Origin: Squalus acanthias
Taxonomy: Eukaryota
Assembly: GCA_030390025.1 (NCBI GenBank)
Contig: JASTWF010000499.1
Coordinates: forward strand, 1 to 64,000
Direction of reading: 5' to 3'
Length of the DNA: 64,000 nt
Positions 1-64,000 of the stretch are shown in pieces. A program made the translations under genes and the position numbers. Each line of letters begins with the position of its first letter. The first letter of the stretch is position 1. The notes under the pieces were generated by a model. The model searched no databases. It saw nothing but the letters and a program-made list of their open reading frames with translations, and was not told the origin of the DNA.

Positions 1-658
1 TTACTGCACTAGCTCCAGTCTCTGTTTATATTCCAATCGACCCTGCATCAGTTATTACTGCACTAGACCCTGGCTCTGTTTATATTACACTAGACACTGT
101 CTCTGTTTATATTACTCTAGACCATGTCTCTGCTTATATTACACTAGACCCTGTCTCTGTTTATATTACACTAGACCCTGTTTGTGTTTATATTACACAA
201 GACACTTTTTCTGTTCATATTACACTTGGCCCTGTCTCTGTTTAAGTAACACTAGACCCTGTCTCTGTTTATATTACACTAGATCCTGTCTCAGTTTATA
301 TTCCACTAGGCCCTGTCTCTGTTTATATTACACTAGGCCCTGCCTCTGTTTATATTACACTAGACTCTGTCTCTCTTTATATTACACTATACCCTGTCTC
401 TGTTTATATTACACTAGACCCTGTCTCTGTTTATATTACACTAGACCATGTCTCTGTTTATATTACACTAGATCCTGTCTCTGTTTATATTACACTAGAC
501 TCTGTCTCTGTGTATATTACACTAGACCCTGTCTCTGTTTATATTACACTAGACCCTGTCTCTGTTTATATTACACTAGACACTGTCTCTGTTTATATTA
601 CTCTAGACTCTGTCTCTGTTTAAGTAACACTAGACCCTGTCTCTGTTTATATTACACT

Positions 659-1021
659 AATGAGAAGTCGCACAACACCAGGTTATAGTCCAACAGATTT
701 ATTTAATTTTACAAGCTTTCGGAGCTGTCGCTCCTTCGTCAGGTAAGTTAGCAATGAGAGAATCTCCCAGAATTCACAATTTAAACCCAGATAAAATCTA
801 TTCACATTATTCGCTACAACAAAGAGCACAGCCAAGACAATGAGATGTGTCCCAGGGGGTCCAACGTGTCAAACCACCTGCTGGCTGCATATCCTGTCAA
901 TTTGTGTTCTTGTGTTAGCCTTTTTTTTCAAAAAACCACAAAAAAAAAACCAAAAAAAACACCTTGGAAGACCGGCCATGATGTCAAGTCACGTTCTGTA
1001 TCGTGACATGAACCCGATAAT
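659..1021 (-). mobile_element. Penelope-like element solo 3' pseudo-LTR fragment
   Basis: Matches the 3' UTR and last codons (FMSRY) of the PLEs at 25567-29106 and 16261-19206; ends at the same AATGAG boundary; carries a hammerhead motif. Confidence 0.9.
709..746 (-). ncRNA. Minimal type I hammerhead ribozyme motif (PLE pLTR)
   Basis: Minus strand: ttac-CTGACGA-a-ggagc gaca gctcc-GAAA-gc-TT-gtaa. Confidence 0.75.
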
Positions 1022-4000
1022 GTCACTAGACACTGTCTCTGTTTATATTACACAAGACCCTGTCTCTGCTTATATTACACTAGACCCTGTCTCTGTTTAT
1101 ATTACACTAGACCCTGTTTCTGTTTATATTACACTAGACCCTGTCTCTCTTTATATTGTACTAGACTCTGTCTCTGTTTATATTACACTAGGCCCTGTCT
1201 CTGCTTATATTACACTAGACCCTGTCTCTGTTTATATTACACTAGATCATGTCTCTGTTTATATTACACTAGATCCTGTCTCTGTTTATATTACACTAGA
1301 CACTGTCTCTGTTTATATTACACTCGCCACTGTCTCTGTTTATATTATACTAGACCCTGTCTCTGTTTATATTACACTAGACCCTGTCTCTGTTTATATT
1401 ACACTAGACCCAGTCTCTGTTTATATTACACTAGATCCTGTCTCTGTTTATATTACACTAGACACTGTCTCTGTTTAAATTACACTAGACACTGTCTCTG
1501 TTTATATTACACTCGCCACTGTCTCTCTTTATATTAAACTAGACCCTGTCTCTGTTTATATTACACTAGACTCTGTCTCTATTTATATTACACTAGACCC
1601 TGTCTCTGTTTATATTTCACCAGACCCTGTCTCTGTTTATATTACACTAGACCCTGTCTCTGTTTATATTACACTCGGCCCTGTCTCTGTTTATATTACG
1701 CTAGCCACTGTCTCTGTTTATATTATACTAGACCCTGTCTCTGTTTATATTACACTAGACTCTGTCTCTGTTTATATTTCACTAGACCCTGTCTCTGTTT
1801 ATATTACACTAGACCCTGTCTGTGTTTATATTACACTAGACCATGTCTCTGTTTATATTTCACTAGACACTGTGTCTGTTTATATTACACTGGACCATGT
1901 CTCTGTTTTTATTACACTAGACCCTGTCTCTGTTTATATTACACTCGGCCCTGTCTCTGTTTATATTACACTAGCCACTGTCTCTGTTTATATTATACTA
2001 GACCCTGTCTCTGTTTACATTACACTAGACCCTGTATCTGTTTATATTACACTAGACCCTGTCTCTGTTTATATTACACTAGATCCTGTCTCTGTTTATA
2101 TTACACTAGACCCTGTCTCTGTTTATATTACACTAGACCCTGTCTCTGTTTATATTACATTAGACCCTGTCTCTGTTTATATTACACTAGACCATGTCTC
2201 TGTTTATATTTCACAAGACCCTGTCTCTGTTTATATTACACTAGAACCTTTCTCTGTTCATATTACACTAGGCCCTGTCTCTGTTTATATTGCACTAGAC
2301 CCTGTCTCTGTTTATATTACACTAGACCATGTCTCTGTTTATATTACACTAGACCCTGTCTCTGTTTATATTACACTAGACTCTGTCTCTGTTTATATTA
2401 CACTAGTTCCTGTCTCTGTTTATATTACACTAGACACTGTCTCTGTTTATATTACACTAGACCCTGTCTCTGTTTATATTACACTAGATCCTGTCTCTGT
2501 TTATATTAAACTAGACCCTGTCCCTGCTTATATTACACTAGACCGTTTCTCTGTTCATATTACACTTGTCCCTGTTGCTGTTTATATTACACAAGACCCT
2601 GTCTCTGTTGATATTACACTAGATTCTGTCTCAGTTTATATTCCACTCGACCCTGCATCAGTTATTACTGCACTATGCCCTGTCCCTGTTTATATTACAC
2701 TAGAGTCTGTCTCTGTTTACATTATACTCGGCCCTGTCTCTGTTTATATTACACTAGACCTTGTCCCTGTTTATATTACACCAGACACTGTCTCTGTTCA
2801 TATTGCACTGGACCCTGTCTCTGTTTATGTCACACTAGACCCGGCATCAGTTATTACTGCACTCGATCCTGTCTCTGTTTATATTACACTAGACGCTCTC
2901 TCTGTTTAGATTACACTGGACCATGTCTCAGTTTATATTTCACTGGACCCTGTCTCAGTTATTACTGCACTAGCTCCAGTCTCTGTTTATATTCCAATCG
3001 ACCCTGCATCAGTTATTACTGCACTAGACCCTGTCTCTGTTTATGTTACACTAGACCTTGTCTTTCTTTATATTACACTAGGCCCTGCCTCTGTTTATAT
3101 TACACTAGACCCTTTCTCTGTTTATATTACACTAGGCCCTGTCTCTGTTTATATTACACTAGACCCTGTCTCTGTTTATATTACACTAGGTCCTGTCTCT
3201 GTTTATATTACACTAGACCCTGTCTCTGTTTATATTGCACGAGACCCTGTCTCTGTTTATATTACACTAGACCCTGTCTCTTTTTATATTGTACTAGACT
3301 CTGTCTCTGTTTATATTACACTAGGCCCTTTCTCTGCTTATATTACACTAGGCCCTGTCTCTGTTTATATTACACTATATCATGTCTCTGTTTATATTAC
3401 ACTAGACACTGTCTCTGTTTATATTACACTAGCCACTGTCTCTGTTTATATTTACTAGACCCTGTCTCTGTTTATATTACACTAGACTCTGTCTCTATTT
3501 ATATTACACTAGACCCTGTCTCCGTTTATATTACACTAGACCCTGTCTCTGTATATATTTCACTAGACCATGTCTCTGGTTATATTTCACTAGACCCTGT
3601 CTCTGTTAATATTACACTAGATCCTGTCTCTCTTTACATTACACTAGACCCTGTCTCTATTTATATTACACTAGACCCTGTCTCTGTTTATATTACACTA
3701 GATCCTGTCTGTGTTTATATTACACTAGACCATGTCTCTGTTTATATTTCACTGGACACTGTGTCTGTTTATATTACACTGGACCATGTCTCCGCTTATA
3801 TTACACTAGACATTGTCTCTGTTTATATTACACTAGACCCTGTTTCTGTTTATATTACACAAGACACTTTTTCTGTTCATATTACACATGGCCCTGTCTC
3901 TGTTCATATTACACTAGACCCTGTCTCCGTTTATATTACAATGGACCCTGTCTCTGTTTATATTACACTAGGCTCTGTCTCTGTTTATATTACACTAGGT

Positions 4001-5206
4001 CCTGTCTCTGTTTATATTACACTAGAACCTGTCTGTGTTTATATTACACGAGACCCTGTCTCTCTTTATATTACAATAAAACCTGTCTCTGTTTATATTA
4101 CACTAGACCCTTTCTCTGTTTATATTCCACTAGGCCCTGTCTCTGTTTATATAACACTAGGCCCTGCCTCTGCTTATATTACACTAGACCCTGTCTCTGT
4201 TTATATTACACTAGACCCTGTCTCTGTTTATATTACACTAGACCCTGTCTCTGTTTATATTACACTAGACTCTGTCTCTGTTTATAGTACACTAGACCCT
4301 GTCTCTGTTTATATTACACTAGACACTGTCTCTGTTTATATTACACTAGACCCTGTCTCTGCTTATATTACACTAGACCCTGTCTCTGTTTATATTACAC
4401 TAGACCCTGTCTCTGTTTATATTACACTAGACCCTGTCTCTGTTTATATTACACTAGACACTGTCTCTGTTATATTACACTAGACCCTGTCTCTGTTTAT
4501 ATTACACTAGACCCTGTCTCTCTTTATATTGTACTAGACTCTGTCTCTGTTTATATTACACTAGGCCCTGTCTCTGTTTATATTACACTAGTCCTGTCTC
4601 TGTTTATATTACACTAGACCCTGTCTGTGTTTATATTACACGAGACCCTGTCTCTCTCTATATTACAATAGACTCTGTCTCTGTTTATATTACACTAGAC
4701 CCTTTCTCTGTTTATATTACACTAGACCCTGTCTCTGTTTATATTGCTCTAGTTCCTGTCTCTGTTTATATTACACAATAGATCCTGTCTCTGTTTATAT
4801 TACACTAGACCCTGTCTCTGTTTATATTACACTAGATCCTGTCTCCATTTATATTACACTGGACCATGTCTCAGTTTTTGTCGCACTAGACCCGGCATCA
4901 GTTATTACTGCACTCGACCCTGTCTCTGTTTATATTACACTAGACGCTCTCTCTGTTTATATTACACTGGACCATGTCTCAGTTTATATTTCACTGGACC
5001 CTGTCTCAGTTATTACTGCTCTAGCTCCTGTCTCTGTTTATATTCCACTCGACCCTGCATCAGTTATTACTGCACTAGACCCTGTCTCTGTTTATATTAC
5101 ACTAGACCCTGTCTCTGTTTATATTACACTAGATCCTATCTCTGTTTATATTACACTAGACCTTGTCTCTCTTTATATTACACTAGGCCCTGCCTCTGTT
5201 TATATT

Positions 5207-5424
5207 GATGATGTAGAGATGCCGGTGTTGGACTGGGGTGTACAAATGTGAGAAGTCGCACAACACCAGGTTTTACTCCAACAGCTTTATTTGAAATCAC
5301 AAGATTTCGGAGCGCTGCTCCTTCGTCAGGTGAAGTCCACATGGCGAAGGAGCAGCCCTCCGAAAGCTTGTGATTTCAAATAAAGCTATTGGACTATAAC
5401 CTGGTGTTGTGCGATTTCTCGCAT
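5207..5424. mobile_element. Miniature inverted (hairpin) Penelope element made of two head-to-head pLTR ends
   Basis: Tail GATGATGTAGAGATGCCGGTGTTGGACTGGGG, then a minus-strand pLTR end, then a plus-strand pLTR end; flanked by repeated CTGTTTATATT. Confidence 0.85.
5297..5333 (-). ncRNA. Minimal hammerhead ribozyme motif (with a degenerate plus-strand partner at 5338-5373)
   Basis: Minus strand: tcac-CTGACGA-a-ggagc agc gctcc-GAAA-tc-TT-gtga. Confidence 0.65.
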
Positions 5425-8400
5425 CTGTTTATATTACACGAGATCATGTCTCAGTTATCACTGCACTCGTCCAACTCTGGGGCAAACTCTGTGTTAAAGT
5501 TTACTAATTCACACTTGTATTGTTCTGTGCCAATTGATCGCAGTTTTTAATGTTAAGGATTCTTTTTCCTGCAGTATTTTCTATTGAGCTTTCACGTCAC
5601 CCACTGATTGTGCAACAGAGCCTGGAACCGTGACCTCACAGCACCGCCCGATGGGCGGCCGCGGGGTCCTAATGTCCACCGAGTTCACTAACTCACATCT
5701 GGTTAAGAGGAAGAACTGAAAAGAGCGTAGAGAATGTGTTTGTTTTTTATATGTGTGTGTGTGTAATTGCCTTAATTTTTGCAAGTGCATTCTACAAAGA
5801 TAAATGATTATCTTCAGCAGTTATTTTTCAGCATTTTCTTTTCTTTTATTCAAAATGAATTTGCAGATGGTTTAATATCTTTAACATTTATTGATAACCC
5901 ATTCTCTGAGTGCTCTTGGTTGCACAGCGATGTCACACTGACCATTTCGTTACCAAGGCGAGCCTGTGTGTCTGTAGTATTCAGTTGGGAAGGAAATTAA
6001 ATCAGAGCGAGCAGCTGCCCAGCAGTCTCTGCGCTTTATTGTCAAGTGATCACCTCAGCATCACACAGAATCTCCTGATATACACCTCGAGTATGTGATG
6101 ATTGCCGTAAGAAATGTTAAAAATTAAAATCTACATATACCTGATATCGCTGTATACTGTCCCATCATACACATCCAGGGCTGGTACAGCCCGGGAGAGA
6201 TACTGAATAAATCTCCCTCTATACTGGCTCATCAAACACACCCAGGGCAGTTACAGCTCGGTTTAGATACAGTGTAAAGCTCCCTCTACACAGTCCCATA
6301 AAACAATCCGAGGGCAGGTACAGCAGGGGTTTGATACAGAGGAAAGCTACCTCTACCCTGCCCCATAAAACCCTCCCAGGGCAGGACCAGTACAGGTTAG
6401 AGACAGAGTAAAGCACTCTCGACACTGGCTCATCAAACACTCCCAGGGCAAGTGAAGCCCTATAAGGTACAAAGTAAATCTGCCTCTGCACTGTCCCATC
6501 AAACAATCCCAGGGCAGGTACTGCACGGGTTAGATACAGAGTAAAGCTCCCTCTACACTGTCCCATCAAACACTCCCAGAGCAGGTACAGTACGAGTTAA
6601 ATACAGAATAAATCTCCCTCTGCAATGTCCCATCAAAAACACCCAGAGCAGGTACAGTACGAGTTAGATACAGAATAAAACTCACTCTACACTGTCCCAT
6701 CACTCACACCCAGGGCAGGTACTGTACGAGTTAGATACAGAATAAAACTCCCTCTACACTCTCCCCTCAAACACTCACAGGACAGGAGCTGTACGAGTTA
6801 GATACAGAATAAAACTCCCTCTACACTCTCCCCTCAAACACTCACAGGACAGGTAAAACACGGGTTAGGTACAGAGTAAAGCTCCTTCTACCATGTCCCA
6901 TCAAACACACCCAGTTCAAGTACAGTACAGATTAGAGACAGATTAATGCTCCCTCTGCACTCTCCCATCAATACACCCAGGACAGGTACAGCACAGGATA
7001 CATGTAAGTAAAGCTCCCTCTGCAATGTCCCATCAAACACTCCCAGGGCAGGTACAGCACGGTAAAGATTCAGAGTAAAGCTAGCTCTACACTGTCCCGT
7101 CAAACATTCCCAGGCCGGCACAGTACGGGTTAGAAATAGGGTGAAGCTCCCGCTACACTGTCCCATGAAACGTTCCCAGGGCAGGTATACCACAGGTTGG
7201 ATACAGAGTAAAGCTCCTTCTACACTGTCCCACAAACACTCCCAGGGCAGGTGCAGTACATGTTAGATACCGATTAAAGCTCCCTCTACACTGTCCCATC
7301 AAATACTCCCAGGGCAGGTACAGCACGGGTTAGATACAGAGTAAAGCTCCCGCTACACTGTCCCATCAAAATTATCTAGGCAGCTACAGCACGAGTTAGA
7401 TACAGAGTAAAGCACCCTCTACACTGTCCCATCAAACACTCCCAGAGCAGGTAAAGCACGTTAGACACACAGGAAAGCTCACTCTACACTGACCCATCAA
7501 ACACTCCCAGGTCAGGTACAGCTCACGTTAGATACAGAGTTCAGCTCCCTCTACACTGTCCCATCAAACACTCACAGGGCAGGTACAGCTCACGTTAGAT
7601 ACAGAGTAAAGCTCCCTCCGCACTGTCCCATCAAACACTCCCAGAGCAGGTACAGCACGGGTTACAAACAGAGTAAAGCTCCCTCTACACTTTCGCATAA
7701 AACGCTCCCAGACCAGGTACAGCACGGGTTAGAAACAGAGTAAAGCTCCCTCTACACTGACCCATCAAACAGTCCCAGGGCAGGTACAGTGGTGTACCTG
7801 CCTGGGAGTGTTTGATGGGACAGTGTAGAGGGAGTTTCTTTCTGTCTAATCCGTGCTGTACCTGCCCTGGGAGTGTTTGATGGGACAGTGTAGAGGGAGC
7901 TTTACTCTGGATCTAACGCGTGCTGTGCCTGCCCTGGGAGTGTTTGAAGGGACAGTGTAGAGGGAGCTTTACTCTGGATCTAACCCGTGCTGTAGCTGCC
8001 CTGGGAGTGTTTGATGGGACAGTGTTGAGGGAGCTTTATGCTTTATCTAACCCGTTCTGCACCTGCTCTGAGAGTGTTTCATGGGACAGTGTCGCGGGAG
8101 CATTGCTCTGTATCTAACCCTTGCTGTAGCTGTGCTGGGACTGTTTGTTGGGACATTGTAGAGGGAACTTTACTCTGTATCTAACCTGTGCTATACCTGC
8201 CCTGGCTGTGTTTGATCGGACAGTGTAGACGGAGCTTTACCTTATTTCTAACCATTACTGTGCCTGCCCTGGGAATGGTTGTCGGGACAGTGTAGAGGAA
8301 GCTTTACTCAGTATCTAACCAGTGCTGCATCTGCCCTGGGAGTGTTTGATGCGACAGTGTTTAGCGATATTTACCGTGTATCTAACCCGTATTTTACCTG

Positions 8401-9764
8401 CACTAGAAATGTTTGACAGACAAGTGTAGCTGGTGCTATGTTCTATATCTAACCTGGGCTGTACCAGCTCTGGGAGTATTTGATGGGAGAGTGTAGAGGG
8501 AGCATTACTCCGTATCTAACCCGTGCTGTACCTGCCCTGGGAGTATTTGATGGGACAGTGTAGAAATAGCTTTACTCTGTATCTAACCCGTGCTGTACCT
8601 GCCCTGGGGGTTTTTGATGGGACAGTGTAGAAATAGCTTTACTTATATGTAACCTGTGCTGTACCTGTCCTGGGTGTATTGATGGGAAACTGCAGAGAGA
8701 GTTTTATTCTGTATCTAATCTGTACTGTACTTGCCCTGGGAGTGTTTGCTGGGATATTTTTGAAAGAGCTTTACTCTATATCTAACCCGTGCTGTACCTG
8801 TCCTGGGAGTGTTTGATGGAACAGTGTAGAGGGAGCTTTACTCTGTATTTAACCCGTGCTGTACCTGCCATGGGAACGTTTCATGGGAGAGTGTCGAGGG
8901 AGCTTTACTCTATATCTAACCCGTGCTGTACCTGCCCTGGGAGTGTTTGATGGGAGAGTGTAGAGGGAGCTTTACTCTGTATCTAACCCGTGCTGTACTT
9001 GCCCTGGGAGTGTTTGATGGGAGAGTGTAGAGGGAGCTTTACTCTGTATCGAACACGAGCTGTACCTACACTGTCCCGTCAAACATTCCCAGGGCAGGTA
9101 CAGCATGGGTTAGAAATAGGGTAAAGCTCCGCTACACTGTCCCATCAAACACTCCCAGGGCAGGTCCATCACGGGTTAGATACAGAGGAAAACTCGCTCT
9201 ACACTGTCCCATCAAACATTCCCAGGACAGGTACAGCACGGGTAAGATACAGAGTAAAGCTGGCTCTACACTGTCCCATCAAACATTCCCAGGACAGGTA
9301 CAGCACGGGTTAGATACAGAGTAAAACTCGCTCTACACTGTCCCATCAAACACTCCCAGGGCAGGTACAGCCGGGTTAGATACAGAGTAAAACTCGCTCT
9401 ACACTGTCCCATCAAACACTCCCAGGACAGGTACAGCACGGGTTAGATACAGAGTAAAGCTCGTTCTACACTGTCCCATCAAACATTCCCAGGGCAGGCA
9501 CAGTACGGGTTCGAAATAAGGTAAAGCTACCTGTACACTATCCCGTCAAACGCTCCCAGGGCAGGTACAGCAGGGGTTAGATACAGAGTAAAGCTCCCTC
9601 GACACTCTCCCATGAAACGATCCCATGGCAGGTACAGCACAGGTTAGATACAGAGTAAAGCTCCCTCTACACTGTTCCATCAAACACTCCCAGGACAGGT
9701 ACAGCACGGGATACATGGAGAGTAAAGCTGACTGTACACTGTCCCATTAAACACTCCCAGGGCA

Positions 9765-11034
9765 TATAATGGAGGCCTGTAAAAATGTTACGGTAATAAT
9801 CATGGGTGATTTTAATATCCACATTGATTGAACAAATGAAATTGGCCATGGTAGCCTTGAGGAGGAGTTCATGGAGTGCATCCGGGATGGTTTCCTAGAA
9901 CAGTATGTAATGGAACCAACCAGGGAGCAGGCTATCTTGGATCTGGTACTGTGTAATGAGACAGAATTAATAAATGATCTCATAGTGAAGGATCCTCTCG
10001 GAAAGAGTGATGATAGCATGGTTGAATTTCAAATTCAGTTGGAGGTTGAGAAAGTTGTATCTCAAACCAGTGTCCTGATCTTAAACAAAGGCAATTATAA
10101 TGGCATGAGGGCAGAACTGACTAAAGTGGACTGGAAAAATAAATTAAAGGGTAAGACAGTTGAAATGCAGTAGCGGACATTTAAGGAGAAATTTCATAAC
10201 TCTCAACAAAAATATATTCCAGTGAGAAAGAAAGATGTTCAGAGAAGGGAGCACTATTCGTTGCTAACTAAGGAGGTAAAGGATGGTATCAAATTGAAAA
10301 CGAAGGCATACAATGTTGCCAAGATTGGTGGGAGACCAGAGGATCGGGAAATTTTTAAAAACCAGCAAAGGATGACTAAATAAATAATAAAGAGAGAGAA
10401 GATGAATTATGAGAGTAAACTGGCAAGAAACATTAAAACAGATAGTAAGAGCTTCAACAGGTATATAAAAAGGAAGAGCGTAGCTAAAATAAACTTTGGT
10501 CCCTTAGAGGATGAGACTGGGGAATTAATAATGGGGAACAGGGAAATGGCAGCGACTCTGAACAAATATTGTGTCTCTATCTTCACGGTAGAAGACACGA
10601 GCAACATCCCAATAATGGATAATCAAGGGGCTACAGGGAGGGGGGAACTAAAGACAATCACTATCACTAAGGAAAAAGTACTTGGTAAAATAATGGGACT
10701 AAAAGATGACAAGTCCCTAGAACTCGGGGGCATAAGTTTCAGAATAAAGGGTCGCCCTTTTAGAACTGAGATGAGGAGGAACTTCTTCTCTTAGAGGTTC
10801 GTAAATTTGTGGAATTCTCGGCCGCAGAGGGCTGTGGAGGCTGGGTCATTAAATACATTTAAGGTGGAGATAGACAAATTTTTGCAAGATAAGGGAGTGA
10901 AGGGTTATGGGTAGCGAGCGGGGAAGTGGCTTTGAGCCCAAGATCAGCCATGATCTTATTGAATGGCGGAGCAGGCTCGAGGGGCCAAGCGGCCTATTCC
11001 GGCTCCTATTTCAAAAGCTGTTATGTTCTTATGT
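9765..11034 (+). mobile_element. CR1-type LINE fragment (end of endonuclease + tether, internal deletion near 10720, then 3' end)
   Basis: ORFs 9871-10173 (EPTREQAILDLVL, LGKSDD) and 10402-10794; IMGDFN motif; in-frame stops; tail TTATGTTCTTATG. Confidence 0.9.
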
Positions 11035-12730
11035 AGGTACAGCACACGTTAGATAGAGAGTAAAGCTGTATCTAACACGTGCTGTAACATGCCTGGTAGT
11101 GTTTGATTGGATAGTGTAGAGGGAGATTTACTCTGTGTCTAACGTGTGCTGAACCTGCCCTGGGAGTGTTTGATGGGACAGTATGGAGGGAGCTTTAGTC
11201 TGTATCTAACCGTGCTGTAGCTGCCCTGGGAGTGTTTGATGGGAGAGTGAATAAGGAGTTTTATTCTGTTTCTAACCCGTGCTGTACCTGCCTTGGGAGT
11301 GTTTGATGGGACAGTGTAGCGGGAACTTTACCATATCTCTAACCAGTGCTGTGCCTGCCCTGGGAATGTTTGTCGGTATAGTGTAGAGGGAGCTTTTGTG
11401 CGTACCTAACTCGTCTTTTACCTGCCCCGGGAATGTTTGAAGGGATAGTGTAGAGGGAGTTTTACTTTGTATCTAACCCGTGCTGTACCAGCTCTAGGAG
11501 TGTTTGATGGGACAGTGTAGAGGGAGCGTTACTCTGTATCAAACAGGTGCTGTACCTGCACTGGCAGTATTTGATGGGACAGTGAAGAAGGAGCTTTACC
11601 CTATATCTGACCCGTACTGTGCCTGCCTTCGGAATGTTTGTCGGGACAGTGTAGATGGAGATATACTCTGTACCTAACCCGGCCTGTACCAGCTCTGGGA
11701 GTGTTTAATGGGACAGTGTAGAGGGAGCTTTACTCTATATTTAACCCGTGTTGCACCTGCCCTGGGAGTGTTTGATTGGACAGTGTAGAGGGAGCTTTAC
11801 TCTGTATCTAACCCATTCTGCACCTACCCTGGGAGTGTTTGATGTGACAGTGTAGAGGGAGCTTTATTCTGTATCTAACCAGTGCTGTACCTGCCCTGGG
11901 AGTGTTTGATGGGACAGTGTAGAGGGAGCTTCATTCTGTATCTAACTCGTACGGTACCTGCCCTGGGTGTGATTCATGGGACAGTGTAGAGCGAGTTTCC
12001 TTCTGTATCTAACTCGCACTGTATCTGCCCTGGGAGTGTTTGACAGGGCAGTGTAGAGGGAGGTTTACTCTGTTTCTCACCCATGCTGTACCTGTCCTGG
12101 GAGTGTTTGATCCGACAGTGTTGAGGGAGCTTTACGCTATGTGTAACCTTTGTTGTACCTGCCCTGGGAGTGTTTGATGGGAGAGTGTAGAGGGAGCCTT
12201 ACTCTGTATCTAACCCGTGCTGTACCTGCCCTGGGAGTGTTTGATGGGACATTGTAGAGGGAGCTTTACTCTGTATCTAACCCATTCTGCACTTACCCTG
12301 AGAGTATTTGATGGGACAGTGTAGAGAGAGCTTTACTATGTATCTAACCCGTGCTATACCTGCCCTGGAAATCTTTGACAGGACATTGTAGAGGGAGCAT
12401 TACTCCATATCTAACCCGTGCTGTACCTGCCCTGGGAGTGTTTGATGGGATAGACTAGGGGAAGCTTTACTGTGAATCTAACCCGTGCTGTAGCTACGTT
12501 GGGACTATTTGATGTGACATTGTGGAGGGAACTTTACTCTGTATGTAACCTGTGCTATACCTGCCCTGGGAGTGTTTGATGGGACAGTGTAGCGCGTGCT
12601 TTACACTGTATTTAACCCGTGCTGTACCGATCCTGGGATTACTTGATGGGACAGTGTCGAAGAGGTTTACTCTGAATCACACCCGTGCTGTTCCTGCACT
12701 TGAAATGTTTAATGTGACAGTGTAGCCGGA

Positions 12731-13970
12731 GTTAATTTATTTAACTATACTTATTTTATTAATGTGATGACTTTTTTTAAAATTTAATTGAGGTTTAGCT
12801 GTTCTTTTGGGGGGTTATAGTATTCATAGCTTTGACAGGACTTGCTGTCAAAACTATGAATGAAAGATGGTGTGCTGCCATTGGCTCTAACTGAATCACG
12901 TGATCCCAGAGCTCGCACGAACTAATTGCGTCTCTGGGTCACGCAAGCACTGCACAGCTGCAGCCTTCAATCTAAAGTTCGTGTGGGCCCGGAGGAAAAA
13001 GGTAGGCGCGGAGTGAGATTTTGCGGGGAAGCCTTACCCCCGCGTGAACACTCAGGGGGAAAAATTAGGTCGCGCCCCATTTGGGGCGCAAATATCGTCT
13101 GGACGCAAATATTAGCGCCTGCCGCTAATTATCGGCACTGACTGGAAACTTCACTTTTACCGCCCTGGGAGGTGAGTGGAGCACTAAATCAGGCGCTGCA
13201 CACCTGTCTTAAGGCGCAAAGGCCAAGGAGTGAGGCGCTAACTCAGAGCGCTGGCGAAGCTCATGTAATGTCAGTCAGCAATGGAACACACACACAATGG
13301 CACGGGCCAGTTCTTAAAGGGGATGGTTAATCTTGCTTTCCATCCACATCCTGTTCATTGCAGCCTTGAATCTCGGCCTGGAGAGACTTGCACATCAAAT
13401 GTGCTGGAAAGTACAATGGAGAGTACCAGGCAAAGAGCTCAGAGTGCAGCTCCCATAGTCTCTGCTAAATCGATACAAGGAATGGCAAATCAAAATGAAC
13501 CTGCAAAGTGCTGCTCAGTACCCAAAACTCCTTCACACAACGTTGAATCTCTCCAGAAGTCTCTCCCTCTCTCTCTCAGAATGCGCAGTTCAAAAATGCC
13601 ACCAACAATAAAAGACAGGAAGAGGCCCCCTTTAAATAGCGCCCCCCTCCAGCCCCACAGCGATTGATAGCGTTCCAGTCTTCTGGTCGTTGGATGCGCC
13701 AGGCGGTAAGGCAGGGGGCGCCACTCAATTTCCGCTCCGGGGCGCCACAAGGGCGTTGCACCAAGGAATGACGTCACAATCTGCGCGCGCAGGTGGTCGC
13801 AGCGGTAAAGTTTAGCGCCGCCGCACAATCTCTAGTTAAGTTCCCGAGCGGCGCAAACATCGCTGCGCCCGGGCGTTAGCGGCTTTGTGCCCCATTAGCG
13901 CCCTCTTAAGGCGCTAACGGGAGGCGCAACCAACTGAATTTTTACCCCTCAGTGTTTAATTTCTGGGCCC
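12731..13970 (-). mobile_element. Partial non-autonomous DNA transposon (MITE-like), same family as 44043-44806, carrying a nested element
   Basis: 12731-12870 is reverse-complement similar to 44255-44395; terminus AATTTCTGGGCC matches the GGCCCAGAAATT terminus. Confidence 0.7.
13055..13948. mobile_element. MITE-like element with GGGG(G/T)AAAAATT terminal inverted repeats and a 3-bp TCA target duplication (PIF/Harbinger-like)
   Basis: tca|GGGGGAAAAATTAGG ... CTGAATTTTTACCCC|tca; CpG-rich interior; superfamily inferred only from the 3-bp TSD and G-rich termini. Confidence 0.65.
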
Positions 13971-16351
13971 ATATCTCTAACCATTATGTTCCTGCCACGG
14001 GAATCTTTGTCGGGACAGTGCAGAGCAAGCTTTACTCTGTATCTAATCAGTGCTGCACCTGCCCTGGGATTGTTTAATGCGACATTGTTAAGGGAGATTT
14101 ACTCTGTATCTAACCCGTATTTTACCTGCCCTAGAAATGTTTGATAGGACAGTGTAGATCGAGCTATATTCTGTATCTAAACCGTGCTGTACCAGCTCTG
14201 GGAGTATTTGATGGGACGGTGTAGAGGGAGCTTTACTTACATCTAACCTGTGCTGTAACTGTCCTAGGTGTATTGATGGGAGAGTGTAGAGGGAGTTTTA
14301 TTCTGTATCTAACTGGTACTGTACCTCTCCTGGGTGTGAGTGATGGGTCAGTGTAGAAGGAGTTTTATTCTGTATCTAACTTGTACTGTACCTGCTCTGG
14401 GTGTGTTTGATGGGACAGTGTTGAGGGAGCTTTACTCTGTATCTAACCCGTGCTGTCCCTGCCTGGGAGTGTTTGATGGGACAGTGTAGAGGGAGCTTTA
14501 CTCTGTATCTAACCCGTGCTGTCGCTGCCTGGGAGTGTTTGATGGGACAGTGTAGAGCGAGTTTTTTCTGTATCTAACCCGTTCTGTACCTGGCCTGGGA
14601 CTCTTTGATGGGAGAGTGTAGCGGGAGCTTTAACCTATCTCTAACCCGTACTGTGCCTGCCCTGGGAATGTTTGACGGGACAGTGTAGACGGAGGTTTAC
14701 TTTGTTTCTAACCCATGCTGTACCTGCTCTGGGAGTGTTTGATGGGACAGTGTAGAGGGAGCTTTATTCTGTATCTAACGTGAGCTGTACCTGCCCTGGG
14801 AATGTTTGATGGGACATTGTAGAGGGAGCTTTACTCTGCATCTAACCCGTGGCAATAACTGCCTTGGAAATGTTTGATGGGACAGTGTAGCGGGAGCTTT
14901 ACCCTATTTCTAACCCATACTGTGCCTATCCTGGGAATGTTTGACGGGACAGTGTAGGTACAGCACGTGTTAGATACAGAATAAAACTCTCTCTACACTC
15001 TCCCATCAAACACTCCCAGGGCAGGTACAGCACGGGTTAAATACAGAGTAATGCTCCCTCTACACTGTTCCATCAAACACTCCCAGGACAGGTACAGCAC
15101 GGGTTAGATATAGAGTAAAGCTCTTTCAAAAATATCCCATCAAACACTCCCAGTTGAAGTACATTACAGATTAGATACAGAATAACTCTCTCTCTGCAGT
15201 TTCCCATCAAACACTCCCAGGGCAGGTACAGAACGGGTTAAATACGGATTAATGCTCCCTCTACACTCTCCCATCAAATACTCGCAGAGCTGATACAGCC
15301 CAGGTTAGATATAGAACTTAGCACCAGCTGCACTTTCAGGTCAAATATTTCTAGTGCAGGTAAAATACGGGTTAGATACACAGTAAATATCCCTAAACAC
15401 TGTCGCATCAAACACTCCCAGGGCAGATGCAGCGCTGGTTAGATACTGAGTAAAGCTTCCTCTGTACTGTCCCGACAACCATTCCTAGGGCAGGCACAGT
15501 AATGGTTAGAAATAAGGTAAAGCTCCGTCTACACTGTCCGATCAAGCACAGCCAGGGCAGGTAGAGCACAGGTTAGATACAGAGTAAAGTTCGCTCTACA
15601 ATATCCCAACAAACACTCCCAGGGCAGACAGCACGCGTTAGATCCAGAGTAAAGCTCCCTCTACACTGTCCCATCAAACACTCCCAGGGCAGGTACAGCA
15701 CGGGTTAGATACAGAGTAAAGCTCCCTCTACACTGTCCCATCAAACACTCCCAGGGCAGACAGCACGCGTTAGATCCAGAGTAAAGCTCCCTCTACACTG
15801 TCCCATCAAACACTCAGAGGGCAGGTACAGCAAAGATTAGATTCAGCGTAAAGCTCCCTCAACACTGTCCCATCAAACACTCCCAGGCAGGTACAGCACT
15901 GTACCTGCCCTGGGAATGTTTGATGGGTCAGTGTAGAGGGAGCTTTACTCTGTACCTAACGTGAGCTGTACCTGCTCTCGGAGTGTTTGATGGGAGATTG
16001 TAGAGTAAGCTTTCCTCTGTGTCTAACGTGTGCTGTACCTGCTCTGGGAGCGTTTTATGCGACAGTGTAGAGGGAGATTTACTATGTATCTAACTCGTGC
16101 TGTACCTGCCTAGATAATTTTGATGGGACAGTGTAGCGGGAGCTTTACTCTGTATCTAACCCGTGCTGTACTTGCTCTGGGAGTGTTTGATGGGACAGTG
16201 TAGAGGGAGCTTTACTCTGTATCTAACTCGTGCTGTACCTGCCCTGGGAGTGTTTGATGGTCATGATGCGGAGATGCCGGTGTTGGACTGGGGTGGACAA
16301 AAATGAGAGGTCGCACAACACCAGGTTATAGTCCAACAGTTTTATTTGAAA

Positions 16352-16389
16352 TCACAAGCTTTCGGAGCTATCACTCCTTCCTCAGGTGA
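16352..16389 (-). ncRNA. Minimal hammerhead ribozyme motif
   Basis: Mirror image of 19119-19156. Confidence 0.75.
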
Positions 16390-16728
16390 AGTAAATTGGA
16401 TACAGAATCGCCAGAGCATATATAGATGGAAAAAAAAGCATGTGTACTTTACAATTGCAGACCAATAAATTAAATCATCCTGACTATCTGCCGAGGTGTG
16501 ATAAAGTTAATTAAGTCAGCCAGGAAGGTACCACATCAAAAGACATAGCAAGATACAACTGAGACAATGAGGTGTAGTCGCAGGGGTTCCAACGTGTCAA
16601 AAGCTGCCGTCTGTATGTAAAACGAAAAGCTTTAAAAAAAAAAAAAATTTACTTTTTTACTGGGAAAATTTTTACTTTTTTACTGGGAATCACATCTGTG
16701 AACAAGCTAACGACGACTCGAGTCCGGA

Positions 16729-17715
16729 TCACGTCATGTATCGTGACATAAACCCAAGATCCCGATTGAGACCGTCTTCATGAGTTCGGAACTTGGCTAT
16801 CAGTTTCTGCTCGATGATTTTGCGTTGTCGTGTGTTTCTAAGGTTGCCTTGGAGAACGCTTACCCGCAGATCCGAGGCTGAATGTCCTTGACTGCTGAAG
16901 TGTTCCCCGACTGGGAGGTAACAATCCTGCCTGGCGATTGTTGCGCGGTGCTCGTTCATACGTTGTCTCAGTGTCTGCATGGTCTCGCCGATGTACCATG
17001 CCGCGGTGCATTCTTTCCTGCAACGTATGAGGTAGACAACGTTGGCCGAGTCACATGAGTATGTACCATGTACCTGGTGGGTAGTGTCCTCACGTGTGAT
17101 GGTGGTATCTGTGTTGATGATCTGGCATGTCTTGCAGAGTTTGCCATGGCAGGGTTGTGTGGTGTCGTGGTCGCTGTTATCCTGAAAGCTGGGTAATTTG
17201 CTGCGAACGATGGTACTTCTGAGGTTAGGCGGCTGTTTGAAGGCAAGTAGTGGAGGCGTGGGGATGGCCTTAGCGAGGTGTTTGTCGTCATCGATGACAT
17301 GTTGAAGGCTGCGAAGAACATGTCGTAGTTTCTCCGCTCCGGGGAAGTACTGGACGACGTAGGGTACCCTGTTGGTTGTGTCCCGTGTTTGCCTTCTGAG
17401 GAGGTCTATGCGATTTTTCGCTGTGGCCCGTCGGAACTGTCGATCGATGAGTCGAGCGTCATATCCCGTTCTTACGAGGGCGTTTTTCAGCGTCCGTAGG
17501 TGTCCATCGCGTTCCTCCTCGTCTGAGCAGATCCTGTGTATTCGCAGGGCTTGTCCATAGGGGATGGCTTCTTTAACATGGTTAGGGTGGAAGCTGGAGA
17601 AGTGGAGCATCGTGAGGTTGTCCGTGGGCTTGCGGTAGAGTGAAGTGCTGAGGTGTCCGTCTTTGATGGAGATTCGTGTGTCCAGGAATGAGACCGATTC
17701 TGAGGAGTAGTCCAT
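16729..17715 (-). CDS. Truncated PLE ORF: RT C-terminus/thumb + Cys linker + GIY-YIG endonuclease (left arm)
   Basis: SFLDTRI, YRKPT, CHGKLCKTC, NVVYLIRC...WYIGET, HEDGLN; TE-derived, expression unknown. Confidence 0.8.
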   Translation of the reverse strand: MDYSSESVSFLDTRISIKDGHLSTSLYRKPTDNLTMLHFSSFHPNHVKEAIPYGQALRIHRICSDEEERDGHLRTLKNALVRTGYDARLIDRQFRRATAKNRIDLLRRQTRDTTNRVPYVVQYFPGAEKLRHVLRSLQHVIDDDKHLAKAIPTPPLLAFKQPPNLRSTIVRSKLPSFQDNSDHDTTQPCHGKLCKTCQIINTDTTITREDTTHQVHGTYSCDSANVVYLIRCRKECTAAWYIGETMQTLRQRMNEHRATIARQDCYLPVGEHFSSQGHSASDLRVSVLQGNLRNTRQRKIIEQKLIAKFRTHEDGLNRDLGFMSRYMT

Positions 17716-17793
17716 GGTGAGTTTGACATAAACATAACATAACATTGACATAAACATAACATAAACAAGTTCCATCCCACCATCAAACTCACC

Positions 17794-18780
17794 ATGGACT
17801 ACTCCTCAGAATCGGTCTCATTCCTGGACACACGAATCTCCATCAAAGACGGACACCTCAGCACTTCACTCTACCGCAAGCCCACGGACAACCTCACGAT
17901 GCTCCACTTCTCCAGCTTCCACCCTAACCATGTTAAAGAAGCCATCCCCTATGGACAAGCCCTGCGAATACACAGGATCTGCTCAGACGAGGAGGAACGC
18001 GATGGACACCTACGGACGCTGAAAAACGCCCTCGTAAGAACGGGATATGACGCTCGACTCATCGATCGACAGTTCCGACGGGCCACAGCGAAAAATCGCA
18101 TAGACCTCCTCAGAAGGCAAACACGGGACACAACCAACAGGGTACCGTACGTCGTCCAGTACTTCCCCGGAGCGGAGAAACTACGACATGTTCTTCGCAG
18201 CCTTCAACATGTCATCGATGACGACAAACACCTCGCTAAGGCCATCCCCACGCCTCCACTACTTGCCTTCAAACAGCCGCCTAACCTCAGAAGTACCATC
18301 GTTCGCAGCAAATTACCCAGCTTTCAGGATAACAGCGACCACGACACCACACAACCCTGCCATGGCAAACTCTGCAAGACATGCCAGATCATCAACACAG
18401 ATACCACCATCACACGTGAGGACACTACCCACCAGGTACATGGTACATACTCATGTGACTCGGCCAACGTTGTCTACCTCATACGTTGCAGGAAAGAATG
18501 CACCGCGGCATGGTACATCGGCGAGACCATGCAGACACTGAGACAACGTATGAACGAGCACCGCGCAACAATCGCCAGGCAGGATTGTTACCTCCCAGTC
18601 GGGGAACACTTCAGCAGTCAAGGACATTCAGCCTCGGATCTGCGGGTAAGCGTTCTCCAAGGCAACCTTAGAAACACACGACAACGCAAAATCATCGAGC
18701 AGAAACTGATAGCCAAGTTCCGAACTCATGAAGACGGTCTCAATCGGGATCTTGGGTTTATGTCACGATACATGACGTGA
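17794..18780 (+). CDS. Truncated PLE ORF: RT C-terminus/thumb + Cys linker + GIY-YIG endonuclease (right arm)
   Basis: 328-aa ORF with the same translation as the left arm; lacks the YIDD catalytic core. Confidence 0.8.
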   Translation: MDYSSESVSFLDTRISIKDGHLSTSLYRKPTDNLTMLHFSSFHPNHVKEAIPYGQALRIHRICSDEEERDGHLRTLKNALVRTGYDARLIDRQFRRATAKNRIDLLRRQTRDTTNRVPYVVQYFPGAEKLRHVLRSLQHVIDDDKHLAKAIPTPPLLAFKQPPNLRSTIVRSKLPSFQDNSDHDTTQPCHGKLCKTCQIINTDTTITREDTTHQVHGTYSCDSANVVYLIRCRKECTAAWYIGETMQTLRQRMNEHRATIARQDCYLPVGEHFSSQGHSASDLRVSVLQGNLRNTRQRKIIEQKLIAKFRTHEDGLNRDLGFMSRYMT

Positions 18781-19118
18781 TCCGGACTCGAGTCGTCGTT
18801 AGCTTGTTCACAGATGTGATTCCCAGTAAAAAAGTAAAAATTTTCCCAGTAAAAAAGTAAATTTTTTTTTTTTTAAAGCTTTTCGTTTTACATACAGACG
18901 GCAGCTTTTGACACGTTGGAACCCCTGCGACTACACCTCATTGTCTCAGTTGTATCTTGCTATGTCTTTTGATGTGGTACCTTCCTGGCTGACTTAATTA
19001 ACTTTATCACACCTCGGCAGATAGTCAGGATGATTTAATTTATTGGTCTGCAATTGTAAAGTACACATGCTTTTTTTTCCATCTATATATGCTCTGGCGA
19101 TTCTGTATCCAATTTACT

Positions 19119-19156
19119 TCACCTGAGGAAGGAGTGATAGCTCCGAAAGCTTGTGA
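19119..19156 (+). ncRNA. Minimal hammerhead ribozyme motif
   Basis: tcac-CTGAGGA-a-ggag tgatag ctcc-GAAA-gc-TT-gtga. Confidence 0.75.
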
Positions 19157-19206
19157 TTTCAAATAAAACTGTTGGACTATAACCTGGTGTTGTGCGACCT
19201 CTCATT

Positions 19207-21365
19207 AGTGTTTGATGGGACAGTGTAGATGGACCATTACTCTGTATCTAACCCGTGCTGTACCTGCCCTGGGAGTGTTTGATGGAACAGTGTAGAGGGA
19301 GCTTTACTCTGTATCTAACGCGTCCTGTACCTGCAATGGGAGTGTTTGATTGGACAGTGTAGAGGGAGCTTTACTCTGTATCTAACCCGTTCTGCACCTG
19401 CCCTGGGAGTGTTTGATGGGACAGTGTAGAGAGAGCTTTACTATGTATCTAACCCGTGCTGCACCTGCCCTGGGAGTGTTTGATGGGACAGTGTAGAGGG
19501 AGCTTTAATCTGTATCTAACATGTGCTGTACCTGCCCCGGGAGTGTTTGTGGGACAGTGTTGAAGGAGCTTTACTCTGTATCCAACCTGTGCTATACCTG
19601 CCTTGGGAACGTTTCATGGGACAGTGTAGCGGTAGCTTTACCATATTTCTAACCCGTACTGTGCCGGACTTGGCATGTTTGACGGGACAGTGTAAAGCGA
19701 GCTTTACTCTGAATCTTACCCGTGCTGTACCTGCCCTTGGAGTGTTTGTTGGGACAGTGCAGAGGGAGCTTTTCCCTGTATCTAACCGGTGCTGTATCTG
19801 CCCTGGGAGTGTTTGATGGAACAGTGTAGATGGAGCTTTACTCTGTATCTAACGCGGGCTGTAACAGCTCAGGGTGTCTTTGATGGGAGAGTGTAGAGGG
19901 AGCTTTACTCTGTATCTAAACAGTGCTGTGCCTGCCCTGGGAGTCTTTGATGGGACGGGGTAGAGGGAGCTTTACTTTGTATTTAACCCGTGCTGTAGCT
20001 GTCCAGGGAGTGTTTGTTGGGACATTGTAGAGGGCTGCTTTACTTTATATGTAACGTGGCATCACCTGCCCTGGCAGCTTTTGATGAGCCAGTGTAGGGG
20101 GAGCTTTGTTTTGTATCTAACCTGTACAGTACCTGCCCTGGGAGGGTTTATGGTGCAAGGTAGAGGGAACTTTACTCTGTGTCTAATCCCTGCTGTACCT
20201 GCCTTTGGTGTGATTGATGGGACTTTGTAGAGGGAGCTTTACTCTGTATCTAACCCATTCTGTACCAGCCATGGGTGTGTATGATTGGACAGTGCAGTGA
20301 GAGCTTTACTCTGTATCTAAACTGTACTGTACCTTCCCTGGGAGTGTTTGATGAGCCAGTGTAGAGGGAGTTTTATTCAGTATCTAACCCGGACTGTACC
20401 AGCTCTGTGAGTGTTTGATGGGACAGTGTAGAGGGAGCTTTACTCTAAATCTAACGCGTGCTGTCTGCCCTGGGAGTGTTTGATGGGACAGTGTAGAGGG
20501 AGCTTTACTTACATTTAACCTGTGCTGTACCTGTCCTGGGTGTATTGATGGGAGAGTGCAGAGGGAGCATTAATCTGTATCTAATCTGTACTGTACTTTA
20601 ACTGGGAGTGTTTGATGGGACATGGTAGAGGGAGCTTTATTCTGTACCTAGCCCGTGTTTTACCTGCCCTGTGAGTGTTTAAGGGGAGAGTGTAGAGGGA
20701 GTTTTATTCTGTATCTAACTCGTACAGTACCTGCCCTGGTTGTGAGTGATGGGACAGTGTAGAGCGAGTTTTATTCTGTTTCTAACTCATACTGTACCTG
20801 CTCTGGGTGTGTTTGATGGGACATTGTAGACGGAGCTTTATTCTGTATTTAACTCGTACTGTACCTGCTCTGGGAGTGTTTGATGGGACAGTGTAGAGGA
20901 AGCTTTACTCTGTATCTAACCCGTGCTGTACCTGCCCTGGGATTGTTTGATGGGACAGTGCAGAGGCAGATTTACTTTGTACCTAATAGGGCATCGCTTG
21001 CCCTGGGAGTGTTTGATGAGCCAGTGTCGAGGGTGCTTTATTCTGTCTCTAACCTGTACTGTACCTGCCCTTGGAGGGTTTTATGGGGCAGGATAGAGGT
21101 AGCTTTCCTCTGTATCAAACCCCTGCTGTACCTGCCCTGGGAGTGTTTAATTGGACAGTGTAGAGGGAGCTTTACTCTGTATCTAAACTGTGCTGTACCT
21201 GCCCTGGGTGTGTATGATTGGACAGTGTAGTGAGAGCTTTACTCTGTATCAAACCTGTACTGTACCTGCCCTGGGAGTGTTTGATGAGCCAGTATAGAGA
21301 GAGATTTATTGAGTACCGAACCCATGCTGTACCAGCCCTGGGTGTGTATGATGGGACAGTGTAGA
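19207..21365 (+). repeat. 67-bp satellite, continuation after the PLE insertion
   Basis: Same unit; its variant units mirror 6150-7300. Confidence 0.95.
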
Positions 21366-21725
21366 GCGATAGCATGTTTATGTAGATTTTAATTTTTACC
21401 GTTACTTTCACCAATCATCACACACTCGAGGTGTATATCAGTAGATTCTGTATGATGCTGAGGTCATCACTTGACAATAAACCGCAGAATCTGGTGGGCA
21501 GCTGCTCATTATCCTCGCTCTGATTTAATTCCCTTCCCAACTGAATACTACGGACAGACATGCTCACCTTGGTAACGGAATGGTCAGTGTGACATCGCTT
21601 TGGAACCAAGAGCGCTCAGAGAATGGGTTATCAATAAATGTTAAAGATATTAAACAATCTGCAATTTCATTTTGAATAAAAGAAAAGAAAATGCTGAAAT
21701 ATAACTGCTGAAGATAATCATTTAT

Positions 21726-22036
21726 GGGCAACACGGTGGCATAGTGGTTAGCACTGTTGCCTCACAGCGCCAGGGTCCCGGATTCGAATCCGACCACGGG
21801 TGACTGTCTGTGTGCAGCTTGCACATTCTCCCCGTGTCTGCGTGGGTTTCCTCCGGGTGCTCCGGTTTCCTCCCACAGTCCAAAGATGTGCGGGTTAGGT
21901 TGATTTGGCTATGATAAATTGACCCTTAGTGTAAGAGGGGATTAAATACATGGGGTTACGGGGATAGGGTGGGATATGTGTCGGTGCAGGCTCGATGGGC
22001 CGAAATGGCCTCTATCTGCACTGTGGGGATTCTGTG
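21726..22036 (+). mobile_element. tRNA-derived SINE (HE1-like shark SINE)
   Basis: A box GGTGGCATAGTGG, B box GGATTCGAATCC, V-SINE-like core GGGTTTCCTCCGGGTGCTCCGGTTTCCTCCCAC, CR1-type tail GATTCTGTG; empty site in the paralogous copy near 5800. Confidence 0.9.
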
Positions 22037-22426
22037 ATCTTTGTAGAATGCACTTGCAAAAATTAAGGCAATCACACACACACACACATATATAAAACAA
22101 ACACATTCTCTACGCTCTTTTCAGTTCTTCCTCTGAACCAGATGAGCGTTAGTGAACCCGGTGGTCATTATGACCCAGCGGCGGCCCAGCCGGCGGTGCT
22201 GTGAGGTCACGGTTCCAGGCTCTGTCACACAATCAGTGGGTGACGTGGAATCTAAATAGAAAATACTGCAGGAAAAACAATCCTTAACATTAAAAACTGC
22301 GATCAATTGGCACAGGGCAATACAAGTGTGAATTAGTAAACTTTAACACAGAGTTTGCCCCAAATAGAGAGTTGGACGAGTGCAGTAATAACTGAGACAT
22401 GATCTCGTGAAATATAAACAGATGTG

Positions 22427-22557
22427 AGACTTCACCTGACGAAGGAGCAGCGCTCCGAAATCTTGTGATTTCAAATAAAGCTGTTGGACTATAATCTGGT
22501 GTTGTGCGACTTCTCACATTTGTACACCCCAGTCCAACACCGGCATCTCCACATGAT
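22427..22557 (+). mobile_element. Paralogue of the mini-PLE at 5207-5424 with one arm mostly deleted; hammerhead motif at 22432-22468
   Basis: Reverse complement of 5207-5336 with the same flanks. Confidence 0.85.
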
Positions 22558-23340
22558 CAATATAAACAGAGACAGCGCCTAGTGTAATATAAAGAGAGAC
22601 AAGGTATAGTGTTATATAAACAGGGACAGGGTCTAGTGTAATATAAACATCAGACAGGGTCTAGTGTAATATAAACAGAGACAGGGTCTAGTGTAATATA
22701 AACAGAGACAGGGTCTAGTGTAATGTAAACAGAGACAGGGTCTAACGTAATATAAACGAAGACAGGATCTAGTGTAATATAAACAGAGACAGTGTGTAGT
22801 GTAATATAAACAGAGACAGGGTCTAGTGTAATATAAACAGAGACAGGGTCTAGTGTAACATAAACAGAGACAGGGTCCTGTGTAATATAAACAGAGACAG
22901 GGTCTAGTGTAATATAAACAGAGACAGGGCCTAGTGTCATATTAACAGAGACAGGGTCTAGTGTATTTATAAACAGAGACATGGTCTAGTGTAATATAAA
23001 CAGAGACAGGGTCTAGTGTAATATAAACAGAGACAGGGTCTGGTGCAGTAATCAATGAGACAGGGTCTAATGCAATATATATTGGGACAGGTTCTAATGC
23101 AGTAATAACTGAGGCAGAGTAATATAAATAGGGACAGGGTGTATTACAGTTTTAACTGAGGCTGGTTCTCGTGCAATAATAACTGAGGCAGAGTCATATA
23201 AATAGGGATAGGGTCTATTGCAGTATTAACTGTGGCAGGTTCGAGTGCAGTAATAACTGAGGCAGAGTAATATAAATAGGGACAGTGTCTATTGCAGTAT
23301 TAACTGAGGCAGGTTCTAGTGCAGTAATAACTGAGGCAGC
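22558..23340 (-). repeat. 27-bp satellite, inverted, degenerating into the variant unit
   Basis: TGTAATATAAACAGAGACAGGGTCTAG repeats. Confidence 0.93.
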
Positions 23341-24004
23341 ACCTGTTCAGTGTAAGGTAAACAATCGAGTTTCGCTGCCACCTGGTGACCAAGGTTTGCG
23401 TTTGCTCCTATTGGGAAATGATGTCAGTTACTGCTTCTGATACTAATGCATCAAGAAACACCTTGCATTGATGTACCACCTCATCACATTCTGCGGTAAC
23501 TCCCAAAGGATTTAAAGTGCAACTAATTACAGGTGAACGTGGCCGATTCGCGCACAGAAAGATCAGCAAAAGAGCAAAGTGGCTCGGTTCCTGTTAATAT
23601 ATTTCTGTTGAACTTGGTTGAAGGGAGGAATGTTGACCCGGACACAGTGTGGGGCCCTGGGAGCTTTAATGTCCACCTCAACAGACAAGGTGCGGCGGGC
23701 GGGGAGAGATTATTGGTTCAGGAAAGGTAGTTACTTTTCAGTGCTGCACCGATTGGACGCCTAGTTAATGTGCTCAGGAGCTGAAGTTGAGGTGAAATCC
23801 ACAATCTACTGATTCTGAAACCAGAATAAAGTCACTTTAGCCAAGCTGCTACTAAAATGCTTAATGGGCTCAGGTGACATTTTATATCCACTATTTTATA
23901 ATAACATCGGTTATTACCGTCACCATTAAGCGTCCACAACCTAATATCACAAATAGCAACTTCAAGATTTCAATTACAAAACTTGTGATTAATGCAATTT
24001 CAAT

Positions 24005-24525
24005 TCACAGAATCCTGGGATCTACGGCACAGAAGGAGGCCACTCGGCCCATCGTGCCTGTGCCTGTTCCAGCTCTTTGAATGAGCTGTCCAATTACTTC
24101 CACTCTCCTGTTCTGTCTCCAAAGCCCTGTAAATGTTTCCTTTCAAGTATTTATCCAATTCCCTTTTGAAAGATTCTGTTGAATCTGCTTCCGCCACCCT
24201 TTCAGGCAGTGCAATCCAGATCACAACAACTCGCTGAAAAAATATCTCCTCAGATCCCCGCTGTTTTTTTGCCAATTATCCTAAATCTGTGTCCTCTGGT
24301 TACCGACACTGCTGCCAGTGGAAACATTATCTCACTATCAACTCGATCAAAACCCTTTATGATTTTCAACAGTTCTATTAAATTCCCTTTAACCTTCTCT
24401 GCTCGAAGGAGAACAACCCCAGCTTCTCCAGTCTCTCCACATAACTGAAGTCCCTCATCCCTGGTACAATTCTAGTAAATCTCCTCTGCACCCTCTCCAA
24501 GACCTTGATATCCTTCCTAATGGGT
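24005..24525 (-). mobile_element. CR1 LINE 3' fragment
   Basis: FFQRVVVIWIALP..AEADS..FKRELDKYL C-terminal signature; CACAGAAT tail. Confidence 0.85.
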
Positions 24526-24739
24526 GGATTGAAGTAAATTCAATCTTTATTTCTCCTTCAGCTTAAATTAAAATCTGAAATCTCTCATCATTACCGTAGC
24601 TACCTTTTCTAGGGCTGTCCCAGTGAATCTGAGCTGTTACAGTCTCTATAACTTTAATGCCCTTCCTATAATGTGACGTCAGGCACTGCACACACACTCT
24701 AACATTGTGCCAACCAGCCCAGCGGTTTTAATACTAAAC

Positions 24740-25020
24740 TCCATCAATTGCAGCTCATCCAGAACTCTGCTGCCCGCATCATAACTCGCACCAAGTCCCG
24801 TTCACCCATCACCCCTGTGCTCACTGACCTACATTGACTCCCGGTCCGGCAACGCCTGGATTTTAAAAATCTCCAGACTTGTTCTAAAATTCCACCATAG
24901 CCTCGCTGCTCCATATCTCTGTAAACTCCTCTATCCCTACAATACTGGTCTTTTGTACAACCCCACGCCCTGTGGCACACCAATAACGGCCGCGCCTTCA
25001 TCTGTTGAGGCCCTAAACTC
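24740..25020 (+). mobile_element. L2-type LINE 3' ORF fragment
   Basis: LQLIQNSAARIITRTKSRSPITPVLTDLH. Confidence 0.75.
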
Positions 25021-25452
25021 TGTCTCACTTATTACTGCACTGGACCATGTCTCTACTTATATTGAACTAGGCCCTGTCTCAGTTATTACTGCACTAGACC
25101 CTGTCTCTGTTTATATTACACAAGGCCCTGTCTCAGTTATTACTGCACTGGACCATGTCTCTGTTTATATTACACAAGGTCCTGTCTCAGTTATTACTGC
25201 ACTAGACCATGTCTCTGTTTATATTACACAAGGCCCTGTCTCAGTTATTAATGCACTAGAGCATGTCTCTGTTTATATTACACTAGGCCCTGTCTCAGTT
25301 ATTACTGCACTAGTCAATGTCTCTGTTTATATTACACAAGGCCCTGTCTCAGTTATTGCTGCACTAGAAGATGCCTTTGTTTACATTACACAAGCCAGGT
25401 CTCCGTTTGTTTTGCACCAGTTCATGTATCTGCTGTATTACACTAGACCCTG
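25020..25452 (+). repeat. 27-bp satellite as alternating A/B units (54-bp dimer)
   Basis: 18-aa periodicity in ORF 24953-25453. Confidence 0.9.
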
Positions 25453-25657
25453 ACAATCTAAACTAATTGTCACAATTTTAATGGGGTGCAGGTCAGAGGT
25501 ACTTGGGGGAGTAAGTTCGTAGGCTGTTTAAAGGGAATACCGGATTCTTGGCTTTATAAATAAAGGTCATGATGCGGAGATGCCGGTGTTGGACTGGGGT
25601 GGACAAAAATGAGAAGTCGCACAACACCAGGTTATAGTCCAACAGATTTATTTAAAA

Positions 25658-25695
25658 TTACAAGCTTTCGGAGCTGTTGCCCCTTCGTCAGGTAA
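25658..25695 (-). ncRNA. Minimal hammerhead ribozyme motif
   Basis: Minus strand: ttac-CTGACGA-a-ggggc aaca gctcc-GAAA-gc-TT-gtaa. Confidence 0.75.
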
Positions 25696-25945
25696 AGGTA
25701 CAATGAGTGAATCTACAGTATTACACAGTATATAAACACAGAAAGCAATTTGTCTGCAGAGATACTATCTTTCAGGGAGGCATTACATCAAAGACACACC
25801 AGAGCAGAGCCAAGACAATGAGATGGGTCACAGGGGGTCCAACGTGTTAAATCCTTCCGTCTGCAGTTGAGCTTTTAACCATTTTGGGTGGGGGGGGGGT
25901 TTGTGTTTATTTTTTAAAACTGGAAAGACAGACAACGATGTCGAG

Positions 25946-28570
25946 TCACGTTCTATAGCGTGACATGAACCCGATATCCCTATTGAGGCCGTCCTCATGG
26001 GTGCGGAACTTTGCTATCAGTTTCTGCTCGATGATTTTGCGTTGTCGTGTGTCTCGATGGCCGCCTTGGAGAACGCTAACTCGCAGATCCGAGGCTGAAT
26101 GACCTTGACTGCTGAAGTGTTCCCCGACTGGGAGGTATCAATCCTGCCCGGTGATTGTTGCGCGGTGTCCGTTCATACGTTGTCTCAGTATCTGCATGGT
26201 CTCGCCGATGTACCATGCTCCAGGGCATCCTTTCCTGCAACGTATCAGGTAGACAACGTTGGCCGAGTCACATGAGTATGTACCATGTACCTGGTGGGTA
26301 GTGTCGTCACGTGTGATGATGGTATCTGTGTTGATGATCTGGCATGTCTTGCAGAGGTTGCCGTGGCAGGGTTGTGTGGTGTCGTGGTCGCTGTTCTCCT
26401 GACAGCTGGGTAATTTGCTGCGAACGATGGTACTTTTGAGGTTAGGTGGCTGCTTGAAGGCGAGTAGTGGAGGCGTGGGGATGGTCTTAGCAAGGTGTTC
26501 GTCGTCATCGATGATGTGTTGAAGGCTGCGAAGAACATGGCGTAGTTTCTCTGCTCTGGGGAAGTACTGACGACGTAGGGTACTCTGTTGGTTGTGTCCC
26601 GTGTTCGCCTTCTGAGGAGGTCTATGCGGTTTTTCGCTGTGGCCCGTCAGAACTGTCGATCGAAGAGTCGAGCGTCATATCCCGTTCTTACGAGGGCGTC
26701 TTTCAGTGTCCGTAGGTGTCCATCGCGTTCCTCCTCGTCTGAGCAGATCCTGTGTATTCGCAGGGCTTGTCCATAGGGGATGGCTTCTTTATCGTGGTTA
26801 GGGTGGAAGCTGGAGAAGTGGAGCATCGTGAGGTTGTCAAGGGCTTGCGGTAGAGTGAAGTGCTGAGGCGTCCGTCTTTGATGGAGATTCGTGTGTCCAA
26901 GAATGAAACCGATTCTGAGGAGTAGTCCATGGTGAGTTTGATGGTGGGATGGAACCTGTTGATGTTATCGTTTAGTCCTTTCAGTGATCCTTCGCCGTGG
27001 GTCGAAAGGAAGAAGCTGTCGTCGATGTATCTGGTGTACAGCGTTGGTTGGAGGTCCTGTGCAGCGAAGATATCTTTCTCGAACTTGTGCATGAAGATGT
27101 TGGTGTGTTGGGGTGCGAATTTGGTCCCCATGGCTATTCCGTGTGTTTGGATAAAAAATTGTTGGTCGAAGGTGAAGACATTGTGGTCAAGGATGAAGCG
27201 GATGAGTTGTAGGATGGCGTCTGGAGATTGGCTGTTGTTGGTGTTGGGTACTGAGGCTGTCGCAGCGATGCCGTCATCATGGGGGATATTGGTGTAGAGT
27301 GCCGATACGTCCATCGTGGCGAGGAGTGTTCCTGGTTCAACTGGTCCATGGGTGCTGAGTTTCTGCAAGAAGTCTGTAGTGTTGCGACAGAAGCTGGGGG
27401 TTCCCTGTACGATGGGTTTCAGGATGCCCTCGACGTACCCAGAGAGGTTCTCACACAGGGTTCCGTTGCCTGATACGATAGGACGTCCGGGTGTGTTGGC
27501 TTTGTGTATCTTTGGGAGGCAGTAAAAGTCTCCTACGCGGGGAGTACGTGGGATGAGAGCACGTAGGATGCTTTGAAGGTCTGGATCGAAGGTCTTGATC
27601 AGTCTATTGAGTTGGCGGGTGTGTTCTTTGGTCGGATCTGCGGGTAACTGTCTGTAGTGTTCCTGGTTGTCGAGTTGTCGGTATGCTTCTTTGCAATAGT
27701 CCATTCTGTTCTGTATGACGATGGCTCCTCCTTTGTCCGCTGGTTTGATGACGATGTTGCGGTTGGTCTTGAGAGCGTGGATGGCGTTGCGTTGTGCTCG
27801 GGTGACATTCTGTACTGTCTTGTGAGTGCGGCTGATGAATCTGGCGTTGATGCATTTCCTGACAGCTTGAGCATACATGTCAAGCTTAGGGAAGCGACCC
27901 TCCGGAGGGGTCCAATTTGAAACTTTCTTCTTCGGTTGATGCACTGTTGTTCCCTCTGTCTGCTGTTCCGGATCATTGATTGGCTCATTGGGTTTGTTGC
28001 TGACATCTTGGGATTTGTGGTAGTATTCCCAGATCCTCATTCTCCTGATGAATTCCTCTGTGTCTGCCGCGAGACCGATGGGGTCCATTTTGGTGGTGGG
28101 GCAGAACTTGAGCCCGAGGGCGAGAACTTCGATTTCGTCTGGTTGAAGGGTGTGGTCTGACAGGTTGCCGATGGACGTCCCTGTGGTTGCAACCGTGGTA
28201 CCGGGGGAGGCTTGGTTGCTGCTGGTGGTGATGCCGAGTTTCTCAAGCTTCCTGTTCTTGATGCGCATGTAGGAAGCGTAGTTCCGTTGCCTCGTCTGTT
28301 TGGCGGTGTGTTGTAGCTGGTCTGCTGTGTCCTGAGCACAGGCTGAGAGCATGGACTCTATCTTGGTTTCGAGGTTGCGGCGTCTGCTGTCGAGCTGGTG
28401 TCCGAGATGGTTGAGGAGTGTGCGAGAGGTACGACGGCAAAGTCTCTCAGCGTAGTCTGTGTTGTATGTCGACTTGAGTGGGTTCGTGATCTGTAGTCCT
28501 TTCGGAATCTTGGCTGCTTTCTTACATCTCTGTAGATACTTGATGTCTGTGTCAATATGCGTGATCTTCT
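25946..28570 (-). pseudogene. PLE RT-GIY-YIG polyprotein, frameshifted (near 26840 and 26570)
   Basis: Frame is open from about 28570 (KITHIDTDIKYLQRC..IPKGL) to YRKP, then has 1-nt deletions relative to the 17794-18780 copy. Confidence 0.88.
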
Positions 28571-29018
28571 TGGATTGTTACCTCCCAGTCGGGGAACACT
28601 TCAGCAGTCAAGGACATTCAGCCTCGGATCAGCGGGTTAGCGTTCTCCAAGGCGGCCTTCGAGACACACGACAACGCAAAATCATCGAGCAGAAACTGAT
28701 AGCCAAGTTCCGCACCCATGAGGACGGCCTCAATAGTGATATCGGGTTCATGTCACGCTACAGAACGTGACTCGACATCGTTGTCTGTCTTTCCAGTTTA
28801 AAAAAAAAACACAAAAAAGAAACCCCAAAAAAAGGTTAAAAGCTCAACTGCAGACGGAAGGATTTGACACGTTGGACCCCGTGTGACCCATCTCATTGTC
28901 TTGCCTGTGCTCTGGTGTGTCTTTGATGTAATGCCTCCCTGAAAGATAGTATCTCTGCAGACAAATTGCTTTCTGTGTTTATATACTGTGTAATACTGTA
29001 GATTCACTCATTGTACCT

Positions 29019-29056
29019 TTACCTGACGAAGGGGCAACAGCTCCGAAAGCTTGTAA
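29019..29056 (+). ncRNA. Minimal hammerhead ribozyme motif
   Basis: Mirror image of 25658-25695. Confidence 0.75.
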
Positions 29057-29494
29057 TTTTAAGTAAATCTGTTGGACTATAACCTGGTGTTGTGCGACTT
29101 CTCATTTTTATAAATAAAGGCATAGAGTACAAAAGCAATGAAGCATTGCTAAACCTTTGTAAAACACTTGGTTAGGCCCCAGCTGGAGTCGTTTGTGATT
29201 CTGGATACCAGGTTTTAGGAAGGATATCAAGGTCTTGTAGAGGGTGCAGAAGAAATTTACTAGCATGGTACCAGGTATGAAATACTTCGGTTAGGTGGAG
29301 AGATTGGAGAAACTGGGGTTGTTCTTCTGAGAGCAGAGAAGATCAAGGGGAGATTTGATAGAGATATTCAAGATCATGAACCAGTGGCGATATGATAGTG
29401 GGGGAAATAAGGAGTGAGTTGTTGTGATTTGGAATGCACTGCCTGATAGGTGGTGGAAGCAGATTCAATAGTAACATTCAAAAGGGAATTGGAT

Positions 29495-30035
29495 TGTTGG
29501 TGAAAAATTAATTCACTCGAGTCTGTCTTAAAGCAAAAGATCACAGTTTATTATTCAGAGCGCTCTGGGAGAAGGGCCACAGCCTGCGGTCTAATGACCA
29601 GCTTCTCAATTTAATAATGGCAGCAACGCTTCTTTATACACTGCAAGAAGCCAGAAAATACAAACATCAGCACAGTTATTACATCATGACCGACCCTTAT
29701 GGTCTCTAAAAACAACTTGATTAGAATCTTACAATGTTAGTGAAACTCTTCCTTTACTTCTGCTTTTTACAGCCATCTGCGCTGCAAGGTTTCATTCTTA
29801 TACCTATTCGAGGTTAGTTTATAGAAAACAATGATTCACATTTTTGTTCTGCAGTGTCTGCATTATCTGTACTGCAGACTAAGCAAGTTGGTCTTTTATC
29901 TAATTATACCCCTGTCTCCATGCCTTCGGGAGATACTTTGACCTTTACTATAGTCCTTTAAGCAGTTCAACTAATCTCAAACATTACAAATGATTTGCCC
30001 TTACATTATTACAATTATTTTTTTTTACTCTTACA
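29495..30035 (-). mobile_element. Probable solo LTR (541 bp)
   Basis: TG...CA termini; GGAT/CGAT 4-bp imperfect TSD; clean insertion in a CR1; minus-strand TATAAA followed by AATAAA. Confidence 0.7.
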
Positions 30036-32033
30036 CGATAATTACTTCAAATAGGAAAAAATTGCAGGACTCTGGGGAAACAGCAGCGGGGAGTGGGACT
30101 AATTGAATAGATCTTTCAAAGCGCTGATGCAATCATGAGGGACTGAATGGCCTCCTTCTCAGCCGTATCATTCTAGGATTCTAGGATTTACCGACTCAAC
30201 CAACACTCCCTTATTTACACCAATTACTAATGATCAATGCCTGTTACTAATTAATAAATAGATCAGCAAGAAATAGGTAAATGGAACCCACGGTTCAACT
30301 TCCATTGTAGATACAGAGGCAACTCAGACTGAGTCCGGACCGCTCAGATATTCACTGCAGTTGTACAGTACGGCCGGTAGTACAGACACTGACTGCAGGT
30401 GTGACCCTGAATCCGACACCGGAATCACAAGGCCATTCTGGGAATTTTACTAAAAGTCCAACCGCTTAGCAGGCAAACCAGAACCGCCACGGGTAAAGGA
30501 AAAAAAACACAGGATATGTGGGCGAACTCTCTTATTTTATTAAACGAAACGTCAATGGTTTGTGAATCGTTAAAGGATTGGTGATCATTAATAGATTGTT
30601 AAACGTTAATCGATTGGGAGTCCTGAAACGTTTGGGAACCATTGATTGGTCAAGATCCATCAATCATTGCAAGTTATCAATTGTTTCAGAAAGTTGATGT
30701 TTGGGGAAATATCAATAGATTGAAACCATCAATGGATTGAGAAATATCTGTGGTTTGGAAAACATGATGAAGGCCGACAGTATTCAGAAATATCATTTGT
30801 TTAGTAATATGGCGGCCTGGGAAATACCAATGGGTCCGGAAATCTCTCTCCGTCCATCTGTCGCTATTTCTGTTAGTTGGCGCAGAGACAGTTTGTTACT
30901 CCTGTGTGTGAGGTATTGAGCGGGAATGGGAACTGTACACAAACCACATTAATAATCCGTCGTTTATGGGGGAGCCTCTTATACTAGGGGGAGAGGGTCA
31001 ATCAGGAATCAGTCACCTCGGAGCCATTCGCGGAAAATCACATCACCAATAACACTTCAATATTAACAATTCATTTTAAAGCACTTTGGGACATTAAGAA
31101 AGCGTTTGAAGTTATAAATTTGGACCAGAAAATTGCGTGGATAAGTAATTTCTAAATATGGCCATAATGGCACCTTATTCCATTCTTTATATCCCTACAC
31201 CGGTTCTCCACGAACCTAAACAAGTCGCACAAAAAAGTACAACCTTTTGAGAAATAAGAGTCTGATTTAACCTCATGTCATAGAGCATTGAGCCTAAAAA
31301 TTGGCATTCAAATCTCCAAATTCGGCAACTGCACCGATTCAGCTCTGTCTGCATGATGTACCATGTCCACTCTAACCATATATCTCCATCACGGTGACCC
31401 CATCAACATGAGCACATCTCAGTGATGTACTGACCTTACCCACCCAACTGGTGAACAATTCATTCAGTGTATGAATGGGCTGAATGGAAAGGCTCTGGGG
31501 CGTGTGTGGTTAAAGGATGAAGAGCATTTCAAATTGCGACCACAATGTGCAAAACCCACGGGATATATTTCACTGTGGCAATGACGTACACCGACTATAT
31601 GACGGTAAAGAAAGTCACAGTTCATGCTCCTTTTATCCGTGTGTTCAGAATGGTGTGACTGCACCAGGCTCACAGAGGAGCAAGGATTTAGGTAGGGAAG
31701 TGGAAAAATGATGTACCCGTTGATCTGCTGTGTTTCCGCATTGATTGAAGTAATTCGGGGGAGGATATATTGAGTGCTTTGTTTGACATGAAAGGACCAC
31801 ATGTTCCAAATATTACACTGGTCTCCTCTCAACCCAGACACGTGCTCGCTTTATATCTTTGAGATGGAGATTCCCCATCACCACAGAAGGATCATCAGTA
31901 CCGTGTGGATAGCTTCAGGCTTTCACTTCGTGATACGATAGCAAAATACTGCAGATGCTGGAAATCCGAAATAACAACAGAAAACGCTGGAAAAACTCAG
32001 CAGGCCAGGCAGCATCCGTGGAGAGAGAAAGAG

Positions 32034-32070
32034 AGTTGACGTTTCAGGTCGATGACCTTTCATCAGAACT
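32034..32070 (-). ncRNA. Minimal hammerhead ribozyme motif of the second PLE family
   Basis: Minus strand: agtt-CTGATGA-a-aggtc atc gacct-GAAA-cg-TC-aact. Confidence 0.8.
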
Positions 32071-32346
32071 GGGAAGAGCTGGAAATCAAATAGATTTAAG
32101 GCCAGGGTAAAGCTGGGAAAAGGGGGAGGGGATAAAGGAACAAAGGAGGAGATGAAGAGACATTAAGAGACATTAAGAGATATGCAAGGCTAGAGGTGGT
32201 GTTAATGTGACAGATTAAGGCTGAATGAAGTGTGAAATCTACTGGCAGAATGAAGGACAGCTGCCAGCTTCTAGGAGGAAAAAAAAGGTGGGGGGGACAA
32301 ATAAAAGGGTAGATAAAATAAAATATAAATGTGATTGGAGCTGAGG

Positions 32347-34620
32347 TTATGATCTAAAATTGTTGAACTCGATATTGAGTCCAGAGGGCTGTAGCGTGCC
32401 TAAACGAAAGATGAGGTGCTGTTCCTCGAGCTTACGCTGAGCTTCCGTGGAACAGTGTATTAGGCCGAGGACGGTGAGGTCAGAGTGGGAGTGAAGCGGT
32501 GAATTAAAGTGACAGGCCACCGGGAGCTCGGGGTCCCCCTTACGGACTGAACGGAGGTGTTCCGCAAAGCGGTCACCCAATCTGCGTTTGGTCTCCCCAA
32601 TGTAGAGGAGTCCACATCGTGAGCAGCGAATACAGTATACTAAATTGCAGGAAGTACAAGTAAATCGCTGTTTCACCTGGAAGGGGTGTTTGGGGCCCTG
32701 GACAGTGGGAAGAGGGGAGGTATAAGGGCATGTGTTGCATCTCCTGCGCGTGCACGGGAAGGTGCCGGGCGAAGGGGAAGGGGTGCTGGGGGTGGTAGAG
32801 GAGTGTACTAGGGTGTCGCGGAGGGAGCGGTCCCTGCGGAATGCTGAAAGGGGAGGTGAGGGGAAGATGTGTTTGGTGGTGGGATCACGCTGGAGGTGGC
32901 GGAAATGGCGGAGGATGAACCGTTGAATGTGGAGGCTGGTGGGGTGAAAGGTGAGGACAAGGGGAACCCTATCGTGGTTCCGGGAGGGAGGGGCAGGGGT
33001 GAGGGCAGATGTGCGGGAGATAGAACGGACACGGTCGAGGGCCGTGTCGACCACGGTAGAGGGGAATCCTCGGTTGAGGAAAAAGGAAGACATGTCGGAA
33101 GCACTGGTATGGAAGGTGGCATCATCAGAGCAGATGCGGCGGAGATGGAGAAACTGGGAGAATGGAATAGAGTCCTTACAGGAGGCGGGGTGGGAGGAAG
33201 TGTAGTCCAGGTAGCTGTGGGAGTCGGTGGGCTTGTAGTGAATGTTAGTCAATAACCTATCCCCAGAGATGGAGATGGAGAAGTCGAGGAAGGGAAGAGA
33301 AGAGTCGGAGATGGACCATGTGAAGGTGAGGGAAGGGTGGAAATTGGAAGCATAGTGAATGAAATGTTCTAGTTCAGGGCGAGAGCAGGAGACGGCACCG
33401 ATACAGTCATCAATGTACCGGAAAAAGAGGTGAGGGAGGGGACCCGAGTAGGACTGGAACAAAGAGTGTTCCACATATCCCACGAAAAGGCAGGCATAGC
33501 TAGGACCCATGCGGGTACCCATAGCAACACCTTTAATTTGGAGGAAATGGGTAGAGTCAAAGGAGAAGTTGTTCAATGTGAGAACAAGTTCAGCCAGGCG
33601 GAGGAGGGTGGTGGTGGATGGGGACTGGTTGGGCCTCTGTTCAAGGAAGAAGCGGAGCGCCCTCAGGCCATCCTGGTGGGGAATGGAGGTGTAGAGGGAT
33701 TGTACGTCCATAGTGAAGAGGAGACGGTTGGGGCCGGGAAACTGGAAACTGTTAAAATGGCGGAGGGCATCGGAAGAGTCGCGGATGTAGGTGGGAAGAG
33801 ACTGGACAAGGGGAGAAAAAATAGAGTCGAGATAGGAAGAGATAAGTTCCGTGGGGCAAGAACAGGCTGAAACGATGGGTCTACCGGGGCAGTCCTGTTT
33901 GTGGATCTTGGGAAGGAGGTAGAAGCGGGCTGTGCGGGGTTGGGGAACTATGAGGTTGGCGGCCGTGGGGGGAAGATCTCCAGAGGAGATGAGGTCAGTG
34001 ACAGTCTTGGACACGGTGGCTTGATGTTCGGTAGTGGGGTCATGGTCCAGGTGGAGGTAGGAGGAGGTGTCAGAGAGTTGGCGTTCAACTTCCGCTAGGT
34101 AGAGGTCGGTTCGCCAAACAACAACAGCGCCACCCTTGTCAGCAGGTTTAATGACAATGTCAGGGTTGGATCGGAGAGAATGGAGTGCTGCAAGTTCAGA
34201 GGGAGGTAGGTTGGAGTGAGTGAGGGGAGCAGAGAAATTGAGCTGGCCGATGTCACGGCGGCAGTTAGCAATGAAAAGATCAAGAGAGGGTAAGAGGCCA
34301 GAGGGAGGGGTCCAGGTGGAACGAGAATTCTGAAAGCGGGAGAAAGGGTCAGCCGTGCGGGGGGAAGACTCCTGGCCAGAGAAGTGGGCACGGAGACGGA
34401 GGCGGCGGAAAAAGAGCTCAGCATCGTGCCGAGCTCGAAATTCATTGAGATGGGGGCATAAGGGGATGAAGCTCAGGCCTTTGCTGAGGACTGATCGTTC
34501 GGAGTCAGAGAGGGGAAGGTCAGAGGGGATAGTGAAAACGCGGCAGGGGGTGAGATTGGGAGAAGGGGGGTCAGAGGAAAGTGAAGGGGAAGAAGGTTCC
34601 GGAGGGGCTTTAGTGTCCAA
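32347..34620 (-). CDS. PLE reverse transcriptase / GIY-YIG endonuclease (5'-truncated; the annotated start is TTG, not ATG)
   Basis: PADKGG, GRPIVS, MDVQSLYTSI, GVAMGT, RYIDD, NLVYCIRC..LYIGET, PSGLN. Confidence 0.88.
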   Translation of the reverse strand: MDTKAPPEPSSPSLSSDPPSPNLTPCRVFTIPSDLPLSDSERSVLSKGLSFIPLCPHLNEFRARHDAELFFRRLRLRAHFSGQESSPRTADPFSRFQNSRSTWTPPSGLLPSLDLFIANCRRDIGQLNFSAPLTHSNLPPSELAALHSLRSNPDIVIKPADKGGAVVVWRTDLYLAEVERQLSDTSSYLHLDHDPTTEHQATVSKTVTDLISSGDLPPTAANLIVPQPRTARFYLLPKIHKQDCPGRPIVSACSCPTELISSYLDSIFSPLVQSLPTYIRDSSDALRHFNSFQFPGPNRLLFTMDVQSLYTSIPHQDGLRALRFFLEQRPNQSPSTTTLLRLAELVLTLNNFSFDSTHFLQIKGVAMGTRMGPSYACLFVGYVEHSLFQSYSGPLPHLFFRYIDDCIGAVSCSRPELEHFIHYASNFHPSLTFTWSISDSSLPFLDFSISISGDRLLTNIHYKPTDSHSYLDYTSSHPASCKDSIPFSQFLHLRRICSDDATFHTSASDMSSFFLNRGFPSTVVDTALDRVRSISRTSALTPAPPSRNHDRVPLVLTFHPTSLHIQRFILRHFRHLQRDPTTKHIFPSPPLSAFRRDRSLRDTLVHSSTTPSTPSPSPGTFPCTRRRCNTCPYTSPLPTVQGPKHPFQVKQRFTCTSCNLVYCIRCSRCGLLYIGETKRRLGDRFAEHLRSVRKGDPELPVACHFNSPLHSHSDLTVLGLIHCSTEAQRKLEEQHLIFRLGTLQPSGLNIEFNNFRS

Positions 34621-35003
34621 GAGTTGTTGAAGCTTGCGATCCCTGACATCGGAAAGGAAGAAGAAAAGTTCGTGATGTTCAGCTGGTTAGAAATGGACAC
34701 TGTATGGAGTAAAATGGTACAGAAAATCAGGAAGGACTGGAGGCGCCAGACTGACACAAATGTAAAGGGGCTGCCTCGTGTTAGGAAGTAGAGACTCAGA
34801 AAGATGAGAATGTGGAACAGCAATATTCAGGACCATCCATCCATCGATTCATCCTTGCATTAATCCTTTCATCGATCCATTAATAAAAATTCAGACATCT
34901 AACTATCCATCTATTCCTGCATCGCTACATCCAACTATCCATCCACGCAAACACGCATACTTACTTATTTCAGAATGTATCCTCTCTCTGAGGTCCTCTC
35001 TGT

Positions 35004-35246
35004 NNNNNNNNNNNNNNNNNNNNNNNNNNNNNNNNNNNNNNNNNNNNNNNNNNNNNNNNNNNNNNNNNNNNNNNNNNNNNNNNNNNNNNNNNNNNNNNNN
35101 NNNNNNNNNNNNNNNNNNNNNNNNNNNNNNNNNNNNNNNNNNNNNNNNNNNNNNNNNNNNNNNNNNNNNNNNNNNNNNNNNNNNNNNNNNNNNNNNNNNN
35201 NNNNNNNNNNNNNNNNNNNNNNNNNNNNNNNNNNNNNNNNNNNNNN
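35004..35246. other. Assembly gap (243 N)
   Basis: N run. Confidence 1.
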
Positions 35247-36760
35247 TGTGCTGGACTGACCCTCCAGCTGACTGCTGCTACTGACAGGATGTCTGAGACG
35301 CTGGATATATTTCCTATCCTGAGAGATGGGAACAGTTACACACAGTTACACAACTAAATAATTAAAATTGACTCCAGTACTGTTGCTGGGCAGATTTGTT
35401 TATCAATAGACCTCACTCACAATGTTAAGGGTTTGAAGTTGGCTTTCAGCCAAGCGGTCAGTAGTGAGGAAACAGATTTTTGATTCACTGCACAGAACCC
35501 CCAGATGCTTCCTGTAAATAACATTGGGTGTTCGAGCCTCCCTGACGGCAGTCGGCTGGGCTGCTGCCAAATACTGTGTGGGGCAGATTGCCGTGAATAT
35601 GAATGGGAACAAGATGGGATTTAACTATTTGAACATTAAATTATTCAGCAGTGCTCTTACAAGAATGAAACATTTAACATGGTATAACATTTAAAGAATG
35701 ACTTTCGGTAAATGACTTGCTCACAATATTATAAAATATGATCAGAAAAAAGTAAATTGATCCACTAATTAATTTTAAAAATTCCTATTAAAGACAATTC
35801 TAAATAATTCAGTCGGTTTATTCAGCACTGCACGAAGTGCTGGAGAGAGATTTTATTGACCCAACACCCACACTGTAATGAGATCAGTGGGAATCGCAAA
35901 GTAAATAAAACAATCGGTGGAATTGCCTCGAACCCGCTGCACTTCCTTGAATATTCTCAGAGTTGTGAGCCTGATTGAAACTAAGGGCTCCCTTATTACT
36001 GATTAGCAGCCGCGCACTGTGCAGTTTAATTTTGCTGATTTTGATTCCAAAACAACCCCTCTCAGAGCTCGGCTACCAATGGGCAGAGAAATGTTCAGTT
36101 TGTGATCTGTTTCAGCGGGAGATGAAGCCTTTATTCTTGTGATATTCAGTAACATACCGCTATGTCCTGATATACTGGGTTCCCCATACCAGTGTATGTT
36201 ACACAGTCGGTCGCTATTAAAGTTTGCTGCAAGAATTTGGATGCCGGGGTTTGCTGATCGTATTATCGGTTCTGATTCACCAGCTTCTCTTTACCAAAAG
36301 CTGATCTGAAGCGGGCGGGCCCCACATTCTTATGTGTCTCTGTCAACTCACTCCTTAATTATCAGGCAAGCGAATTTATGTTAAAGCTAATTTTATAAAG
36401 GACTGTCTTAGGGTCACAGACTCAATGGCAGTTAGAGAAATGCAATGAGATACACTTGTATAATGTGAGGGTTTTCTACTCATCTCTGGACCCAAATCGT
36501 GTAGCTATAGCCATCCACATTGTGAATAGAATCACATTACCCATCTCCCGCATTCAGTTACATAGACCAAAAGCAATTCATAATACAGGGATACTTTATT
36601 GGTACTGAGTGAAGGATGGATAGCGGGAGATGGCGTAACACATACTGGCAGTCCCTTTAGACCCTGATAATGTAATTTAATCTCAAAGATTCACATCCCC
36701 TGTGAAGGAGTGAGGAAATAAAGGGATTTCATTGACAGTCCAGATGTGAGTCCATTCTGT

Positions 36761-36858
36761 TGGTGATGTGGAAGGTGTGACGTGGATCCAGTAGCCGCCT
36801 CTATCAGGGAATCAATAGGCGGCGCCTGTAACCTCGCCCCCTTCTACCGGGTATTTAA
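36761..36858 (+). promoter_or_regulatory. Putative VH promoter: CRE-like TGACGT (36778-36783) and TATA-like TATTTAA (36852-36858); no octamer seen
   Basis: Lies about 100-170 bp upstream of the leader ATG; shark IgH promoters are known to lack the octamer. Confidence 0.45.
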
Positions 36859-36950
36859 CTGCCGGTCACTGGGACCGCAATACAACAGTCCGGGAGCGGG
36901 TTTGCTCAGTGAGTTCTTGTCAGAACCATTTCCCACACATTGCCAGGAGG

Positions 36951-36996
36951 ATGAGATCGGCGATTTTTCTCAGTCTGTTGTTGGCTTTCTTATCCC
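36951..36996 (+). CDS. IGHV: IgH leader exon (MRSAIFLSLLLAFLS)
   Basis: Hydrophobic signal peptide; phase-1 donor C|GTGAGT splices in frame to the V exon. Confidence 0.93.
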
Positions 36997-37123
36997 GTGA
37001 GTAGTTTTTATTGTCCAAGTCTCTCACTGTTACTGTCTCAGTGTTAGTCTCTCTCTGGAATGTTACAGAGTCAGGAATCATTTCTCCAGGATTAATTCTC
37101 GGGGTCTTTGATTGTTTTTACAG

Positions 37124-37438
37124 GTGTCCAGTCGGATGTCGTGTTGACTCAGCCAGCGGCAGAGACCGGGAGTCCCGGAGGCTCCCTGAGACTAACCTGT
37201 AAAACCAGCGGGTTCACTCTAAGTAGCACCCACATGCATTGGTTCCGACAGGTTCCCGGACAAGGACTGGAGTGGCTGGTTAGATATTACAGTTCATCAG
37301 ACAAGTATTACGCTCCAGTGATTGAGAGTCGATTTACTGCGTCCAAAGACACTTCAAACAGCATCTTCGCTTTGGACATGAAGAACCTGAGGACCGAAGA
37401 CTCCGCCATCTATTACTGTGTAAGAGACGGCAGTGGGT
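37124..37438 (+). CDS. IGHV: VH exon germline-joined to a D remnant (…YYCVRD-GSG)
   Basis: Acceptor TTTACAG; [33 protein letters not shown]; about 11 extra nt after GTAAGAGA before the heptamer. Confidence 0.96.
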
Positions 37439-37476
37439 CACGGTGCTGCACAGAGCGAGCTCCTCATACAAAAACC
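37439..37476 (+). promoter_or_regulatory. Recombination signal sequence, 22-bp spacer (CACGGTG-22-ACAAAAACC)
   Basis: 6/7 heptamer and consensus nonamer. Confidence 0.95.
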
Positions 37477-37678
37477 CCAGACTTGGAGTTTGCTCACACC
37501 TGCGATCACTGCCACGGCAGGAGCGGCGGAGAAAATGAGGCTTAAATTAAAATAATGGGTAAAAGTAACATAGATTTATAAAAATATCTCACTGATGCAC
37601 TCTTAGGGGAGTCGGAATCAGGGTTTTCAGAGCGCTGTGGAATTTCATCTCTGTATTTTACAGTTAACAGTCCGCCGG

Positions 37679-37706
37679 AGTATTTGGCACGGCATGTCTC
37701 ACTGTG
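37679..37706 (-). promoter_or_regulatory. Recombination signal sequence, 12-bp spacer (AGTATTTGG-12-CACTGTG)
   Basis: Consensus heptamer; 6/9 nonamer at exactly 12 bp. Confidence 0.85.
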
Positions 37707-37753
37707 CAGTGGGTGGCCATGGGGACAAGGCACCATGGTGACGGTGACTGCAG
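37707..37753 (+). CDS. IGHJ: Germline-joined D-JH segment (SGWPWGQGTMVTVTA)
   Basis: WGQG motif; donor G|GTAAG; no 22/23-RSS and no (Y)FDY upstream of W. Confidence 0.92.
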
Positions 37754-37789
37754 GTAAGAAACATTCACACTTTCAGCAACTGTTGTATT

Positions 37790-39072
37790 TGTGCTTTTAT
37801 GTTATATTTCAGTTTATTTCAAAAATTCATTCATTCACTGAAACTTGGGTTCGGTGTATTCTGTATTGAGATTTTTTGCTCTGTTTCATTTGATTCTGCT
37901 GCAAAGGGTTAATAGGTTTAAACAGTTTCTTCAGAAAAAGTGTTGTTGAGGGATTGAGCCCCTGATTGATGTGATTTGGTGTTTATCTGTTGATGAGACT
38001 GTGTGCCTGGGTTACTTTAATTACCCAACGGTTGTTGAACTGTTTGGAGTTTCTACAATGTTTAATCTCGGTGACATCTAATGGTTGCTGGTTTTCTGAT
38101 CAAATGTAAACATTATGTGACTAAATGTGTTTGAAATAAGATTGCAGACAGAAAACAGAAAGCTTTAGCGGTCAAACATAATCTTAAGATATTTTAATGT
38201 ATTTTTATTTGTGATATTTACATTGCCAGCTTTTAATCTAATGTTCACCAACGGTCATATTCAATACGTGAAATGTTACTGTAATTTATAACTGCATAAT
38301 CAACACATTTATAACCTGAATCAGATTTAACTTAATATAAATAAAGTTATCATATGTAGTAATATCACCCAATATTACAACAATATCCGATATCAATAGT
38401 AATTTATTAAACCTGATCCGTCTACTCACAATTCCGCTGTTATTATTTTATATTTTTGTTTATTTCAATAATTAATTCGTTCAGTGATAGATGGGTTCGC
38501 TGGATTCTGTATTGAGATTTTTTTGCAATGTTACATTTGATTCTGCTGAAAGGGTTTATAGAATGAAGCTGCTTCTCCACAAAACGTTCTGTTGCGGGAT
38601 TCAGCCGCTCAGTGATGTGATTTGCTGTTTATCTGCTGAGGAGAGTGTGTGCCTGGGTTACTTTGAATAAGTAAAGTTTGAGACACTGTTTGGCGTTTCT
38701 GCAATGTTTAATCTCGGTGACATCGAACTGCTGCAGGTTTTCTGATCTGTTTAAAACGGTTTGAAAGATGATTGTCGGCAGACAAGTAGGTTTTATAAAT
38801 CAAATATCATTAAAAAATAATTTAATGCATGTTTTTATTTAAGTGAGAATTACAGATTCAACTATTAATCTATGGTTTACGGTGCTCACATTTAACAGGT
38901 GAAATGTTACTGAAATTACGAATTATATAATTAACAATTGGCAAGTTGAAGGAGAGTTAAATTAATATAACTCAAACGATTAGAATGAAGTAATATTGAC
39001 CAATATCACTAAATATGCTGTAGGATTAATATTAATGTATTAAACATTATTCGCCTTCCACAATTCTGCTGT
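37790..39072 (+). repeat. Diverged tandem duplication (~645-bp period) at the start of the J-C intron
   Basis: Colinear matches, e.g. ATTCTGTATTGAGATTTTTT, GTGTGCCTGGGTTACTTT, CAATGTTTAATCTCGGTGACATC, GTGAAATGTTACTG in both copies. Confidence 0.85.
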
Positions 39073-41224
39073 GCACTGGTCACAATTAACGTGAGCGGAG
39101 AATTTTAGAGGCTGGAGACAATTTCTGATTTATGTCTGAAATTATTTTAATAACAGCAGACTGATTCCACCGCAGTGTTCAGTTTAATGAGGGGTTTGAA
39201 ATTAATTGTTATCTCCCTGTTTCACACAGATAAATGACAGATTGTATTTAATTATGCATTAAATGCGAGTATAAATTGCAGTTTATAAATGTAATAAATC
39301 TGCCGGGTTATTAAATTCTTACTGAACAGCGGAAACCATGCTATTCCTTCAACATTATTTGTTGTTTGATAGCGAGACAATTATCACTAAACTAATCTTC
39401 AGCAGTTTGTAAGATCATAGGCTGAGCGGTCGCTAGCAGTCAAAGAATTGTTCATATGATTCTATTTAAATTCACGGAAGGTGAAGACTGCGTAAGGCTG
39501 GAGACAGACAAATAACCCATTGACATTCAAGCAGATTAATTTAATTACAAAAGGTTAATATTAGTTTTGAATGTAATAACAACATCCTGCCTCCCATAGC
39601 TGTGCTGTATACGGGATAGAATTATAGACAGGGAACAGATCACATCTGAGAGTTATGTTTAATTCTCATTAATGTTAAATTGATCAACAAAATCTCTCCT
39701 CCATTTGCTTATTAAATTTCAGTGTCGCAGATGGTCTGATTGATTTGTTCTCCGCCAGTTTTACATTGATCATTCTGGAACTGATTTTCAATAACTAGCA
39801 GAATATATTTAATACTTAATTTACGGGCATTGTGTGAATTACGGGAGTAAAGTATAAAAAGATTGTCTGTGTTATTAAATAGCGGAGTCTCTGTTACTGA
39901 CTGCAAACTGGCCATTTGTTTTTTAATTCACGAAAATAGTATTTATAGTTAAGATTGAGGACAATGTTTAAACTCGAGAGCCCTGCTTTAGTAAACACAC
40001 GGTGTTACAGTCCATCGGTAGTTAGTGAGCTGTGACCACGGCCAGACTTTGAACTATTTAAAATAGTCCACTCCTAAATCCATCATGTGAAATCCACTCT
40101 GAGAAAAGATGGAGTTTAAGTTATACCAGAGAGTTTAGAAACATGTAATGTTTACAAGTGTGTAGATAGAGAGCGGGAATGTATTAGAAGTTAGTGACCA
40201 TTTTAACTTATTCAAATGTGATTTGATTTAAATAAAAATAATATATTTGTCTGAATGTCTTTATCTATTAATATGATTTTTAATATTGATAAGTGTCATG
40301 TTAATTTAATTGAAACCCTATAAGTTCACAAGTTACCAGGCAGAAACAGGAGTAAAATTAATATCAACCAGTTTTAATATAGTGCAGCATGACATCAATA
40401 TTAACTTAGAATATAATATGAGTGCGAATTTATTAAACATAAATGACCTCCCACAATTGCGTTGTATACTGGACAGGATTACAGTTACTGTAAAATCTCA
40501 AGGGTTGGGCAGAATTTTAAATTATGTCTAAAATTAATTTAGAAACAATACATGTCTTACTCAGCTGTGCACAGCTGGAGAAGGTGTCGCCGCAGATTTT
40601 AATGAATTAACTTTGTGTTTTGCCTCGATGATTTTACCGCTTATATTTAATTATTAAATTATCTTAACCCAGTGGTTCCTAGTTCGTTAAATTCTTACTC
40701 TGTCACGGAGTCCCTGTTATATGCAGCAAATTACCCTGTAATGTGAATTATTTCAGTAAACTTGTTTTCAGGGAAGCTAAATCTTATTTGTTTGTAAGAT
40801 TGTAGACAGGGAGGGAGAAATGGTTGGAAGTCGAAGAACCTTTTCAAATTAAGATCAGTTTAATTTCAAAAAACGTTCAGACTTGAGGTGGTCGGAAATT
40901 GACAAGGGATCAATTAGAAATCAGCTTCATTGAAATTGACAGATTGAAGAGATCTATCTGCTGAGAGCACGATTGTTGCACCGTTTGTGTCTGTTCGGTT
41001 TCTGTGCGCCTGCTCACTGTGTGAGAATCAGGAGTCCGCCTGACTGGTTGTAAACCTGCTGGTTTGTTGTCTTGTGTTTCATGGAGTACAATTCGACTCA
41101 GTTATTTCAGAAGGTTGTATCTGTGAGAAATGCGATAGTTTGACTTTAAGTTTGAGGAGGCGTCTCAGTAACCCAGTTTGTGACATTCAGAAGCAGCATT
41201 TCAGAAACACGTCTGGCAGACTGT

Positions 41225-42525
41225 AGAATGAGCTTTAATCAGTTTCTATCTCGTGCCGTACCTGCCCTGGGAGTGTTTGATGGGACAGTGTAGAGGGAGC
41301 TTTAATCTGTATCAACCCGTGCTGTACCTGCCCTGGGAGTGTTTGATGCGACAGTGTAGAAGGAGCTTAATCAGTATCTAACCCGTGCTGTACCTGCCCT
41401 GGGAGTGTTTGATGGGACAGTGTAGAGGGAGCTTTACTCTGTATCTAACCCGTGCTGTACCTGCCCTGGGAGTGTTTGATGGGACAATGTAGAGGGAGCT
41501 TTACTCTTTATCTAACCCGTGCTGTACCTGCCCTGGGAGTGTTTGATGGGATAGTGTAGAGGGAACTTTACTCTGTATCTAACCCGTGCTGTACCTGCCC
41601 TGGGAGTGTTTGATGGGACAGTGTAGATGGAGCTTTACTCTGTATCTAACCCATGCATCACCTGCCCTGGGAGTGTTTGATGGACAGTGTCGCGGGAGCT
41701 TTACTGTGTATCTAACACGTGCTGTACCTGCCCCGGGAGTGTTTGATGGGACATTGTAGAGGGAGCTTTACTCTGTATCTAACCCGTGCTGTACCTGCTC
41801 TGAGCGTGTTTAATGCGACTGTGTAGAGGGAGCTTTACTCTGTATCTAACCCGTGCTGTAGCTGCCCTGGGATTGTTTGATCAGACAGTGTAGAAGGAGA
41901 TTTACTCTGTATCTAACCCGTACTGTACCTGCCCTGGGAGTGTTTGATGGGACAGTGTAGACGGAGCTTTACTCTGTATCTAACCCGTACTGTACCTGCC
42001 TTGGGAGTGTTTGACGGGACCGTGTAGACGGAGCTTTACTCTGTATCTGACCTGTACTGTACCTGCCCTGGGAGTGTTTGATGGGACAGTGTAGAGGGAG
42101 CTTTACTCTGTATCTAACCCGTACTGTACCTGCCCTGGGAGTGTTTGATGGGACAGTGTAGACGGAGCTTTACTCTGTATCTGACCTGTACTGTACCTGC
42201 CCTGGAAGTGTTTGATGGGACAGTGTAGAGGGGGCTTTACTCTGTATCTAACCCGTGCTGTTATGCCCCGTGAATCTTTGATGGTTCATTGTAGAGGGAG
42301 AATTTACTCTGTATCTAGCCCGTGTTGTACCTGCCCTGGGAATGTTTGATTGTGCACTGTAGATGGGGCTTTACTCTGTATTTAACCAGTGCGGTGCCTT
42401 ACCCGGAGTGTTTGACAGTGCTGTGCAGACTTGGCGTTGCTCGGAATCAATCCCTTCCTATACCTGAGGGTACAGCGTATGGCAGTGCAGTGCAGAGAGA
42501 GCTTTACTCTGTATCTGTACTGTAA
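41225..42525 (+). repeat. 67-bp satellite array inside the J-Cmu intron
   Basis: Same unit as 6150-21365. Confidence 0.95.
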
Positions 42526-43275
42526 CAGATCTGTGAGTGCTTTGTCCCGTGTTGTTCAAGGAACCTTAATGTGCATCCAACTAATAAAGTTTGAGTTCTC
42601 CAGCCAGATATATACAAAAAAATCTTTCCATTGCTCCAATGAAACAACCGCGCATTAATTGAGTTTAACCTCATTGCAAATAAAACGACCTATTTTTTAA
42701 TGAATTATTAAACTTTAAACATTTTGAGCATCAGATAATGATTGAATGAGATTGTCCTGATCCTGAGCTCACTTTCAGAACAAACAGTTTCAGGAAGTGA
42801 CTGTAACGCTCCAGAAAGCAGCGCCTGTTCTGATCTGATGGGAGGCTGGTAGTTATTTTGAGAATTTAAATGGAGAATGTCGAGACTCCCGCTCCAAATA
42901 ACCATCATGGGAACCTTATGTTTGAAAGCATTATTTTGTTCAATTGTTTTTTTTTAAAGGTAACAGGCAGGGACAAACCCGGGTGAGATGCAGCTATTGG
43001 ACTGGGTCACAGCACAAGGCTCACAGTCACTGAGCCGCACCTCTGTGAAACATTTAAAGAGAAACAGTCAGCCTGCGATGAGTCGTCATTCACAATAAAC
43101 TTTAAGACTCTGTGACGGGATCCGATTGAATCATTTGTGTCAAATTCCTCAGTTCCTTTATTTTAAAAATCCTCTTGTATTATAACAAACAATAAAATAG
43201 ATCTGATAGAGGTGTTCAACATTATGAAGCGTTTCCTTCCATTAAATCGGGAAGAACTAATTCCGCTGAGCCGTG

Positions 43276-43940
43276 TAGAATCACAGAATCTCAGAGCACA
43301 GAAGGGGCCATTCAACCCATCTTGCCTGTGCTGGCTCTGAAAGAGCTGTCCAATCACGTTCCAACTTTTTCCTCGTAACCCTCCACTGAGTCTCTTCAAG
43401 AACATATCCAGTTCCCTTGAGCATTCCAGAACTTAACAACCCTCTGTTTGAAAAAATGAGCCTCATTTCCCCTCTAGATATTGTGCCAATTATTTTAAAT
43501 CTGTGACCTTTGGTTACCGACATACTCGCCAGAAGAAACCGTTTCTCCCGACTTGCTCTGACAAAACCTCTCACAATTTTGATTACCACTGTGAGGTCTC
43601 CCGTAACTTTCACTGCTCTAAGGAACAATCACAGTTTTTCCAATCTCTCCGCATAACTGAAGTCTCTTATCCCGGGTATCATCCTAGTCAACCTCCTCTG
43701 TACTCTCTCCAAGGCCTTGTCACCCTTCCTAAATTGTGGTGTCAGAATTGAATACACTACTCCAACTGATGCCTAACCAGTGATTGGTAAAGGTTTAGCA
43801 GGACTTCCTTGTTTTTGTATTCAATGCCCCTTTTTACAATGGCAAGTATCCCACACACTTCCGTAGCCGAGTGATCAACTTGCCCGGCCACCTTCAATGA
43901 TTTGTGAATAAGCTCCCCAGGTCCCTCTGCTCTTGCACCC
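43276..43940 (-). mobile_element. CR1 LINE 3' fragment
   Basis: KRGIEYKNKEVLLNLYQSLVRHQLE; CACAGAAT tail. Confidence 0.85.
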
Positions 43941-44042
43941 CCGCAAAAACCAGAAGCCACAGTTGCCTATATCAGCAGTCAGCACATTAGTTATTGTTTG
44001 TCCTTCCTTGCATAGAACCCGCTGAAAACCAATCGATTTATT

Positions 44043-44806
44043 GGCCCAGAAATTTGACTCGGAGGCTTGCCGCGGGGGTAAGAATCGCGCGCGATGTCAC
44101 ATACCACGTCTGCGGTCCTTGTTTGCCCCCGCTGGAACTTCGGGACCTGGGCCTCTCCCTAGTGCCGGCGCGCAGTGCTTGCGTGTTCCAGGGGCGCAGT
44201 TAGTGCGATGCGACCCCTGGGATCACGCGGGCCATGGAGAGCCAATGACAGCAGACCATCTTTCATTCATAGATTTGACAGGAGACCTGTCAAATCTGTG
44301 AATTGAAAGAGGTCCCAAAAGAACAGCTAAACCTCAAATAAATTTAAAAAAAAACCATCACATTAATAAAATAACAATCGTTAAATAAATTAAACACTTA
44401 AAACAAAAATTTTAATTTTTAAAAAAATTTAAAAAAAGTTTAAAAGTTATAAAAATAAACTTACATTTCCTTAAAGTCTCTAAAAAAGATAAACCTGTTG
44501 AAAAAAATTAAAAATTATACTTAATTAACTACTTACCTTGTTCAAAAGGGGTCTTACGCATCCTTTTTGCTTGTGTGGAATCTTCCATACTTCCCCTCGC
44601 GTTGAAACCTGAAAAAAAACCTAAGTGTGCTGCGTTCGCGCAGCCTCTGGTGCGCACGCGGTTCACCGAGGAACCGTCCCCAACGCCATACCGGAAGTGC
44701 TGGTTTCCTGCGCATGCGCAGTGCATGCAGGAAACCGGCACTTCGGGAACGAATACGGGTGAGTACGCACTGAGTACTCACCCGTTCTCGGCCGAATTTT
44801 TGGGCC
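44043..44806. mobile_element. MITE-like element with GGCCCA(G/A)AAATT terminal inverted repeats and internal hairpins
   Basis: GGCCCAGAAATTTG ... CGAATTTTTGGGCC; A-rich centre; related copy at 12731-13970. Confidence 0.75.
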
Positions 44807-45786
44807 ATAATGTTTAAGGATTGCCAATATTAGATATTTAGAGAAGAAACCTGTCCCGATGTTTAGATTATGTTCGGCACAAACAGCAACAAGATGTGAC
44901 TGTAACGACCCAGAAAGCAGCGCCTGTTCTCACTGGTGGGAGGTTGGAAAGTAATTTGGAAAATGAAATGGAGCATTTAAAGAGCATCGTTGCATATAAC
45001 CGGCTTTGGGAATCGTATTTAATTCGGATTATTTATTGAGTGAGTGGGAGGAGGAAAGTCAGGAGACATCCATTCAGTAGAATGGGATAGAGCACAAGTC
45101 ACACTGCATCGCTCTCCCTCCAATTCTGAGAAGGAAAGAGGGAGACTCGACTCAATCCCGATTTATCTAAAGCTTGAATGTTAGAAACTAGGCTGTGCAA
45201 AAGTTCCCTATTCAAATCCATGCGCTAAATTATCCCGTTCACATTTTAAAGGAGACTTCAACCATTTATTGTAAACGTCCTTTATTGTCATGGGAACAAA
45301 GGTGATTTAGAGGAGGTCTGATAGAGGGGTTTTGGAATTATGAAAGGTTTTATGAAGGGATTTGGGAAACATATTTCCCCGGGTCGGTGAATTGATGAGT
45401 AAATGGCGATGATTGAAAATCAGCTGTAACAGAATGAAGGGAGAGGGTATTACTCTACTTTCCTACACAGGGGGCTGTTGAACATGGGATGTCCTATCAG
45501 AAAGAGGGCTGCATGCAGAATCCATAATAGCCCGATAAAATTGTTCAGTTGAGAAGATTGGGAATTGGAAGGTGCATGGGATTGGTGGAGAGATCTTTCA
45601 GAGGAGCGATGGGCCGATTAGCCTCTTTCTGTGCTGTAAAGTTGTATTATTTTATAATTCTGGTCATGCTTTATAAACATGCTGGGATTTGTTTTAAAGG
45701 TAATACAACTAGTAGATCTAGTTGTAGAAGTTGTGTGCTTAGGAGAACTAATCCCACCGCTATTCAAACAAGTCTATCCCCTGAAA

Positions 45787-45990
45787 ACAACAACTTGCAT
45801 TTATATAGCGCCTTTAATGTAGTAAAACGTCCCAAGACGATTCACAGGAGCGTCAGCAGATACAATCTGACACCGAGCCACATAAAGAGATATCAATGTT
45901 TTCTTTGGTATGGTTGGTGGTTACTCTGACAGTTGACCAAAAGCTTGGTCAAAGAGGTAGGTTTTAAGGCAGCATCTTACAATGGAGAGA
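45787..45990 (-). mobile_element. L2-type LINE 3' end
   Basis: AACAACAACTTGCATTTATATAGCGCC terminus; LKTYLFDQAF. Confidence 0.7.
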
Positions 45991-46436
45991 TGACGACACT
46001 TTGATATAATGGAATGGCCTGATTCTGTGCTAATAATAAGAGGCTGACAGCAAAAGAATGTAGAGAGGAGCTCAGTGGACAGAATGTGAAAGAATCTAAT
46101 GTGAAAGTGGTTGGGGAATGAGGGGAGTGTTCCAGAACAGGGGATCAAGAGCTGGCGGTAGTCCCGATACAATATTCCGAAATTCAATCGGTATAAAGGG
46201 GTCTCAGGGACAGAATGCCCCTTTCAGACTCTTGGCTTTTCTTATGTACAAGACTGGAGTCACATGAAGGCGATTCACGTCGGGTCTCACAACTCACAGA
46301 AACTCAAATGCTAATCTAGGTTTGTATCGGCAAATGGTGGAATTAGTTCATCCTGTAGTCACATTTCGAGTTGTTTGGTTATGTTATAAGCACGGATTAC
46401 AGAGTCTAACTTGTTCAATTGGCCATTCTTTCCCAG

Positions 46437-46736
46437 CGACACAGTCTCCTCCCACCCTCTACGCCCTGCTCTCCTCCTGTGAACAACCCAACACCGGCGG
46501 CCCCGTCACCTACGGCTGTTTAGCGATGGACTACTTCCCGGAAACCACCAGCCTTTCCTGGAGGAAAGATAAAGAGCCGATCACCACTGGATTGAAGACC
46601 TACCCGTCAGTGTTCAACAAGCAGGGAACCTACACCCTGAGCAGCCAGTTAACCATCACCGAGTCAGAGGTGGGGAGCAGCGCCATCTACTGCCAGGTTC
46701 GACAAAGTGGGTCGGACTGGAGCGTCCAAATGCCAG
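46437..46736 (+). CDS. IGHM: IgM Cmu1 exon
   Basis: TCCCAG| acceptor, G|GTTAGT donor; [29 protein letters not shown]. Confidence 0.95.
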
Positions 46737-46749
46737 GTTAGTGTTGTGG

Positions 46750-48005
46750 GATACAGGGGGAAACTGTGAAAAGCAGAGAAGTTATGTTCAACTTCAATAC
46801 AACTTTGTTTAGACCAGACTTAGAGTACTGTGCACAGGTCTGGTCTCGATATCACACTTGGAGTACTGTGTACAGGTCTGATCTCCATATCACACTAAGA
46901 GCACTGTGTACAGGTCTGGTCTCCATATCACACTTAGAGTACTGTGTACAGGTCTGGTCTCCATATCACACTTAGAGTACTGTGTACAGGTCTGGTCTCC
47001 ATATCACACTTAGAGCACTGTGTACAGGTCTGGTCTCCATATCACACTAAGAGTACTGTGCACAGGTCTGGTCTCCATATCACACTTAGAGTACTGTGTA
47101 CAGGTCTGGTCTCCACATCACACTAAGAGTACTGTGTACAGGTCTGGTCTCCATATCACACTTAGAGCACTGTGTACAAGTCTGGTTTCCTTATCACACA
47201 TAGAGTACTGTGCACAGGTCTGATCTCCATATCACACTTAGAGTACTGTGTACAGGTCTGATCTCCATATCACACTTAGAGAACTGTGTACAGGTCTGGT
47301 CTCCATATCACACTTAGCGCGCTGTGTACAGGTCTGGTCTCCATATCACACTTGGAGCACTGTGTACAGGTCTGGTCTCCATATCACACTTACAGTGCTG
47401 AGTACAGGTCTGGTCTCCATATCACACTTGGAGCACTGTGCACAGATCTCGTCTCCATATAACACTTAGTGTACTGCCTATAGTTTTGGTTTCTATAATA
47501 TAAGAATGATACAGAGGCACTGGAGAAATGGAAAAAAAGATTTACAAGGACGATACCAGAAAGAAAAATTGTAACTGTCAAGAATGATTGAACGGGCTTG
47601 GGATCTTTTCTGTAGAAAATAAAGTCTGAGGGTTGACCGAATTGAGGTCTTTAAAATTATGAGGGGGTTTGAAAGGTTAGACGCAGAGACAATATTTCTG
47701 CTTGAGGAGGAGCCCGATACTAGGGGCCATAAATATAAGATAATCACTAATAAATCTAATAGGGAATTCAGGAGAAACTTCTTTACCCAGAGAGTGGGTA
47801 GAATGTGGAACTCGCTACCACATGGAGTAGTTGAGGTGAACAGCATAGATGCGTTTCAGGGGAGTCTAGATAAGTACAGGAGGGAGAAAGGAATAGAAGG
47901 TTATGTTGATGGGGAGATGAAGTAGGGAGAGAGGAGGCTCATGTGGTGCATAAACACCGACCTGTTGGGCCCAGTGGCCTGTTTCGGTGTTGTAGATTCT
48001 ATGTA
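46750..48005 (+). mobile_element. CR1 3' fragment containing an amplified 38-bp minisatellite
   Basis: KSREVM..LFRPDLEYCAQVWS; RRNFFTQRVGRMWNSLP; tail GATTCTATGT. Confidence 0.85.
46818..47475 (+). repeat. 38-bp minisatellite (CACACTTAGAGTACTGTGTACAGGTCTGGTCTCCATAT)
   Basis: Period 46929 to 46967; unit encodes the CR1 HLEYCVQVWSPY motif. Confidence 0.95.
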
Positions 48006-48075
48006 AAAAACCACTTTACAGATCTTAATTGTTGGGATTCCAACAAATAATCCAATAAAATGTATTTTCTTGCAG

Positions 48076-48387
48076 GTCCTGTGGAACATCATCCAACTGT
48101 TATCCTCACCCTGAGTTCCAGTGAAGAAATCATCAGCAGCAGGTCTGCAACCGCCGTCTGTTCAATCATCGATTTCCATCCAAAGTCACTGACCGTGAAT
48201 TGGCTGAAGAATGGACAACTCATGGATTCGGGATTCGTCACCTCTCCCGTCTTTGAAGTGAACGGGAACTTCTCGGCGACCAGTCGGCTGACATTCCCCA
48301 CCGGGGAATGGTTCGCCGACTCGGTCTATACCTGCCAGGTCACTCATCAAGGGGTCACCCAAAGCCCAAACATCTCCAGATCTCAGG
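48076..48387 (+). CDS. IGHM: IgM Cmu2 exon
   Basis: TTGCAG| acceptor, G|GTAAG donor; [22 protein letters not shown]. Confidence 0.95.
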
Positions 48388-48689
48388 GTAAGAGACACAA
48401 TCCCGAGAAGTCCCAGATCATTCTGACCGCTGATCTCTGCCAGGACTTTTATTGGAATTAGTAAAAAGCACAGAACTATTTCTAATTTCCAATGACACAG
48501 TTTGTGTTTCCTTCCGATGTCAGTGCTGACTCAGGATTCCTCATGGTTCAGGATTCCAGCACTTCGCCAAAGGTTTCCCTCAGCTGTGCTGTCAGACAGT
48601 GAGTGCGGTGTCCTTAGTCTCAGGTTTACCCTGAGAAAGCTCTATTTCTAATTTACAATCATGCTTTTTGTGTTTTCTTCCGATATAAA

Positions 48690-49095
48690 ATAAAAGAAAG
48701 AACTGCCTTTACATAGCGCCTTTCCCGACCTCCGGACGTCCCAAATCGCTTTACCGACAAGGAAGTACTTCCTGAAATGTGGTCACTGTTGTAATGTAGA
48801 AATCGCGGCGGCCAATTTACAGACAGTAAAGGCCCACAAACAACAATGTGATAATGAACAGAGAATCTTATTATTTGGTGATGTTTGTTGAGGGATAAGT
48901 ATTGGCCAGGCCACCTGGGAGAACTGCTCTTCCTCGAAATAGTGCCATCGGATCTTTTACGTCCACCTGAGAGAGCAGACGTCGGTTTAACGTCTGATCC
49001 AGAAGACGACAGTGCAGCGCTCCCTCAGTGCTGCACTGGGAGTGTCAGCTCACATTTTGTGTTTAAGTATCTGGAGTGCGACTTGAACCAACGAT
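48690..49095 (-). mobile_element. Deu-domain SINE (SacSINE1-like)
   Basis: CAGTGCAGCGCTCCCTCAGTGCTGCACTGGGAGTGTCAGC core; L2-like tail; family assigned from recalled consensus. Confidence 0.65.
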
Positions 49096-49289
49096 TCCTC
49101 ATGGCTCAGGATTCCTCATGGCTCAGGATTCCATAACCTCGCCAAAGAAGGTTTCCCTCTGCTCTGATGTCAGAGAGTGCATGAGGTGTCCTTGGTCTCA
49201 GGTTTATCCTGAGTTGGCTGATCATATTCGGAGCGGCAGTAGGTGTCTGGAACCCTTTACTGGTAACTGTCTCGGGACCCACTGCTAGA

Positions 49290-49848
49290 AAGGACATCTG
49301 CCGTATTTAGAGAACTGCGTTCAATTCTGGGCACCGCACATCCGGATGGATATACTGGCTTTAGAGGGTTCAACGCAAATTCACCCGAATTATACCGGGG
49401 CTGAAAGGGTTAATTTATGAGGAGAGGCTGCAAAGAATTGGTTTATATTCCTTTGAGTATAGAAGACTAAGAGGAGATCTAACTGAGGTGTTTAAGTTGA
49501 TAAATGGAATTGATAGGGGAGATAGAGAGAAACTATTTCCTCTGGTGCGGGAGTCCAGAACAAGGGGCATAACCTTAAAATTAGAACCGAGCCGTTCAGC
49601 GGTGATGTCAGGAAGCACTTCTTCACACAAAGGACAGTGGAAATCTGGAACTCTCTCCCCCAAAAGCTGTTGAGGCTGGGGGTCAATTGAAAATTTCAAA
49701 ACTGAGATTGATAGATTTTTGTAAGGCAAAGGTATCAAGGGTTACAGAAACAAGGCGGGTAGATGGTGTTGAGGTGTAGATCAGCCATGATCTCATTGAA
49801 TGGCGGAACAGGCTGGATGGGCCGAATGGCCTCCTCCTGTTCCTATGT
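49290..49848 (+). mobile_element. CR1 3' fragment
   Basis: LENCVQFWAP; YEERL; RRLRGDL; terminal GGCCGAATGGCCT hairpin. Confidence 0.85.
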
Positions 49849-50552
49849 TGTTATTACTGCCCTGCGGTCATATTTCCTTCTGACTCTCTCTCACCAGACA
49901 TGTTTAGTGCTCACCAATGACAGAAATGAACAAACTACTTCACATCGGCATTACACATTATTCACCACCACAAAAGACCCCTTGGAACTCCATTCTCCCG
50001 ACCTTTCACTTCTCCTCTGACGGGGGCTGCAACTGATTCCTGCACCTTTTCATCGCCCCCAAAATCGCAACAAGTCACCAGAAAATTAACTTTGTTTCCT
50101 GTTGCACCTAAAATCCTGGATATCATTTGACACTCGTTTTGAAGGAGTGTAATTTTCGTGTAGAGCTTTTGACCCTGGGGGCGGAGCCAATATAATGAGC
50201 GCGAATGCGTTCGGGCACAAGGATCGATAGACGGGCGTAAAGGAGCAAGGGATTTCAGGAAGAGCGCAATTCAGTAAGTAACACAATTGCGCCCGGATTT
50301 ATTCATTTTTTACGCCGGGTATTTGCTTCACAGCCCATTACAGGAGGCTCTGGGAGCAAATACACCGGAAATGTTAAAGAGTCTCCAGGAATCGTTGTCA
50401 ATTCGCTGTCCTTCTAATAACGATGGTGTTTAAGCAACAACGAGAGGTTGATATCTCAAAGGTGATTTATTCTCCCTGAGAGAGTGAAGGCTGAATACTG
50501 GCGTCCTGATTCTGAAGATGAAGCTTTGCTTGATTTTTATTTCTGTTCACAG

Positions 50553-50861
50553 ATGGTTCCTCATGCAACGATCCAGAAATCACTCTTCCGCAACCGTCAG
50601 TAGAACAGGTCTTACTGGAGGCGACGGTGACCTTAACCTGCGTCGTGTCTAATGCTCCTTATGGAGTCAACGTGTCCTGGACCCGAGAAAAGGAGACTTT
50701 GAAATCAGAGATTGCCGTCCAACCCGGAGAGGCTCCCAACAGTGTGATCAGCAACTTAAACATCTCGACACAAGCCTGGCTGAGTGGGGATAAGTTCTAC
50801 TGCGTGGTGAGCCATCAGGATATGACAACTCCTATAAGAGAATCCATCCACAAGGAAAAAG
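50553..50861 (+). CDS. IGHM: IgM Cmu3 exon
   Basis: TTCACAG| acceptor, G|GTGAG donor; [31 protein letters not shown]. Confidence 0.95.
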
Positions 50862-51009
50862 GTGAGCGGTGAGATTGTAGCAATAAGTGAGACTCTGTGA
50901 CTATTTCCGGTGCTTTTGCACGGCCCAATTCGTTCTATTAAGTGTTTTAATGGACTGCTCTGATAATTCAATGGGTAATTCCACTAACTAAACACTCTGG
51001 GACCAGAGA

Positions 51010-51180
51010 TGATGCATTTAAAGGGAAGCTGGATAAGTCAATGAGGGGAAAAGGAATAGAAGGATATGTTATTCGGGTTAGATGAAGTAAGGTGGGAGGA
51101 GTCTCGAGTGGAGCATAAACAGGAGCATTGACCAGTTGGGCCGAATGGTCTGTTTCTGTGATGTAAATTCTATATAATTT
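51010..51180 (+). mobile_element. Short CR1 3' end
   Basis: DAFKGKLDK; similar to 47850-48005. Confidence 0.7.
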
Positions 51181-51379
51181 TCCAGTCCAACTCTTCAAGC
51201 TCCCAGAGAGAAGAATTGTATCCCCCAGTGCTCCGGGCTGGAAAACCGGACAGGACACAGAGGGGAAAAGGGAATCCTTTAAAATTCAGCGCAAAGCACA
51301 TTTCTCTCACATCTAACCGCCGGTTTAACTGTCCCTGTAATTCTCCAGTTTATTGACCTTTATTGTGATTGTTCTGCAG

Positions 51380-51771
51380 CTAAAGATCCGCGGGAACCGT
51401 CCGTGTCTGTCCTCCTGCCCCCGGCAGAAGAAGTCTCCGCTCAGAGGTTCGTCAGCCTCACCTGCTTAGTGAGAGGTTTCTCCCCGCGAGAGATCTTCGT
51501 CAAGTGGACCCTCAATGATAAGCCGGTGAATTCCTGCAACTACAAGAACACCGAGGTGATGGCGGAGAACGGCAGCAGTTCCTTCTTCATGTACAGCCTG
51601 TTATCCATTGCAGCGGAGGAGTGGGCCAGCGGCGCTTCTTACTCCTGTGTGGTGGGACATGAAGCGATCCCCTTGAAGATCATCAACAGAACGGTTAATA
51701 AATCCAGCGGTAAACCCAGTTTTGTCAACATTTCCCTTGTTCTGATGGACACCGTCAATTCTTGTCAATGA
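51380..51771 (+). CDS. IGHM: IgM Cmu4 exon with secretory tailpiece (internal donor after 51709 for the membrane form)
   Basis: CTGCAG| acceptor; [20 protein letters not shown]; tail [20 protein letters not shown] with N-glycan sequon and penultimate Cys. Confidence 0.96.
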
Positions 51772-51799
51772 GAATCTCTCGATTGCATTTCAGTTGTTA

Positions 51800-51815
51800 A
51801 ATAAAAATCAATAAA
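51800..51815 (+). terminator. Secretory poly(A) signals (2x AATAAA)
   Basis: AATAAA at 51800 and 51810, just after the stop codon. Confidence 0.75.
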
Positions 51816-52204
51816 GGTATTTTCTTCCAATCGTCAGTTACACACACAGCCGCTCAATTAATTTTGTTTCCCATTTTTGCCAAGGGGAGGGCTGTTTATC
51901 TGAAGCAGGATATTTGCCGGTCTCGGGCCCAAGCCTTGTACAGCCAGCGCTCCCAGCTCAGATACACCACGGGTTAGAGACAGACTGAAACTCTTTCATG
52001 ACAGGATTCCTCAAAGTCACTTCAGCGACTTTCCTCCCGCTGGGGGGAATCTGAAAAATTCCAAATTCTGACAAACAAACGCAGCACATTTCGATCTCGG
52101 TGTCCCTGTTTCTCGTGTTGTCCATCCCGTCAGAATTGGGGCAGTTTTATTTTGCAGCATCGCACCCTCTGGGATCTGAAATAAGGACACACACGAACAC
52201 GAAC

Positions 52205-54232
52205 TGTACCCTCACTCCCCCACCAGAGAGAGGGGAAAGGGTAATTGTTAACCCACGATACCCCCACTCCCCCACCAGAGAGAGGGGAAAGGGCAATTGT
52301 TAACCCACTGTACCTCCCACCCCCCCCCCCAGAGAGAGGGGAAAGGGCAATTGTTAACCCACTGTACCTCCCACACCCCCCCAGAGAGAGGGGAAAGGGC
52401 AATTGTTAACAGACTGTACCTCCACTCCCCCACCAGAGAGAGGGGAAAGGGCAATTGTTAACCCACTGTACCTCCCACTCCCCCACCAGAGAGAGGGGAA
52501 AGGGCAATTGATAACCCACTGTACCTCCCACTCCCCCACCAGAGAGAGGGGAAAGGGCAATTGTTAACCCACTGTACCTCCCACTCCCCACCAGAGAGAG
52601 GGAAAAGGGCAATTGTTAACCCACTGTATCTCCCACTCCCCCACCAGAGAGAGGGGAAAGGGCAATTGTTCACCCATTGTACCCCCTACTCACCCACCAG
52701 AGAGAGGGAAAAGGGCAATTGTTAACCCACTGTACCTCTCCACTCCCTCACCAGAGAGAGGGGAAAGGGCAATTGTTAACCCACTGTACCTCCCACTCCC
52801 CATCAGAGAGAGGGAAAAGGGCAATTGTTAACCCACTGTACTCCCACTCCCCCACCAGAGAGAGGGGAAAGGGCAATTGTTAACTCACTGTACACCCACT
52901 CCCCCACCAGAGAGGGGGGAAAGTGCAATTGTTAACCCACTGTACCTCCCACTACCCCATCAGAGAGAGGGGAAATGGCAATTGTTAACCCACTGTACCC
53001 CCACTCCCCCACCAGAGAGAGGGGAAAGGGCAATTGTTAACCCACTGTACCTCCACTCCACCACCAGAGAGAGGGGAAAGGGAAATTGTTAACCCACTGT
53101 ACTCCCACTCCCCCACCAGAGAGAGGAGAAAGGGCAATTGTTAACCCACTGTACCCCCCACTCCCCCACCAGAGAGAGGAGAAAGGGCAATTGTTAACCC
53201 ACTGTACCTCCCACTCCCCCACCAGAGAGAGTGGAAAGGGCAATTGTTAGCCCACTGTACCTCCACTCCACCACCAGAGAGAGGGGAAAGGGCAATTGAT
53301 AACCCACTGTACCCCCACTCCCCCACCAGAGAGAGGGGAAAGGGCAATTGATAACCCACTGTACCCCCACTCCCCACCAGAGAGAGGGGAAAGCGCAATT
53401 GTCTAACCCACTGTACTCCCACTCCCCCACCAGAGAGAGGGGAAAGGGCAATTGATAACCCACTGTACCCCCCACTCCCCCACCAGAGAGAGGGGAAAGG
53501 GCAATTGTTAACACACTGTTCCTCCCACTCCCCCACCAGAGAGAGGAAAGGGCAATTGTTAACCACTGTACCCCCCACTCCCCCACCAGAAAGAGGGGAA
53601 AGGGCAATTGTTAACCCACTGTACCTCCCACTCCCCCACCAGAGAGAGGGGAAAGGGCAATTGTTAACCCACTGTACCTCCACTCCACCACCAGAGAGAG
53701 GGGAAAGGGCAATTGTTAACCCACTGTACTCCCACTCCCCCACCAGAGAGAGGGAAAGGGCAATTGTTAATCCACTGTACCCCCACTCCCCCACCAGAGA
53801 GAGGGGAAAGGGCAATTGTTAACCCACTGTACCCCCACTACCCAACTAGAGAGAGGGGAAAGGGCAATTGTTAACCCACTGTATCTCCCACTCCCCAACC
53901 AGAGAGAGGGGAAAGGGCAATTGTTAACCCACTGTACCCCCACTCCCCCACCAGAGAGAGGGGAAAGGGCAATTGTTATTCCACTGGAACCCCCACTCCC
54001 CCACCAGAGAGAGGGGAAAGGGCAATTGTTAACCCACTGTATCTCTCACTCTCCCAGCAGAGAGAGGGGAAAGGGCAATTGTTAACCCACTGTAGTTCCC
54101 AATCCCCTACCAGAGAGAGGTGTAAGGTCAATTGTTAACCCACTGTACCTCCCACTCCCCCAGCAGACAGAGCGGAAATGGCAATTGTTAACCCACTGTA
54201 CCTACCACTGCCCCACCATAGAGAGGGGAAAG
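52205..54232 (+). repeat. 52-53-bp minisatellite (CCCACTCCCCCACCAGAGAGAGGGGAAAGGGCAATTGTTAACCCACTGTACCT) in the Cmu4-TM1 intron
   Basis: Unit read directly; remnant resumes at about 54916 after a CR1 fragment. Confidence 0.96.
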
Positions 54233-54915
54233 ATCATTTTCAGGTTGGAAAGCTGTAACTAGTGGGGTGCCACAGGGATCAATGCTGGCGCCTCAATTAT
54301 TTACAAACTATATTAATGACTTGGATGAAGGGACCGAGTGTACTGTTGCCAAATTTGCTGACGATACAAAGATAGGCGGGAAAGCAAGTTGTGAGGAGTA
54401 CTCAAAGATTCTGCAAAGGTATAAAGACAGATTAAGTGAGAGTGCAAAAATTTGGCAGATGGAGTATAATGTGGGAAAATGTGAGGTTATCCACTTTGGA
54501 AGGAAGAATAAAAAAGTAAAATATTATTTAAATGGAGAGAGACTACAGAATGCTGCGGTACAGAGGGACCTGGGGGTTCTCGTACATGAAACTCAATAAG
54601 TTAGCATGCAGGTACAGCAAGTAATTAGAAAGGCAAATTGAATATTGGCCTTTATTGCAAGGGGGATGGAGTATAAAAGTAGTGAATTCTTGCTACATGT
54701 GTACAGGGCGTTCGTGAGATCACACCTGGAGTACTGCGTACAGTTTTGGTCTCCTTATTTAAGGAAGGATATATTTGCATTGGAGGCAGTTCAGTGAAGG
54801 TTCCCTAGGATAATTCCTGAGTTGAAGGGGTTGTCTTATGAGGAAACGTTGAGCAGGTTGGGCCTATACTCATTGGAGTTTCGACGAATGAGAGATTATC
54901 GCATTGAAACATAAC
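54233..54915 (+). mobile_element. CR1 RT fragment
   Basis: VPQGSML, YINDLD, KFADDTK; in-frame stops. Confidence 0.9.
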
Positions 54916-55299
54916 ATAACCCACTGTACGTCCCACACCCAACCAGAGAGGGGAGGTGAACCAATCTCTATTTATGAACTCAGTTGCCATCAGTAAAAAG
55001 TCAGCTTCTAACTCACTGTCCGACTTGCCACATGGGAAGCATATTGTAAAATAAATATTTATTCATCATATTATCTTTAACTAGTGTTTGGGGCAAATCT
55101 GTCCCTGTTATTCGTAAACTAACATTTGAATTTTAATAGTCCAAATCTAAACTGGTGATTGAATCCTCTGCGGGTTTCCCACGGTTGTGTACCTGATGGT
55201 TCTGAGTCCCATCGGTTGAAATGTTACATTCCATCGGCTGACGTCACATTGCGTCTCACAGAGAATACATTTACACAGAGCGGGGAAGAATGCGTGTAA

Positions 55300-55860
55300 A
55301 AGTGAGTGTGTCTGTGTTTATGTGAAAGTATGTTTGCGATTTTGTGTGAGTGTGTGTGTTTATGTGTAAGTGCACACTTATACATAAACACACATATAAT
55401 TAACACACAAACACACACATTAACACACTGACACAGAATATTACACATAACAAAATATAAAAAACACTGTCATTGTCAGACCAAGTTATTGCTATTCTCT
55501 GAAACTTTGAACATTAGCGAAAATACACACACACCCTTATACAAAACACTCAAAAACACACGCATAATTAAACACATCAACACAAACACACACACAATTA
55601 CACACACAAACACACACATTTACATGCAAACACAGTTACAAATAAACACACAAAAACTTATACATAAACATACACACACACACTTACACATAAATACACA
55701 TACATAGAATTACACATAAATACACACACTTACACAAAAAACAGGCACGCACACACTTACACGTAAATACACATGCACAGAATTACACATCAAAACACAC
55801 ACACAGACTAAACCAAAACAAGAGATCGTCAGACACACAAACACAAACACTAAAGCGCAC
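55300..55860. repeat. Low-complexity (TG)/(CA)-rich tract
   Basis: Degenerate dinucleotide repeats. Confidence 0.8.
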
Positions 55861-56467
55861 AAATAAAAGTCAGGCTATAGACGAATGTAGAATTAAAATG
55901 CTATTTTTTCCGGGCAAAGTCTCCAACGATTGTTCTGAATAAATAATTCCAAATACCATAACATCTCACATTTCTCTATTCTGGTCCTACTCATACACTG
56001 AATCAATGCTCTTGTTGGAAACTGATACAAGTTAATTATGTTCAGAGTATTGCCATAACAAATAAATAAACAAGATTATAACTCACATCTGATCTTTTGC
56101 CCAGCCCCCTTGACAGTCTACAAATAAGTAGCTATCTAAACCTATCGTTAAAATAATCGACATTAATCAGTAAACCTCCCTCGATATTTAATTATATTAT
56201 TCCCGAATGATAGATTGTATGAAATTGATGCAAATCAATTAGCGTGTGACATTGAAGGAAAAAATGATCATAAAGGAAGAGCGGCTGTGGAGTTAGGAAC
56301 AGAGATAGATTGCTGAGAGAGATTAACTTAACACAAGACAAACATTGAAAATTCAATTAGAGAATAGGTAATAACTTAAAGGAAAAGAAAAGAGATTATT
56401 TAAAAATAATTTGATATCTTTATTTAATAAAGGATCTGAATGTATTTCCTCCTCTACATCCCCGTAG

Positions 56468-56595
56468 ATTCCTCAGACCACATATTGATTGAAGACTTTG
56501 AGGAAGAGAGCGGCACCATCTGGACAACCGGTTCCACATTCATCATCCTGTTCTTCCTGAGCATGTCCTACAGCGCTGCCGTCACTCTAGTGAAG
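56468..56595 (+). CDS. IGHM: IgM transmembrane exon TM1
   Basis: CCGTAG| acceptor, AAG|GTGAG donor; WTTGSTFIILFFLSMSYSAAVTLVK (CART-type). Confidence 0.95.
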
Positions 56596-56735
56596 GTGAG
56601 AAGATTCAATCCACTCACACTTCGATCTGACTGAAGCGGTTTGACAAATCTCTAAAAGTTTCATTGATAAAAACCCTGAGATAAATGCCCCAAACCACTA
56701 AATCTCTGCTTCATTCTTTTATCCCTCTTTTACAG

Positions 56736-56744
56736 GTCAAGTGA
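56736..56744 (+). CDS. IGHM: IgM TM2 exon (VK*)
   Basis: Polypyrimidine tract TTTTACAG|GTC AAG TGA gives the KVK cytoplasmic tail; AATAAA at 56806 and 57192. Confidence 0.92.
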   Translation, partial: VK

Positions 56745-57849
56745 ACGGTTGAATTTCAGACGCCGTGGATTTTCCTCCTCTGTTTATGAACATCTGTGTC
56801 CTGAAAATAAAATATATCCTCTTAGTGATTCTCAGAGTCAAATGTCTTCAGTTAATAGATCCGAATCTGTAGCTGAGAAAATCATAACCGGGATTTCCGT
56901 CTCTCTGTTTGAAATGTGTGAGATCATCGTGGCTATAATGTAAATGTATCTCAGAGCTTCACTGTTGTTTGAATATTTCTTGTGTAAATATGTACCATTT
57001 CTCATTCCTAATGCACAATGTTTCCCTTGCCTTTATGTTGAGCCCCTGTTTTCTCTCTCTGCTGTCTGTTACAGTTGTACAGGCAGCTCAGACCGTCTGT
57101 GTTCAGGTCTCAATGTGACGCTCATTTGTTAGATTCACTTTGTGTTAACTTTTTAAAAACCTCTCTGTAAATTGTACTCTGTGAAATTGTTAATAAATCT
57201 GGAATGACAAATGGACTGACTTGGACTTTGCTAAATTCCTTTCTCCTATGCTCTTCCATACAGCTCCATTTTCCCGATCACACTTTCTTTACTTCCTTGA
57301 CAGGTATTTTTCACCCGTCCTGTCTGGGTTGTGTGTGAACCCAAGTCCATTCGGTTAAGTAGCCACTGCGCCACCCAGTGTTCCATCAGAATAAAGACAC
57401 CTTTATCTCTGCATTTTTATGTCAAGCGGAATGACTTCACAGCGACCAGGCGCACCTCGCAGTCTCCTCCAATATTATGGTCTGTAACAGTCACATACCA
57501 GGTTCTATTAAAGAGCAGGGCTCTGCTCCATTACAACCTGACAGAATACATTACATGGCAGAGTAAATCTCCCTCTACACTGTTCCATCAAACACTTCCA
57601 GGGCAGGTACACACTTGTTAAATATCTGACACAGTCACACTGGAGAGGACAAACCCTGGAAATGATTCTCAGAGTCTGAGGCCTATCCGACACACAGGCT
57701 CTCTCTCCAGCTTTTCTTTTATACACACACATAACCTATCTTCACTTTTTCTGTTCTACACACAAACTGACTCTATCCACCTCTCTCTCCGGCTTTTCTG
57801 TTATAAACACAGACGCTCCAACTTTTCTGTTAAACACACAGTCTCTCTC

Positions 57850-60800
57850 ACATGTGCAGGAAGTGTCTCCAGCTGCAGCTACTCGAAATCCGCGTTTCGG
57901 AGCTGGAGCTGCGGCTGGAGTCACTGTGGAGCATCTGCGAAGCTGAGATCTTCGTGGATAGCACGTTTAACGAGGTGGTCACACCGCAGGTAAAGAGTGC
58001 ACAGGCAGACAGGAAACGGGTGACCGCCAGATAGAGCAAAAGAACTAGGAAGGTAGTGCAGGAGTCCCCTGGGCCCATCTCCCTCTCCAACAGATTTTCC
58101 GTTTTGGATACTGATGGGGGAGATGGTTTCTCAGGGGAATGCAGCAAGAGCCAAGTCCGTGGCACTACGAGTGGCTCAGCTGCACAGGAGGGGAGGAAAA
58201 AGAGTGGGAGAGCAATAGTGATAGGGGATGCTATCGTAAGGGGAACAGATAGACGTTTCTGTGGCCGCAGACGTGACTCCAGGATGGCATGTTGCCTCCC
58301 TGGTGCCAGGGTCAAGGATGTCACTGAACGGCTGCAGGGCATTCTGAAGGGGGAGGGCGAACAGTCAGAGGTCGAGGTTCACATTGGTACCAACGATATG
58401 GGTAGAAAGAGGGATGAGGTCCTGCAACAAGAATTTATGGAACTAGGTAGCAGATTATAAAGCAGGACCTCAAAGGTTGTATTCTCTGGATTACTCCCGG
58501 TGCCACGTGCTAGTGAGTATAGGAATAGGAGGATAGAGCAGATGAATACGTGGCTAAAGAGTTGGTACAGGAGGGAGGGCTTTAGTTTCCTGGATCACTG
58601 GGTTTGCTTCTGGGGAAGGTGGGACCTGTACAAGTCGGACGGGTTGCCCCTGAACCGGAACGGGACCAACATCCTTGCGGGGAGGTTTGCTTGTACTGTT
58701 GGGGGGTGTTAAAACTAACTTGGCAGGGGGATGGGATACGGAGTGGAGCTATAGTAGGGGGTGATGCACAGCCAAATATAGAGGAAAAAACAAGTCAGCC
58801 TGGAAGGCAGAGCAAATATGTAACGGCACAAGGGTGTATGGCAAGGCTGGATGGCATTTATTTTAATGCAAGGAGTCTTGCGAGTAAGGCAGATGAATTG
58901 AAGGTGTTGATGAACACATGGGAGTATGATATTGTTGCTATCACAGAGACATGGTTGAGGGATAGGCAGGACTGGCAGCTCAATATTCCGGGGTATAGAA
59001 TCTTCAGGCGAGACAGAGGGGGGTGTAAAAGAGGAGGGGTTGTCGCAATATTAATCAAGGAGTCAATTACTGCTGTAAGGAGGGATGATATCTTAGCAGG
59101 TTCCTCTAATGAGGCCATATGGGTAGAACTTTAAAAAAAAGGGGGGCAAGCACTTTGCTGGGAGTGTAATATAGGCCCTCAAACAGTCAGGGGGAGATAG
59201 AGGAACAGATATGTAGGCAAATCTCAGAGAAGTGTAGAAATAATAGGGTAATAATAGTAGGGGATTTCAACTTCCCCAATATTAACTGGGATAGTCAGAG
59301 TGTGAAAGGCTTAGAAGGTGCGGAATTCTTAAAGTGCATCCAGGAGAGCTTTTTGAGCCAGTATGTAGAACGTCCTACAAGAGAGGGGGCGGTACTGGAC
59401 ATAATTCTAGGGAATGTAGCCGGGAAAGTGGTAGAAGTGTCAGTAGGATAGCATTTTGGTGACAGTGACCATAATTCGGTGAGATTTAAGGTAGTCATGG
59501 AAAAGGACAAAGATGGATCAGAAATAAAGGTTCTAAATTGGGGGAAGGCCGATTTTAATATGATAAGGCAGGATCTGGACAAAGTGGACTGGGATCAGCT
59601 ACTTGTCAGAAAATCCACATCAGAGCAGTGGGAGTCTTTCAGAAAGGAAATAGAGAGAGTACAACGCCAAGGGGAGATCATGTCTGACCAATTTGATTGC
59701 ATTTTTCGAGGGGGTGACTAGTGTGTGGATGAGGGTAGTGCAGTTGATGTAGTTTACATGGACTTCAGTAAGGCTTTTGACAATGTCCCGCATGGGAGAC
59801 TGGTCAAGAAGATAAGCGCCCATGGGATTCAGGGCAATTTGGCACATTGGATCCAAAATTGGCTTAGTAGTAGGAGGCAGAGGGTGATTGTCGAAGGTTG
59901 TTTTTGTGACTGGAAGCCTGTGTGCTGTGGAGTACCGCAGGGATCGGTGCTGGGTCCTTTGCTGTTTGTAGTGTACATTAATGATTTAGATATGAAAGTA
60001 GGAGGTTTGATCAGTAAGTTCGCAGATGACACGAAAATTGGTGGAGTGGTAAATAGCGAGGAGGGAAGCCTCAGGCTGCAGGACGATATAGACGGGTTGG
60101 TCAGATGGGCAGAACAGTGGCAAATGGAATTTCACCCTGAAAACTGTGAGGTGATGTATTTTGGGAGGACTAACAAGGCAAGGGAATACACAATGAATGG
60201 TAGGACCCTAGGAAGGACAGAGGTTCAGCGGGACCTTGGTGTGCATGTACATAGATCCCTGAAGGCAGCAGGACAGGTAGATAAGGTGGTTAAAAAGGCC
60301 AATGGGATACTTGCCTTTATTAGCCGAGGCATAGAATATAAGAGCATGGAGGTTATGATGGAGCTGTACAAAACGCTAGTTAGGCCACAGCTGGAATACT
60401 GTGTGCAGTTCTGGTCGCCACACTATAGGAAGGATCTGATTGCATTGGAGAGGGTGCAGAGGAGATTCACCAGGATGTTACCTGGGCTGGAGCGCTTCAG
60501 CTATGAAGAGAGACTGGACAGGCTGGGGTTGTTCTCCTTAGAGCAGAGAAGGCTGAGGCGGGACCTGATTGAGGTGTACAAAATTATGAGGGGCATAGAT
60601 AGGGTAGTTGGAAAGGAACTTTTCCCCTCAGTAGAGGGGTCAATAACCAGGGGGCATAGTTTTAAGGTAAGGGGCAGGAGGTTTAGAGGGGATTTGAGGA
60701 AAACTTTTTCACCCAGAGGGTGGTTGGAATCTGGAACTCACTGCCTGAAAGGGTGGTAGAGGCAGGAACCCTCACAACATTCAAGAAGCATTTAGATGAG

Positions 60801-60942
60801 CACTTTAAACGCCATAGCATACAAGGCTACGGGCCAAGTGCTGGAAAATGGGATTAGAATAGACAGGGCTTGATGGTGGCGCAGACACGATGGGCCGAAA
60901 GGCCTCTGTCTGTGCTGTATAACTCTATGACTCTATGACTCT
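57850..60942 (+). mobile_element. CR1 LINE, decayed: ORF1 (Cys/coiled coil + SGNH-esterase-like) and ORF2 (APE + RT) with a large internal deletion near 59665
   Basis: CRKC..LE; IVIGDAIVRG; HIGTND; YFNARSL, AITETWL; [21 protein letters not shown]; tail (ACTCTATG)n. Confidence 0.93.
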
Positions 60943-61369
60943 CCCCACCTATTCTGTTATATACGCACACAGACACCCAAGACAGAGAGCAAAGAAGGAG
61001 AGGCTGTATTTGAGGGAGACGAGATAAGGGATCACGCGGTGTACACAGGTATATTTGAAGCCTTCTGCACCCGGTGGGCACCGCTGGATACAGGTTGCGT
61101 GATAGACGATCAAAATCAAATTCTGATGGAATATCATTCTAGTTTTGTTCAAGCGAAGTGGGCGAGTGGAGCCCTCCTCTCGGGGAGGGCGCTATAGAAT
61201 GTATTTTTGTTTTGAATTCGCCGCTTTAATGGAGTCCCGAGTCCAAATGGTTCACACAGGCCAATAAAAGAGTAGGCCCAGCACTGGGGTACCCACTTCC
61301 AACCCGTCTCCAATCTGAGCCACACCCATTTACTCTGACCCTCTGTCTCCTGTTACCCTGACGGCCTTT

Positions 61370-61562
61370 CTCCTTGCTCACCTCCATTCCCTCTTACAGC
61401 ATCTCCCTGAATTCACTGAACATCACCCCAGGGATCCTTTCACCCCGCTCTCCTCCATTCCCTCTTACACCATCTCCCTGAAGTCACTGAACATCACCCC
61501 AGGGATCCTTTCTCCCTGCTCTCCTCCATCTCACTGAACTCACTGAACATCACCCCAGGGAT
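61370..61562 (+). repeat. ~71-bp tandem repeat, about 3 copies
   Basis: TCACTGAACATCACCCCAGGGAT recurs three times. Confidence 0.8.
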
Positions 61563-61567
61563 TCTTT

Positions 61568-64000
61568 CATAGAAACATATGAGTAGGCCATTCGGCCCTA
61601 CGAGCCTGCTCCGCCATTCAATATGATCATGGCTCTCTCCCCATACCCCTTGATACATTTTGTGTCTAGAAATCTATCTATCTCCTTCTTAACTAAATTC
61701 AGTGACTTGGCCTCCACTTTCTTCTGTGGTAGAGAATTCCACAGGTTCACCACCCACTGAGTGAAGAAATTTCTCCTCATCACAGAATCCCCACAGTGCA
61801 GATAGAGGCCATTTCGGCCCATCGAGCCTGCACCGACACATATCCCATCCTATCCCCACGTATTTAATCCCCCCTAACACTAAGGGTCAATTTATCATAG
61901 CCAAATCAACCTAACCCGCACATCTCTGGACTGTGGGAGGAAACCGGAGCACCCGGAGGAAACCCACGCAGACACGGGGAGAATGTGCAAACTCCACACA
62001 GACAGTCACCCGAGGCCGGATTCGAACCCGGGTCCCTGGCGCTGTGAGGCAACAGTGCTAACCACTATGCCACCGTGCTGCCCTTCACATTTATCTCAGT
62101 CCTAAATGTCCTACCCCGTATCCTGAGACTGTGACCCTTCATTCTAGAGCCCTCAGCCAGGGGAAATATCCTCCCTGCATCCAGTCTGTCTAGCCCTGTC
62201 AGAATTTGATACGATTCAATGAGATCCCCTCTCATTCTTCTAAACTCTAGTGAATACAGGCCTAGTCGACCCAATCTCTCCTCATACGACAGTCCTGTAA
62301 TCCCAGGAATCAGTCTGGTGAACCTTCGCTGCACTCCCTCTATGGCAAGTATATCCTTTCTTAGGTAAGGAGAACAAAACTGCACACAGTACTCCAGGTG
62401 TGGTCTCACCAAGGCCCTGTATAACTGTAGTAAGACATCCTTGCTCCTGTACTCAAATCCTCTTGCAATGAATGCCAACATACCATTTGCCTTCCTAACT
62501 GCTTGCTGCACCTGCATGTTTGCTTTCAGTGACTGGTGTACAAGGACACCCAGGTCCCTTTGTACATTTGTACTTTGTACCTCAGCATTTCCCAATCTAG
62601 CACTATTTAAATATTACTCTACCTTTCTGTTTTTCCTACCTAAGTGGATAACTTCACATTTATCCACGTTATCCTGCATCTGCCATGTATTTACCCACTC
62701 ACTCAACTTGTCTAAATCGCCTTGAAGCCTCTTTGCATCCTCCTCACAATCCCACCTAGTTTCGTGTCGTCAGCAAACTTGGAAATATTACATTTGGTTC
62801 CCTCATCCAAATCATTGATATATATTGTGAATAGCTGGGGCCCAAGCACTGATCCTTGCGGTACCCCACTAGTCACCGCATGCCACCCCGAAAAAGACCC
62901 ATTTATTCCTACTCTCTGTTTCTTGTCTGTTAACCAATTTTCAATACATGCCAGTATATTACCCCCAATCCCATGTGCTTTAATTTTGCACACTAACCTC
63001 TTATGTGGGACTTTATCAAAGGCTTTCTGAAAATCCAAATACATCACATCCACTGGTTCTCCCTTATCTATTCTACCGGTTACATCCTCAAAAAACTCCA
63101 GTAGGTTTGTCAAACACGGTTTCCCTTTCATAAATCCATGTTGACTTTGTCTAATCCCTTTGATATTTTCTAAGTGTCCTGTTATCACATCCTTTATAAT
63201 AGACTCTAGCATTTTCCCTACTACTGATGTTAGGCTAACCGGTCTGTAGTTCCCTGTTTTCTCTCTCCCTCCTTTTTGAAATAGTAGGGTTACATTTGCC
63301 ACCCTCCAATCTGCAGGAACTGTTCCATAATCTATAGAATTTTGGAAGATGACAACCAATGCATCCACTATTTCCATGGCTACCTCTTTTAGTACTCTGA
63401 TATGCAGATTATCAGGCCCTGGGGATTTATCAGCTTTCAGTCCCATTAATTTCACCAGCACCATTTTTTTACTAATACTAATTTCCTTTAATTCCTCCTT
63501 CTCACTAGACCCTTGGTTCCCTGTCATTTCTGGGAAGTTATTTGTGTCCTCTTCCGTGAAGACAGAACCAAAGTATTTGTTTAATTGCTCTGCCATTTCC
63601 TTGTTCCCCATTATAAATTCTCCCGTTTCTGATTGTAAGGGACCTACATTTGTCTTCACTAATCTTTTTCTTTTTACATACTTATAGAAGCTTTTACAAT
63701 CCGCTTTTATGTTCCTTGCAAGTTTACTCTCATACTCTATTTTTCCCCTCTCAATCAATCTCTTGGTCCTTTTTTGCTGAACTATCAACTTCTCCCAATC
63801 CTCAGGCTTGCTACTTTTTCTGGCAACTTTATATGACTCCTCTTTGTATCTAATACTTTCCGTAATTTCTTTTGTTAGCCATGGTTGGGCCGCTTTTCCT
63901 TTTGTGTTTTTGCGCCAGAAAGGAATGTATAACTGTTGCAATTCATGCATTCGTTCCTTAAATGTTAGCCATTGCCTATCCACCGTCATGCCTTTTAATG
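61568..64000 (-). mobile_element. CR1 LINE ORF2 (tether + RT + 3' end), frameshifted, running off the window; contains a SINE
   Basis: ORFs 62712-63989 and 62065-62595 ([25 protein letters not shown]). Confidence 0.93.
61781..62083 (-). mobile_element. HE1-like tRNA SINE inserted in a CR1
   Basis: Closely similar reverse complement of 21726-22036; splits the CR1 sequence TTCTCCTCAT|CTCAGT. Confidence 0.9.

Follow-up and report, generated by a model that had tools for sequence, protein, structure and literature searches.

A partly joined IgM heavy-chain cluster of Squalus acanthias with an exact 8-bp direct repeat around its D1-D2 spacer

The window analysed here is a stretch of 64,000 nt from Squalus acanthias (assembly GCA_030390025.1, contig JASTWF010000499.1, positions 1-64,000, + strand), and it contains one IgM heavy-chain cluster with a leader, a V, a J and four C1-set exons (identified from open reading frames and Pfam). 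The locus is a partly pre-assembled IgM cluster of cartilaginous fish with the VD-DJ layout, one RAG step short of completion, and we infer that the partial assembly arose in the germ line. Its D1-D2 spacer carries a recombination signal at each end and is enclosed by two copies of the end of D1, the second standing where native D2 would begin. Over the rival explanations we favour, with moderate confidence, a non-standard RAG-linked rejoining in the germ line. What is observed here is how the cluster is laid out, how its signals are arranged, which frames are open and where the segments natively end in relatives; the germline origin, the order of events, the repair route and any expression are what we infer.

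Anatomy of the cluster and the direct repeat

The features of the cluster, all on the + strand, are as follows.

36951..36996 (+): leader exon, with its ATG at 36951 and donor GTGAGT from 36997; an RNA-type contig joins 36996 to 37124, with GT..AG ends.
37124..37428 (+): V exon with a V-set domain, to the native V end (...TACTGTGTAAGAGAC) (translation; Pfam V-set E 1.5e-17).
37429..37430 (+): GG between V and D1, added or belonging to a D1 variant; unjoined relatives have TA.
37431..37438 (+): left copy of CAGTGGGT, the native D1 3' end with its own 23-type signal attached (one X5 contig, one X6 contig).
37439..37476 (+): D1 3' recombination signal, consisting of heptamer CACGGTG (37439-37445), a 22-nt spacer and nonamer ACAAAAACC (37468-37476).
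37439..37706 (+): 268-bp D1-D2 spacer with a signal at each end (alignment to X6 record 20).
37679..37706 (+): D2 5' recombination signal, consisting of nonamer AGTATTTGG (37679-37687), a 12-nt spacer and heptamer CACTGTG (37700-37706).
37707..37714 (+): right copy of CAGTGGGT, which repeats the D1 3' end at the position where native D2 (ATACAAC...) starts; four of four among the contigs listed differ here.
37715..37719 (+): GGCCA, in which GGC probably represents the last three letters of native D2 (assigned by eye), followed by CA.
37720..37753 (+): J core (TGGGGACAAGGC...ACTGCAG; WGQGTMVTVTA), without about 14 5' letters of native J; donor GT at 37754.
46437..46741 (+): C-mu-1 exon, approximate ends (open reading frame; Pfam C1-set E 1.3e-14).
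48060..48398 (+): C-mu-2 exon, approximate ends (open reading frame; Pfam C1-set E 8.1e-19).
50627..50869 (+): C-mu-3 exon (part), approximate ends (open reading frame; Pfam C1-set E 4e-8).
51403..51771 (+): C-mu-4 exon and secretory tail, then a stop (open reading frame; Pfam C1-set E 4.4e-21).

The leader, the splice sites and the four C exons are all intact, and the start of C-mu-1 was placed from RNA-type contigs that run past 37753 into it. An RSS scan and a tblastn search with the V domain found no second V and no other signal pair in the 64-kb window. Protein searches were run for each part, V exon and C exons separately. The V exon gave 17 matches at E <= 1e-20 among 23 candidates, and the closest protein relatives were shark VH sequences (Heterodontus, Chiloscyllium and Scyliorhinus) with at most 76% identity.

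The preliminary description had reported an RSS-bounded interval of 268 bp flanked by an exact 8-bp repeat, and every element of it was found again where it had been placed. The 8-mer CAGTGGGT abuts the outer edge of both heptamers with zero intervening bases, at 37431-37438 and 37707-37714, and with G37430 and G37706 included, the latter being the final base of the right heptamer, the repeat is nine letters long. On the + strand of the 64 kb it occurs three times, as the two flanking copies and one unrelated copy at 22234; with the local base composition, an exact match of this length in a fixed register is expected by chance with a probability of about 2e-5.

The two signals are in convergent orientation and satisfy the 12/23 rule, which would allow RAG to delete the interval in one step; the nonamer of the 23-type signal and the heptamer of the 12-type signal (CACAGTG on the other strand) are perfect. 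Translation bore out what had been said of the frames: joining 37438 precisely to 37707 leads to stop codons, and deletion of one repeat copy together with the spacer (276 nt) gives an in-frame reading through V-D-J, with DGSGWPW in the CDR3. The uninterrupted (collapsed) form of the joined VDJ would carry GGCAGTGGGTGGCCATGGGG, also given as AGAGACGGCAGTGGGTGGCCATGGGG. Neither this CDR3 nor a close relative was found among eight protein sequences inspected from the V search.

Native segment ends in related clusters

The relatives used for comparison are contigs from four sequencing runs (X1, X5, X6 and X8), which are low-coverage, targeted or from other organisms and apparently represent other clusters or species. 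Statements about contigs refer to the pieces listed; 2,561 further pieces and 65 loose ends fall outside that list.

Unjoined relatives depart from the window after 37428 into a V signal, CACAGCG..., which marks the native V end (one X1 and three X6 contigs). Native D1 in relatives consists of heptamer CACTGTG, GTACTA and CAGTGGGT, followed by the matching 23-type signal (one X5 and one X6 contig), and the earlier suspicion that the left copy is simply native D1 thus proved correct. At the V-D1 fusion of the window both the V signal and the D1 5' signal are gone, and the sequence reads V...AGAGAC-GG-CAGTGGGT. Since GGCAGTG is also present at two other junctions among the contigs, the GG may be D1-encoded in some clusters. 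On the J side, relatives merge with the window from 37720 and have heptamer CACTGTG and 14 J letters before that point (three X1, two X5 and two X6 contigs).

Native D2 is ATACAACGGGGGGC, which starts ATACAAC directly after the heptamer of the 12-signal in four of four contigs among those listed (two X1, two X6); an ordinary D2 start therefore does not account for the right CAGTGGGT. The preliminary description had allowed that unjoined D2 segments might themselves begin with the 8-mer; none of these four does, and the reading of the repeat as a target-site duplication is not refuted on this count. Judged by the related clusters, the trivial explanation, a native D2 start, appears to fail.

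In the 986-nt X6 record 20, where D1 and D2 are both native, five positions across 37431-37706 are unlike those of the window, three of them in 37431-37585 and two in 37582-37706. The window spacer is without about 107 nt near 37582-37585 that relatives have (letters 258-364 of X6 record 20). It is collinear with that record, with each signal on its native side, and by this alignment appears to be a genuine D1-D2 spacer. X6 record 21 is unlike the window at 8 of 85 positions and yet has the native D2 start, so D2 is conserved across relatives more distant than the window's own cluster.

Against these native ends the right-hand junction can be read letter by letter. At 37706/37707 the heptamer is intact, the first 11 letters of native D2 are gone and eight D1 letters are present; the right 11-mer matches the last eight letters of D1 plus the last three of D2 at 11 of 11 positions. 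Such a combination, with processed coding sequence directly against a complete heptamer, marks the joining of a signal end to a coding-type end. With the right flank made up of the D1 end, GGC, CA and a trimmed J, the two flanks read together as one complete V-D1-(D2)-J coding joint, in frame and split by its own spacer. Read in this way, the right flank would not be producible by two standard joins.

The main rival holds that two standard deletional joins did take place and that the right 8-mer is the cluster's own D2, either a D1-like variant or one converted by D1. The native sequence after the 12-signal would then read CAGTGGGTGG, and its identity with the D1 end would reflect the common descent of D segments. 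D1 and D2 are indeed visibly related in relatives (TACAGTGGGT versus TACAACGGGG, 7 of 10 letters alike by eye), once its first ATA is set aside native D2 agrees with the right 11-mer in 8 of 11 letters, and VD-DJ is a known layout according to the review consulted. Several RNA-type CDR3s also carry CAGTGG-like motifs late, in the D2 position, for example CAGTGGTTGG, and the source of these could be a D1-like D2. Against this explanation, ATACAACGGGGGGC follows the 12-signal in all four contigs listed, which include relatives both closer and further by their spacers. The variant would require three substitutions, all toward D1, and loss of ATA beside an untouched heptamer, within 14 nt, whereas the adjoining 125 nt differ from X6 record 20 at only two positions. 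In Heterodontus, another species, the available text of a 1993 paper describes D segments as varying little between clusters. We consider a D1-like D2 rather unlikely.

No contig among the pieces listed from the four runs bridges the cluster's own V-D1 junction or the junction at 37706/37707, so it is the assembly by itself that gives the allele. The structure might then be an assembly or polishing error among near-identical clusters, or a lymphocyte clone with an aberrant partial rearrangement. There are many V and leader positions at which every contig differs from the window, and the family has many highly similar members, which makes its assembly difficult. However, the four runs had low coverage, were targeted or came from other organisms, which makes their silence uninformative. 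Both breakpoints coincide to the base with heptamer borders and each has the exact 8-mer beside it, a placement that misassembly or polishing would not produce, and a somatic clone would not win the assembly consensus. We regard an artefact of either kind as highly improbable.

Candidate origins of the junction and its possible use

Under the favoured explanation, RAG would have cut the cluster in the germ line and one step would have been resolved in a non-standard way. This could have occurred by either of two routes. The signal-ended spacer may have been religated into a D1-D2J coding joint, nascent or already finished, whose strands were offset by 8 nt. Alternatively, the 12-signal end may have been rejoined to a processed coding end already carrying the D1 end, copied or captured, in a joint of the hybrid or open-and-shut type. 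Neither route would be canonical RAG transposition. An 8-nt offset is no known preferred product of any RAG-linked pathway, and the proposed repair routes are constructed to fit. The in-frame collapse is a one-in-three coincidence under other models. The footprint may record re-entry of the spacer into a finished gene; only tentatively do we suggest the specific form of this event in which a fully joined germline VDJ was split anew by the return of its own RSS-bounded D1-D2 spacer, leaving the 8-bp duplication behind.

The preliminary description had instead likened the locus to the insertion of a RAG transposon into a joined VDJ, that is, RAG strand transfer of the signal-ended D1-D2 fragment into a fully joined germline gene with the 8-mer as target-site duplication. 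Part of this stands: the fragment ends exactly at both heptamers, the direct repeat is exact, the flanks collapse to a complete in-frame VDJ and the right flank is unlike native D2. Lee et al. (2000) do raise the question of reinsertion of excised DNA in shark germ cells. The size of the repeat and the left junction do not fit. RAG transposition gives duplications of 5 bp, rarely 4 or 3, in the published accounts available, and here the repeat is 8 or 9 bp; the caveat that 8 bp exceeds the usual length had been made from the start and holds. The left junction is the native junction of D1 and its 23-signal over at least eight letters, so a staggered cut would have to end exactly at the D1 end, which a random target would do only by luck. 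In mouse, in vivo reinsertions were recovered at both ends without such duplications (Curry 2007). Canonical transposition thus seems to us very unlikely.

Five other routes were considered and rejected. P-nucleotide or hairpin routes yield inverted, not direct, repeats. Homologous crossover or gene conversion with joined paralogues has no break at the heptamer border and would import the first six letters of D1. Inversion followed by re-inversion leaves nothing duplicated, the letters are incompatible with a 5-bp duplication whose element ends have shifted, and cleavage at a cryptic heptamer inside D1 would fall at the wrong positions, with CAGTGGG lacking CAC.

Whatever its origin, the gene could have been kept to supply a near-invariant heavy chain (CDR3 VRDGSGWP) in one homology-guided step, for example in early life, a use that is compatible with any of the explanations above. 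Both coding ends carry the same eight letters, so one junction, CVRDGSGWPWGQG, is favoured. By computation DGSGWPW is the commonest N-free outcome, with 9 of 169 trimming pairs and 9 of the 56 in-frame pairs. The pre-set CDR3 put forward in the preliminary description is structurally possible, and the 12/23-compatible signals with their perfect nonamer (23-type) and heptamer (12-type), as well as the intact leader, splice sites and four C exons, are consistent with it. Germline-joined shark genes are expressed mainly early in ontogeny according to Lee et al. (2000). Neither the 276-nt skip nor DGSGWPW occurs in any of ten V-to-J joint contigs (nine X8, one X5), which derive from other clusters and possibly other species and in which rare forms are dropped. 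Window-specific V letters are nearly absent from the RNA-type run; at 36956, 46,729.7 of a depth of 46,739.2 is the other letter. GG and CA, one at each junction, are possibly added letters, in which case the repair that made the junctions was not addition-free, which argues against a purely homology-guided outcome. On balance we think this use unlikely.

Significance and comparison with known systems

The main natural evidence that RAG still remodels germ-line genomes comes from shark antibody genes joined in the germ line. To our knowledge all of this evidence so far runs in one direction, from split genes to joined ones, and every model we know of for the origin of split receptor genes needs RSS-bounded DNA to enter a joined gene. 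If the cluster was indeed split anew, it would be the first natural germline case of the reverse event about which Lee et al. (2000) asked, and the event on which models of how split receptor genes and D segments arose depend; its product would be a functional gene that rearranges in one step and has its canonical CDR3 built in. In their available text, Lee et al. and the accompanying commentary sought flanking duplications as the footprint of this reverse step and found none. The locus, if confirmed, would allow the question to be tested in sister clusters and species. If the right 8-mer is a D1-like D2 instead, the locus is one more VD-DJ gene, in which the 8-nt homology still predicts a restricted CDR3.

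Germline VD-DJ, VD-J and fully joined VDJ IgM clusters are known in cartilaginous fish, including the horned shark (Kokubu et al. 1988, as described in a review and by Lee et al. 2000). Like the germline VD-DJ clusters, the locus is a single V...J-C-mu cluster with V fused to D1, a J without its own signal and one RAG step left; the D1-D2 spacer is kept between a 23-type and a 12-type signal, and the C-mu gene lies downstream (at about 46.4, 48.1, 50.6 and 51.4 kb). It differs from them in that a second D1 end, and not the native D2 start, follows the 12-signal, with at most GGC of D2 left, and in the exact 8-bp repeat around the spacer. The portions of the review, of Lee et al. (2000) and of the commentary available to us contain no mention of a flanking repeat of this kind in shark germline joins. 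In the 1993 Heterodontus paper the accessible text contains CAGTGGGT twice and A followed by CAGTGGGT once, and supplementary figures of PMC2435157 present nurse-shark D1, D2 and partial joins.

The horned shark also provides a germline hybrid joint, an inversion of the D1-D2 spacer between two clusters (Kokubu 1988, as told in the Lewis and Wu commentary). By analogy this inversion may be taken as the germline precedent for a non-standard joint at the D1-D2 spacer. Both are non-standard RAG products, if the favoured explanation holds, that became fixed in the germ line, involve the same RSS-bounded spacer and join signal to coding ends. In the present cluster, however, the spacer keeps its native orientation and no signals are exchanged, and the anomaly consists of a duplicated D1 end and a missing D2 start. 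The locus is therefore not a hybrid joint proper, with exchanged signals and inverted spacer; the junction of a signal end with a coding-type end that marks hybrid and open-and-shut joints is present.

RAG transposition of signal-ended fragments was described by Agrawal (1998) and Hiom (1998). The locus resembles its products in the RSS-ended fragment with heptamers outermost, in the direct repeat and in the restoration of an open reading frame when the fragment is removed with one repeat copy. It departs from them in the length of the repeat and because, on one side, the fragment still adjoins the sequence that it natively borders.

In mouse and human lymphocytes, broken RSS ends, excised signal circles and RAG-released fragments are reinserted (Curry 2007, Rommel 2017, Vanura 2007), and in mouse the somatic reinsertion of signal-ended fragments occurs without 5-bp duplications (Curry 2007, Rommel 2017). 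The present structure is similar in that RAG-released DNA would have been returned by end joining or trans-V(D)J recombination, with intact heptamers beside processed DNA and no 5-bp duplication. Somatic reinsertion mostly hits cryptic heptamers on other chromosomes and leaves no repeat, whereas the event here would have been germline, at the home locus and accompanied by an 8-bp repeat.

In the fetal mouse, short homologies direct canonical junctions in gamma-delta TCR and B-1 antibody genes. There identical letters at the coding ends bias joining to one in-frame product when few letters are added, as they would be predicted to do at this locus. Those homologies are 1-5 nt long and native; the one in the shark cluster spans 8 nt and is non-native on one side.

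The D1-D2 spacer and its flanking repeat

The 268-bp D1-D2 spacer (37439-37706) is bounded by two recombination signals and flanked by two copies of the 8-mer CAGTGGGT, so that the preliminary description of an RSS-bounded interval within an exact 8-bp direct repeat, with a heptamer abutting each copy, was confirmed. The elements are:

37431-37438, + strand: left CAGTGGGT, the 3' end of D1, heptamer directly after
37439-37476, + strand: 23-type signal CACGGTG-22 nt-ACAAAAACC, zero bases from the left CAGTGGGT
37679-37706, + strand: 12-type signal AGTATTTGG-12 nt-CACTGTG, right CAGTGGGT directly after
37707-37714, + strand: right CAGTGGGT, abutting the 12-type heptamer

Counting G37430 and G37706 the repeat has nine letters and ends in a base of the heptamer. 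Just three occurrences of the 8-mer exist on the + strand across the whole window, and an identity in this fixed register has a chance probability of about 2e-5. The signals form a convergent, 12/23-compatible pair. In the 23-type one, heptamer CACGGTG goes with a perfect nonamer; in the 12-type one, the heptamer is perfect and the nonamer matches at 6/9 positions. Nested in the D1 23-type signal is a 12-type look-alike (37449-37476) made of CACAGAG at 37449, 12 nt of spacer and the shared perfect nonamer ACAAAAACC; through it D1 might conceivably pair with signals of the 23 type. Translation bore out both earlier frame claims: an exact join of the coding ends is out of frame, and removal of the spacer plus one repeat copy is in frame.

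Native segment ends in related clusters

Logan contigs from four coded sequencing runs (X1, X5, X6 and X8) were aligned to 36850-37850 at an 85% likeness threshold, placing 104, 97, 14 and 2361 contigs, respectively. At many window positions every placed contig carries another letter, and we take these contigs to derive from related clusters. Among the contigs listed, relatives follow the window through native V to 37428 and then enter a V signal, CACAGCG... (X1 1 contig, X6 3). Native D1 reads heptamer CACTGTG, GTACTA, CAGTGGGT and a 23-type signal (X5 1, X6 1); native D2 reads ATACAACGGGGGGC after 37706 in 4/4 listed contigs reaching it (X1 2, X6 2), followed in the X1 contigs by heptamer CACAGCA; and native J has CACTGTG and about 14 extra J letters before the match begins at 37720 (X1 3, X5 2, X6 2).

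By this comparison the left copy is D1's native end, with D1's own signal beside it, a possibility already raised from the window alone. The right copy appears to be something other than the native D2 start, since D2 in the listed contigs does not begin with CAGTGGGT; the preliminary description had named an ordinary D2 with that start as the case against a duplication, and the comparison did not bear that case out. The right flank, CAGTGGGT-GGC, equals the last 8 letters of D1 plus the last 3 of D2 at 11/11 positions and continues with CA and then a J (TGGGG...) trimmed by about 14 letters; it has the look of a D1-D2-J coding joint. The left flank consists of untrimmed V, GG and the D1 end, and taken together the two flanks make up an entire VDDJ, in frame, which its own spacer interrupts. 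Within the right flank, CCATGGGGACAAGG (37715-37733) resembles the relatives' J CCATGGACTACTGGGGACAAGG with 8 internal letters missing (another contig has CCATGGGAGACTGGGG...), and the CCA preceding the J core might thus come from J instead of being an addition, a tentative reading based on 3 to 7 letters.

The main rival is that the right 8-mer is part of a D1-like D2. The two D segments show an evident relationship; once ATA is removed, native D2 agrees with the right 11-mer at 8/11 positions; and CAGTGG-like motifs stand late in the junction in some CDR3 strings of RNA type. However, relatives nearer to the window and those farther from it share one D2, ATACAAC..., after the 12-signal, all three differences from native D2 are toward D1 letters, ATA would have to be lost next to an untouched heptamer, and the adjoining 125 nt differ from record 20, a 986-nt X6 contig, at 2 positions only; we consider this rival unlikely, though a serious one. 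Record 20 covers native D1, the full spacer and native D2, and over 37431-37706 shows only 5 differences from the window, not counting some 107 additional letters near 37582-37585. Because of these extra letters, and because X1 (6 contigs) and X5 (3 contigs) likewise diverge before 37582, the window's spacer appears to be a deleted derivative.

No contig bridging the window's own junctions was present among the pieces listed, from runs that are low-coverage, targeted or foreign, so the allele rests on the assembly; the chance that the structure is an artefact is considered slight.

Possible origin of the duplicated D1 end

Two standard deletional joins (V-D1 and D2-J) leave the D2 5' end intact at its signal and so could not yield this structure. 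The preliminary description proposed RAG-transposon insertion into a joined VDJ. Strict canonical transposition is a poor fit because the duplication, which published excerpts put at 5 bp, rarely 4 or 3, is 8 bp here, and because the staggered cut would have to reproduce the native D1/signal junction at the left; we regard it as very improbable.

A break exactly at an intact heptamer beside processed coding DNA points to a RAG cut at the 12-signal/D2 border and to a signal end joined to a coding-type end. Our preferred explanation is that the germ line resolved the break by non-standard end joining, for which we see two possible routes. In the first, a D1 coding end would carry an 8-nt single-strand tail, copied beforehand onto the D2J end, and the signal-ended spacer would be ligated back between the D1 and D2J ends, a re-insertion into a nascent coding joint; the repeat would then be exactly D1's terminal letters, abutting both heptamers. 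In the second, a hybrid or open-and-shut type joint would form at the 12-signal and a second D1 piece would be captured from a sister chromatid, allele or paralogue. A commentary records a germline hybrid joint at the D1-D2 spacer of horned shark, and Curry 2007 and Rommel 2017 document that in mouse RAG-released fragments are reinserted somatically with no 5-bp duplication; these precedents render both routes plausible, short of proof. A spacer lying inside a former or nascent complete VDJ joint is our best current reading, with about an even chance of being right.

The predicted product and the IgM cluster

To complete the gene, one deletion by RAG would suffice. With the same 8 letters at each coding end, 9/169 N-free trimming pairs converge on the collapsed-repeat product (CDR3 VRDGSGWP), the commonest among 56 in-frame outcomes, and microhomology-guided repair would favour it further. 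The corresponding 276-nt skip was seen in 0/10 listed V-to-J joint contigs, which come from other clusters (X8 9, X5 1); letters specific to the window's V are nearly absent from the RNA-type run, which may well represent another species. One X5 DNA-type contig (depth 96.6) passes straight from V to J (37420->37720) with 32 letters between, in frame by our reading and containing the D1-like GGCAGTGAGT; it appears to represent a relative whose VDJ is fully joined in the DNA of that run's organism.

All of these elements lie in a single, complete IgM-type cluster:

36951-36996, + strand: leader exon, spliced to the V exon at 37124 (RNA-type joint, GT..AG ends)
from 37124, + strand: V exon, V-set domain (Pfam, E 1.5e-17)
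37720-37753, + strand: J core, splice donor after
~46.4, 48.1, 50.6 and 51.4 kb, + strand: four C1-set exons (ORFs and Pfam), the last with the secretory tail

In a protein search the closest public VH proteins, at <=76% identity, were those of sharks, which argues for a cartilaginous-fish gene. An RSS scan and tblastn with the V domain found no further V or signal pair within the 64-kb window. Tandem arrays lie in the J to C-mu-1 intron (67 bp x 17.9, 41222-42415) and the C-mu-1 to C-mu-2 intron (38 bp x 17.3, 46818-47476), and the J-C intron also holds a tandem duplication of about 590 bp (37797-38386 vs 38443-39016, 74% identity). Shortly after the C-mu-4 exon is a 52-bp minisatellite (52203-54232, 38.7 copies, 90% matches), each unit of which holds the 8-mer's reverse complement ACCCACTG, by its look a coincidence. 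Long ORFs with reverse-transcriptase-like motifs (e.g. FADDTK) downstream (54267-54599 and 59725-60759, + strand; 62065-62595 and 62712-63989, - strand) are probably LINE-type retroelements, and a 243-N run (35004-35246) lies about 1.7 kb upstream of the leader.

The VD-DJ layout (V fused to D1, D2 fused to J) is in itself already known. Lee et al. 2000 ascribe germline-joined shark clusters to RAG activity in germ cells, and VD-DJ is described, in excerpted work on nurse shark, as also frequent as a somatic intermediate. The gene thus belongs to a known kind, the germline VD-DJ IgM cluster, and what is new in it is a D1 end duplicated where D2 should start, flanking an RSS-bounded spacer.
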